Positions 1-53,402 of a stretch of 53,402 nucleotides of DNA are shown piece by piece; the stretch's first letter is position 1, and the number at the start of each line of letters is the position of its first letter. The DNA lies in the NCBI GenBank assembly GCA_965197725.1, contig CBDANQ010000045.1, forward strand, positions 1-53,402, in the 5' to 3' direction. This stretch comes from Longimicrobiales bacterium. Lineage in GTDB: Bacteria > Gemmatimonadota > Gemmatimonadetes > Longimicrobiales > Gaopeijiaceae. A program made the position numbers and the translations under genes. The notes beneath the pieces were generated by a model. The model was not told the origin of the DNA, searched no databases, and worked only from the letters and a program-made list of their open reading frames with translations.

Positions 1-1
1 C

Positions 2-333
2 CAGAGGAATGTTCTTGCGTAATAATGGGAGGGAATATGTACAGTGCGCCTTGGTGAATCTCTTGCGGAAAATTAATGCTGCTGTCGCGCCCAACCACGC
101 TCTGGCCACACGGCGACCACGGTGTATGTGTGTTACCGTATATGTATAAATACATGTACACTACAGTTGAGCCCACACTCTCTCAATGGGGTTAAGCTCA
201 GGTGGAACTTTGGCAAAAAGCAAGGGACATGTCCTTTATCCATCAACATATGTTCAATCATGCTCTTCTCGTCCTTGAAATCAGAATGTTCTGCGAGTGT
301 TTATCGCATCCAATCAGCCGTTTTTCCCATTGT
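2..333 (-). pseudogene. Degenerate eukaryotic-type Tc1/IS630-like (DDE) transposase fragment
   Basis: Minus strand reads TMGKTADWMR*TLAEHSDFKDEKSMIEHMLMDKGHVPCFLPKFH-(frameshift)-PELNPIERVWAQL, then a 99-bp insert (65-163), then KRFTKAHCTYSLPLLRKNIPL. LPKFHxELNPIExxW is the C-terminal catalytic-E motif of this transposase group. One stop and one frameshift; visibly AT-richer than the rest of the window. Confidence 0.7.
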
Positions 334-334
334 A

Positions 335-469
335 TGGGAGGACTTCCTGACCGCCGACGAGATCTGGTCGGTGATCATCTTCCTCTACGAGCAGACGGGA
401 CACTCGCCGCGGACGTGGGAGGAGATCGAAGCCGGTGAGGCCGGTGACGCCGGGGGGGAGGGGCAGTGA
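335..469 (+). pseudogene. 3' remnant of a cytochrome c gene (5' part missing)
   Basis: WEDFLTADEIWSVIIFLYEQTGHSPRTWE resembles the helix that follows the MP-x-W axial-Met motif of class I cytochrome c domains. High-GC codon usage starts abruptly at ~335, and the stop overlaps the next gene (GTGA). Confidence 0.6.
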
Positions 470-2304
470 TGCCTACCGTGAAGCTGTCGCTGAGTGACGC
501 GCGCCTCGCGGCCGCGTCCCTCGTCGTCGCGCTCTGCGCCGTGGGGCTCCTTCCCGTGAGCGCCGCGGCCCAGGTAGACGGCGAGGCCGTCTACAACAAA
601 TGGTGCGCGGGCTGCCACGGTGAGGACGGCGCCGGCGGCGGCCCGGCGGCCAACACGATGCTCCCGAGACCTCGGGACTTCACGCTCGCGCTCTACCAGG
701 TTCGCACCACCGCCACCGGCCAACTGCCCACCGACGCCGACATGCTCAAGGTGATCGACGAGGGCATGCCCGGTACCGCGATGCCCGGATGGGAAGACGT
801 GCTCACGCAGGAGGAGCGCCTCGCCCTCGTCGACCATCTGAAGACCTTCTCGCGCTTCTTCCAAGGCGAGCCGCCGACCCAGCTCGAATTCAGCCGGCCT
901 ACCCGCGCCACGGACGAGGCGATCGCTAGTGGACGGGAGGTCTACGAGACCGTCGAGTGCTGGCGCTGTCACGGCCAGCGGGGCCGCGGCGACGGGGAGT
1001 CCGCGCCGACGCTGAACGACGACACTGGTTTCCCGATATTCGCGGTCGACCTGACCAAGAACTGGACGTTCAACGGCGGCGGGACGGTGGAGGAGATCTA
1101 CCGCGTGTTGCGCACGGGCCTCGATGGTACTCCGATGCCGACATTCTCCGATATCGTCGACGCTGGTGTGATCACGGACGACCAGCTGTGGGGCCTCGCT
1201 CACTTCGTGCGCAGCCTCTCACCCGAGGAGGCGCCCGAGGTCCGCGAGGTCGTCGCGGCGGAGATGATCACCGGCGGCACCGTCCCGCAAAGCGTGACTG
1301 ATCCGGCATGGCAGGAGGCCGAGCGCTTCTACGTGCCACTCGTGGGCCAGATTGTGGTGAAACCGCGTTGGTTCAACCCGCGCGTCGGTGGCGTGTGGGT
1401 GCAGGCGCTGCACGACGGACAGGACGTCGCGCTGCTGGTCTCCTGGACCGATCCGTCCGAGAGCCCCGACTCGGATTGGGCGGAGTTCGCCGGACACGTC
1501 ATAGAGACCATGGGTCCGGGCGACGAGGGGGCGGCTACCGCACCGGGGGGACCCGATCAGCTCGTGGTGCAGTTCCCCTTGGAGCTCGTCGACGGAATGG
1601 AACGCCCGTTCTTCCTGCAAGGAGACGCCCGCCGTCCGACCAATACCTGGACCTGGCGGAGCGGTGTCCCGGGGGCGTTCGAGAGCATCGCGCGGGGCAT
1701 CGGCACCGAGGTGCCCCAGGCGGCGGACGAACAACACTTACAGGTGGATGCGCAGCACGCCGACGGCGAATGGAAGGTCCTTTTTCGTAGACCGCTCGAT
1801 ACCGGCGGTGCCGAGGATCTCGTGTTGCCCATAGGGCGCGCGATCCCGATAGCGTTCCAGGCGTGGGACGGAGACAACGGCGAGAGCGGAAGCCAGGCCG
1901 CGATCAGCACCTGGTACTTCCTCCACCTCGAACGAACGACCCCGATGTCGGTGTACGTGGCGCCCCCGATAGCCCTGGTGCTCACGCTCTTGTTCGGTTT
2001 GTTTGTGATCCGGCAGGCGCAGCTGGAGGCGAGTGGAGCGGGCGCCGGCATGACAAAGGGGCTCCCACCCTTCAGGTTGACGAAGTCCATTGAACTGGCT
2101 TTCGGGATGGGGGTAGGCGTGGTGTGGCTCGGGATGGCGTTCGGAGCCTACCGGAGCGCCAGCGCCGGTTGGAACGCGGGACATTCGGACCTGGGATTCT
2201 GGTGGACGGTCATCGCGGGGCTCCTGGCGATCGGCGGCCTCAGCGCTATGATCGGGACATGGTTACACACACGACCGAATGACGTACGGAGGCAGGATGA
2301 TTGA
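466..2304 (+). CDS. Di-heme c-type cytochrome with DMSO-reductase-family heme-b binding (ethylbenzene dehydrogenase gamma-like) domain and C-terminal TM helices
   Basis: Signal peptide; two CxxCH motifs (CAGCH, CWRCH), each followed by a GTxMP Met ligand. The third domain has VQALHDG..LLVSWTD, WKVLFRRPL and IAFQAWDG; the C-terminus is hydrophobic. Confidence 0.8.
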   Translation: MMPTVKLSLSDARLAAASLVVALCAVGLLPVSAAAQVDGEAVYNKWCAGCHGEDGAGGGPAANTMLPRPRDFTLALYQVRTTATGQLPTDADMLKVIDEGMPGTAMPGWEDVLTQEERLALVDHLKTFSRFFQGEPPTQLEFSRPTRATDEAIASGREVYETVECWRCHGQRGRGDGESAPTLNDDTGFPIFAVDLTKNWTFNGGGTVEEIYRVLRTGLDGTPMPTFSDIVDAGVITDDQLWGLAHFVRSLSPEEAPEVREVVAAEMITGGTVPQSVTDPAWQEAERFYVPLVGQIVVKPRWFNPRVGGVWVQALHDGQDVALLVSWTDPSESPDSDWAEFAGHVIETMGPGDEGAATAPGGPDQLVVQFPLELVDGMERPFFLQGDARRPTNTWTWRSGVPGAFESIARGIGTEVPQAADEQHLQVDAQHADGEWKVLFRRPLDTGGAEDLVLPIGRAIPIAFQAWDGDNGESGSQAAISTWYFLHLERTTPMSVYVAPPIALVLTLLFGLFVIRQAQLEASGAGAGMTKGLPPFRLTKSIELAFGMGVGVVWLGMAFGAYRSASAGWNAGHSDLGFWWTVIAGLLAIGGLSAMIGTWLHTRPNDVRRQDD

Positions 2305-3157
2305 GAGAGTTTGCAAGACCGGGCACGTCGCCTTGGTCACGGCGTTGTTGGCGGTGGCGGGATGTGGAGGGGGTGACGGGGGTGGCTCGGGCGCCTCCGG
2401 CGGAGGTGACTCGGCGCCGGCGGCATCCCCAGTGGACCCGGCTACGGTCGGGCACGCGTCGGGCATGGTCAGCTTCTCCGGCACGGCTCCGGCCATGGCC
2501 GAGCTCGACATGTCGACCGAGGCGATCTGTGCCGCGAAGCACTCGATGACTCCGACGGAGGAGACCGTGGTGGTAGGCGACGGCGGCGGCCTCGCCAACG
2601 TCTTCGTATACGTGAAAGAAGGTCTCGAGAGCCTGGACTTCCCGACGCCGACCGACGCGGTGGTCATCGACCAGGACGGTTGCGTGTACCAGCCTCACGT
2701 TATCGGTGTGCAGGTGGGGCAGGACTTCACACTGCGCAACAGCGACGGCATCCTCCACAACATCAACGCGTCGCCGACCGAGAACCGAGGCTTTAACGTG
2801 AGTCAGCCGGTCAGGATGGAGACGCAGCGCTCGTTCCCGACGCCCGAAGTCATGGTGCCGGTACGCTGTGACGTGCACGGCTGGATGACGTCCTACATCG
2901 GCGTCGTGGACCATCCGTACTTCGCGGTCAGCGGTCCGGACGGTTCGGTCTCACTCGAGGGCCTGCCGCCCGGCGACTACGTGGTCGAGGCATGGCACGA
3001 GATGTATGGGACCGCCACCCAGAGCATCACGGTCGCGACGGACGAGACCGCGGAGCTCTCCTTCGAGTTCAATTCGGATATGGCCACGGCGAACGTGCCG
3101 CTCGGTGAGCCGATCGACCTGATGCATCCCCAGGGCCACCGCACGGCGGACCAGTAG
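2297..3157 (+). CDS. Lipoprotein with cupredoxin-like and carboxypeptidase-regulatory-like domains
   Basis: GGAGG RBS before the ATG at 2297; lipobox VAGC; HNIN...CDVHGWM pattern (His, Cys-x2-His-x2-Met); LPPGDYVVEAWHE beta-sandwich tail. Confidence 0.75.
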   Translation: MIERVCKTGHVALVTALLAVAGCGGGDGGGSGASGGGDSAPAASPVDPATVGHASGMVSFSGTAPAMAELDMSTEAICAAKHSMTPTEETVVVGDGGGLANVFVYVKEGLESLDFPTPTDAVVIDQDGCVYQPHVIGVQVGQDFTLRNSDGILHNINASPTENRGFNVSQPVRMETQRSFPTPEVMVPVRCDVHGWMTSYIGVVDHPYFAVSGPDGSVSLEGLPPGDYVVEAWHEMYGTATQSITVATDETAELSFEFNSDMATANVPLGEPIDLMHPQGHRTADQ

Positions 3158-3205
3158 TAGGGAATGTCGGACGAGTAGTCCTGAGCCTCACGGCTGGAGA
3201 GAGAT

Positions 3206-3886
3206 ATGAATTGGAGCTGGGTGCTCCCAGAGGCCTTCTCGACCTTCTCAGGCGATGTCGACGCGATCTATTACGTGATCCTGTGGATCACCGGCGTCAC
3301 CTTCGTGCTCACCGAGGCGCTGCTGATCTACTTCGTCGTCCGCTACCGCCACAAGGAAGGGAGAACGGCTGCATACGACCACGGAAGCACCAAGATCGAG
3401 GTCGTGTGGACGACGGCTACGCTCCTCATCGTGATCGGGATCGGCGTACTGAGCAAGGGCGCGTGGGACCGCATGAAGATCGACGTTCCGCCCGGCGCGA
3501 TGGAGATCATCGTGACCGCCAAGCAGTTCGAGTGGAACGTAACCTATCCCGGGCCCGACGGCGCCCTGGGGACCGCCGACGACTTCGACGTCCTGAATCA
3601 GGTCCACGCGCCGGTCGATCAGCCGGTCTGGATCCACCTGCGTGCTGAGGACGTGATCCACTCGTTATTCCTGCCCGAGATGCGCGTGAAGCAGGACGCC
3701 CTTCCGGGCAAGGACATCCCGGTCTGGTTCGAAGCGACCGCCACCGGCGAATACACGCTCGGCTGTGCCGAGCTGTGCGGAATAGGTCATACGACGATGA
3801 ACGGGACCTTGACGATCCACACCGCGGCAGACTTTCAGGCATGGGCAACCGCCCAGGCGCAACAGCGCCCCCAACCGCGGCCATAG
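3206..3886 (+). CDS. coxB: Cytochrome c oxidase subunit II (no fused cytochrome c)
   Basis: Two TM helices; QFEW motif; CuA motif DVIHS...CAELCGIGHTTM. Confidence 0.95.
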   Translation: MNWSWVLPEAFSTFSGDVDAIYYVILWITGVTFVLTEALLIYFVVRYRHKEGRTAAYDHGSTKIEVVWTTATLLIVIGIGVLSKGAWDRMKIDVPPGAMEIIVTAKQFEWNVTYPGPDGALGTADDFDVLNQVHAPVDQPVWIHLRAEDVIHSLFLPEMRVKQDALPGKDIPVWFEATATGEYTLGCAELCGIGHTTMNGTLTIHTAADFQAWATAQAQQRPQPRP

Positions 3887-3946
3887 TCGAGCGTCCGGAT
3901 GGGGAGCCCTCGGGACACCAGAAAACAGATTTAATCGGAAGGCCAG

Positions 3947-5764
3947 ATGAGCACGACCGAACAAGAGATGGGGAAGGCACTCGGAGAGGGTGGGCATCAC
4001 GACCACCACGAGATACCCTGGATTCGCCGGTATATCTTCGCCACCGACCACAAGATGATCGCGAAGCAGTTCATGTTCGTGAGCCTCTTCTTCCTCGTGG
4101 TCGGCGGTGCGCTCGCAGCCATGATGCGCTGGCAGCTCGGCTTCCCGAGCCAGCCGATGCCCGGAGGAGGGATCCTACCGGACGCGATGATGGCGCCGAC
4201 GCCGGATGGCGCGATCATGTTGCCGGAGTTCTACAACTCTCTGGTGACGATGCACGGCACCATCATGATCTTCTTCGCGATCATGCCGCTGCTGGTCGGG
4301 CTCTTCGGCAACCTGCTCATCCCTCTGCAGATCGGCGCCGAGGACATGGCCTTCCCGCGCCTGAACATGGCGTCGTTCTGGCTCGCGGTACCCGCCGGTA
4401 TGCTCATGCTCGCGAGCTTCGCGGTCGAGGGGGGTGCTGCGGGCGCAGGCTGGACGGCGTACGCGCCGCTCAGCACGTCGGGCGAATGGACCGGGGTATA
4501 TCTTGGGCAACAGCTCTGGCTCGTGAGCCTGACGATCCTCGGCTTCTCGTCGCTCGTCGGTGCCGTGAACTACATCACCACCGTCATCAACCTGCGCGCG
4601 CCGGGCATGACCTGGTTTCGTATTCCTCTGGCGACCTGGGCGCTCTTCGTCACGGCGGTGCTCATCCTGTTGGCGATTCCGATCCTGGCCGGTGCCCTGA
4701 TCATGCTTCTATTCGATCAGACGATCGGGACCGGCTTCTTCCGGGCCGACGTGGGCGGTGAGCCGCTGCTCTGGCAGCACCTCTTCTGGTTCTTCGGGCA
4801 CCCCGAGGTCTACATCCTCATCCTGCCCGCGATGGGGATCACGTCCGACGTGCTCTCGAACCGAGCTCGTAAGCCCATCTTCGGCTATCACTCGATGGTG
4901 CTCGCGCTGGTCAGTATCGGGTTCCTGGGCTGGATCGTATGGGGACACCACATGTTCCAGAGCGGCATGAACCCGCTGCTGGGCACCTCGTTCATGATCT
5001 CGACCATGGCCATCGCCGTTCCGTCTGCGATCAAGGTGTTCAACTGGCTAGGGACATTGTGGAAATCGGACGTCCACCTGGATGTGCCGATGCTCCACGC
5101 GCTCTCCTTCGTATCGATGTTCATCATCGGCGGACTGTCCGGGATCTTCATGGCCTCGACGCCGGTGGACGTCTACATCCACGACACCTACTTCATCGTC
5201 GCGCACCTCCACTACGTGCTCTTCGGCGGCAGCCTGTTCGCGATCTTCGCCGGAATCACATTCTGGTTCCCGAAGATGTTCGGCCGGATGATGAATGAGC
5301 CGCTCGGCAAAGTGCATTGGGTGCTCACGTTCATCTTCTACAACCTCGTCTTCTTCCCCATGCACAACCTGGGGCTGGAAGGGATGATGCGGCGGATCTA
5401 CGACTTCACGCAGTACGAGTACCTGCAGCCGCTCCAGCCGATGAACCAGTTCATTTCGATCTTCGCGTTCGCGCTGGTCGCGACGCAGGGGCTGTTCGTG
5501 ATCAACTTCTTCTGGAGCATCTTCAAGGGCGACAAGGCGGGTAACAACCCCTGGAATTCCAACACGCTCGAGTGGACGGTTCCGTCGCCCCCCCCGCACG
5601 GGAATTTCGCGGAGATGCCGACGGTCTACCGCGGTCCATACGAGTACAGCTCGCCCCTATCCGACGACGACTTCCTGCCGCAGACGGCGCCGCCCCGCGA
5701 GGGTCCCGGCCCGTCGAGCGGTATTCCCGAACCCACCCCGACTCCTGAGGGAGCTGAGGCGTGA
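3947..5764 (+). CDS. coxA: Cytochrome c oxidase subunit I, A1 type
   Basis: TMHG, DMAFPRLN (D-channel Asp), WFFGHPEVY (A1 Glu), WGHHM, IAVPSAIK (K-channel Lys), AHLHY. Confidence 0.97.
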   Translation: MSTTEQEMGKALGEGGHHDHHEIPWIRRYIFATDHKMIAKQFMFVSLFFLVVGGALAAMMRWQLGFPSQPMPGGGILPDAMMAPTPDGAIMLPEFYNSLVTMHGTIMIFFAIMPLLVGLFGNLLIPLQIGAEDMAFPRLNMASFWLAVPAGMLMLASFAVEGGAAGAGWTAYAPLSTSGEWTGVYLGQQLWLVSLTILGFSSLVGAVNYITTVINLRAPGMTWFRIPLATWALFVTAVLILLAIPILAGALIMLLFDQTIGTGFFRADVGGEPLLWQHLFWFFGHPEVYILILPAMGITSDVLSNRARKPIFGYHSMVLALVSIGFLGWIVWGHHMFQSGMNPLLGTSFMISTMAIAVPSAIKVFNWLGTLWKSDVHLDVPMLHALSFVSMFIIGGLSGIFMASTPVDVYIHDTYFIVAHLHYVLFGGSLFAIFAGITFWFPKMFGRMMNEPLGKVHWVLTFIFYNLVFFPMHNLGLEGMMRRIYDFTQYEYLQPLQPMNQFISIFAFALVATQGLFVINFFWSIFKGDKAGNNPWNSNTLEWTVPSPPPHGNFAEMPTVYRGPYEYSSPLSDDDFLPQTAPPREGPGPSSGIPEPTPTPEGAEA

Positions 5765-6408
5765 CGACGACGACCGCTGACCGGGCCCCCATGGCCGGAA
5801 TGGAGGTCTACCACCTCAAGCTCGGGATGTGGGTCTTCCTCCTCTCGGAGGTGATGTTCTTTACCGGCCTGATCGGGGCGTACATCATCCTGCGCTTCGC
5901 GCACCCGGAGGCCTTCGGTGCGCCCGGGGAGGTGCTCAACGTGCCGCTCACCGCCTTCAACACCTTCGTGCTCATCTGCTCGAGCGTCACGATGGTGAAG
6001 GCGTTCGCGGCGATCGAGCAGGGCGACCAGCAGGGCCTGCAGAAGTGGCTTCTCGCCACGGTTCTCCTCGGAACCTTCTTCGTCGGAGTGCAGGCCGTGG
6101 AGTACACGATCCTGTCCAGCGAGGGTTTCGTGCCGATGGCCGAAGCGTACCACGCCATTGCTCGCGGGGCGGCTGAAGGGAGTGAAGTGATCGGAGGTCC
6201 GCTCTACGGGGCCACGTTCTATACGATGACCGGCTTCCACGGGACGCACGTGTCCATTGGAGTAGGGTGCCTGTGCTTCACGTTGTGGCGCGCGCGCAAG
6301 GGTGCCTACACCGCCGGCAGCCTCGGGGGCGTGGAGATCATGGGCCTCTACTGGCACTTCGTGGACCTGGTTTGGATCCTCCTGTTCACGATCGTATATC
6401 TGATATAG
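5761..6408 (+). CDS. coxC: Cytochrome c oxidase subunit III
   Basis: LGMWVFLLSEVMFF, TGFHGTHV, GLYWHFVDLVW; GTGA overlap with coxA. Confidence 0.93.
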   Translation: MTTTTADRAPMAGMEVYHLKLGMWVFLLSEVMFFTGLIGAYIILRFAHPEAFGAPGEVLNVPLTAFNTFVLICSSVTMVKAFAAIEQGDQQGLQKWLLATVLLGTFFVGVQAVEYTILSSEGFVPMAEAYHAIARGAAEGSEVIGGPLYGATFYTMTGFHGTHVSIGVGCLCFTLWRARKGAYTAGSLGGVEIMGLYWHFVDLVWILLFTIVYLI

Positions 6409-6444
6409 CGTCCGACTGGATCGCTCAGCCCAAAGGGAGGGCGC

Positions 6445-6717
6445 ATGGCAACTGGGGAAGAGCACAAGGCTCCACCGTACATGATCGTATTCGTGGTGCT
6501 CGCAGTCCTCACGGTTCTGGAAGTCCTGTTTGCGTTCACCAGCCTGGCCAAGATCTGGCTAGCCTTGGGCCTGATCCTCATGGCTCTTTGGAAGGCCTTG
6601 CTGGTGGCGCTCTACTACATGCACCTGCGTTTCGAGCCCAAGCGCCTCTGGATCATGGCGGCCTCGCCGATTCCGTTGGCGATCATCCTGGTGATCGTGG
6701 TGATCAAGGAGTTCTAG
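6445..6717 (+). CDS. Cytochrome c oxidase subunit IV family protein
   Basis: Three TM helices; KALLVALYYMHLRFE motif; directly after coxC. Confidence 0.85.
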   Translation: MATGEEHKAPPYMIVFVVLAVLTVLEVLFAFTSLAKIWLALGLILMALWKALLVALYYMHLRFEPKRLWIMAASPIPLAIILVIVVIKEF

Positions 6718-6726
6718 AGGTCGGCG

Positions 6727-6921
6727 ATGTCACTCGTCAGCTTCCACCGCTTTCTGATCGTGACCGCGATCGTCTTCTGCCTGGGCTACGGCGCGTGGGA
6801 GTTGAACGCCGCCGCCGAGAGGGCCGGCGGCTTCATCCAGGGAACGGTCTTCATCGTCCTGGGGCTGGGGCTAGCGGTGTACCTGATGCACCTGGGTCGA
6901 TTCCTGGGCTACGACGAGTAG
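6727..6921 (+). CDS. Small two-TM membrane protein
   Basis: 64-aa hydrophobic ORF inside the operon, with a GAGG RBS. Confidence 0.6.
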   Translation: MSLVSFHRFLIVTAIVFCLGYGAWELNAAAERAGGFIQGTVFIVLGLGLAVYLMHLGRFLGYDE

Positions 6922-6956
6922 AGTTCCTCGCGCACGATCGTGTCACTCTCGCGGTC

Positions 6957-7538
6957 GTGGGCGTTCTCGCGCTCGCAGCGGTCCTGTTCGTCGTAGTGTC
7001 CCTGGGTCGTAGAAACGTCCCCACCTTCGTCGCCACCACGCCGGTCCCCATCGACGTGGGCACGGTCAAGTTGGGGCCTGACACCATCACGGTGGACGCG
7101 ACCGGGGAGCAGGGTTGGCGCTTCTTCGACTTCTCTCGTGCCTCGGTGGTCGAGGCCCCGGGTCCGATGGATTGGGACCTCGCGTTTCTGCGACATCGCA
7201 TCGTGGCGAACGGAGGAGTGGGCTTCGCGGGCGACGGCGGCTTGCTCGAGTTGCACGGCGTCGAATACGGTTCGGTCTCGGAGGTGCCGTCGAGCGGATA
7301 CGTCGGCTCACCGCAGCCCGGGGATACCACGAACGCGGCGATCGAGCGGTGGTACAGCTACAATTGGACGAGCCACATCCTGGAGCCACGGCCCACTGTG
7401 TGGGCCGTGCGCACGGCAGACGGACGGTACACCAAGCTCCGGATCCTCGGGTATTATTGCGCAGGCCCGCAGGCAGGCTGTCTGACGTTCGAGTTTGTGT
7501 ATCAAGGGGGGGGAGGCACCGATGTCACGTCACATTGA
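6957..7538 (+). CDS. HmuY-family heme-binding protein (start uncertain, 6918-6957)
   Basis: 3' part of ORF 6267..7538: N-terminal anchor, TVDAT..WRFFDF, WDLAF.R..I..NGG, WYSYN..SHILEP, VRTADGRYTKLRILGYYC. Confidence 0.75.
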   Translation: MGVLALAAVLFVVVSLGRRNVPTFVATTPVPIDVGTVKLGPDTITVDATGEQGWRFFDFSRASVVEAPGPMDWDLAFLRHRIVANGGVGFAGDGGLLELHGVEYGSVSEVPSSGYVGSPQPGDTTNAAIERWYSYNWTSHILEPRPTVWAVRTADGRYTKLRILGYYCAGPQAGCLTFEFVYQGGGGTDVTSH

Positions 7539-8139
7539 TGTAATAGCGCTCATCACGCTTGTCGGTATCTCGGTCGCTGTGTGCGGCGTCCCGGCGGAGG
7601 GTGGCAGGCTGGGCGAGCTCCGGGGCTCGGTCATGGACACCCCGATCCCGAAGCCGGCCCTCACGCTCACCGATACGAACGGTGAGGCGTTCGATCTGAG
7701 AGCGGAAACCGACGGGTACCTGACGCTCGTCTTCTTCGGTTACACGTACTGTCCGGACGTCTGCCCGGTGCACATGGCGAACCTGGGCGCGGTATTCGGG
7801 GATCTGCTGCCCGAGGTGCGCGATCGCACCAAGGTCGTCTTCGTCTCTACCGATCCCGAGCGGGACACATCAGAGAGACTGCGTTCGTGGTTGGACAACT
7901 TCGACCCGGCCTTCGTCGGGCTTCGGGGGTCGCTGGACGACATCAACGCCGCGCTCTCGACGATGATGCTGCCCGGAGTCGCCGTCATCCCGGGAGAGCA
8001 CGGCTCGGAGCCGTTGATCGGGCATCCCGCCGCCGTTCTGGCGTTCAGTCCCGACGGGCTCGCCCGCATAAGGTACCCGTTCGGCGTGCGGCAGGCGGAT
8101 TGGGCGCATGATCTGCCGCTGCTAGTGCAGGGCCTCTGA
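7522..8139 (+). CDS. SCO1/SenC family copper chaperone
   Basis: FFGYTYCPDVCP, STDPERDT and a downstream conserved His. Confidence 0.92.
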   Translation: MSRHIDVIALITLVGISVAVCGVPAEGGRLGELRGSVMDTPIPKPALTLTDTNGEAFDLRAETDGYLTLVFFGYTYCPDVCPVHMANLGAVFGDLLPEVRDRTKVVFVSTDPERDTSERLRSWLDNFDPAFVGLRGSLDDINAALSTMMLPGVAVIPGEHGSEPLIGHPAAVLAFSPDGLARIRYPFGVRQADWAHDLPLLVQGL

Positions 8140-8143
8140 GGCG

Positions 8144-8959
8144 ATGCAGTGGTGGTGCTTCGCGCAGCAGGAGCCTTGGACCTGGACGTGGCGGCCGCTG
8201 CTGGGGGTCTGGATTGGTGTGGTGCTGCTCGTGCTGGCTTATCGCCGTCTCTTGCGGCGCGCGTCCGCCGATCCCGAACCCCACCAGACCACGCGCTGGC
8301 GTCGTGTGGCGTTCGGAACAGGCGTGTTTCTCCTGTGGGCCTCGCTGGATTGGCCGCTCGGCCCGCTCGGTGCCGGCTACCTGGCGAGCGTGCACATGAG
8401 CCAGTTCTTGGCCGTGGGGGTCGCGGTGCCCGCGGTGCTCCTGCTGTCACTACCGCCGAGGGCGTTCGATGGCCTCCTGACTCGTCCTCGCACGCTCTCC
8501 ACGCTCGAGGGAATCACGAGCCCCCTCAGCGCCTTCTTCATCTTCAACATCGGCATGACGGTCACGCACTGGCCCGGCGTGGTCGACTCCCTCATGCCCA
8601 CCCAATTCGGCTCGTTCCTGCTGGACGTCGCGTGGTTCGCGGGGGGTCTGATCTTCTGGTGGCCGGTCATCGCGCCCGTGCCGCATCGGCCCGGATTCCA
8701 CCCGCTCGGCAAGATCGCCTACCTTGCGCTCAACGCGTTCCTGATTCGTCCGCCGTTCGCGATGATGATCTTCAGCGAGCATCCCATCTACGCTATCTAC
8801 GAGTTGGCGCCGCCGCCTGGCGGTGACGCCCTCAACGATCAACAGTTCGCCGGCGCGATCATGAAGATCGGTACCGCCTGGATCCTTTTCGTGGGCGTCG
8901 TCGTGGTCTTCAAGCGCTGGATGCACGCGGAGAACGCCGCTGAGCGTTCCGGCGCCTGA
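8144..8959 (+). CDS. Cytochrome c oxidase assembly factor, caa3-CtaG family
   Basis: Multi-TM; SVHMSQ, THWP, FWWPV, DQQFAGAIMK motifs. Confidence 0.85.
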   Translation: MQWWCFAQQEPWTWTWRPLLGVWIGVVLLVLAYRRLLRRASADPEPHQTTRWRRVAFGTGVFLLWASLDWPLGPLGAGYLASVHMSQFLAVGVAVPAVLLLSLPPRAFDGLLTRPRTLSTLEGITSPLSAFFIFNIGMTVTHWPGVVDSLMPTQFGSFLLDVAWFAGGLIFWWPVIAPVPHRPGFHPLGKIAYLALNAFLIRPPFAMMIFSEHPIYAIYELAPPPGGDALNDQQFAGAIMKIGTAWILFVGVVVVFKRWMHAENAAERSGA

Positions 8960-9073
8960 TCCGGCCCGGGCCGCCCGTCAGGCCGCGGGTCAGGCCGCCC
9001 GGGCCCCCGCTTCGAGAGGACGCATCTTGGTGGGGAACGTTCTGACGGCGACGGCCATGGCGCTCTTCATGTA

Positions 9074-9625
9074 TCAGCGCCCGACCTGGATGCCGAACTC
9101 GATCTGTGCCTGGTCCCCCACCACGACACGGTGCTCTGCGAACCATCCTTGAGGAACCTCCAACGCGAACATCGCAGGCTCCGTGCCCGGGTAGGAGTCG
9201 GTGACCAGGGGCTCCATCTGCTGGATATCCACGATCACGTAGGACACGTTGATATAGGCGATGTCCAGCGCCACGTACGTATTCGCCATCCAGAACGAAC
9301 GGATCTGGACGTCGTCGAATACGAAGAGCATGCCCGTGCCGTCAGGGAGCTCATCTCTGTACATGAGTCCCTGGGCCCTCTCGTCAGCTGTTCTTGCGAT
9401 CTCCGCCACGATCGTATCGGTACCGAAGATGACCCACGCACGGTTGGCCGGGGGCCCACGGACCCCGACGGTGGCTCCGTCCCTTCCGGGAACCGTCTGA
9501 GCCGACACGCCCGCGTCCGCGGCATCGTCCTCTCCCGAGCAGCCCAGAACGGCGAACGCCGTGAGGAGGGCGGCCGCCATGCACGCCACTCGACCCCTAC
9601 GCCCCACCCCGATCCGAGTGCTCAT
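9074..9625 (-). CDS. DUF192 family lipoprotein
   Basis: AEIA.T..ERAQGLMYR, GMLFVF, FWMANT..LDIAY, ALEVPQG; lipobox VLGC. Confidence 0.88.
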   Translation of the reverse strand: MSTRIGVGRRGRVACMAAALLTAFAVLGCSGEDDAADAGVSAQTVPGRDGATVGVRGPPANRAWVIFGTDTIVAEIARTADERAQGLMYRDELPDGTGMLFVFDDVQIRSFWMANTYVALDIAYINVSYVIVDIQQMEPLVTDSYPGTEPAMFALEVPQGWFAEHRVVVGDQAQIEFGIQVGR

Positions 9626-9745
9626 TTTTCTGCACATTAACGGCCTCCCGTTCCCCAGCCGGCACTTGTAAGTTACGTGGCTCCCCTTCAGATCCCGGGT
9701 GGGCTCTCGTTTGTTCCTTTCCCAAGGGTGGTCACGGAGTCGGTG

Positions 9746-10018
9746 ATGGGCACAGTTGATCAGGAGTTGCTGGACATCCTCGTGTGTCCGGAGACCAAGC
9801 AGCCCGTCCGACGAGCCGGAAGCGACCTATTGGACCTACTGAACCGAGCAATCGATGCCGGCGAGGTCAAGACGCGGGACGGAAAGCTGGTGGAGGACCG
9901 AATCGAGGAGGGCCTTGTCCGCGAGGACGACGGTGTCCTGTACCCCGTGCGAGATTCCATCCCGATCATGTTGATCGACGAGGCGATTCCGCTCGACGAC
10001 GTTTTGAAGACCACCTGA
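9746..10018 (+). CDS. Trm112-like (YcaR) family protein
   Basis: LLDILVCPETKQP...YPVRDSIPIMLIDEA. Confidence 0.85.
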   Translation: MGTVDQELLDILVCPETKQPVRRAGSDLLDLLNRAIDAGEVKTRDGKLVEDRIEEGLVREDDGVLYPVRDSIPIMLIDEAIPLDDVLKTT

Positions 10019-10087
10019 TACAGCCCCACCCGATGGTCGAGTACGCGACCTCCTTCCGGCCGGCGGGCCAGTAGAGCGGGAGTGGTC

Positions 10088-10690
10088 ATGGCCGACGAGT
10101 CCCCCAGCTACACGATGGAGCCGCGCCCCAAGCCGGTGCGCCGTCCCAAGCTCGTGGCGGACGGCGTGATGGGCATGCTGCTCTTCGTGTTCGCGGAAAT
10201 CATGATGTTCGCGGGTCTGATCTCGGCGCACTCGACCGTGCGTTCCCGAGTGGCTGGCGAGATGTGGCCCCCTTACGGCCAACCCCGACTGCCGGTGCAG
10301 GAGACCGCGGTGAACACCGCCGCTCTCTTGGTGAGCGGCATCGTGCTCGTGTTCGCGCACGTCGCCTTCAACAAGGAAGCGTCCCGCGCGCGCCTGCCGC
10401 TGTTGATCGCGCTGCTACTCGGTGTCTTTTTTGTAGGCTCGCAGGGCGCGGAGTGGGTCGCGCTGCTCGGTGAAGGCCTCACCATCCAGTCGAATTCCTA
10501 CGGCGGCTTTTTCTATCTCATCGTCGGCGCGCACGGCGTGCACGCGATCGCAGCGATCTTGGCTCTCAGCTGGGCCTGGTACGAGCTCGACAAGGGCCGA
10601 CTCAACGGGGCTCAGCTCGCCACGGTATCGGTCTTCTGGTACTTCGTGGTCTTGCTTTGGCCCGTGCTCTACCTGAACGTGTACCTATGA
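10088..10690 (+). CDS. Second heme-copper oxidase subunit III-like protein
   Basis: GMLLFVFAEIMMF, NTAALLVSG, GAHGVH, FWYFVV. Confidence 0.85.
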   Translation: MADESPSYTMEPRPKPVRRPKLVADGVMGMLLFVFAEIMMFAGLISAHSTVRSRVAGEMWPPYGQPRLPVQETAVNTAALLVSGIVLVFAHVAFNKEASRARLPLLIALLLGVFFVGSQGAEWVALLGEGLTIQSNSYGGFFYLIVGAHGVHAIAAILALSWAWYELDKGRLNGAQLATVSVFWYFVVLLWPVLYLNVYL

Positions 10691-10778
10691 ACCGCGCCTG
10701 GATTCCCGTTCTTGTTCTGGCCGCCTTGGCCATTTTTCCCGACTCCGGTTCGACGGTCGTTACCTCTTCAGATTCCCC

Positions 10779-12071
10779 TCACGACATCCTTCTCCGCTTG
10801 TTCTTCATGAAGTCCATCATGATGTACTGACCCAACGTCATCGTGTTGGTGAAGTACGCCTTGCCCCGAGCGATCTCGGCGACTTTCTGCACGAACTGCA
10901 CCAGATAGGGGTCGCTTGCGAGCATGAATGTGTTGATGAGGATGCCGGCTTTTCGGCAAGCGGAAACTTCCTGGAACGTTCGCTTCAGGATGTTCGGGTC
11001 GAGCGCGCCCGAGTTCGTGTAGACGCGCCCGTCGGGCATCGTCATCGCACTCGGCTTCCCGTCTGTAATCATGATGATCTGTCGCATGTCCTTCTTCTGC
11101 GAGGCCAGAACGCGACGGGCCACCTCCAGGCCTTCCGCGGTATTCGTGTGGAACGGTCCGACCTGCGCTTTTCCGAGCTGCGAGCGTGGAATCTCCTGGG
11201 CCTTGTCCCCGAACGTCACGACGCGCAGCGAGTCACCCGGAAACTGCGTGCGGATCATGTGCGACATCGCGAGCGCGACGCGCTTTGCGGGAGCAAAGCG
11301 ATCCTCTCCGTAGAGCACCATCGAGTGTGAGATGTCGAGCATGAGCACCGTCGCGCACGACGAACGGTACTCCGCCTGATGCACCATGAGGTCACCGTAC
11401 TCGAGGTTGAGCGGAACCGAGAGACCCTCGCGCTCGATCGCGTTCTTGAGAGTAGCGGCGATGTCGAGGTTCAGCGTGTCACCGAACTCGTACGGCTTCG
11501 ACGCTGCTTCGGCCTCGATGCCTGTCGAGAGGTGGGGGGTGTCGTGGGCGCCGGCACTCGACTTGCCGAGTGCGGAGAGCAGTCCCTTGAGTGAGCGGTA
11601 GCCTAGGAAGTCCATCCCCTTCTGCGTGAGGTTGAACTGGACCTGTTGAGCGGCTTGCTTCGCCTCGTCGATCTTCCCCTGGCCCGTCACGTCGTACGTA
11701 GCGCCTGGCATCTGGGGATTGCCGGTCTCGAGGTTGATGTATCCTTCCTCGACCATTTTCTGAATGAGGTCGTCCAGCATTGCAGCGATCTGCTGCTGAA
11801 GCGCCTCGTCGCCCTGACCTTCGCCACGCAGCTCGTCGATCATCTCGGGCGTGAGCTGACCACTCTCCAGCAGCGCCTTGAGCAGCGCTTTCTTGAGCGA
11901 GTCCGTCGAGTTCGGGTCTTCCGAGCCGGACCAGCCCCAATACGGATGGTAGTGCGGTCCACCCGCGAACCCACCGTCCATTAGGAAGTCCGAAAGCATC
12001 TCCAGCAGCGCCTCGAGGTTCAAGGCGTCGAGCCAGCGGCCTTTGTACTTGGAGTAGGTCGTGAAGCGCAT
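10779..12071 (-). CDS. VWA domain protein (partner of the AAA+ ATPase; Rv0959-like)
   Basis: MIDAS motif DISHS, TNTAEGL, ITDGKP. Confidence 0.88.
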   Translation of the reverse strand: MRFTTYSKYKGRWLDALNLEALLEMLSDFLMDGGFAGGPHYHPYWGWSGSEDPNSTDSLKKALLKALLESGQLTPEMIDELRGEGQGDEALQQQIAAMLDDLIQKMVEEGYINLETGNPQMPGATYDVTGQGKIDEAKQAAQQVQFNLTQKGMDFLGYRSLKGLLSALGKSSAGAHDTPHLSTGIEAEAASKPYEFGDTLNLDIAATLKNAIEREGLSVPLNLEYGDLMVHQAEYRSSCATVLMLDISHSMVLYGEDRFAPAKRVALAMSHMIRTQFPGDSLRVVTFGDKAQEIPRSQLGKAQVGPFHTNTAEGLEVARRVLASQKKDMRQIIMITDGKPSAMTMPDGRVYTNSGALDPNILKRTFQEVSACRKAGILINTFMLASDPYLVQFVQKVAEIARGKAYFTNTMTLGQYIMMDFMKNKRRRMS

Positions 12072-12105
12072 GTTATCAGACTAGGTCTGTGAGTACGTTC
12101 CCGCC

Positions 12106-13182
12106 ATGAACCGTGCGATCCGCCAGCCGCTGCTCGATCACTACGATCGGGAGCGCCGAGAACTGCCGTGGCGCGGCTGTTCCGACCCGGACCGGATACT
12201 CGTGTCGGAGGTCATGCTGCAGCAGACGCGTGTGCAAACCGTTCTTGCTTACTACGACGGCTGGCTCGAGCGGTTCCCTGATGTCGATGCGTTGGCCGAC
12301 GCGGAGATCGACGACGTGCTCAAGGCGTGGGAGGGGCTCGGCTACTACCGGCGGGCATGGCATCTCCATCAGGCCGCGCGGCTCGTTCGCGAGCGCCCGA
12401 ACCGCGACTTCCCCGGGACTTACGCCGGGCTCCGAGCTCTTCCCGGAGTTGGCGACTATACCGCCGGTGCCGTGGCGAGCATAGCGTTCGGTGAGGCGGT
12501 GCCCGCAGTGGATGGTAATGTGCGGAGGGTCCTCTCACGCCTCTTTGATGAGGCGGAGCCGCAGGCGACTTGGCTGCGGATGAAGGCTGCTGAGCTCCTG
12601 GACCCGGAGCGACCTGGGGACTGGAACCAGGCTCTCATGGAGTTGGGTGCGACTCTGTGTTCGCCGCGCTCGCCGCGGTGCGCCGCTTGCCCGGTTGCCG
12701 AGTGGTGCGCCGCACGTGGTGCAGGCACTCAGGAAGTGCGCCCTGTTGCGTCCGTGAAGACGAAGACGAAGAAGCTTCGGATCGTGCTCGCGGTACTGGG
12801 GGCGAACGGGCGCGTCATGCTCGAGCGTCGTCCTGCCAAGGGCCTGCTTGCCGGTATGTGGGCGTTCCCTGAGGTGGGGGAGCGTGACACTCGCCCAGAC
12901 ATGCGCGTGGACGCTGCCCGTTCCCGCGAGTCGATACTCGCGGCGATAGTGGAGCGGGGACTTGTCGCGACGGGCTGTCCCGAGGCGCTCCCACGGGTGG
13001 AGCACCGCTTCACACACCTGTACACGACGTATGAGCCATGGCTGGCGCCCGTCGCCGCCCCGGCCGAAGGCGAGGGCCGGGCGTGGATCGATCCTGCCGC
13101 ATCCAACGATCTCGCGGTGCCCGTCGCGCAGCAGACGGTGCTCGCGTTCGCCAAGAAGTGCACAGCGGGGGAGGCGGTGTGA
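12106..13182 (+). CDS. mutY: A/G-specific adenine glycosylase
   Basis: SEVMLQQT, WEGLGYY, HhH LPGVGDYTA, VDGNVRRV, [4Fe-4S] C-x6-C-x2-C-x5-C, NUDIX-like C-terminus. Confidence 0.95.
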   Translation: MNRAIRQPLLDHYDRERRELPWRGCSDPDRILVSEVMLQQTRVQTVLAYYDGWLERFPDVDALADAEIDDVLKAWEGLGYYRRAWHLHQAARLVRERPNRDFPGTYAGLRALPGVGDYTAGAVASIAFGEAVPAVDGNVRRVLSRLFDEAEPQATWLRMKAAELLDPERPGDWNQALMELGATLCSPRSPRCAACPVAEWCAARGAGTQEVRPVASVKTKTKKLRIVLAVLGANGRVMLERRPAKGLLAGMWAFPEVGERDTRPDMRVDAARSRESILAAIVERGLVATGCPEALPRVEHRFTHLYTTYEPWLAPVAAPAEGEGRAWIDPAASNDLAVPVAQQTVLAFAKKCTAGEAV

Positions 13183-13203
13183 GAATTGCGGACCTGAGGT
13201 TCC

Positions 13204-13767
13204 TCAGGTGACCTTGGCGCTCTCCTGCAGCTCGCGCACCCAGTCCGGCGTGTCGCTGCGGTACTCCTCGATCATCGCGACTCTGCGGAAGTAGTAGCGA
13301 GCGTTCAAGCCCTGAAAGACCGCCGTCAGCGCGATCACGACGGCGTAGACCGTGAGAGTCAGCGAGAGCACCAGATCGTCCATGTCCCCACCGAGGAGCT
13401 CCGTCAGCTCAGCCATCTGCGGATCGGGCTGAGATACGGTCGCGTATATGCTCCACAGGCAATACACGATGATGAGGCCCATGAAGCCGATCTGGTTGCG
13501 CCAAAGAAGCTCCGGACCCCTCGCTTCGAACTTGAGGATGCCCGCACAGCCCTTGAACTCGTTGCGCGCCACCACCGCCATTGCCACACCGAGAACGAGC
13601 GCAGTGAGGTTGAAAATGCCGAACAGCAGGGCCACGGCCGCGAAGAAGCCGATGGACCACCCGTTGAACGCGGCCACCCTCGCTGCTCCCGTGAACGCCC
13701 CCGCACGCACGCCCGCTTGCTCGAGCGCCTCCCGCTGCTCCGGTGTCAGGGGCGGTGGGGCGGTCAT
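13204..13767 (-). CDS. Hypothetical membrane protein
   Basis: 187-aa ORF with ~4 TM segments, immediately downstream of the ATPase gene. Confidence 0.7.
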   Translation of the reverse strand: MTAPPPLTPEQREALEQAGVRAGAFTGAARVAAFNGWSIGFFAAVALLFGIFNLTALVLGVAMAVVARNEFKGCAGILKFEARGPELLWRNQIGFMGLIIVYCLWSIYATVSQPDPQMAELTELLGGDMDDLVLSLTLTVYAVVIALTAVFQGLNARYYFRRVAMIEEYRSDTPDWVRELQESAKVT

Positions 13768-13768
13768 C

Positions 13769-15238
13769 TCAGATGTTCAGTCCGCCCGTCGGGTCGAAGC
13801 CCTGATATCCCTTCCCGGGCTCGGGGCCTCGTTGCGGCGCCCGGGCGTACCCGGCTGTGCTCCGGCTGAGGCGTTTCTGGGCGACGAGCGCCTCGAGCAC
13901 CAGCTCACACGCGGCGGCTCGTACGCCATCGCCTGACGCGGCGCCCGCGAGGCCGACGTTCTCGACCAGCTCGAGTAGCCCCGGCACGGTCTCGAAGCCC
14001 TGCACACACGCCGACGCCGACGCGTTCGCGCCCACCTGGAGCGCAGCACCGGTCTCGAAGTAGTCGATGATGTCCTCGACGTCCGCACCGCCCGCCCGGA
14101 TGTCGAAGGTGAACGACGCGCCCTGCTGGATGAGCTCCTGCGCAATCTTGTCCGACCCGTGAAGCTCGCCCTCGTACTCGAGCTCCATCTTGCCCGTGAT
14201 CGCGGGAAGCGCGGCATACAGGTCCCCGATCCGCGGCACGGCGGTGTCTTCCGCGTGCTGGATCGCGCGTCGCTCAGCATTCGAGACGATCGTCTCCATC
14301 ACAGTGATCGGCATACGCTGGCTGACGCCCGAGCGCTGATCGACGCGCTTGTCCTCGCGCGCGATGAACGCGACGCGCTCCACCGTCTCCTCCATGAAGT
14401 CGGGAATCTCCACGCAAGTGCCTCCGCGCCCGACCCACGCCTCCTGACGCGTGATGTCGATTCCGGTCTCGAGATCCGGCGGGTAGTGTGTGCTGATCTC
14501 GGCTCCGATTCGGTCCTTGAGCGGCGTGATGATCTTCCCGCGCGCCGTGTAGTCCTCGGGGTTCGCCGTGAAGACCATGAGCACATCGAGCGCGAGGCGA
14601 ACAGGGTATCCCTTCACCTGAACATCCCCCTCCTCGAGGATGTTGAAGAGGCCCACCTGGATTTTGCCTGCGAGGTCGGGCAGCTCGTTGATCGCGAAGA
14701 CGCCGCGGTTCGCACGCGGGAGCAGCCCGTAGTGGATCGTCAGCTCGTCCCCGAGGATATGCCCACCGCGCGCGGCCTTGATCGGGTCGAGGTCACCGAT
14801 CATGTCCGCGATTGTCACGTCGGGGGTGGCGAGCTTCTCTACGTAGCGGTGATCCCGCCCGATCCACTCTATCGGTGTCCCATCGCCGTACTCCTCCAAG
14901 CGCTGTCGGCCGTACTTCGAGATCGGCGCGAACGGATCATCGCTGATCTCGCTTCCGGTGATGATCGGTAGCGACTCGTCGAGTAGCGAGACGAGTTGGC
15001 GCAGAATCCGGCTCTTCGCCTGGCCACGGAGCCCGAGCAAAATGAAGTCGTGCTTGGCCAGGACCGCGTTGACGATTTGGGGCACGACGGTGTCGGAAAA
15101 GCCCATGATGCCGGGGAACATCTCTTCGCCCGAACGCAGCTTGCCCATGAGGTTGGAGCGCATCTCGTCTTTGACGGTGCGCGGTTCGTACCCCTCAGCC
15201 TTCAGCTCACCCAGCGTGGTCGGGCGGTGCTCGCTCAT
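13769..15238 (-). CDS. Magnesium-chelatase-like AAA+ ATPase (Rv0958-like)
   Basis: Walker A GLRGQAKS, degenerate Walker B AINELPDL, TANPEDYT. Confidence 0.88.
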   Translation of the reverse strand: MSEHRPTTLGELKAEGYEPRTVKDEMRSNLMGKLRSGEEMFPGIMGFSDTVVPQIVNAVLAKHDFILLGLRGQAKSRILRQLVSLLDESLPIITGSEISDDPFAPISKYGRQRLEEYGDGTPIEWIGRDHRYVEKLATPDVTIADMIGDLDPIKAARGGHILGDELTIHYGLLPRANRGVFAINELPDLAGKIQVGLFNILEEGDVQVKGYPVRLALDVLMVFTANPEDYTARGKIITPLKDRIGAEISTHYPPDLETGIDITRQEAWVGRGGTCVEIPDFMEETVERVAFIAREDKRVDQRSGVSQRMPITVMETIVSNAERRAIQHAEDTAVPRIGDLYAALPAITGKMELEYEGELHGSDKIAQELIQQGASFTFDIRAGGADVEDIIDYFETGAALQVGANASASACVQGFETVPGLLELVENVGLAGAASGDGVRAAACELVLEALVAQKRLSRSTAGYARAPQRGPEPGKGYQGFDPTGGLNI

Positions 15239-15393
15239 GCGCCGGACACTCCTCTCGTGGAGTCAAGAACGGGGCCCCTTTCAACGGTAGGGCGAAGGGT
15301 AGAGCCCCGCGCGCGAGTTGGCGATCTTTGAGTCGATTCAGGTACACGCTTCCGATTCCACGGATCCCGCCACCTCCACATCCCGGGGCACAC

Positions 15394-17079
<1,686 letters not shown>

Positions 17080-17219
17080 GGACGAAAGCGCCCGCACGAC
17101 GAGCTGCGGTGCCGGACCTTAATCACGCGCTTCGACAGTGAACTCGTGCGCTTCGCGTTACGCGTAGGTTTGTTGAAAGAGATGTGACCGCCTGTCCTCA
17201 GCGTGGTGCGCTCGCGTGA

Positions 17220-17798
17220 TCACAGAGCGTAGATGGGCTCCCGAAGTCCTGTGACAGCCCACCACACGCAGACCAACAGCCACGTAACCGCCAACGCACC
17301 GTGGAACGCCCGATCGTCGTCGCGGATCCCGTTGGCGAACGCAACGGCGAATACCGCGATAAGCGCTAGGCGGAGCGGTTCCCACTCAGAGCCGAGGGCT
17401 TGCCGCTCCAGCAGGACGTCCGCGAAATCGACTGCCTGAAACACAAGGCACACCATGAAGAATCGGCGTCGATTGCACTCGAAATGAGTGCGGAAGTCGA
17501 TGACCTCCGCACCCCTCACCGGGTAGAGTAGCCCGGCCATCAGATAGAGGACCACGGAGTACGCGACGAGGTTGAAGAAGTGGAGCAGCGTCCATTCTTG
17601 GACGGCGGTGAGGACGAAGTTGAACCACCAGACCAGGATCGTCGTGATGAACACGTTCGCGGTCCATACGCCGTGGATCCAGTCGACCCGCTCACGGACC
17701 CTCGTGTCGAGGATCAGGGAGACGCCGCTGAGGAGGTGAACGACAGCGAGGCCTAGTATCACTGAGACGAAGACGGTCAGATACTCGTACGGATCCAT
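17220..17798 (-). CDS. Hypothetical membrane protein
   Basis: 192-aa multi-TM ORF (FVSVILGLAVVHLL) with a GGAGG RBS. Confidence 0.75.
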   Translation of the reverse strand: MDPYEYLTVFVSVILGLAVVHLLSGVSLILDTRVRERVDWIHGVWTANVFITTILVWWFNFVLTAVQEWTLLHFFNLVAYSVVLYLMAGLLYPVRGAEVIDFRTHFECNRRRFFMVCLVFQAVDFADVLLERQALGSEWEPLRLALIAVFAVAFANGIRDDDRAFHGALAVTWLLVCVWWAVTGLREPIYAL

Positions 17799-18133
17799 GA
17801 TCAGCTAGTCCTCCACCGAGCGTGACGTAGCCAGGTCGTCTGCTATAGCGAGATTCTGGGCAGAATCGATACTCCGACGCAGGAGGCCTTTCCGATGAGG
17901 AGAATATCGGTCAAGCAGAGCCGCGAACAGCGCCCGCCGCGCGGCGGGAGCGGACCACAGGTGTGGCTCGCCCCCTTCGACCTGTGCGCCGTTCGCCTTT
18001 GGAGGCCGGGGGATCGGTCTCCGTAGGGGAACGCGGCCTGACCTCGATCCCGTATCGGTCCCGCTTCGGGTCGGCGGTCATAATGGGGACCTGTTCCATC
18101 TGGGCCTGGGGACGTTTTCGCCATGAGTTCCCG

Positions 18134-19735
18134 TCAGTGCCCTGCCGCCATCCCATCTTTTCTCGGGTCCGAACCGGCCGCCCATCCCTCTGCGAGCTTG
18201 AGGATCGCCTGGGCGCCGCCGAATGTGACGCCGTCAGGATCGCGCAGCTCATGGCCCAAAGCTTGGAGGGCTGCCGCCACGTCGGGGTCGAGGTTCTCGA
18301 TCGCGACCGAGGTGCCGCTGACGTGACGGAAGCGTGGGGCATCGATCGCTTCCTGGGGGTCCATGCCGAACTCGACCATGTTGAGCATGACCTGAACCTG
18401 GCCCTGCGGCTGCATTGAACCACCCATGACACCGAAGGACAGCCACGGCGCGCCGTCCTTGGTCACGAACGCCGGAATGATCGTGTGGAAGGGTCGCTTG
18501 TCCGGCGCGATTTGGTTGGCATGACCGTCCTCCATCGTGAAGCCCGATCCGCGGTTCTGCAGAACGAGTCCCGTACCAGGCACGACGACTCGCGAGCCGA
18601 AGTATCCAGCCAGCGAGTTGACGAACGAGATCATGTTGCCGTACTGGTCCGCCACGCTCAGGTAGATCGTCTCGGAATCCGTAACGAGGCGACCGGCGTC
18701 CGGACGGTCTGCGGCGGCCGTGGCGTCGATGAGGCGTGCTCGAAGCGCGACGTAACCGACGTCGAGCAGCGACTCGGGCTGCACTTCCATGTTGTCGGGG
18801 TCGGCGATGTAGCGTGCGAGATCGGCGTGAGCGAGCTTCTTCGCCTCGATCAGCGTGTGCAGGTAGTTGGGGGAGTTGTGGCCCATTGCCTGCAGGTCGT
18901 ACCCCTCCAGCATCTTCAACATCTGGAGCGCGGCTATGCCCTGACCGGCGGGCGGCAGCTCATACAGCGTATATCCCTTGTAGTCGATGCTCATCGGCTC
19001 GACCCAGCGGTAGTCGTGGCGGCGCAGATCCTCGACGGTGAGGAACCCGCCGAGCTCGTCCAGGCCGGCGACGATCTGTTGTCCGAGCTCACCACCGTAG
19101 AAGGTCTCGATGCCGTTCTCCGCCACGCGCCTGAACGTGCGTGCGAGGTCGGGGTTCCTGAACCACTGGCCGGCATCGGGCGCTTCATCGTCGATCAAAA
19201 AAGCGGATGCGGCGCCGGCGTCTCCGCGTAGCCCGTCAACCGAGCCCGCCCAGTCCCGCGCAATGATCGGGCTGACAGGGAAGCCTTCGTCCGCAAGGCG
19301 TATCGCGGGCTGAAGCGCTTGGGCGATCGTCGTGGTGCCGTAGCTCTCGAGGAGCGCGTTCCAACCGGAGAGAGCGCCGGGCACCGTCACCGAGCGCGCG
19401 CCGTCGCCGGGTACGCCCTCCGCGCCTTCGGCGATCAGCCGCTGGACGTCGATCTTCGAGCCCGACTTGCCGGTTGCGTCCAGCCCGACGAGGCGGCGCT
19501 CATCGGCATCCCACAGCATCGCGAACATGTCGCCGCCCATCCCGGTCATGTGCGGCTCGACCACGTTCAGCACCGCAGCCGCTGCCACTGCCGCGTCGAT
19601 CGCGTTTCCGCCCGCCTCGAGGATCTTGAGCGCGGCTCCTGTCGCCAGCGGATGGCTGGCGGCTGCGCTTCCGCGCGGCGAGTACACCGTCGAGCGACCC
19701 GAGGTCGTCGCCGGACTGGTCACGGGCCCCCTCAC
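18134..19735 (-). CDS. ggt: Gamma-glutamyltransferase
   Basis: GGNAIDAA, GMGGDMF, VTVPG, autocatalytic Thr in ETIYLSVAD, GVMGG, GSDPRKDG. Confidence 0.95.
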   Translation of the reverse strand: MRGPVTSPATTSGRSTVYSPRGSAAASHPLATGAALKILEAGGNAIDAAVAAAAVLNVVEPHMTGMGGDMFAMLWDADERRLVGLDATGKSGSKIDVQRLIAEGAEGVPGDGARSVTVPGALSGWNALLESYGTTTIAQALQPAIRLADEGFPVSPIIARDWAGSVDGLRGDAGAASAFLIDDEAPDAGQWFRNPDLARTFRRVAENGIETFYGGELGQQIVAGLDELGGFLTVEDLRRHDYRWVEPMSIDYKGYTLYELPPAGQGIAALQMLKMLEGYDLQAMGHNSPNYLHTLIEAKKLAHADLARYIADPDNMEVQPESLLDVGYVALRARLIDATAAADRPDAGRLVTDSETIYLSVADQYGNMISFVNSLAGYFGSRVVVPGTGLVLQNRGSGFTMEDGHANQIAPDKRPFHTIIPAFVTKDGAPWLSFGVMGGSMQPQGQVQVMLNMVEFGMDPQEAIDAPRFRHVSGTSVAIENLDPDVAAALQALGHELRDPDGVTFGGAQAILKLAEGWAAGSDPRKDGMAAGH

Positions 19736-19743
19736 GGTGGGCG

Positions 19744-20367
19744 TCAGCCCACCCTGTCAAGAATCAGGACCTCGCCGGAGAAGAGATCGTTGAGGCGCTC
19801 GACGTCCCCTCGCTGTCCGTGCGGCTCGCCCCAGTGGATCGGGATGATCGTTTCGGCCCCGCACGCCTCTCCCGCTCGAGCGGCGTCGTCTACGCCCATC
19901 GTGTAGTGGCCGCCGCACGGTAGGAAGGCGACGTCGCATCGGATCCCGAACATCGAGGGAAGGAAGTCGGTGTCCCCGGCGTGGTAGAACGTGGTGTCTC
20001 CAACGCTGAAGACGTAGCCGAGCCAGCCATCGGCCGGAGTGTGGAACTTCTTCTCCACGTTGTGGGCCGGCACCGCGAGCAAGTCTAAGCCGTCGAGCTG
20101 AAGCATGTCGCCCGGTCGCATGAAATTGTCTGCGTCACCGAGCTGCTTCTTCATCGTCGCTGGGGCGATGATCAACGTCTCGGGAGTGCGCACCCTCGCG
20201 ATGTCGTCCTCCGAGAAGTTGTCGTAGTGGGGATGCGTAAGCAGGACGATGTCCGCCGTGGAATCGTCGGACACGTGGATCGGATCCACGTGGATCTCCA
20301 GGCCCGTCCGGCGTATTCGCACGGAAGAGCCGCGGAACCAGGTGACGCCGTTAAGCTTGTCGCTCAT
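19744..20367 (-). CDS. MBL-fold metallo-hydrolase
   Basis: THPHYDN (variant of HxHxDH), YHAGDT, IPIHW. Confidence 0.85.
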   Translation of the reverse strand: MSDKLNGVTWFRGSSVRIRRTGLEIHVDPIHVSDDSTADIVLLTHPHYDNFSEDDIARVRTPETLIIAPATMKKQLGDADNFMRPGDMLQLDGLDLLAVPAHNVEKKFHTPADGWLGYVFSVGDTTFYHAGDTDFLPSMFGIRCDVAFLPCGGHYTMGVDDAARAGEACGAETIIPIHWGEPHGQRGDVERLNDLFSGEVLILDRVG

Positions 20368-20513
20368 ATGGATCCCGGGCGGTGGCGCAAGAAGGAACGA
20401 GGTGCCAAGCTAACTGCCCCCGCCGGGACGAAAAAGTGGCGTGCCACCGGGGACGGGAGCGGCCAGTTTGGCAGCTTTTCATGCGATCGTGGCACGGATG
20501 GGTGCGTTCCTGG

Positions 20514-20529
20514 TGGCAAGAATCCTGCA
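20514..20529 (+). promoter_or_regulatory. Putative sigma54 (-24/-12) promoter of lon
   Basis: TGGCAAGAATCCTGCA has exact GG-N10-GC spacing, ~70 bp upstream of the lon ATG. Confidence 0.55.
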
Positions 20530-20598
20530 CCTACGCCGACACTGACCAATAAAGAGCTGCCCTCGTCGCTGGACGAGGGCGAAGAGAGAGGGCACTCC

Positions 20599-23184
20599 AT
20601 GGGCGAGCGATTTACGCTTCCGGTTCTACCACTCCGGGACACCGTCGTATACCCGGGGGTCGCCGTACCCATCTCAGCCGGGAGACCCGGAACCGTCGAG
20701 GCCGTCCAGGAAGCCCTGGACGGAGATCGTCGCATGTTCGCCGTCGCCCAAAGAGAAAACGTAGACGATCCCCTTCCTGAATACCTGTACAACGTCGGAA
20801 CCGTGGTACGCATCATTCAGACGCACCGCGTGCGTGGGGGCGTGCAGCTTCTGGTACAGGGGGAGGGCCGTGCACAGGCGCTGACGTACCACGATGAGGG
20901 TCAGGCGATGTTGCAGGCGGTGCTTCTCGACATGGTGCACCAGGAGCCGCAGGACCCGGACGATCCCGCCTTCCAGGCACTCGACCGCGAATTGAGGGAT
21001 CGCGCAGCCGAACTCGGTACTCGCCGCGGGGTGCCCGCGGAGGCGTTGAACCAACTCATCCAGGGCGTGGATGAGCCCGGGCCGTTCGCCGACCTCGTCG
21101 CGTTCTACCTTGAGCTGGAGACGCCGACCAAACAGGAGCTTCTGGAGACGCTCGACGACGAGACTCGCATGCGTGCTTGTCTCCTTGCCGTGGAGCGCGA
21201 ACTCGCGCGCATTGACGCTCAGGAGGACATCCAGGCGAAGGTGCAGTCGGAGCTGGGCGAACGTCAGCGCGAAATGCTCTTGAGAGAGCAGCTCAAGGCG
21301 ATCCAAAAAGAGCTCGGCGATGGGGAGGATCGTGACGACGTCGAAGAGATGCGTGAACGCCTTGAAGCGCTAGAATTGAGTGAGGAGCAGCGCTCCGAAG
21401 TCGATCGCGAGCTGAGGCGCCTGGAGCGTACGAGCCCGCAATCCGCGGAGTACCAGGTGATCCGTACTTTCCTGGAGTGGGTGACCGAACTGCCGTGGAA
21501 CGAGCGAACCGAAGAGAAGATCGACCTCGCTCGGGCGACGGAAATTCTCGAGGAGGATCACCACGGCCTGCAGGACGTGAAGGACCGCATCACGGAGTTC
21601 CTCGCCGTGCGCAAGCTCCAGATGGACCGGTCCAACGGAGTGGGTGCCGAGGAGACCGACGCGGACGCCGCGGCCGAAGGCTCGTCGAGCGCGAACGGAA
21701 AGGACGACTTCGAGCCGGAAGACGTCGAGGACACGCCGGCGGGTCGTGGGCCCATTCTGCTGTTCGTCGGACCACCCGGCGTGGGCAAGACGTCGATCGC
21801 GCAGTCAATCGCACGCACGCTCGACCGGAAGTACGTACGGATCTCGCTAGGCGGCGCTCGCGACGAGGCGGACGTGCGCGGGCACCGGCGCACGTACGTC
21901 GGCGCCATGCCGGGCCGCATCATCCAGGGCATGAGACAGGCCAAGACCAAGAACCCGGTCTTCCTGCTCGACGAGGTCGACAAGCTCGGGGTGTCGTTCC
22001 AGGGCGACCCGAGCTCCGCTCTCCTGGAGGTGCTCGATCCGGCTCAGAACTCGTCGTTCGTCGATCACTACCTCGGCATCCCGTTCGACCTCTCCGAGGT
22101 GCTCTTCATCGCGACGGCGAACTACTTGGACCGGATTCCCGGTCCGCTGCTCGATCGCATGGAACGTGTCGACTTCGCCGGCTACACCGAGTTCGAGAAG
22201 CTCCAGATCGCGAAACGCTATCTGCTGCCGCGTCAGCGAAAGGAGAACAGCCTCACCGAGGAAGAACTGCGGATGGAGGACGATGCAATTCTCAGCGTGG
22301 TGCAGAGCTACACGCGCGAGTCCGGTGTGCGGCAGCTCGAGCGGGAGGTCGGCAGATTCGCACGCAAGGTCGCGCGCCAGATCGCTGGCGGTAAGATCGA
22401 GAAGATCGAAGCGAGCAAGGACGATGTTCGAGAGCTACTCGGGCGGCCGCGGGTCCACCCGGAGCGCATCGCAGACGAGGACACCGTGGGTGTCGCGACG
22501 GGCATGTTCTACACGCCCATGGGTGGTGACATCATGTTCGTCGAGGCGAGCATCATGCCGGGTGAGGGCAACGGTGGTTTCATTCTCACCGGCCAGCTCG
22601 GCGATGTGATGAAGGAGTCGGGTCGCGCGGCACTCTCCTTCGCGAAAGCGCACTGGAAGCAGCTCGGGATCGAGGAGGACTCGCTACGGGGTCGTGACGT
22701 TCACATCCACGTTCCGGCCGGAGCGATCCCCAAGGACGGTCCGTCCGCGGGTATCACGATGGCGACGGCGCTCGTCTCGGCCGTGTCGGGCCGCAAGATC
22801 CGACGCGAGGTGTCGATGACGGGAGAGCTGACGCTCACCGGACGGGTGCTGCCGATCGGCGGCCTGAAGGAGAAGGTGCTCGGCGCCGTGCGTGCCGGCA
22901 TCACCGAAGTCATCCTCCCGATCGACAACGAGGCGGACCTCGAGGACATCCCCGACGAGGTGCGCGAAAGGACGACGTTCTATCTGGCTGAGACGCTCGA
23001 TGACGTGATCTCCACCGCCCTCTTGGGCGGCGAAAGCACCGCGAAGACGATTGCGCCGAAGCCATCCTCGACGAAGAAGGCGGGACCGGGGAAGAAGGCG
23101 GGACCGAGGAAGAAGGCGGGACCGGCTAAGAAGACCGCCTCCAGAAAGGTGGCCGAGAAGGAGAGGTTGCCTAAGCTGACGTGA
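20599..23184 (+). CDS. lon: ATP-dependent Lon protease
   Basis: LPVLPLRD N-domain, GPPGVGKT, LLDEVDK, PKDGPSAG catalytic Ser, IGGLKEK catalytic Lys. The real start is the ATG at 20599. Confidence 0.97.
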   Translation: MGERFTLPVLPLRDTVVYPGVAVPISAGRPGTVEAVQEALDGDRRMFAVAQRENVDDPLPEYLYNVGTVVRIIQTHRVRGGVQLLVQGEGRAQALTYHDEGQAMLQAVLLDMVHQEPQDPDDPAFQALDRELRDRAAELGTRRGVPAEALNQLIQGVDEPGPFADLVAFYLELETPTKQELLETLDDETRMRACLLAVERELARIDAQEDIQAKVQSELGERQREMLLREQLKAIQKELGDGEDRDDVEEMRERLEALELSEEQRSEVDRELRRLERTSPQSAEYQVIRTFLEWVTELPWNERTEEKIDLARATEILEEDHHGLQDVKDRITEFLAVRKLQMDRSNGVGAEETDADAAAEGSSSANGKDDFEPEDVEDTPAGRGPILLFVGPPGVGKTSIAQSIARTLDRKYVRISLGGARDEADVRGHRRTYVGAMPGRIIQGMRQAKTKNPVFLLDEVDKLGVSFQGDPSSALLEVLDPAQNSSFVDHYLGIPFDLSEVLFIATANYLDRIPGPLLDRMERVDFAGYTEFEKLQIAKRYLLPRQRKENSLTEEELRMEDDAILSVVQSYTRESGVRQLEREVGRFARKVARQIAGGKIEKIEASKDDVRELLGRPRVHPERIADEDTVGVATGMFYTPMGGDIMFVEASIMPGEGNGGFILTGQLGDVMKESGRAALSFAKAHWKQLGIEEDSLRGRDVHIHVPAGAIPKDGPSAGITMATALVSAVSGRKIRREVSMTGELTLTGRVLPIGGLKEKVLGAVRAGITEVILPIDNEADLEDIPDEVRERTTFYLAETLDDVISTALLGGESTAKTIAPKPSSTKKAGPGKKAGPRKKAGPAKKTASRKVAEKERLPKLT
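23074..23133 (+). repeat. 18-bp coding tandem repeat x3 (KKAGPx) in the lon tail
   Basis: aagaaggcgggaccg(ggg/agg/gct) three times, followed by aagaag. Confidence 0.9.
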
Positions 23185-24033
23185 ATCGGATCGAGCAGCT
23201 GACCGGTCCGTGGGGACGGTATGAGCCAGGTCCGCTGCGCGCCTTGCTTCATCCGCCTGTGTCGCTCGATGCCGCCCAGATGGGCTGGCGAGCGGGCTTC
23301 CCTGCTGCTACGCCGGGTGGCCCGTGCTGGTCTGGACACTCCGCTGGACACGGAGGTGTGGGGTCTGAGGCTGCGGCTGTTCCCGTTGGGCAACCTCGCG
23401 GAGGCTCGGATCCTGTTCATGCCGCGGCAGTGGGACTGGCAGGAGCGGGAGCTGCTGGCGCTGCGCGCGAAGCCCGGCTTCGTGTTCGTCGACGTCGGCG
23501 CCAATGTCGGGGGATACTCGTTGTGGATGCACAGCGTCCTGGGTAGCGATGTCACGGTCGTCGCGATCGAGCCGGACCCCCAGCTCGTTGCCGGGCTCGA
23601 AGCGAACATGTCCTGGAACGCGTGCGAGAATGTGCGCGTCGTTCGTTCGGCGGTCGGCGCGTCGGAGAGTGAGGGCACGCTGTTCGTGCGCGCCGGTAAC
23701 CTGGGCGAGAATAGCCTCGAACGGCCAGACGTGCCTGACTCGGCCATCGTTCGAACGGAGACTGTCGCTGTGCGACCTCTCGCGGCGGTGCTCCAGGCCG
23801 AGGGCCTCACCTGTGTCGATGCCCTCAAGATCGATGTCGAGGGCGTAGAGCTTCCGGTGATGGAAGCATTCTTCGGCGAAGCGTCGGATGAGCTGTGGCC
23901 GACGCTCATCATCACGGAGTTCAAGGAGACGGCGCGGCACCGCGATCTGCGCGAGCTGCTCGAGCGGAATGGTTACGGCGCGCTGCTCAAGACGAAGGCG
24001 AATCTGGTGATGGAGCGGCGGCCGAGGGGGTAG
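23181..24033 (+). CDS. FkbM family methyltransferase (probable +1 frameshift near 23248)
   Basis: VDVGANVGGYS, IEPDP, LKIDVEG. A GTG start overlapping the lon stop joins the main frame if one T is removed from cttcatc. Confidence 0.85.
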
Positions 24034-24035
24034 CG

Positions 24036-25097
24036 CTACTCGACCGCGACCCGCCCCGCGCCACCCTCCACGACCTCGCCGATCACGGCTGCCACAGGGC
24101 TCCGCCCATTCAGGTCGAGCAGCAGCGCCTCGACGGCATCGGGGGACACGCACATCAGCAACCCGCCCGAGGTCTGCGCGTCGCCGAGGAGCGTGCGGCT
24201 GAAGTCGCCGACGGAGTCGGCGAACCATACGCTGTCCGCCAGGTCTTCCAGGTTGCGCGTGGTGCCTCCAGGCACGTGTCCGGCTTCGACCAACTCCCGC
24301 GCGCCCGAAATGATGGGGACGTGAGCCGAGCGCAGCGTGGCCGCGACTCCCGACGCTCGCAGCATGTTGTGCAGATGCCCGAGAAGGCCGAATCCGGTCA
24401 CGTCGGTTCCGGTGATTACGTCGGCGTTTCGCATGGCCTCCGCGGCGCCCGCGTTGAGGGTCACCATGACCTCGATGGCTCTTGCGATCACATCGTCCGG
24501 CGCCGCGCCCTGTTTGATCGCCGTAGCGATCACCCCCGAGCCCAGAGGTTTGGTGAGAACGAGGACGTCACCAGGCTTCGCCCCGGCGTTCGTGACCATA
24601 TGGTCGGGATGCACTTCGCCGACCGCCACTAGGCCGTACTTCGGCTCGGCGTCGTCGATCGAGTGGCCACCCAGAGTGGGAATTCCCACTGAGCGGGTCA
24701 CGTCACTTCCCCCGCGGAGGATCTCGTCGAGAATGCCCTCGGCAAGGAGCTCCCTTGGGAAGCCGACCAGGTTCAGCGCGAAGAGCGGCGTCGCGCCCAT
24801 GGCGTAGATGTCCGACAGGGCGTTGGTCGCGGCGATGCGTCCGAAGTCATATGGGTCGTCGACGATAGGCGCGAAAAAGTCGGCCGTCACGACCAGGGCA
24901 CGGTCGTCGGTAAGACGGTACACGGCAGCATCATCGCGCGTCATATGCCCGACGAGCACGTTCGGATCTTCCACCGGCAGGACATGACGCAGAACCTGCG
25001 TCAGTTCGGACATCCCGAGCTTACAAGCTCAACCGGCGCCGTGACTGAGCTGGGACAGCCGAATCTTCGGCTTTTGGTCCCGGGGCTCGTTGCTCAT
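24036..25097 (-). CDS. selD: Selenide,water dikinase, selenocysteine-containing
   Basis: ATG at 25097 gives MSNEPRDQKPKIRLSQLSHGAG-UGA(25031-25029)-ACKLG, in frame with ORF 24036..25013. Motifs DDAAVY, FGRIAATNALSD, GGHS, DVTGFGL.GH, DAQTSGGLL. Confidence 0.93.
24985..25003 (-). promoter_or_regulatory. Bacterial SECIS-like hairpin of selD
   Basis: mRNA UGACGCAG-GUU-CUGCGUCA: perfect 8-bp stem with a G-initiated loop 33 nt after the UGA. Confidence 0.7.
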
Positions 25098-25285
25098 GGG
25101 CTCCTGGTGTATGGGATTCGTTTGAGTTCGAGTGCGCGGCATGCGGGTACGATGACCGCGGGAGGAAGGGCGGGCAACAGTCTCGGGTGGAAACCACGAC
25201 TCCACGCAGGGTACTCATGTGCCCGCTCCTTCGGGATCGGCTGACACTCATCCACCGTCGCGCTAGACGAGCAAGTTCCGGACCC

Positions 25286-26112
25286 GTGAGCACGCCTACC
25301 GTCACCCCCCGCCGACTCCTCGCTGACGAGATCCCCCGAAGCGAATGTGAGATGAACCTCGCCCGCGCGATGCTGCTCGTTGCCAAGGAGGAGTACCCCC
25401 AACTCTCGGTCGAGCTCTACTTGGCGCGCCTGGACCAGCTCGCGGAGGAAGTGAAGGACCGGCTCGCGGATGAGACCGCGCCCCTCGTAGTCCTAGACGC
25501 GCTGATCGATACGCTCTACGTGCGCCGGAAACTTTCTGGGAATCAGAAGGCGTACTACGACCCGCGGAATTGCTTTCTGAATGACGTGCTCGATCGCGGA
25601 CTCGGCATCCCGCTCACGCTGGGCATCGTGATGCTGGAAGTCGGCTGGAGGCTCGGTCTGCCGCTCGAAGGTGTGAGTTTCCCGGGACCCTTCTATTGCT
25701 CGACCCGTTCGACGGCGGGAAGGTCCGCTTCGAGGACGAGGCCCAGGAGTTTCTCGACGGCGTATATGGCGGCGTCGTCCAGCTGAAGGATTCCTTCCTG
25801 CGGAAGGCCGACCGTCGAGACATGCTCGCGAGGCTGCTCACCCACCTGAAGGGCGTCTACATGAACGTTGGAGATCACGGACGGGCCCTCGCGGCGGTAG
25901 ATCGGATTCTGTTAGTGACTCCCAGGGCTCCGGCCGAGAACCGCTCCCGCGGCGTGCTGCTCGTGCGCATGGGCCGCCACGACGAGGCCCTCGAGCAGCT
26001 CTCGGCATACGTGCGAGACTCGCCCGGCGCGGCCGACGCCCGACGAGTCGAGGGGATGCTGAGCGACCTGCGCGCCGGGATTACCCCCCGAGACGACCTG
26101 GAAGGACTGTGA
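25286..26112 (+). pseudogene. SirB1/YchA-like transglutaminase-like + TPR protein, with frameshift/deletion near 25690
   Basis: YYDPRNCFLNDVLDRGLGIPLTL and GVSFPG in one frame; LDPFDGG...MLARLL..LK..Y and TPR helices in another. The expected HFLV segment is missing at the junction. Confidence 0.8.
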
Positions 26113-27221
26113 GTGACGAGCGCGTGAGCCCGAACTGGCAGGCGATGGAAGAGGCTGGCGGCGTCTCTGCCGACTACCACGGCCGTCGGCTCATGCGCCA
26201 CTTCGGTGATCCGGCCGGTTCTTACCGTGCGGCCACGTCGGGTGCGGCGGTCTTCGACCGGTGCCACCGCTCACGGCTTGCCGTCACGGGTCACGCCCCT
26301 GGCCAGATGCTCGACGGAATCCTCACGGGCCGCATACCCATGGCTCCCGCCGAATGCGGCGAGGACGTGCTGGGTGGCGAGGCGACCTACCACGCAGTGC
26401 TCACGCCCAAGGGCAAGATGATCTGCGACGCGTGGGCTATGCTGCGCGGTGACGAAGAGTCAGCGGGCTTCCTGCTCGACGTCCCAGTCGCGGGCAGCGC
26501 GGCGTTGCTCGAGCACTTCAAGAAGTTCTTGCCGCCGCGTCTCGCGTCCGCCGAAGACGTGTCAGCCGCGACGGCCATGATCACCGTGGTCGGTCCGGAC
26601 GCGGCCACTCTGCTCTCCCGACTGGCACTCGGACTGCTGGTCGATAGCGACGAGCTCTCGGCTCTGGGCGAGGGCGAATGGCGGCTCACGGGTTCATCGG
26701 TCGCCGACGGCCTCGCGGTCATCAAGACCGAGGACGTGTGGCCGGAAGCCTACTCGGTGCTGGGGCCCACGGCCTCCGTAACCGCCCTCTGGAAGGCTGT
26801 CGTCGCCGCCGGCGCTCGCCCGGCAGGTCACGGTGTGTGGTCCACCCTGCGGGTCGAGGGTGGGCGCCCGGTCTTCGGCACCGACATGGACGAAACCACC
26901 ATCCCCATCGAGGCCGGTATCCACCACCGATCGATCGACCATGAGAAGGGGTGCTATACGGGCCAGGAAGTCATCATCCGCATCCGCGACCGCGGGCACG
27001 TGAACCGACACCTGCGGCAGTTGCGGCTGGGGGACGTGCCGACGCCCGCCGAGGGGACCGAGCTGCTCGCTGACGACTCGGATAAGGTCGTAGGCTGGAT
27101 CACTTCGGCGGTGCAGTCGCCGAAGTACGGGGAGACGCTAGCGATCGCGTACGTGCGGCGGGGCGTGGAAGCCGTGACGCTGGACGGGAGAGTCATCGAC
27201 GTTCCAGCCGCGGACGACTAG
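26109..27221 (+). CDS. YgfZ/GcvT-family folate-binding protein
   Basis: LTPKGKM, LRVEGGRP, and the YgfZ signature KGCYTGQE. Confidence 0.9.
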   Translation: MSDERVSPNWQAMEEAGGVSADYHGRRLMRHFGDPAGSYRAATSGAAVFDRCHRSRLAVTGHAPGQMLDGILTGRIPMAPAECGEDVLGGEATYHAVLTPKGKMICDAWAMLRGDEESAGFLLDVPVAGSAALLEHFKKFLPPRLASAEDVSAATAMITVVGPDAATLLSRLALGLLVDSDELSALGEGEWRLTGSSVADGLAVIKTEDVWPEAYSVLGPTASVTALWKAVVAAGARPAGHGVWSTLRVEGGRPVFGTDMDETTIPIEAGIHHRSIDHEKGCYTGQEVIIRIRDRGHVNRHLRQLRLGDVPTPAEGTELLADDSDKVVGWITSAVQSPKYGETLAIAYVRRGVEAVTLDGRVIDVPAADD

Positions 27222-27225
27222 CAGC

Positions 27226-27879
27226 TCACATCCCTTCGATCTCCGCCAACGCGGCCAGAATGTCCTCATTCTCGGGACGAATGCGGTAGTTCACCTCCGT
27301 GAACTTCCAATGGACCCGCCCTTCTTTGTCGATTACGTAGACCGTGGGGTGCGGAATAGCGCGTCCACTGCCTTCTTGGTTGAAGAGCCCGTACCGGTTG
27401 ATGATCGCCGCTTCGGGATCCGAGAGCAGGGTGAAGTCGATGATATAACCGTCGGTCTCTTCGGCCACGCGGTCGACCATCATCTGGAGTTGCTCGGGGT
27501 CGTCCGAGGCCAGCGCCAGGATCTCAGTAGTCTTGCGCCGTTCGGGCGTCAGGAAGTCTTGCAGCTCGCCGAGCTGCTTGGCGCAGTAGGGTCACCAATG
27601 GCCGCGGTAGAAGAACAGCACCACGTTCTTCTCCTCGCGAAATTGCGATAGCGTGACAACGGGGCCCGCGAGGGAACTCGCTGAGAAGTCGGGGGCCATC
27701 TGTCCCGCCGACACACGTTCGATGTCGGTCGGTGTCAGATCGTGTCCATCCACGGGACCCAACACGATCTCGTTCAACTCGTCCATCTCGGCCTGCTCCG
27801 TCGCCTCATCCCCGACCTCACACCCGCCCATGGCAACGACGCCTGCCGCGACGAGCGACAATGCGTATTGCGTTCGCAT
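27226..27879 (-). CDS. Selenocysteine-containing peroxiredoxin-like (AhpC/TSA, thioredoxin-fold) lipoprotein
   Basis: ORFs 27592..27969 and 27226..27483 are one frame joined through UGA at 27594-27592: APDFS...VVLFFYRGHW-U-PYCAKQL...LLSDP...YGL...PTVYVIDKEGRV. Lipobox MGGC; GGAGAG RBS. Confidence 0.88.
27561..27577 (-). promoter_or_regulatory. Bacterial SECIS-like hairpin of the Prx-like gene
   Basis: mRNA GCAGCUC-GGC-GAGCUGC: perfect 7-bp stem with a G-initiated loop 21 nt after the UGA. Confidence 0.7.
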
Positions 27880-28053
27880 CCAGCTCTCCGTGCTCGCGAG
27901 TGCAAGTGGACTGTCATGATCCTGACACTCTTCGTCTGGCTCCTGCTGAGTACCGAAGCGCGCTCTCACTGGTTCCCGGGCGATTGACGGACTCCGGTGT
28001 CGGGCTGACTTTGGCCTTCCTTCAGCGCATCAATACGATCCAAGGAATGGACG

Positions 28054-30879
28054 ATGACCGATTCGCGCCTCCTCCGAATGAGCCTGCTACTACTCGCCAC
28101 GACGTGGTCGCTACCTGCGGTTTTGTTCGCACAGGACGGCGACATGGCAGTCCTGAACCAATCACCGAACCCGCTGTTGCGCCCCTTCGTGTGGAGGTCG
28201 ATCGGCCCGGTTGGCCAGGGCGGCCGCGTCGACGATATCGCAGTCGATCCGACTAACCCCTTCAGGTACTACGTGGGCTTCGCCACCGGCGGGCTGTGGA
28301 GGACTACGAACAACGGCACGACGTTCGAGCCGATCTTCGACGAGTACGAAACCCACTCGATCGGCGCGATCGGGATTGCGCCGTCGAACACCGAAGTGAT
28401 CTACATCGGGACAGGCGAATCGAACAACCGCCAGAGTTCTTCGTTCGGGGCCGGCGTCTACAAGTCTACGGATGGGGGAGACTCGTTCACTTACGTGGGG
28501 CTTCGTGAGACCCAGTCGATCGCACGCGTGATCGTGCACCCCGGAGACGCGAACACGGTCTGGATCGCTGCGAACGGTCACCTCTTCGGATCCAACCCGG
28601 AGCGCGGCCTCTTCAAAACGACAGACGGGGGTCGCACCTGGAGCCACGTTCTGCGCATCGACGACAACACCGGCGCCACGGACCTGATCGTCGACCCGTC
28701 GAATCCCGACAAGCTCCTGGCCGCAACGTACCAGCGGCGTCGCACGGGATGCTGCTTCGTGGGGGGCGGATCGGGGAGCGGCATATGGATGTCGACGGAC
28801 GGCGGCGAGAACTGGGCCCGGCTCGAGGGAAATGGTCTCCCAAACGGCACGATGGGACGGATCGCGCTCGCGACCACACGGGCTGACCCCAACGTCATCT
28901 ATGCGCAGATCGAGGTCGCGGCAGACAAGGAACGCCCGCTCAGCGCCGATGATCGCGCGGCATGGCAGGCGCTCGCACAGGACGACAACCTGCAGCCCGA
29001 CCACCAGTGGCACGGAATCTGGCGTTCGACCGACGGGGGGATGAGCTGGCGGTTCCGTAGCAATGAAAACGGCCGCCCGATGTATTTCAGTCAGATCCGG
29101 GTCTCGCCGGAGGACGCTGACCTCGTGTACACGGTCGATCAGCAGGTCGCGAAGTCACGGGATGGCGGCGAGACCTGGGAGACGCTCGACGGGTTTGGCC
29201 ACGTCGACCAGCACGCGGTCTGGATCAACCCGAACAACCACGATCACATGATGATCGGGAACGACGGCTCCATCGACGTCACGTACGACCAGGGCGAAAC
29301 GTGGGAGTCGCCGCGACTCTGGGCGGTTGGTCAGTCTTATCACGTTTCGGTGAACATGGAGCGCCCGTACCGCGTCTGTACCGGTCTTCAGGACAACGGC
29401 GCGTGGTGTGGTCCGAGCTCCGTGCGGTCCGGCAAGATCCTTCCGCAGGACTGGTTCCGTGCGGGTGGCGGCGACGGTTTCTACACGCAGCAGGACCCGA
29501 CCGACCCGAATATCATCTACACCGAGTCCCAAGGTGGGAACATGAACCGATACGATCTCTCGACCGGTGAACAGCAGAGTATCCGCCCGCAGGGTCCGAA
29601 TGGAAGCGGTGGGAGCGGCGGCGGTTTCGGCAGAGGCGGGCGTGTCAACATCGTTCCCCAGCCACCGGTGGGGACCCAGATCCGCCTCAACTGGAACACG
29701 CCTTTCGTGCTCTCACCCCACAATCCGAGCACGATCTACGCGGGGGCGAATCGCTTCTTCATCTCCCGCGATCGTGGCGACAACTGGACGATGAGCGCCG
29801 ACCTGAGCAAGAACGTCGACCGCGATCGAGTTGAAGTGATGGGCGTGGGGAACGACGTGCCACGTTGCAGGCAACTGGACCGCGGCATCGACTGCAACCT
29901 CTCTCGCAACGACGGCGTGTCGCAGTGGAGTACGGGGGTGTCCGTCGCGGAGTCACCAGTACTGCCCGGGGTTTTGTGGTTGGGCACCGATGACGGCAAC
30001 ATCAACGTCAGCCGTGACGGTGGCGCGACCTGGACGGAAGTCAGCAACAACCTGCCAGGTGGCACGACAGAGTTCTACGTGTCTCGGATCGAGGCGTCTC
30101 ATTTCGATGCCGCGACCGCCTACGTGTCGATCGATGGGCATCGTGACGACGACGTCCGCCCATACGTCTACCTCACGCGCGACCACGGTGAGACCTGGGA
30201 GAGCATCAGCTCGAACCTGCCCGAGTTCGGGAACGTGCGCACGGTCCGGCAGGACCCTCGCCATGAGGACATCCTGTATGCCGGAACCGAGTTCGGCTTC
30301 TTCATCTCGGGCGACGAGGGCCAAGAGTGGCACCGGTTCATGAATGGGCTACCCGTGGTGCGTATCGACGACGTGCTCGTGCATCCACGGGACAATGACC
30401 TCGTGCTCGCGACCCACGGGCGCAGCATCTACGTGATGGACGACATTACCGCGTTGCAAGCGACGACCGATGAGACCATACGGCAGGACGTGCACCTCCA
30501 CGAGCCGCGCGAATCGGTCCGTTGGAGGAACGATCACGTGCAGAGCCGGTCGGTCACGGGCGACAAAAACTGGCAGGGCGAAAACGCTCCGGCCGGAACC
30601 GCGATCCAGTATTGGCTGAGCGAAGCAGCGCGAGGGGACGTGAGCATCACCATCGCGAATGCGCTGACCGGACAGGTCTTCCGGACTATGGAGGGCACCG
30701 GACTGGCTGGCCTGAACCGTGTGCAGTGGAACCAGCGCGGCAACCCGCTCCAGGGCCGCGGCCGCGGCGGAAGCGAGCGACCGCGGGCGCAGCCAGGCGT
30801 CTACAACGTGACGCTTTCCGTGAACGGGGAAGAGTACACGACGTCCCTGCGGGTGCTCGAGGACAGTTGGATGAACTAA
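28054..30879 (+). CDS. Secreted BNR/Asp-box (VPS10/sortilin-like) beta-propeller protein
   Basis: Signal peptide; WRSIGP; many S/T-x-D-G-G-x-T/S-W Asp boxes; ATHGRS; C-terminal PGVY.V.L domain. Confidence 0.9.
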   Translation: MTDSRLLRMSLLLLATTWSLPAVLFAQDGDMAVLNQSPNPLLRPFVWRSIGPVGQGGRVDDIAVDPTNPFRYYVGFATGGLWRTTNNGTTFEPIFDEYETHSIGAIGIAPSNTEVIYIGTGESNNRQSSSFGAGVYKSTDGGDSFTYVGLRETQSIARVIVHPGDANTVWIAANGHLFGSNPERGLFKTTDGGRTWSHVLRIDDNTGATDLIVDPSNPDKLLAATYQRRRTGCCFVGGGSGSGIWMSTDGGENWARLEGNGLPNGTMGRIALATTRADPNVIYAQIEVAADKERPLSADDRAAWQALAQDDNLQPDHQWHGIWRSTDGGMSWRFRSNENGRPMYFSQIRVSPEDADLVYTVDQQVAKSRDGGETWETLDGFGHVDQHAVWINPNNHDHMMIGNDGSIDVTYDQGETWESPRLWAVGQSYHVSVNMERPYRVCTGLQDNGAWCGPSSVRSGKILPQDWFRAGGGDGFYTQQDPTDPNIIYTESQGGNMNRYDLSTGEQQSIRPQGPNGSGGSGGGFGRGGRVNIVPQPPVGTQIRLNWNTPFVLSPHNPSTIYAGANRFFISRDRGDNWTMSADLSKNVDRDRVEVMGVGNDVPRCRQLDRGIDCNLSRNDGVSQWSTGVSVAESPVLPGVLWLGTDDGNINVSRDGGATWTEVSNNLPGGTTEFYVSRIEASHFDAATAYVSIDGHRDDDVRPYVYLTRDHGETWESISSNLPEFGNVRTVRQDPRHEDILYAGTEFGFFISGDEGQEWHRFMNGLPVVRIDDVLVHPRDNDLVLATHGRSIYVMDDITALQATTDETIRQDVHLHEPRESVRWRNDHVQSRSVTGDKNWQGENAPAGTAIQYWLSEAARGDVSITIANALTGQVFRTMEGTGLAGLNRVQWNQRGNPLQGRGRGGSERPRAQPGVYNVTLSVNGEEYTTSLRVLEDSWMN

Positions 30880-30910
30880 GCCGAGGGTCGCGCCGAAGGA
30901 CGATTGAGAC

Positions 30911-31894
30911 TCACGATTCCAGCAGGTCGGCCACAATGAGGTCGCCGTGCTCTCGGCCGTTCTCGATGAAGATCTTGTTCGCGTTGTGCCCTGCCGCGAT
31001 CACGCCCGCGATGTAGAGACCGGGCACGTTCGTGCGCATGGTCGTCTTGTCGTGCGCCGGAATGCCCGTCTCCTGGTCGATCTCGACGCCGAGCGCCTGG
31101 AGGGGGGTGTGGTCTGCTCGCCACCCGGTCATTGCGACCACAAAGTCATTGTGAATCTCCGTATCGGCGCCGGTGGCCTCGTCACGGACGACGACCGATG
31201 AAGGACGAATCTCGGCGACGCGGCAATTCCAGCGGACGCCGATCTCGCCTCGCTCCAGACGATTCGTGATGTCGGGCACGACCCAGGGCTTTACGCCTCG
31301 ATCGATCTTGTCGAGGAAGTGCACCATCGTGACCCGCGCGCCGTTCCTGTACATCTCGAGCGCTGACTCGACCGCTGAGTTGCCCGCGCCGACGACGAGC
31401 ACGTCCTGGTCGTGGTAGGCGTAGGGCTCTTGGTAGTAGTGGCGCACCCTGTCGAGATCCTCTCCCGGCACGCCGAGCAGGTTCGGGTGGTCGAAACTTC
31501 CGGTGGCCACGACGACCGCGGCGGCGTGGTACCTCTCCTCCGTGCCGTCGGCCTTCCTCGTTTCGAGCGTGAAGTCGCCTTCGTCCCCGCGGACCGCTTC
31601 GACCTTCTGGTACTGTCGCACATCGATGCCACAGTGGTCGACGACCCTACGATAGTACGCGAGCGCCTCCCGACGGGTCGGCTTCGAGTTGGGGATCGTG
31701 AACGGGACACCGCCGACCTCCAACATCACCGCGGTGCTGAAGAAGGTCATGTAGTAGGGATAGCTCATGAGCGAGCTCGTCACGCACCCTTTGTCGAAGA
31801 GCACGCACGATACCCCGGCCTTCTTCGCGGTCGCGCCTACGGCGATGCCACACGGCCCTGCACCGATGACGATGAGTTGGAATTGCTCGTTCAT
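30911..31894 (-). CDS. ypdA: YpdA-family putative bacillithiol disulfide reductase
   Basis: IGAGPCG, YP..MTFFST, KPTRREAL.YYR, GAGNSA, VKPWV.PDI.NR, IFIENGR.H. Confidence 0.88.
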   Translation of the reverse strand: MNEQFQLIVIGAGPCGIAVGATAKKAGVSCVLFDKGCVTSSLMSYPYYMTFFSTAVMLEVGGVPFTIPNSKPTRREALAYYRRVVDHCGIDVRQYQKVEAVRGDEGDFTLETRKADGTEERYHAAAVVVATGSFDHPNLLGVPGEDLDRVRHYYQEPYAYHDQDVLVVGAGNSAVESALEMYRNGARVTMVHFLDKIDRGVKPWVVPDITNRLERGEIGVRWNCRVAEIRPSSVVVRDEATGADTEIHNDFVVAMTGWRADHTPLQALGVEIDQETGIPAHDKTTMRTNVPGLYIAGVIAAGHNANKIFIENGREHGDLIVADLLES

Positions 31895-31954
31895 GCGGGC
31901 AGACTACCCCCCTGGCTTGAGCGGTTCCAGCCCCCGTGCGCGATGACATCCGGC

Positions 31955-34222
31955 TCAGAACCGGTACACGTAGTTCATCTTCACCGACCCGCCGCGCGAC
32001 AGCGTGATCAGGTCGCGGTCGTCCAGGATATTCGGCCCGAGGTTCTGCCAGTTGTGGGTATAGACGAGAAAGAGGTCGTTGCCGGGCTTCAGGATCCAAC
32101 GGAGGCGCGCGAAGAGACCCACGAGTTGGGTCTGGTCATCGTAGCGGAGTTGGCCGGTCGCGCTGATCCACTGACTCGGGCTCCAGTCGGTCTCGACCTC
32201 GTATACGTTGGCGTCGAAGCTCCCCTGCGGGAGCGTAACCTTGTTGACCTGGAGGTTGGTGCCGATGCTGACCCCCGGCTTCGGCCGGAAGGTGATCCGG
32301 CCCCCGAAACCGGTGCGGGTACCGTCCCAGAATCCAGATCGGTTGATGACTCCAAAGACGGAAACCCGCCGCCGGCCAGCGGTGCCGCCTCGAATCGAGT
32401 ACTCCCAGTTCGTGTATTCGCCGGGTTGAATCGTGATGCCCTCGTTCACGTCAAACGCAAGGTCCAGATACTCGTACGTCCGCTTGGCGCTGAAGTTGAC
32501 GTTGTCTCCGCTCTCGAAACGGACCCCGAACACGTCGAAGTCCCACTCCCGTTCTTCCAGGATCCCGGTGTCCACCGCGGTCAGGTTCCGGAATTGAGCC
32601 GAGAAACTCAAGCTGCGGATCCAGTCGATGCTCTCGGGTCGCGGAGAGTAGCCGATCCGTGGCTCCACACGCCGAAAGCCGTTTCTGGTAATGAAGCCCA
32701 TGGTGGGCCGATAGTCGTCTCCGAACTCCCGGTAGGAGACATGCCCAGACCATATATCGTTCGGGAAGTTGAAGCGGATGCCCCGCGCCGAAAGGTCACC
32801 GAGCGACAGGTCCACGGTTGGATCGGGGTTCGAGTTCCAGACGACGAACGCCTCGAGCTCGGCGTTGTTATTTCCCATGAAACTACGTGAAGCCAGCTGG
32901 AGATCGATTCCCGCGGTCTGTCCTATCTCGGGTGTGAAGCCGCTCTCGTCCACCGAGGTCGAGCGCCGCGTGTAGATGGCGCCGATCGAGGATTGCTCGA
33001 AGATGCGTCTCTTCACGCGGCCCGCCGTGAAATGCTCGGTGGGGACCAGGGTGTCGCCCCCCTCTTCCGTGAAGAAGCTCTGCTCGCCCGTCCCGATCTG
33101 GTAGAAGCCCACCTCGTACGGCCCGACCTGGCCAGTCACCCGCGTACCGTAGTCGATGGGGATCTGCTGGCCCGAATTGAGCCCGATTTGCCGTGAGAAG
33201 AACGGTTGTGGACTGCTCCTCCGGGCGAACGAGAAGCCGCCCGATCCCTCCAGGAAGAAATCGCGCCGCTCCGGGAAACGTATCGGGAAGCGTGTGAGGT
33301 TCACGCGCCGCTGGTCACTCTCTACCTCCGCGAAGTCGGTGTTCACCGAGAACGACGCTCGCAGACTGGAGGTGATGCTGTAGTTCAGGTCCAGGCTGAC
33401 GTCGCGCGGGTACGTTGTCGGTGTGGCATTCGTGGGCACCTCGCGCCAACCCACGATCGAGGAGGGCACAGCCTCGAGTCCGAGTCCCTGGGACATGCCC
33501 TGGAGGCATCTCAGCTCGCCCGCGTACACTGGTCGAAAAAGTCCTTCGTTGCGCCTCCACCCGCGCCAAAGGATCTCCTCGTTGCGGCGCCGGATGGTAC
33601 GCTGGAAGTTGATGCCCCACGTGTCCGAGCTGGGATCGAAGTTGAGCGTCCGGAACGGAATCCGGATCTCCGCGGACCAGCCGTCGGGGCGGCTCGCTGT
33701 GCGGGCCTCCCAGATGCCGTCCCACGCTTTGTTGATCCTGCCGCCGCCGCCGCCGCCTCCCCCCATGAGGCCATCGCCCATGAGTCCGGCGGCGTTGATC
33801 TCGAAGAAGTAGCCGGTGCGCCCGTCACGGAACGTGTCGAGGATCCACATGAAGCGATCGTCGGTGCGCAGCGACGCGTCACGCTCGCGCTGAAAGGCGA
33901 GGATCCCTTCCGGGTCGTCGTAGATGATGGCCCCGATGTACAGGTTGTCCTCGTCGTAGGCGACCCAGATCTCCGTGCGCTCGGACGGTGCGCCGCCCTC
34001 CAGCGGATCCTGTTGCGTGAAGTCCGAGATGGGTACCGCGCTCGACCAGAACTCCTCCACGATCCGGCCGTCGAGCTGGACGTCCGCGCCGTTGCTCAGC
34101 AGCCGGTACGCCTCCATAACGGGAAGCTCGTCCCCGCTCGACTGTTGGGCAGCGGCAAAGGAACACGCACCTGACAGCGCGAGGCATATAGCGGTAGCGG
34201 CTGGCAGCGCCGTTCGCGTCAT
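31955..34222 (-). CDS. CBM9-like + DUF5916 outer-membrane beta-barrel protein
   Basis: Signal peptide from the ATG at 34222; DFTQQDP, WSAEIRIPF, NTDFAEVE, FPERRDFFLE; C-terminal aromatic YVYRF. Confidence 0.85.
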   Translation of the reverse strand: MTRTALPAATAICLALSGACSFAAAQQSSGDELPVMEAYRLLSNGADVQLDGRIVEEFWSSAVPISDFTQQDPLEGGAPSERTEIWVAYDEDNLYIGAIIYDDPEGILAFQRERDASLRTDDRFMWILDTFRDGRTGYFFEINAAGLMGDGLMGGGGGGGGRINKAWDGIWEARTASRPDGWSAEIRIPFRTLNFDPSSDTWGINFQRTIRRRNEEILWRGWRRNEGLFRPVYAGELRCLQGMSQGLGLEAVPSSIVGWREVPTNATPTTYPRDVSLDLNYSITSSLRASFSVNTDFAEVESDQRRVNLTRFPIRFPERRDFFLEGSGGFSFARRSSPQPFFSRQIGLNSGQQIPIDYGTRVTGQVGPYEVGFYQIGTGEQSFFTEEGGDTLVPTEHFTAGRVKRRIFEQSSIGAIYTRRSTSVDESGFTPEIGQTAGIDLQLASRSFMGNNNAELEAFVVWNSNPDPTVDLSLGDLSARGIRFNFPNDIWSGHVSYREFGDDYRPTMGFITRNGFRRVEPRIGYSPRPESIDWIRSLSFSAQFRNLTAVDTGILEEREWDFDVFGVRFESGDNVNFSAKRTYEYLDLAFDVNEGITIQPGEYTNWEYSIRGGTAGRRRVSVFGVINRSGFWDGTRTGFGGRITFRPKPGVSIGTNLQVNKVTLPQGSFDANVYEVETDWSPSQWISATGQLRYDDQTQLVGLFARLRWILKPGNDLFLVYTHNWQNLGPNILDDRDLITLSRGGSVKMNYVYRF

Positions 34223-34273
34223 TCGATAGCTCCGGTCGCAATTTTCCCCAGGAGCGAGCTCGCACCCGGGAAT

Positions 34274-34310
34274 ACCATGCGAGACACCATGCGAGACACC
34301 ATGCGAGACA
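34274..34310. repeat. 12-bp perfect tandem repeat x3 (ACCATGCGAGAC)
   Basis: Directly visible in the divergent intergenic region. Confidence 0.92.
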
Positions 34311-34377
34311 AATAGGGGCGTGTCGTTGTTGGGCTGCTCCGGGTGCGCACGGGAAGGCCCTCGTACATTTTCCGAGC

Positions 34378-35520
34378 ATGACGTTAAGGGAGGGGACGAG
34401 CCCGAAGAAGGCCGAGTCGGTCGCTGTCGACTTCGACGCACTTGCGACGGAGTTGGCTGTGCGTTTCTCCGCCGGTGTGGAATCACCCTGGAGCGATACC
34501 GACTTCGGGGCGCTCGCGCTCCGGGTCTTCGAGTATCAGTTCGCACACAACCCGACGTATCGGCGCTACAGTGAGCGACGCGGTGCGACTCCGAGGACGG
34601 TGCGAGCGTGGTGGGACGTTCCGCTTGTCCCGACAGGCGCCTTCAAGCACCTGGATCTGGTGGCAGGTGAAGCGCGCACGGCGGAAGCCGTGTTCCACAC
34701 CAGCGGGACCAACACGCAAAGTGGCGCCCCAGGACGGCACCTCATTCCGCGGCTGTCGTTGTACGGGGCGTCGCTGCTCCCACCCTTCAAGGCGCATTTG
34801 CTGCCCGACACGGACAGGCTCCGGTTCATCTCGCTCATCCCCTCACCGGACGAGCTGCCGCGGTCATCGTTGTCGCACATGGTAGGAGTGGCCGCGCAGG
34901 TCTTCGCGAGCGACGTGCACTGGGTGGTCGACGGCTCGGGCGTGCTCGACCGTGAGCTCCTCACCGGCGCGATGCACGACTCGAGCAGGGAGCGTGAAGC
35001 GGTCCTGTTGCTCGGAACCGCGTTCGCGTTTGTGCATGCGCTCGACCAGGATGCGCTCAGCTCCCTGCCTCCGGGCAGCCGGATCATGGAAACCGGCGGC
35101 TTCAAGGGCCGTTCCCGGGAGGTTCCGAAGGTCGAGCTGTACGCGACTCTCTCGTCGGAGACGAGCGTCGCAGTCGACCACATCGTGAACGAGTACGGCA
35201 TGACGGAGTTGCAGTCCCAGCTTTACACACCCGTGATGAGTGAACAGGCCCAGGACGGTAGCGCGCACGTGTTGCCTCCGTGGATGCGGGTGCGGGCGCT
35301 CGACCCCTCGACGCTGGAGGAATTGGAGGAAGGTGCTGAGGGCCTGCTCGCGTTCTTCGACCTGGCGAACGCCGGGTCGGTGTGTCACGTGCTCACCGAG
35401 GACGTGGGGTCCGTCAGGCGCGGCCGAGTCCGTCTTGCGGGCCGGGTGGTCGGGGCAGAGCCACGCGGCTGTTCGCGGGCGATGGACGACCTCATGGCTG
35501 CTTCAGACGCGTCGCGATGA
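34378..35520 (+). CDS. LuxE-family acyl-protein synthetase
   Basis: F.YQF..NP.Y, FHTSGT, METGGFKGR, EYGMTEL, DLAN, TED.G, GAEPRGC (acyl-accepting Cys). Confidence 0.87.
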   Translation: MTLREGTSPKKAESVAVDFDALATELAVRFSAGVESPWSDTDFGALALRVFEYQFAHNPTYRRYSERRGATPRTVRAWWDVPLVPTGAFKHLDLVAGEARTAEAVFHTSGTNTQSGAPGRHLIPRLSLYGASLLPPFKAHLLPDTDRLRFISLIPSPDELPRSSLSHMVGVAAQVFASDVHWVVDGSGVLDRELLTGAMHDSSREREAVLLLGTAFAFVHALDQDALSSLPPGSRIMETGGFKGRSREVPKVELYATLSSETSVAVDHIVNEYGMTELQSQLYTPVMSEQAQDGSAHVLPPWMRVRALDPSTLEELEEGAEGLLAFFDLANAGSVCHVLTEDVGSVRRGRVRLAGRVVGAEPRGCSRAMDDLMAASDASR

Positions 35521-36917
35521 GCCACGTCTTCGACGCATGGGCGCTGCCGCCCGGGGTCAGCCTTCCCCACCGGCCGAGCTTGTCGTTCGAGAGTGGGTCG
35601 ACGCAGGTCCGCTACCTCGACGCCGATCCCGATTGGTTGGCGCGGGTGCTCGACGCGCTTGGTGATTCGCGATCCGGGCTCGTGGATCGGCGTGCCGGCG
35701 ATCTGTGCGTGACCCTCGGCGCGGTCGGCGCGCGATTGCTCGACCCCGACGACACGCTCCGGATGAAGGCGCTCGAGTACCTGCCTGCCGATTCGGGGCT
35801 GTCGCCCGAGATGGCGACGGTCGTACTCGACGGCATGGCGCGCGACTGGGCGGAGGACCGGCTGCGAGCGCTGCTCGACGCCGAGTTCAGCGACGTCGCG
35901 TATCTCGATGGCTTCGTCGAGCGTGAGGGTCGGAGCTCCATGGCGATGGGCCCTGGGCTTTGTTTTCAGGTCATCGCAGGTAGCGTGCCCGGCGTCGCGG
36001 TATCAGCACTGATCCGGAGCCTGCTCGTAAAGTCACCTACGCTGCTGAAACCGGGTCGGGGTGACTCCGTACTTCCGGTCCTCTTCGCGTCGGCGCTTCA
36101 CGAGGTGGACCCGGAGCTCGCTGGCGCCCTCGCTGTGGTGTATTGGCCGGGTGGCAGCGAAGTCCTCGAGGACGTCGCGCTCCTGCGGGCGGATGCGGTC
36201 GTCGCATACGGGGGCGACGACACTGTTGCCGCGCTTCGCCAGCGCACGCCGGTTACGACCCGCTTCGTCGCGTACCATCATCGCTTCAGCGTCGCGGTCG
36301 TGGGAGTCGAGGCACTCGGACGACCTCACGCCAAGGCAAGCGCTGCGTCCCTGGCGAACGCGGTGGCGATCTTCGACCAACGCGGCTGCGTCTCGCCTCG
36401 CGTCGTATACGTCGAGGAGGGTGGAACGGTCAGCCCACGGGCGTTCGCGAGCCTACTTGCACAAAGCCTCGCTGACCTGGAACGCGACCTCCCCAGTGGC
36501 GCACTCGACAGAGCCGAAGCCTCCGCGCTCCACCAGGTCAGGGGAACCGCCGAGCTGATGGTCGCCTCCGAATCCGGGACGGAGATCCATCACGGAGGTG
36601 ACGCCCCCTGGACGGTGATCTTCGACCGTGGCCCGATGGCCTTGGCGCCGAGCTTGGGCCGGACGGTTCGGGTCGTGCCACTCACGGACTTGCAGCAGCT
36701 TCCCGACCTACTGGCTCGTATCGGCGCACACCTACAGACCGTGGGGACCGCGGGACTCGGAGATCGCGAACAGGAACTAGCGTCGCGCCTGGGTCGCGCC
36801 GGGGTCTCACGCGTGGTGCCGTTCTCGGAGGTGCCCTTTCCTCCCCCGTGGTGGCATCACGATGGAGGAAGCCCGCTGGGAGACCTGGTGAGGTGGGTCG
36901 AACTCGGAAGCGGGTGA
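35517..36917 (+). CDS. LuxC-family acyl-CoA reductase
   Basis: AGSVPG, LLVKS..LLKP, AYGGDDT, DQRGCVSP catalytic Cys, HDG near the C-terminus; ATGA coupling to the luxE-like gene. Confidence 0.87.
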   Translation: MSHVFDAWALPPGVSLPHRPSLSFESGSTQVRYLDADPDWLARVLDALGDSRSGLVDRRAGDLCVTLGAVGARLLDPDDTLRMKALEYLPADSGLSPEMATVVLDGMARDWAEDRLRALLDAEFSDVAYLDGFVEREGRSSMAMGPGLCFQVIAGSVPGVAVSALIRSLLVKSPTLLKPGRGDSVLPVLFASALHEVDPELAGALAVVYWPGGSEVLEDVALLRADAVVAYGGDDTVAALRQRTPVTTRFVAYHHRFSVAVVGVEALGRPHAKASAASLANAVAIFDQRGCVSPRVVYVEEGGTVSPRAFASLLAQSLADLERDLPSGALDRAEASALHQVRGTAELMVASESGTEIHHGGDAPWTVIFDRGPMALAPSLGRTVRVVPLTDLQQLPDLLARIGAHLQTVGTAGLGDREQELASRLGRAGVSRVVPFSEVPFPPPWWHHDGGSPLGDLVRWVELGSG

Positions 36918-36930
36918 GGAGCTGTGCGCT

Positions 36931-37128
36931 CTACTCCTCTTCGTCAGGCTGTTGCTCAGCCCGCCATATGACCATTTGACGCCCTCCCCGCGGATTCTCT
37001 TCAACCCGGACGGTCAGGGAGTCGCCCTCATCGATCCCCAAGTCTTCCCGCATATCCTGGGGAATCGTTACCCGCCCACCGACGCCGACTGTGACATCCG
37101 TATAGTAGAGGGTACGATAGATGGCCAT
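36931..37128 (-). CDS. AbrB/MazE/SpoVT-family DNA-binding protein
   Basis: GRVTIPQDMREDLGIDEGD; GAGGAGG RBS. Confidence 0.85.
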   Translation of the reverse strand: MAIYRTLYYTDVTVGVGGRVTIPQDMREDLGIDEGDSLTVRVEENPRGGRQMVIWRAEQQPDEEE

Positions 37129-37308
37129 TCAGCCTCCTCGTGTTTCGTTCTAGAGCCACGTAAGCTAAGCAAAAGCGCAACGGCTCTGAAGACAGTCGCC
37201 GTGGCCGCGTAACGCACCGCGAGAACCGCGAATGGGGCCTCCTTCGAGCTTCAGCGGCCGACGCTCTCGGAGCTCCTGCGTTGGGTGCGGGAGGCCTCGC
37301 AGCCAGAC

Positions 37309-37590
37309 CTATTCCTCGTCGTGGGGTAGAGCAGACCGGAGCAACCCTTCCAACTGACGGTCATCGAAGCTGCGCGCCTTCGCGACAGCCTCCTCGTAGC
37401 TCCGCTCGATGACGATGACGGTTGTCCTTACTGGCTCCCCCGCGAAGTCGATCGAGTCGGCGGCGTCGAATCGAAGACGCGCGCGGTAGGTGTCCGGCCG
37501 ATGGGGGTCATCGTCGAACTCGAGGTATGCGTCCCAGATCCGTCTTCTGTGCGCGATCGTCGCGACATGGATGCCGGGAACAGGCGTCAT
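37309..37590 (-). CDS. Hypothetical protein
   Basis: 93-aa ORF with typical codon usage, downstream of the transglutaminase gene. Confidence 0.65.
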   Translation of the reverse strand: MTPVPGIHVATIAHRRRIWDAYLEFDDDPHRPDTYRARLRFDAADSIDFAGEPVRTTVIVIERSYEEAVAKARSFDDRQLEGLLRSALPHDEE

Positions 37591-37627
37591 ATTTGGACCA
37601 TCCGTGCCGAGGTCCCGTGACGGTAGG

Positions 37628-39637
37628 TCACCCTTTGGCGCGCAGCGTCTTCCGCGCGACCCCGAGCGCTTCGCTCATCTCGCGAAGCTCCGACTCACCA
37701 AGCATTTCCTGCCCGTAGCGCGCGCGTAGGTAAAGGTCGACAACGCGTTCCGCGGCTCGTCCGGCGGTCGCTCGGCGCTCCCGGACTCTGGCCACCAACG
37801 CGAGCGGCGTCAGCCCAGGGGTGATGCCGAGCTGCGCACGCGCGCATGCTTCCCGCAGCTGAAGGTACGCGCGGGTCGCGGACGTTACCTCGCGGCCGCC
37901 ACGGCGAGCCCAGAAGAGGCCTGCGACGAGCAGGAGCAGGAGTAGCGCTACACCGAAAGGGCTTCGCCCGGATTCGACGCTCGTGCCGGTCGGAGAGTCC
38001 TGCGTCCTGCCTCCCAACAGTCCCGACCAGCGATCGAAAATTCCTAACTGATCGTCCACACTGTAGTTGAGCACCCACTTGCTCCACCGGTGCTGGAGTC
38101 CGTCGAAGAAGATCCGCCCCGGCCAGAACCAGGAAGTGAGCTGGGCCGACGACCCGACGCCGGCAGGCGTCGGGTCGAACATCACCCAACCGTAGCCTGG
38201 GAACCAAACCTCGACCCAGGAGTGCGCCTCGTGCTGCGTCACGACCAGGTAGTTGCCGAACTGGCTCCACTGACCGCCCAAGAACCCGTTCACATTTCGG
38301 GTCCGCACACCGAGTGTGCGTAGCATGACCGCCATCGCAGTGCTGAAATATTCGCAGTGGCCGGCTTGCCGCTCGAAGAGGAAGTAGTGGAGCGTCGTCT
38401 GGCGCGCAGTGGCGGGCAGGTCACGCGTGTACTCGAAGCTTTGAAGATACCGCTGGATCGCGACCGCCTGGTCGTACGGGTTGTCGAGTCCGGCGGTCAA
38501 GGAGTCCGCGAGGGCCGCGACGCGTGGGCCAAGATCGTTCGACAGCTGCGCAAAGTGCCGGGCACGGGGGGTGTAACCCTCAGCGACCCGTAGGGAGTCG
38601 GGCCTGGGCGGCCGAGAGCGTGAGTACGCGGTATACGAAGGCGCGCCGCTGCCCCAGTAGAGGTGGTCGCCCGTGTTGTCAGAGAGAGGTTGGATCCCGT
38701 TCCCCGCTTCGATTTTGATGGCAGGGTGGAGCGCAAAGAGCACACGCACGTCGAGCGGAGCGGCGAAGATCCTCTGCTCGATGAGGCCTCCGCTCCACCG
38801 CTCCCGATAAAAGCGCGGCACCGCCGACGGGGGGAGGTTCCTCGAGCGCACCCAACGGATGCCGTCGAAGCGGTCGTACGAGCGACCACGCCAGTGCAGT
38901 GAAGCGATGTCCTGCGGCGGACCCTCCGGGAACTCGACCCGGAGCACGATCTCCGGATTGCCGAGAATCGTCGAGCCGAACTGTCCGAGAGAGATCTGAT
39001 CACTGAAGCCCGCGATGGACGTAGCCAGCGTCTCGCCGCGTCCCGCCCACCCTTGAGACACGCGAGGAAACGCGACGAAGACGCCGAGCGCCACCATCAG
39101 GATCACCCCGGAGAGTGCTCCCGTAGTGGCAACGAGTCCTCGGCCGAGCGGAAGTTCCCTGACCTGGTGGGCCTCGGCCTCCCGGCGCAGGTGTCCGACC
39201 ATGAGCGCGAGCGTCGCGATACCGGTGTATGCTACGAAGGCGATCAGGAAGACGACACCGGGGCGATACGCGGTGGACGCCAGGATCAGCGCGAAAGAGA
39301 GCGCGTAGAGGCGAACATCGTTCGGAGCGTCGAGTGACCGCAACGCCTCCGCCGACATCAGCAGCAGCAGCAGATCGACGACCGGGATCACCACGTCGTC
39401 CTGGATGACGAAGACGTGGATCAGCGCGCGGGCCACGAGCAGTGCCGCGAGAGGTAGAAAGACCTTCTCCATGCGCGCGGAGAGGCCGCGATCCGGGTGC
39501 CAGAAGAGGGCGGTGGCGAGCGCGAGCGCGGCAAGCGCGGCGGAGATCGGCTCGAAGCCTGCTCCACCCGCGAACGCGACCAAGCCGGTGAGGCCCATGG
39601 AGACCGCGAGCCGTCGGTGGAGCAACCTCAGACTCAT
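37628..39637 (-). CDS. Membrane transglutaminase-like protein (TgpA/DUF3488 family)
   Basis: N-terminal TM bundle, WRG, GHCEYFSTA, HSWVEVW, FDPTP (Cys-His-Asp triad). Confidence 0.9.
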   Translation of the reverse strand: MSLRLLHRRLAVSMGLTGLVAFAGGAGFEPISAALAALALATALFWHPDRGLSARMEKVFLPLAALLVARALIHVFVIQDDVVIPVVDLLLLLMSAEALRSLDAPNDVRLYALSFALILASTAYRPGVVFLIAFVAYTGIATLALMVGHLRREAEAHQVRELPLGRGLVATTGALSGVILMVALGVFVAFPRVSQGWAGRGETLATSIAGFSDQISLGQFGSTILGNPEIVLRVEFPEGPPQDIASLHWRGRSYDRFDGIRWVRSRNLPPSAVPRFYRERWSGGLIEQRIFAAPLDVRVLFALHPAIKIEAGNGIQPLSDNTGDHLYWGSGAPSYTAYSRSRPPRPDSLRVAEGYTPRARHFAQLSNDLGPRVAALADSLTAGLDNPYDQAVAIQRYLQSFEYTRDLPATARQTTLHYFLFERQAGHCEYFSTAMAVMLRTLGVRTRNVNGFLGGQWSQFGNYLVVTQHEAHSWVEVWFPGYGWVMFDPTPAGVGSSAQLTSWFWPGRIFFDGLQHRWSKWVLNYSVDDQLGIFDRWSGLLGGRTQDSPTGTSVESGRSPFGVALLLLLLVAGLFWARRGGREVTSATRAYLQLREACARAQLGITPGLTPLALVARVRERRATAGRAAERVVDLYLRARYGQEMLGESELREMSEALGVARKTLRAKG

Positions 39638-40713
39638 GCGGCCGCCTCGACGTGCAGTTTCGCGTCTCTGCCCACCGCCAGGACGTCGCCGAAGCCGCCG
39701 CCGCCCTCGACACAAACGAGGATGCACGACGCAGGATCTACCGGGGGCTCAAGCGCCGGGTTCGTCGGCAGGAAGTCAACTCGAGCCAGAACATCGAGGA
39801 TTCGCTCGAGTTGACCGGGGCCCTCGCCAGGCTCGAGCACGACGTCTCCAGCCACGAGCGCTACGGGCCTGGCTTCGGCAATGGCGCGAGCGGCCAGTGA
39901 CGCAGCGACCTCGACCGCTACCTCGGCCGCGTCCGTCGGTTCTGCCCGCGTATCGAGGCAGATCCAGCGCGAATCTGCCCCGTCGCGCTCATACTCGCGA
40001 ATGACGGGCTCACGCAACCGCGCGGAAGAACGCCAGTGGATGTCACGGGGGTCGTCGCCGGGGCGGTAGGCTCTCAGGCTACGGTACTCGCCTGTCGTGC
40101 CGGTGGCCCCCCGGGCCGAAACGCCGAGCCTGGGTACGCGCCCACCGCCAGGTGACGGTGCGCGCACCGGCCGGTCCGAGCGCGGCCACACGACGACCTC
40201 CCCGGGGATCTGGATGTCGCGCTGTTTCAGAAACATCCCGAATGGGAACGCCGTCGAGAGCGTCACGGTCCCCAGCGGGTAGATACCGCGCCGCACGAAG
40301 CTGTTCGTCGAACGAGCCTCAACGGTGCCCCTGGCCGGAACGTGCGCCAGGAACGCGCTCTCCGGCAGGCCCTCCTCGAAAATCTCCAGCGCGAGGCTCG
40401 GTAGCCGCTTCTTGAGGTTGCGTACCTGGTAGCCGAGTCGCATCGGTTGCCCCACCGTGACCGCGCGGTGCAGGTGGCGTTGGACGCGCAGTCCCGAGAT
40501 CGCTTGCTCGGAGAGCCACCCGCTCACGGCGATGAAGCCGAGCATCGACCCGAGCAGCAGATAGAGCAGGTTATTGCCCGTGTTCATCGCCGCGAAGCCG
40601 ACCGCGAGGGCGCCGATCGTGAAGACGAGCCCGCCCGACGTGAAGCTGATGCGCCGCCAGGCCCGGAGCTTCCGCCATGTCTCTCTGATCGCAGCGAACA
40701 GCGCGGGAATCAA
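39634..40713 (-). CDS. DUF58 domain protein
   Basis: NTGNNLLY, RRG, FPFG, LRAYRPGDDPRDIHWRSSAR. Confidence 0.9.
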   Translation of the reverse strand: MIPALFAAIRETWRKLRAWRRISFTSGGLVFTIGALAVGFAAMNTGNNLLYLLLGSMLGFIAVSGWLSEQAISGLRVQRHLHRAVTVGQPMRLGYQVRNLKKRLPSLALEIFEEGLPESAFLAHVPARGTVEARSTNSFVRRGIYPLGTVTLSTAFPFGMFLKQRDIQIPGEVVVWPRSDRPVRAPSPGGGRVPRLGVSARGATGTTGEYRSLRAYRPGDDPRDIHWRSSARLREPVIREYERDGADSRWICLDTRAEPTDAAEVAVEVAASLAARAIAEARPVALVAGDVVLEPGEGPGQLERILDVLARVDFLPTNPALEPPVDPASCILVCVEGGGGFGDVLAVGRDAKLHVEAAA

Positions 40714-41693
40714 ACCGGAGCCTCCACCTCGTCGAGAATCCCCTCGAGTATTCCGGCTGCCTGTTCGTGCGCGTCAAGAGTGGAGCCGGTGGTGCCCGTG
40801 GGCAGAATTCGGTGAGCTAGGCACGGCACGACGAGTTCACGGATATCGTCCGGAACGAGGTACGTGCGGCCCTGAGTCAGCGCGTAGGCTCTGGCTGCGC
40901 GGAAGAGCTGGATGTTGCCACGCGGGCTAACGCCCATACGCAGTTGAGACGACGTGCGCGTTTTCTCGACGATCGCCATCAGATAGTCGAGGATGGCAAC
41001 GTCGACTTGGACTTCCTCGACTCGCTCTTGCAGCGCCAGCACCTGCGCCGTGGAGAGAACGGTCTGGAGGCGATCCATGATCGGCTCGATCACCGCGGAC
41101 TCGGTCAGGATGCGCCGTTCCGCTTCGGGACCCGGATACCCGATCGTGATGCGCATCAGAAACCGGTCGAGCTGACTTTCGGGCAGCGGATAGGTGCCGT
41201 GATGCTCGAGCGGGTTTTGCGTGGCCATGACCACGAACGGCTTCGGTAGCTCATGCGTCTGGTCGTCGATCGTGACGCTGCCCTCCTGCATCGCCTCGAG
41301 CAGGCCGCTCTGCGTTCGTGGGGGCGCGCGGTTGATCTCGTCCGCGAGCACGACGTTGGTGAAGAGGGGGCCCCGACGGGTCTCGAAGTCAGCGGTCTTG
41401 GGGTTGTACACTGAAACGCCGAGCACATCGGACGGTAGCAGGTCGGCGGTGAACTGGATGCGACGGAAGCCCACACCCAGCGCCTTGGCGAGCGCATGCG
41501 CGAGCGTCGTCTTGCCGACTCCCGGTACGTCCTCGAATAGCACGTGTCCACGCGCCAGCACACAAGCGAGCGCGAGCTGCACGACCTCTCTCTTTCCGTG
41601 GAAGACCGTCTCGACTTCCTGCACCAAGTGGTCCAGGAGCTCTAACGAGGGTCGGGTCGCCCTCGACGGTGCGGGCGCTGTCGTTTCAGGCAT
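40710..41693 (-). CDS. MoxR-family AAA+ ATPase
   Basis: EDVPGVGKT, RIQFTADLLPSD, ADEINR, ATQNP, YPLPESQLDRF. Confidence 0.95.
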   Translation of the reverse strand: MPETTAPAPSRATRPSLELLDHLVQEVETVFHGKREVVQLALACVLARGHVLFEDVPGVGKTTLAHALAKALGVGFRRIQFTADLLPSDVLGVSVYNPKTADFETRRGPLFTNVVLADEINRAPPRTQSGLLEAMQEGSVTIDDQTHELPKPFVVMATQNPLEHHGTYPLPESQLDRFLMRITIGYPGPEAERRILTESAVIEPIMDRLQTVLSTAQVLALQERVEEVQVDVAILDYLMAIVEKTRTSSQLRMGVSPRGNIQLFRAARAYALTQGRTYLVPDDIRELVVPCLAHRILPTGTTGSTLDAHEQAAGILEGILDEVEAPV

Positions 41694-41901
41694 CTAAAGT
41701 CACGTCGTGCGGTACCGGATCCAAAAGGCTGTTGAAGAAGTACAGCGGGCCGCGCTTGCGATCCCCGGACCCGCGTTGTCGCGGGCCCAGAGAGAGCCCA
41801 CATCTGGGGTGTCCGCCCGCCCGGAAAATCAGGTGGGCTGAAGTGGAGAAAGTATAACACCCACGCGGAGAAAAAGGTCTCTAGGAGGGGGCCCGACCGT
41901 C

Positions 41902-41931
41902 TTGACCCTACCCCGATCGTTCAGGTAGCTT
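41902..41931 (+). promoter_or_regulatory. Putative sigma70 promoter of the act operon
   Basis: TTGACC-N18-TAGCTT, ~115 bp upstream of actA. Confidence 0.4.
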
Positions 41932-42046
41932 CAGGCCGCATTCAGGGCTTGTTCCGATCTGTCACAAACTGTCCGCGGATCGCAGAAGGGCCCTCCGGCG
42001 CCGCTCGTCCAGGGGCGTTCTGTTGCCTTCAGGAACAAGGCTTCGA

Positions 42047-42667
42047 ATGACAAAGCATTGGCTCATGGGCGGGCTGGCCGGCGTCTTCGTGCTCGCTGGT
42101 CTCGCGTTCGTCCAGGGTGGAGGTATCCAGGGCGAAGCAGGAGCCGAGAGTCCGGCCGACTTCGAGTCCGGGCAGCCCATCGCTTTCCCCCACAATCAGC
42201 ACGCCGGCGATCAGCCGGGGCAGAACAACATGGACTGCCAGTTCTGCCACTTCTCGGCGGAGCGGTCGGTCGACGCGGGCATCCCGTCGGTCGCGACGTG
42301 CTGGGGCTGCCACCAGGCGATTCCCGGAACGAACAACCCGAATGAGGTCGCTAAAATCAAGGGGTACCTGGATCGTGACGAGCCGATTCCGTGGGTGAGG
42401 ATCTACAAGATTGCGGACCACGCACACTTCCCTCACATGCGGCACATCAACGCGGGTCTCGAGTGCCAGCAGTGCCACGGTGAGGTCCAGGAGATGGAGG
42501 TGCTGTCCAAACCGGACGGATGGTGGGTTCCAACAACGGAGTTGTTTTTCGGACAAGATCCGGTCTGGGGTGGCGACAACATGGGGTGGTGTGTGGAGTG
42601 CCACCGGCAGCCGGATGAGAACGGCGAGCCGCAGGCGTCCACGGACTGCGCCGTCTGCCACTACTAG
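42047..42667 (+). CDS. actA: Alternative complex III pentaheme cytochrome c subunit
   Basis: QPIAFPH..H, five CxxCH motifs (CQFCH, CWGCH, CQQCH, CVECH, CAVCH), IPWVRIY. Confidence 0.9.
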   Translation: MTKHWLMGGLAGVFVLAGLAFVQGGGIQGEAGAESPADFESGQPIAFPHNQHAGDQPGQNNMDCQFCHFSAERSVDAGIPSVATCWGCHQAIPGTNNPNEVAKIKGYLDRDEPIPWVRIYKIADHAHFPHMRHINAGLECQQCHGEVQEMEVLSKPDGWWVPTTELFFGQDPVWGGDNMGWCVECHRQPDENGEPQASTDCAVCHY

Positions 42668-42682
42668 GCGCAGCCGACGACC

Positions 42683-45600
42683 ATGACTGACGGAATCAAA
42701 CGCCGCGACTTCCTCAAGGTACTTGGCGCAACAGGCGCGGGCGCGACGCTGACGGGCTGCTCGGAACCGGAGCGGCTACTGCCGTACGTGGTCGCTCCCG
42801 AAGAGATCACACCGGGTGTCGCGACCTGGTACACGACGGTGTGCGACGGCTGCTCGGCGCAGTGCGGCATGTGGGTGCGCACGCGCGAGGGCCGAGCGGT
42901 AAAGGTCGAGGGTAACCCGAACCACCCCGTCTCTCGCGGTGGTCTCTGCTCCAAGGGTCACGCCACGCTCCAGCACCTCTACAACCCGGATCGCTTCCAC
43001 GGTCCGATGATCCGCGAGGGCGACCTCCTTCGGCAGGGTACGTGGGACGAGGCGGAGCGGGTGCTCGCGGCACGAATCCGAGCGACCGGCAACGTGATGT
43101 TCATCGGTGGTCGCGTGGGTCCTTCGATGAGCAATCTGGTCGACCAGTTCGTCACGGCGGTGAACGGCACACGCGTCGAGTACGACGCGGTGTCCGACGC
43201 TCCGCTGCGCGAAGCGGCCCGCATCGCGTACGGTGCGGCGGGACTACCGCGCTACGACATCGCGAACGCGCGGCTGCTGCTGTCGTTCGGCAACGACTTC
43301 ATCGAGACCGGTTCCTCACCCGTGGCCCACAACAAGGGCCTCGCCGAGATGAGCGCGGTGGATGCGGTGGGCTCGAAAGGACGCTTCGTCTACCTGGGGC
43401 CGCGGCTCTCGACGACAGGGCTGAACGCCGACGAGTGGATCCCGATCCAGCCTGGCTCCGAGGCGGCGGTTGCGCTCGGCATGGCGTCCGTGATTGCGGA
43501 TGACGCCAGCGCCGCGGGCCCCTACGCTGATGTACTACGTTCGTACAGCCCGGCCGCGGCGGCCCAAGCTGCCGGGGTCAGCGAGGATTCGATCCGTGAG
43601 CTCGCGGAGCGCTTCGCTGCTCAGAGCCCGACGCTTGCGCTGGGTCCCGGGGTGGGTGGTCACCACCGGAACGCGACCGCAGCGAATATCGCGGTCATGA
43701 TTCTGAACGAGATCGCCGGTAACGTTGGCCGCACGGTGCACTACGACGCTGATGTGACCGCCGCGGCGGGCGCGTACGCGGACATGGAGTCCGCGGTGAG
43801 CGCGATGGCCGCCGGCCAGGTCGGAGTCGTCATCGTGCACGGCGCGAACCCCGCGTACTCCATGCCGGCCGCGTCCGGCTTTGTGGAAGCGTTCAGCCAG
43901 GCAGCGTTCAAGGTGTCCTTCGCTTCGGCGATGGACGAGACCGCTGGTCTGGCCGACCTGATTCTGCCGGACCGCCACTTCCTCGGAGGCGTGGGGCGAC
44001 TCGATGCCTCGACAGGGCGTGATGGCGCTCCAGCAGCCCGTCATGCAGCCGGTCCCGCACTTCGACTCCAAGCAGGCAGGTGACGTGCTGCTCGCGGCGT
44101 CGGCCCAGCTGGGCAACGACCTCGGAGCGGCGACGTTCTACGAGTTCATGCGCAACGGCCACATTCAGATGCACGACACCGCCCTGGGCGACTTCGAGGC
44201 ATCGTGGCGCCAGGCGTTGCGCGCCGGCGCCGTCGAGTACGACACGGGCACGACGGCTGCGGCACCACAGTTACAGGCACCGGATGTCGCGCTTTCATTC
44301 GACGCCCCAGCGCTCGATCTCGGTGGGGACCTGACGCTGCTGGTCCACCCGTCGCCGAGGTTCGGCGGCGGAGAGTTCTCGAACAGCCCGTGGCTCCAGG
44401 AGCTACCGGATCCGGTCTCGAAGATTACGTGGCACTCGTGGCTGGAGATGAACCCGCACACCGCGGAGCAGCGCGGCATCCGCGAGGGTGACATCGTCAC
44501 CGTGACGTCGCCGCACGGGACAGTAGACGTCCCGATCTGGATCTATCCCGGCATCCGCGAGGACGCGGTCGCGCTCGCGATGGGCGGCGGTCACACGAAC
44601 ATGGGCCGCTGGGCCGACGGAAGCGGAGTGAACGCGTTGGCGCTGCTGCCGTCCGAGTCGGAGCAGCCGTCGGGAGCGATGGTGACGCTTGCGACGACCG
44701 TCACTGTGACTCCCATCGGGGACCGCCGCCGAATCGCGACTGTCGAGGGATCAAACGATCAGCACGACCGGCCGATCGCGCCCGCCGTGGCGCTCGCCGA
44801 TCTCGGGCGCGCACAGGACGGCGAGCAGGAGGAGGGTCACGGCGAACTTCAGGAGCTGCAGGGCGCCGGTGGATTCGTGCCCGTGCCGGCCGAGGGCGGC
44901 GCGTCCACGGCGTTCCCGCTCGAGGGCGCCCAGCACGGTGAGTACGCTGACGCCCACGAGGGTCCGCGCTGGGGGATGGCGATCGACCTGGACAAGTGCA
45001 CGGGATGCAGCGCGTGCGTGACCGCCTGTCAGGCCGAGAACAATGTGCCGTGGGGTCGGTGAGAATCAGATCCTCATGGGCCGGGACATGAACTGGGTGC
45101 GGATCGAACGCTACTACGAGCACGTCGATGCAACGCAGGCCGGTGATCTGGACGTCCGCTTCCTGCCGATGATCTGCCAGCACTGCAGCAACGCGCCGTG
45201 TGAGCCGGTCTGTCCGGTGTTCGCCACGTACCACACGCCTGAAGGTGTGAACGTGCAGATCTACAACCGTTGTGTGGGTACGCGGTACTGCGCGAACAAC
45301 TGCCCGTACAAGGTCCGCGTTTTCAACTGGTATCGTTATGCGGACGAAAACGTCCCCGAGCCGATGAACTGGCAGTGGAACCCGGACGTCACGGTTCGCT
45401 CGAACGGCATCATGGAGAAGTGCAGCTTCTGCATGCAGCGCATACGCGAGGTCGAGAACCGTGCCGCTTTGGAGAGCGGTCGTGAGATCAACGACGGTGA
45501 AATCGTGCCGGCCTGTCAGCAGAGCTGCCCCGCCGAGGCGATCGTTTTCGGCAATATCCGTGACCCGAACTCCCGCGTCTCGCGGGTGATTTCGAGTGAG

Positions 45601-45702
45601 CGCACGTACCGGGCTCTCGACGAAATCGTCAACACGCAGCCGGCTGTGCACTACCTGAAGAAGGTGACGTTCCACGAAGTGGCGTCGGGGGGGCACGAAT
45701 AG
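42683..45702 (+). CDS. actB: Alternative complex III ActB (molybdopterin-oxidoreductase-like + Fe-S domains); two apparent +1 frameshifts (~43985, ~45052)
   Basis: Tat motif KRRDFLK; KVEGNP.HP; FL(E)AWGD restored by removing one G; NSPWLQELPDP; CTGCSAC..AC, CQHC..APC..VCP, CVGTRYCANNCPY, EKCSFC, ACQQSCP. Confidence 0.9.
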
Positions 45703-47079
45703 TGTCTACCGCGACCAAAGAGCGAACCGCGCGCGGAGCGCTACCCCATCCGGACGTCACCAGGCTCGACGACGTCAACCGCGACGTGCTGAGGGCCCTC
45801 GAGACCCCGGGCAAGGGTTGGTGGGCGGTCTTCGCGGTGGTGCCCGCGGGGCGTGGGCCTGTTCGGCATCAGTTGGGGTTGGCAGCTATATAAGGGTATC
45901 GGCGTCTCGGGTCTGAACTCGCCCGTCGGTTGGGGCGTCTACATCACATGCTTCGTCTTCTGGGTCGGTATCGCGCACTCGGGGACGCTGATCTCGGCGA
46001 TTCTGTTCCTCTTCCGGGCGCCGTGGAGACAGTCGATCTACCGGGCCGCGGAGGCGATGACGGTCTTCGCGGTCATGACGGCGGGACTCTTCCCGCTCAT
46101 CCACGTCGGACGTCTCTGGCACGCCTATTGGCTGATTCCGTATCCGAACTCCCGTTTTCTGTGGCCGAACTTCAAGTCGCCGCTGGTATGGGACGTATTT
46201 GCGATCACGACCTATTTCACTGTGTCCGCGACGTTTTTCTATCTGGGAACGATCCCGGACATCGCGGCGGCCCGTGACCGGGCGAGGGGCCTGAGAAAGA
46301 AGCTGTACCAGGTGATCTCACTCGGATGGCGTGGCACCGACCAGCAGTGGCACCACTTCGGCAAGGCATACATCTTCCTCGCGGCGCTCGCTACGCCGCT
46401 GGTCCTTTCGGTGCACTCGGTCGTGTCGTGGGACTTCGCCGTGGCGATCGTGCCGGGCTGGCACACGACGATCTTCGCGCCTTATTTCGTCGCCGGCGCC
46501 ATCTACTCCGGCGTGGCCATGGTCATCACGCTCGTGGTGCCGATCCGGAAGGTCTTCGGCCTCGAGGCGTACCTCACCACGAAGCACTTCGACGCGATGG
46601 CCAAGCTTTGCCTGCTGACGTCGCTGATCGTGTTCTACGCGTACCTGTCCGAGTTCTTCATGGCGTGGTACAGCGGTGAGGAAATCGAGCGCACCGCCTA
46701 CTGGAACCGGCTCTTTGGCACCTACTGGTGGGCGACCTGGATCATGCTGACGTGCAACGGGTTCGTTCCGATCATGCTGTGGTTCAAACGCGTGAGGCAC
46801 TCGATCCCGGCGCTCTTCGTGATCTCGATCTTCGTCAACATCGGGATGTGGTTCGAGCGCTACGTGATCGTCGTGACGTCGCTTCACCACGAGTACGAGC
46901 CGTTCGCATGGGGCATCTACCGGCCGTCCCTCACCGAGATGGGGATTCTGGTCGGGAGCTTCTGCTGGTTCGGCTTCTGGTTCCTGCTCTTCACGAGAAT
47001 CCTCCCGCCCGTCGCGATCCAGGAGCTCAAGGAAGTGCTACCGCCGCCGATTCGTACGCAGAAGGAGGCCCACTCATGA
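45702..47079 (+). CDS. actC: Alternative complex III ActC (NrfD/PsrC family); apparent +1 frameshift in the G-run at ~45848
   Basis: FVFWVGIAHSGTLISA, RAAEAMT, HVGR, SPLVWD, SVHSVVSWDFA, WFERY. Confidence 0.92.
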
Positions 47080-47600
47080 GTAGCACTGCAGGGCTCCTCG
47101 CCTCGTACGAGTACCTCGACTCCACGGTCGGCGCGATCGAGCAGCTCAAGAAAGCCGGATTCAAGGGGGTGAAGGCGTACTCACCGTACCCCGATCACCA
47201 CATCGAGCACGCGCTCGGTTACGACCAGAGCCCGGTTCGCGTTTGGACGCTGGTAGGTGGCCTCACGGGAACCGCGACGGGCTTTGCGTTCACGGCGTGG
47301 ACGTCGATGGACTGGCCTCTGGTGGTTGGCGGTAAACCCATCGTCTCGATTCCGGCCTACATCATCATCGCGTTCGAGTTGACGATTCTATTTGGGGCTC
47401 TGTCGACGTTGAGCGGACTCTTCATTCTCAGTCGCTTGCCCGATGTGAGATCCGCGGTGGTCTATGATCCCGAGTTCACGGCCGGGCGCTACGGCGTATA
47501 CGTCGAGGCGGAGGGCGGTCGCCTCGACGAGGCGAGGAACATCCTGAACGGGCAGGAGCCGATCGAGCTTCGCGAGGGCCAAGGAGGCTCGGATGTTTAA
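47076..47600 (+). CDS. actD: Alternative complex III ActD (DUF3341)
   Basis: YSPYP.H, WPLVVGGKP, FELTILF. Confidence 0.9.
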   Translation: MSSTAGLLASYEYLDSTVGAIEQLKKAGFKGVKAYSPYPDHHIEHALGYDQSPVRVWTLVGGLTGTATGFAFTAWTSMDWPLVVGGKPIVSIPAYIIIAFELTILFGALSTLSGLFILSRLPDVRSAVVYDPEFTAGRYGVYVEAEGGRLDEARNILNGQEPIELREGQGGSDV

Positions 47601-48228
47601 CGTCCGGTTCGCCCGCCCACTCGTTGCGGCCCTCGCGCTCATGACGCTGGCTGGCTGCAAGCCACTCGATGACGTTGCGGTCCTCGTCTTCGGGCGCAGC
47701 ATGCGCGATCAGCGCTCGTTCGATCCGTACGAGAACCCGCGCGGCGCGCCTGAGAACTCGGTGGCGTTCGCTTCGGCCAACTATCCTGCCGAGCCGGGTG
47801 AGGTCAACCTCGGACAGCCGGAAGGCGCCGACGTGCCGCCTTTCACCCAGAGCGATCTGGGCACGCCGGGTCAGGGCGGGCCCGCGATCCAGGGGCTCGT
47901 GAACCCGATGGATGCCAACGATCCGCTGTCGATGGCGCGTGGCGAGGAGATCTACCTGCGCTTCTGCGTGGTGTGCCACGGCCCAGACGGCGTCGGCGCG
48001 AACGCGTATATCGCCGACAAGCACCCGCTGCTGCCGGCGTACAACGTGTCTGGTGAGCAGGTCGCCGCGTACAGCGACCAGTACCTCTACGCGTTGATTC
48101 GCGTCGGGCGCGGGCTCATGCCCGAGTACGGCAGCCGGATCACGCACTTCGACCGTTGGAGTGTCGTGAACTACGTGCGACAGCTGCAAAGGCAGGCGGG
48201 TAACACGCCGGCTGGAGGAGGCGAGTAA
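47593..48228 (+). CDS. actE: Alternative complex III ActE monoheme cytochrome c lipoprotein
   Basis: Lipobox LAGC, CVVCH, GRGLMP.Y, DRW.VV.YVR.LQ. Confidence 0.9.
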   Translation: MFNVRFARPLVAALALMTLAGCKPLDDVAVLVFGRSMRDQRSFDPYENPRGAPENSVAFASANYPAEPGEVNLGQPEGADVPPFTQSDLGTPGQGGPAIQGLVNPMDANDPLSMARGEEIYLRFCVVCHGPDGVGANAYIADKHPLLPAYNVSGEQVAAYSDQYLYALIRVGRGLMPEYGSRITHFDRWSVVNYVRQLQRQAGNTPAGGGE

Positions 48229-49529
48229 TGTCTCACCTTCACATGCCAAGCGAAGTCCCGGTCCGGTACCTGCCCCGTTCAAGGAATGCCTCGATGCTGG
48301 CGGGAGGCCTCTTCGTGGTTGGTCTTGCGGCGTTCGTGATTCGGCTCGGGCAGGATCCGGGCTCGGCCTGGATCAGCTATGTCTCGAACTGGCTGTACTT
48401 CACGAGTATTTCGATCGGCGGCGTGCTCTTCGCGTTCGTGACATGGATCACCAAAGCCAAGTGGAACTGGTCGATGCGCCGCGTCAGCCAGTCGTTCGTG
48501 GCGTTCCTGCCGATCTCGTTGGTGCTGATGTTGCCGATGCTGCTCTTCCTCCGGGAGAACTACTTCCCATGGATCGAGATGATGGCCACGGACGCGATCG
48601 TCCAGAACAAAGCGGCATATCTGAACATACCGTTCCTGGTCACGCGTAACCTCGTGTGCCTGCTAGCGCTGTTCGGCATGGCGCTGTACTTCGTGTACCA
48701 CGCGCTGCGCCCGGACATGGGACTTACGAGCGGCGCCGAGGGAGGCGATCCGGTACGCGCGACGTGGCGCGGGCGCCTCACTCAGGGCTGGATGGGTCAG
48801 GAGCAGGAAGAGGTCAATAGCTACAAGCGCATGACTGCCATCGCTCCCGCGTTTGTCATCGTGTACGCCCTCGTCATGAGCGTCATCGTGTACGACTGGG
48901 TGATGACGCTCGAACCCCACTGGTTCAGCACGATGATCGGTCCTTGGTTCTTCATGGGCGCGTTCTGGGGCGGAATCGCATGCACCGCGCTGTGGAGCCT
49001 GTATCTGCGCACCCAACACGCCGACTTCAAGAACCACATCGGGCTCCAGCAGCGGCACGACATTGGCAAGCTCGCCTTCGCGTTCTGCGTATTCTGGACC
49101 TACCTGTTCTTCGGCCAGTACCTCGTGATCTGGTACGGAAAGCTGGTGTGGGAGCAGGCGTGGATCGTGACCCGGTCGGACCCGGCCTCGTGGGGCCCGT
49201 ACTCGTTGATGGTGATCGTGCTTTGTTTCGTGATCCCGTTCGCGGGACTGATGGGCCGGAAGCCAAAGATGAAGCCGAAGTTGCTGGCGTTCTTCACGTC
49301 GGTGATCGTGCTGGGGCTGTGGTTCGAGCGCTACGGCATGGTTGCTCCTTCGCTGTGGCACGAGGGTGAGCCGATCTTCACGATCTGGCAGCCGCTGATC
49401 GCTTGCATGTTCCTGGGGCTGTATCTGGGAGCGGTGCGGTGGTTCTTGAGCACGTTTCCGGCGATGCAGGTTTGGCAGCCTATGGTGGACGCGGAGACTG
49501 TTGAGGCGGAGCTCGTAGCCGCGGACTGA
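48228..49529 (+). CDS. actF: Alternative complex III ActF membrane subunit
   Basis: YLN.PF..R, DWVMTLEPHWFST, HDIGKL, FWTY..F.QYLVIWY. Confidence 0.9.
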   Translation: MSHLHMPSEVPVRYLPRSRNASMLAGGLFVVGLAAFVIRLGQDPGSAWISYVSNWLYFTSISIGGVLFAFVTWITKAKWNWSMRRVSQSFVAFLPISLVLMLPMLLFLRENYFPWIEMMATDAIVQNKAAYLNIPFLVTRNLVCLLALFGMALYFVYHALRPDMGLTSGAEGGDPVRATWRGRLTQGWMGQEQEEVNSYKRMTAIAPAFVIVYALVMSVIVYDWVMTLEPHWFSTMIGPWFFMGAFWGGIACTALWSLYLRTQHADFKNHIGLQQRHDIGKLAFAFCVFWTYLFFGQYLVIWYGKLVWEQAWIVTRSDPASWGPYSLMVIVLCFVIPFAGLMGRKPKMKPKLLAFFTSVIVLGLWFERYGMVAPSLWHEGEPIFTIWQPLIACMFLGLYLGAVRWFLSTFPAMQVWQPMVDAETVEAELVAAD

Positions 49530-49605
49530 CTGGCCTGTGGAGGGACCGCCGGATGGGCTGTGCTCGCCGCGCTTCGGCTTAATCGGGTTTGGTCGGGGGT
49601 GCTGG

Positions 49606-49760
49606 CGGTGGGCGCTTGGTCTGAGTTCGCGGGGGGCTAAGGCTCCTGCGCGGGCATTCGTTCGCTTCGCTCACACGTGGGCCGCTTCGCGGTCCACGTT
49701 GCCCGTCTTCGGAGCCTGTTCGCGGGGTACGCCTGCGCGCTCTGAGCAGAACCCACCCGT
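49606..49760. other. Nested inverted-repeat (structured) intergenic element
   Basis: GGCTCC(49641)/GGAGCC(49711), GGGCA(49652)/TGCCC(49700), ACGTGGGCCGC-TTC-GCGGTCCACGT (49675-49699), and outer GGTGGG/CCCACC. Confidence 0.6.
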
Positions 49761-49860
49761 CGGTCCCAATACCGGTTTTGCTTGCGGGGGAGGTTGGGTG
49801 GGGCGGGGTGGCCGATCCCAGCATTCTATTGACCCGCGGGCGTGGCGACCGTGGGCTACC

Positions 49861-50742
49861 ATGAATGCCAACACACGAGCGACTCTGCCTGACTGGCTGC
49901 AGGAGCTCCTGCAGTGTCTCGACGACGAGCTGGTGCTGCGCGGCTATGCGCGACAAACGCGGTCGCTGTATTCGGCTCACGTGCGACGATTCTATGCGGG
50001 GAGAACGAGCGCGGATCAGGTGGCCACGGACGAGGAGGTCCGCGCCTGGATGCTGGGTATGCTCCGGTCAGGTTTGTCGCACAGTTATGCCAACCAAGTG
50101 CTGAGCTCGCTCAGGTTCCTGCACCGATACGTCCTGAACGTGCCTGCTCCGGTGGCCGACATCCCGCGGCCGAAACGTGAGAAGACACTGCCCAAGATTC
50201 TCAGCGAGCCGGAGGTGCGTCGCTTCCTAGAGGAGCTCGGATCACCCAAGCACCGGGCCATCGCATTCGTTCTCTATTCCGCCGGGTTACGCGTGGGCGA
50301 GGTGGCGCGGCTACGGGTGGAGGACATCGATTCGCAGCGAGCGCAGATCCATGTGCGCCTGGGGAAGGGGGGCAAAGACCGCTATGCCATACTGTCGCCG
50401 GTGGTCCTGGGTGTGTTGAGGGAATACGTCCGGCTGGAGCGACCCGAGCACTGGCTTTTTCCCGGCGGGAAGAGGCGGGACAAACACATTACAACCAGGA
50501 CCATCCAAAAGCAGGTCTCCCGGGCCGGGAGGAAAGCCGGCATCAGAAAGCGTGTCACGCCGCACATGCGACGTCACAGCTTTGCGACCCATCTCCTGGA
50601 GGGCGGAACGGACCTGAAGAGCATCCAGGAACTGCTCGGGCACAGGAAGATCTCCACGACGGTCATCTACACCCATGTGGCTCAGCCCAAGCTCCGGAAG
50701 ATTACGAGCCCCATCGACAGGCTCTTCGAGGATGATGAATAG
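49861..50742 (+). CDS. Tyrosine recombinase (N-terminal SAM-like domain; integron-integrase-like but lacking the IntI insertion)
   Basis: LRGYA..T...Y, YSAGLRVGE (R), GKGGKDR (K), HMRRHSFATH (HxxR), IQELLGH, TVIYTHV (Y), C-terminal SPID. Confidence 0.92.
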   Translation: MNANTRATLPDWLQELLQCLDDELVLRGYARQTRSLYSAHVRRFYAGRTSADQVATDEEVRAWMLGMLRSGLSHSYANQVLSSLRFLHRYVLNVPAPVADIPRPKREKTLPKILSEPEVRRFLEELGSPKHRAIAFVLYSAGLRVGEVARLRVEDIDSQRAQIHVRLGKGGKDRYAILSPVVLGVLREYVRLERPEHWLFPGGKRRDKHITTRTIQKQVSRAGRKAGIRKRVTPHMRRHSFATHLLEGGTDLKSIQELLGHRKISTTVIYTHVAQPKLRKITSPIDRLFEDDE

Positions 50743-50896
50743 GGGCGGGGTTGGGTGCCACCGTGTGTGGGACGCGATACGACGTGAATTGTGCCCCTTC
50801 GCGAACAGCCTACGATTTCCTCAATGATCGCTTCAACTGTCGACATTCGCGATTCTGGCCGGCAGGTCCCATAGCTGATACGGTTCGTGAGTTCGT

Positions 50897-50913
50897 CCGT
50901 TAACTGACATGTC
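50897..50913 (+). other. Candidate attI-like recombination core
   Basis: CCGTTAACTGACATG matches the right end of the downstream attC-like site (CCGTTATGTGACATG) at 13/15 positions. Confidence 0.5.
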
Positions 50914-50994
50914 TTCCAGCAGCTTCAGGGGCGTTGGACTGAAGGACGCTCAAATCCTGGTCGTACGGGTTGAAGCAAGAGGTGGCCGAGCTGC

Positions 50995-51781
50995 ATGAAG
51001 CGATCTTTCGTGTCGGAATCCAGGTTGAGTATCAGCGAGAGTACAAGGGAGTTCACTGACCGAGAATTCGCCCTCATCCTGAGCAAGGCGGCTGAGTTGG
51101 CGAGATCGTCCGGCGTAGCCGAGCGGCCCGCGACTGGATTCTCGCTGGAGGAAATGAAGGCGATCGCCGCCGAGGCCGGCCTGGATCCCGTCCTTGTCGA
51201 ACGGGCGGCTCGCCTAATCCCGTCTGATTCGAGCGGATCCCGGATCGAGCGGATGCTCGGCGGGCCAGTCAAGTATCGGCTCGAGGCCCTCTTCAGCACG
51301 AGACTGACCGACGACCAGGCAGCCCACCTCCTCTCAGCGGTCAGGGCCGCCGTCGAGCAGCAGGGTGAGGGCCAAGCCGACTCGACTGGTATGACCTGGC
51401 ACTCCGTCGGTGAAGCGAGTCAGATCCTGGTGACCGCCCATGCCGAGGGTGAAGGAACACGCGTACGGGTGGTCGTCGCCCGACGCGGCGCCTTGGCTAT
51501 CACTGGCACGTTCACTTTGCTCGGGGCACTCGTGTTCGCCATCGCTGTTGTAGTCGGCGGTGAGATCGGCGCGCTCGAGTCGATCGGTCTCGGGCCTGTC
51601 ACTTATCGCGGGCGGTGTCGCCGGAACCGTTGCTCTTGGACGAGCTGTGTGGGCTTCTACAGCCCGCGGCATTCAGAAAAGGGTGGACGGTCTGATGGAC
51701 ACTGTCGGTCGGTCACTTGGCGACGTTCGTCACCACGCAGCCCCAACGGATTCGGGGGATACATCTCAGCCTGGTCGCTGA
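50995..51781 (+). CDS. Hypothetical membrane protein (cassette-like ORF), apparent frameshift ~51597
   Basis: REFTDREFALILSKAAEL...SLEEMKAIAAEAGLDP...; the second TM helix and C-terminus continue in the frame of ORF 51560..51781. Confidence 0.65.
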
Positions 51782-51886
51782 CATCGTGCAGCTGTGAACT
51801 GGCCCCATCGGGACAGGTGGATCGCATCAATGACCGACCCGCTTGAGAGCTCGCCCTTGTTCGGCGTGGCCACCGCTGGAAGACAC

Positions 51887-52142
51887 GTCACATAACGCCT
51901 GACTCAAGCTCTCGCCTTCGATACCCAACATCGAACCCTCGTAGACATATCTGGTGGATATGCCACTCAGGTTCGCCGGCCTGGCGGGCCGGCTCGCTAC
52001 CGTGGGGTTCGATGCTGGACCTCCGCGCTGTCGCGCTCTGGCTCCTCTGGTCTTACGATGACCAACGGTTCGGCCGCTTCGCGGACACTCCGGTGAGCTG
52101 CGCTCACCTCCGCGTCTTGAGTCAGTGAGCCCGTTATGTGAC
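51887..52142 (+). other. Long attC-like imperfect palindrome (256 bp)
   Basis: GTCACATAAC(51887-96)/GTTATGTGAC(52133-42) and TGACTCAAG(51900-08)/CTTGAGTCA(52116-24) are perfect complements, with several internal hairpins between them. Confidence 0.65.
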
Positions 52143-52342
52143 ATGACTTCTGAAGGTGTCCGGCTGAGCAGCCATATTTTGCCGAGCTCCCAGCCACAAA
52201 CGACGCTACCGACCTCACGCTTATCAGGCACCCACGCGACTGACCCAATCTGAGCAACCTGCCTGAAAAATCAGCCAAAACACGCGGTAGCCCGCGCAGC
52301 CTGCACATCCACTCTGCTCCGAAAGGGCAGCCTGACGTCTCT

Positions 52343-52555
52343 TGTTAGCGGCCTTCCAATATTGCACACATGTGGCCATCGAAAATTGCACACTTGGCGC
52401 TTTGACCTAGCGGGCGGGAGAGTGGGGATGTAGGCACCACCCCGAGCGATCTTCCGGCCGATCCACTCACTTGGCGCCTCCACCGAGAACGTGGAGGTGC
52501 AATGATCGGAAGGGAGAAGCGCGTGCTGCTCCGTCATTACCTCGAGCAGGGGATG
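52343..52555 (+). mobile_element. IS21-family element left end with truncated istA start
   Basis: TGT terminus; two ~20-bp repeats GGCCTTCCAATATTGCACAC (52350) and GGCCATCGAAAATTGCACAC (52374); GGAGG RBS and MIGREKRVLLRHYLEQGM (52502-52555). Confidence 0.75.
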
Positions 52556-53402
52556 TGACCTAGCCCCCTGAAACGAGACCAGGTCCAGTGTTAGAATCTG
52601 GGCGGGTCGAGACCGGGAGGAGGTCGAGATGGCAGCACGGAAGAACTACACGGCAGCGCAGATCATCAACGGGCTACGGCGGGCGGAAGTGGGGCTCGCC
52701 AACGGGAAGTCGCTGAAAGAGGTGATCCGGGATCTAGGGGTGAGCGAGCAGACGTACTACCGGTGGCGGAGGGAGTACGGGGGGGATGAAGACGAGTCAG
52801 GCGAAGCGTCTGAAGGAGCTCGAGAAGGAGAACCATCGACTGAAGCGGGCGGTGGCCGATCTGACGGTGGACAAGATGATCCTGAAGGAAGCGTCAAAGG
52901 GAAACTTCTAAGCCCCGAGCGGCGGAGGCGCTGTGTGGTGCGGGTCCAGCAGCGGCTCGGGGTGAGCGAGAGGCGAGCGTGCGAGGTGTTGGGCCAGGCT
53001 CGATCGACACAACGGAGGAGTCGGAAGAGAGGGGCTGATGAAGCGGCGCTACGAGCGGACGTGGTCAAGGTGGCGGGTCGGTTCGGTCGCTACGGGTACC
53101 GGATGGTTACAGGGATGTTGAGGGCGGAGGGCTGGGTGGTGAACCACAAGCGGGTGGAGCGGATCTGGAGAGAGGAGGGCCTGAAAGTGCCCAAGAAACA
53201 GCCCAAACGGGGCCGGCTCTGGTTGACGGACGGCTCATGCATCCGGCTTCGACCCTTGTACCGCCATCACGTCTGGGCGTATGACTTCGTGGCGGATCGG
53301 ACGCACGACGGTCGGCCGCTGAAGATGCTGACGGTGTTGGATGAATACAGCCGGGAGTGTCTGGCGATCGTAGTGGCCCGAAGGCTCAGGGCGGACGATG
53401 TG
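52556..53402 (+). mobile_element. IS3-family (IS407-like) insertion sequence, runs off the window end
   Basis: TGACCTAGCCCCC left end; orfA 52629-52911 (EQTYYRWR..YGG, RLKELEKEN; extra G at 52779-85); slippery AAAGGGAAAC at 52896-52905; orfB VSERRAC, YGYR, VNHKRV.R.W, WAYDF, LDEYSREC. Confidence 0.92.

Follow-up and report, generated by a model that had tools for sequence, protein, structure and literature searches.

The head of a probable folded-site cassette array behind a tyrosine recombinase without the integron integrase insertion, in a Longimicrobiales genome

Can a cassette array be headed by a recombinase that lacks the very feature by which integron integrases are recognized? The I2 insertion is, for the field, what defines the integron integrase, IntI, and its joint origin with the attC site is put by Escudero et al. 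as a chicken-and-egg paradox (PMC4792948), with intermediates in integron evolution described as lacking (PMC7790495). The issue is raised here by a stretch of 53,402 nucleotides, called the window below, which is contig C45 of a Longimicrobiales genome (G000; 3.0 Mb, 89% complete). A first-pass annotation, made from the letters of the window, proposed that near its right end there is an integron-like system with an insertion-less recombinase. The features concerned are as follows, with coordinates in the window.

49542..49767, no strand assigned: 226-bp palindrome (arms of 40 nt) separating the host operon from the recombinase
49861..50742, plus strand: tyrosine recombinase, 293 aa, without the IntI insertion and without N-terminal extension; Leu237Arg in box II
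50846..50901, plus strand: attI-like primary site, kept in relatives G001, G003 and (last part) G120 up to GTT, divergent beyond
50899..50920, plus strand: R' arm (GTTA-NNN-GAC-A...) of cassette 1, able to pair with the far end of the same cassette at 19/22 positions
50900..52133, plus strand: cassette 1, with a presumed G/TT crossover to the next one
50995..51781, plus strand: cassette gene for a hypothetical protein, frameshifted near 51592-51600; as it stands reads to 51846
51875..52144, plus strand: attC-like site, with R'' arm (51875-51896), 5-nt spacer, L stem, branched centre, 10-nt spacer and GTT at 52133
52134..52342, plus strand: remnant of cassette 2, no notable ORF
52343..52555, plus strand: left end of an IS found, nearly unchanged, at many other places in the genome and encoding, where complete, a transposase and an ATPase; presumably of the IS21 family
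52556..53402, plus strand: second IS, inserted in the first, with PF01527, running off the contig; presumably of the IS3 family

What sort of enzyme is this? The protein matches PF00589 (E 1e-39) and PF13495 (E 2e-7), and the full catalytic set read off in the first pass is indeed in place, as R144, K169, H235, R238, H261 and Y270. The absence of the insertion was also borne out. Residues 193-206 align opposite 184-238 of VchIntIA; between shared anchor columns the window enzyme has 28 residues, where all 12 IntI proteins compared have 67-68, and the count is 27-28 in all 18 array-heading proteins compared; the match to TIGR02249 is split into two stretches, with a gap of 40 residues, and, at 210.6 bits, is below the cut-off of 265. 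In the predicted structure (pLDDT 85.5), which has an ordinary Xer-like fold, there is no helix at the place of the insertion. As the IntI family is defined, the window system is outside it. An upstream start giving 401 aa was considered and dropped, as it would overlap the palindrome and the homologues begin at the same Met. Counting from that Met, the core is reached after 19 residues, a figure that most close homologues share: those of at least 55% identity have short N-termini, mostly of 19 residues, whereas those below 55% often have about 90, and the window subclade is without the N-terminal extension found in relatives. One distant homologue, P0104, gives a weak match to HARP (PF07443, E 0.025, under cut-off); no HARP-like N-terminal domain was found on the window recombinase. 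Box II, HMRRH, has an oddity. Of 104 aligned proteins 101 have Leu at position 237 and one, the window copy, has Arg, and the same Arg is present in a contig of sequencing run X2, a possible source sample; the substitution has possibly impaired the enzyme.

To what is it kin? The named relatives of both the recombinase and the cassette protein are for the most part from Gemmatimonadota. The enzyme groups with IntI and the IS91 recombinases at 100/100, outside the Xer branch; all Xer family profiles score under their cut-offs (NF040815 at 205.7 against 220), and G000 has separate Xer-like genes on contigs C61 and C15. In a tree of 45 proteins those that head arrays fall together (85/86, not starred), and neither IntI (100/100) nor any of 12 IS91-linked enzymes joins them; a single clade of array enzymes plus IntI is not rejected (p-AU 0.38). 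Of 101 homologues sampled, 61 precede an IS91-type transposase, as judged by motif, and the genes behind were Y2 transposases by Pfam in 11 of 11 tested. No Y2 transposase is downstream in the window or behind the orthologues, and the IS91 linkage that the first pass had seen as a threat to its proposal goes with a separate branch. About 150-200 bp before the recombinase match in G129 (locus L128) there is a short stretch which resembles the start of an IS91-type transposase. Matches to the window enzyme at E 1e-55 or better, IS91-linked copies included, are in 67 of the 151 genomes of the host family and IntI (E 1e-60) is in 41 of them; the distribution of the window enzyme's relatives is patchy.

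The first GTT core is at 50899, on the same strand and 156 bp past the recombinase stop, where a GTTA core had been claimed at about 155 bp. The 22-nt left arm of the palindromic site matches this first core at 19 of 22 positions, and among 6.0 million positions of the genome only one other place, on contig C25, reaches at least 17/22. TAAC is at 51893, the inner arms are ACTCAAG (51902-51908) and CTTGAGT (52116-52122), and the L stem has no bulge. Predicted folding of the palindrome is better than chance: z is -8.5 for the bottom strand and -6.6 for the top, and none of 200 shuffles was as good for either strand. The palindromic site is real, but ‘giant’, as it was first called, was an overstatement, since from AAC to GTT it is 242 bp, among the longer members of a family that ranges from 123 to 301 bp (median 138, n=77). 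Similarly, there is an ORF between the cores, but not an intact one; judged against eight homologues, it is frameshifted near 51592-51600. The protein is hydrophobic in its C-terminal part and belongs to no Pfam family. Two IS elements do break the locus, as proposed, but what comes first after the site is the remnant of cassette 2. Within that remnant 52206-52227 is an exact 22-nt match to a tRNA-Ile gene (31 nt in L126), and may, going by the match, mark the integration site of another element. The IS at 52343 is near-identical at more than a dozen places in G000, a sign of its apparently recent spread.

Upstream, window 42023-49529 is a respiratory operon with cytochrome c, molybdopterin-fold, Fe-S and NrfD subunits, presumably encoding alternative complex III. 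Its molybdopterin-fold/Fe-S gene seems split in three ORFs (42683-44083, 44004-45062 and 45043-45702), possibly by frameshifts. The palindrome that follows is 84% conserved in the congeneric G001 and G003, was absent from the other loci compared and has no Rfam match; Rfam gave two chance-level matches only for the window, and a scan of 49500-52400 for sigma-70-type promoters gave none. Because the enzyme is doubtful, the first gene broken and the array cut by two IS, the window copy is, to judge from its letters, probably a relic. Reads bear on the surroundings also. Contigs from runs X1, X2 and X4 join 50924 to 51679, with short sides of 20-28 letters, so skipping 754 bases, which reflects either an internal deletion of cassette 1 or the sequence of another organism. 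In X1 and X2 the summed depth is 20-70 over 51850-52185 versus about 2 in the flanks, and shorter variants occur too; therefore other organisms in the sample carry many related sites.

Is a lone decayed site of any consequence? It would be of little, were it not for relatives. The first pass had one complete site in view, and G000 turned out to have no second, only two remnants, on contigs C3 and C17. Elsewhere copies abound, as its proposal required. A 17-nt left-arm pattern, with at most one mismatch, is in 23 of the family's 151 genomes (2 for the reversed control), and a profile built on 37 seed sites picked up 105 hits, spread over 18 stretches. After removal of 20 that were partial, inverted or unclear and 8 from redundant or single-site stretches, 77 sites were left for analysis. 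Orthologous recombinases are followed by co-oriented sites, 28 in G141 (plus one inverted), 12 in G001, 10 in G120, 6 in G129, 2 in G063 and 1 in G003. All seven subclade members with at least 10 kb downstream have at least one site, with that of G091 belonging to another site family; where less than 5 kb is available the window alone has one, and G088 has none in 4.7 kb. There is no array behind the relatives in G027, over 16.6 kb, or L076, over 10 kb, and G154 has five sites with neither enzyme found (genome 90% complete). The downstream genes had been expected to be variable rather than conserved, and they differ. In G001 (85% identity) and G003 (frameshifted) the orthologue follows the same host operon, and sequence is shared up to GTT and divergent from there, so that one chromosomal position has different first cassettes in G000, G001 and G003. 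The window does hold a real integron-like array head.

Some further arrays deserve mention. Directly behind the recombinase of G141 an inverted site (L145:3837-3968) is at the expected place of the primary site and is followed by toxin-antitoxin-like gene pairs. Insertion-less relatives with similar R' arms also head arrays in one Clostridia and one Cyclobacteriaceae genome (L045, L071). The family's canonical IntI genes are co-oriented with their arrays of up to 25 sites (L150, L172-L176), as in Treponema integrons. Thus the shared orientation of recombinase and array noted in the first pass holds for the orthologues but is not special to them, and it was dropped as a class marker.

How do the sites of the two sorts of enzyme compare? 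A site caller blind to class was run over 36 loci, 11 led by IntI and 25 by insertion-less enzymes. It called arrays behind 6 of the 11 and 15 of the 25. At the L-stem position, to which the bulge tests were confined, one base is bulged in 72 of 74 IntI-led sites, with G at position 9 in 66, versus 5 of 137 behind insertion-less enzymes, three of those five being in the array of G091, where 3 of 4 sites have one. Among the 77 sites, removal of one left-arm base improves the L stem in 7. The difference persists where both kinds of array are in the same genome, with bulges in 12/12 IntI-led against 0/5 insertion-less sites in G072, 15/15 against 0/17 in G094, and 8/10 against 1/8 in G174. Arm position 11 is distinctive in another way: 46 of 61 pairs have C:A there on the top strand, equivalent to G·T on the bottom, and top-strand G·T never occurs. 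The mismatch recurs in 62/66 and 27/38 own-cassette pairs of two insertion-less groups, and behind IntI is outside the five commonest pairs. The R' consensus GTTRRRY fits 36 of 74 IntI-led sites, 7 of 50 sites in the window subclade and 13 of 87 other insertion-less sites. Profiles of the two site classes gave a single cross-hit, a degenerate IntI-type site within the G001 array, and, of 173 cassettes, none of the 25 matches at 80% or more crosses between array classes. A strict canonical-attC pattern found zero sites in five IntI loci, and a looser one found one. Bottom-strand folding is more stable than top in 67 of 77 sites (49 of 87 in the sister subclade), and the right spacer is 4-5 nt longer than the left in 60 of 77. 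That lopsidedness was considered as a class marker and discarded, since IntI-led sites have one too, of 3-4 nt. The primary site ends at GTT, is kept in relatives to that point and varies beyond it; in it the L-like box is 5-6 nt from GTT, versus 9-10 nt in array sites. Sequence comparison thus points to two systems within one host group, with site class matched to enzyme class.

Do the cassettes move? When the two ends of one cassette are paired, full agreement at the three variable bases that follow GTTA is seen in 33 of 61 cases, versus 8 of 77 in the pairings present in the array and 6.4% at random, counts to be read with the proviso that kin share cassettes and the trials are not independent. 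Pairing between cassette ends extends to about position 16. In G141 identical cassettes recur, with differing sites upstream and the same site downstream. Because of this end pairing and these duplications, the unit is taken to comprise a gene and the palindrome that follows it, and the point of exchange to be the right-hand GTT or a position adjoining it. In 53 of 69 cassettes it is the array strand that carries the longest ORF. From such comparisons the cassettes would move as they do in integrons. No circle or empty-site junction was among the joints listed from four runs, which are of contigs only and cannot show absence.

The reading that we favour, and hold to be probable, is that of a chromosomal platform for cassette capture, run by the adjacent recombinase through a folded bottom-strand hairpin, with the window copy probably decayed. 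That the recombinase acts on these sites we infer from sequence. The bottom strand of a site would fold into a hairpin, of outer R arm, lopsided spacer and bulge-free L stem, that stands in for a double-stranded recombinase site. The ends of a single cassette pair in a stem of about 16 bp. At the R arm the enzyme would exchange one pair of strands, the partner being either the duplex primary site or a second hairpin, and replication would resolve the junction. The lopsided spacer (5 versus 9-10 nt) and the G·T at position 11 could set strand and direction, and so take the place of the contact between extrahelical base and I2.

Might a canonical IntI elsewhere in the genome instead have built the array in trans, with the adjacent recombinase a passenger or relic? 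There is something to be said for it. Seven of nine window subclade genomes checked have a canonical IntI (G001, G141, G120, G129, G113, G063 and G000 itself, over cut-off on contig C32), the adjacent gene is damaged not only in G000 by Leu237Arg but also in G003 (frameshift) and G120 (truncation), extrahelical bases are dispensable for the recombination of some attC sites (PMC5027507), and there is the one IntI-type remnant in the G001 array. However, the site families are distinct and unmixed in the three genomes with both arrays, cassettes do not cross between classes, and the insertion-less gene has the conserved primary site immediately behind it. Moreover, in nine genomes with short-enzyme sites, picked for this test and seven of them from the sister group, nothing was over the TIGR02249 cut-off (G050, G058, G060, G040, G130 on its one contig, G125, G078, G091 and G003); in G050 a fragment of 100 aa is perhaps what remains of an IntI. 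Construction in trans is, on balance, unlikely. As to what G000 itself has of canonical integrons, C32:57671-64063 holds intI (61015-61956, plus strand) with several IntI-type sites around it, interrupted by IS, and further IntI-type sites are on contigs C38, C52, C60, C29 and C21.

Alternatively, the adjacent enzyme could act on duplex DNA in the ordinary way, exchanging strands twice, and the palindrome would then be just a pair of inverted binding sites. An enzyme without I2 invites the thought, and a classical pathway is possible for integrons in theory (PMC4792948); the primary site ends in a sequence similar to the array site's right half (TCGTGAG...CCGTT), and the R' arm agrees with the XerD arm of dif at 3.3-3.8 of 8 positions (about 1.9 when shuffled, 1.6 for IntI sites), a modest likeness that is a lead only. 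Against this, the distance from L to GTT is not the same in primary and array sites and the spacer sequences vary, while the strand-specific G·T, the agreement of variable positions at the two ends of a cassette and the folded centres point to a single strand. We regard it as quite improbable. Very improbable indeed, and largely refuted, is a shufflon-like invertible segment with arms at 50898-50920 and 51875-51897, or an IS91-type element minus its transposase. These arms are, to be sure, inverted repeats of 23 nt, most sampled homologues precede IS91-type transposases, confirmed by Pfam wherever tested, and an IS91-like fragment appears ahead of the G129 gene. Yet array sites face one way except for the inverted copy in G141, the longest ORFs tend, as counted above, to be on the array strand, and the IS91-linked enzymes are another branch.

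With the platform run by its adjacent recombinase as the preferred reading, we lean, with rather less assurance, towards a broader one, namely that there is a second integron class, without I2 and without extrahelical bases and here in a minimal form that has no domain added at either end of the comparison, neither at the N-terminus nor at the place of I2, which exists beside canonical integrons in the same cells and draws on a separate cassette pool. An I2-less enzyme with bulge-free sites is a natural system with which the origin of I2 and attC becomes testable. Should the branch prove older than IntI, then cassette arrays with folded sites predate I2, and the chicken-and-egg problem has an answer. 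It is plausible that insertion-less arrays escape standard integron detectors because IntegronFinder defines IntI by the insertion and, if so, integron surveys overlook a parallel store of mobile genes. An enzyme of 293 residues that works on folded DNA is also a possible compact recombination tool.

How does all this sit with what has been described? The resemblance to sedentary chromosomal integrons is close, with recombinase, primary site and then cassettes of gene plus palindrome bounded by AAC and GTT, and it extends to the 5-nt spacer to the L box, chimeric R arms, cassette duplication and bottom-strand bias. Unlike integrons, the window system is without the 40-residue IntI insertion and without an extrahelical base in the L stem, its R' is GTTA-NNN-G-N-N-A rather than GTTRRRY, and it has the conserved C:A / G·T at position 11, a longer outer stem and longer sites. 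Co-orientation of enzyme and array is shared with integrons of the Treponema type, whose integrase faces the same way as its array (PMC3607928). The IS91-associated ‘Integron-like subgroup’ also has PF13495 and PF00589 with no insertion, at about 40-48% identity to the window enzyme, but its members precede a Y2 transposase, are without an array and are on a separate branch. Smyshlyaev et al. (10.1101/542381) report that the insertion is absent from the closest homologues of IntI, and the portions of that study considered here make no mention of cassette arrays for insertion-less members. In the literature searched, mostly that outside subscription journals, no description was found of cassette arrays led by insertion-less recombinases. 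In one survey 21 such integrases were near attC sites, four intermediate ones always with fewer than three, and were judged not to be IntI (PMC4889954); going by that account, these 21 cases may include members of the insertion-less array class. The best PDB matches by sequence and fold, 4a8e and 5hxy, are archaeal XerA / XerCD, yet the window enzyme is not of the Xer branch. A further parallel is that of XerCD and phage CTXphi, where a folded, bulge-free site is recombined without I2 (PMC4792948). An I2-less recombinase, a folded single strand and the lack of extrahelical bases are common to both, and by analogy with that case strand-transfer chemistry of this type would need no I2. CTXphi, however, borrows two host enzymes for one site, whereas the system seen in the window has a dedicated enzyme and an array of many cassettes.
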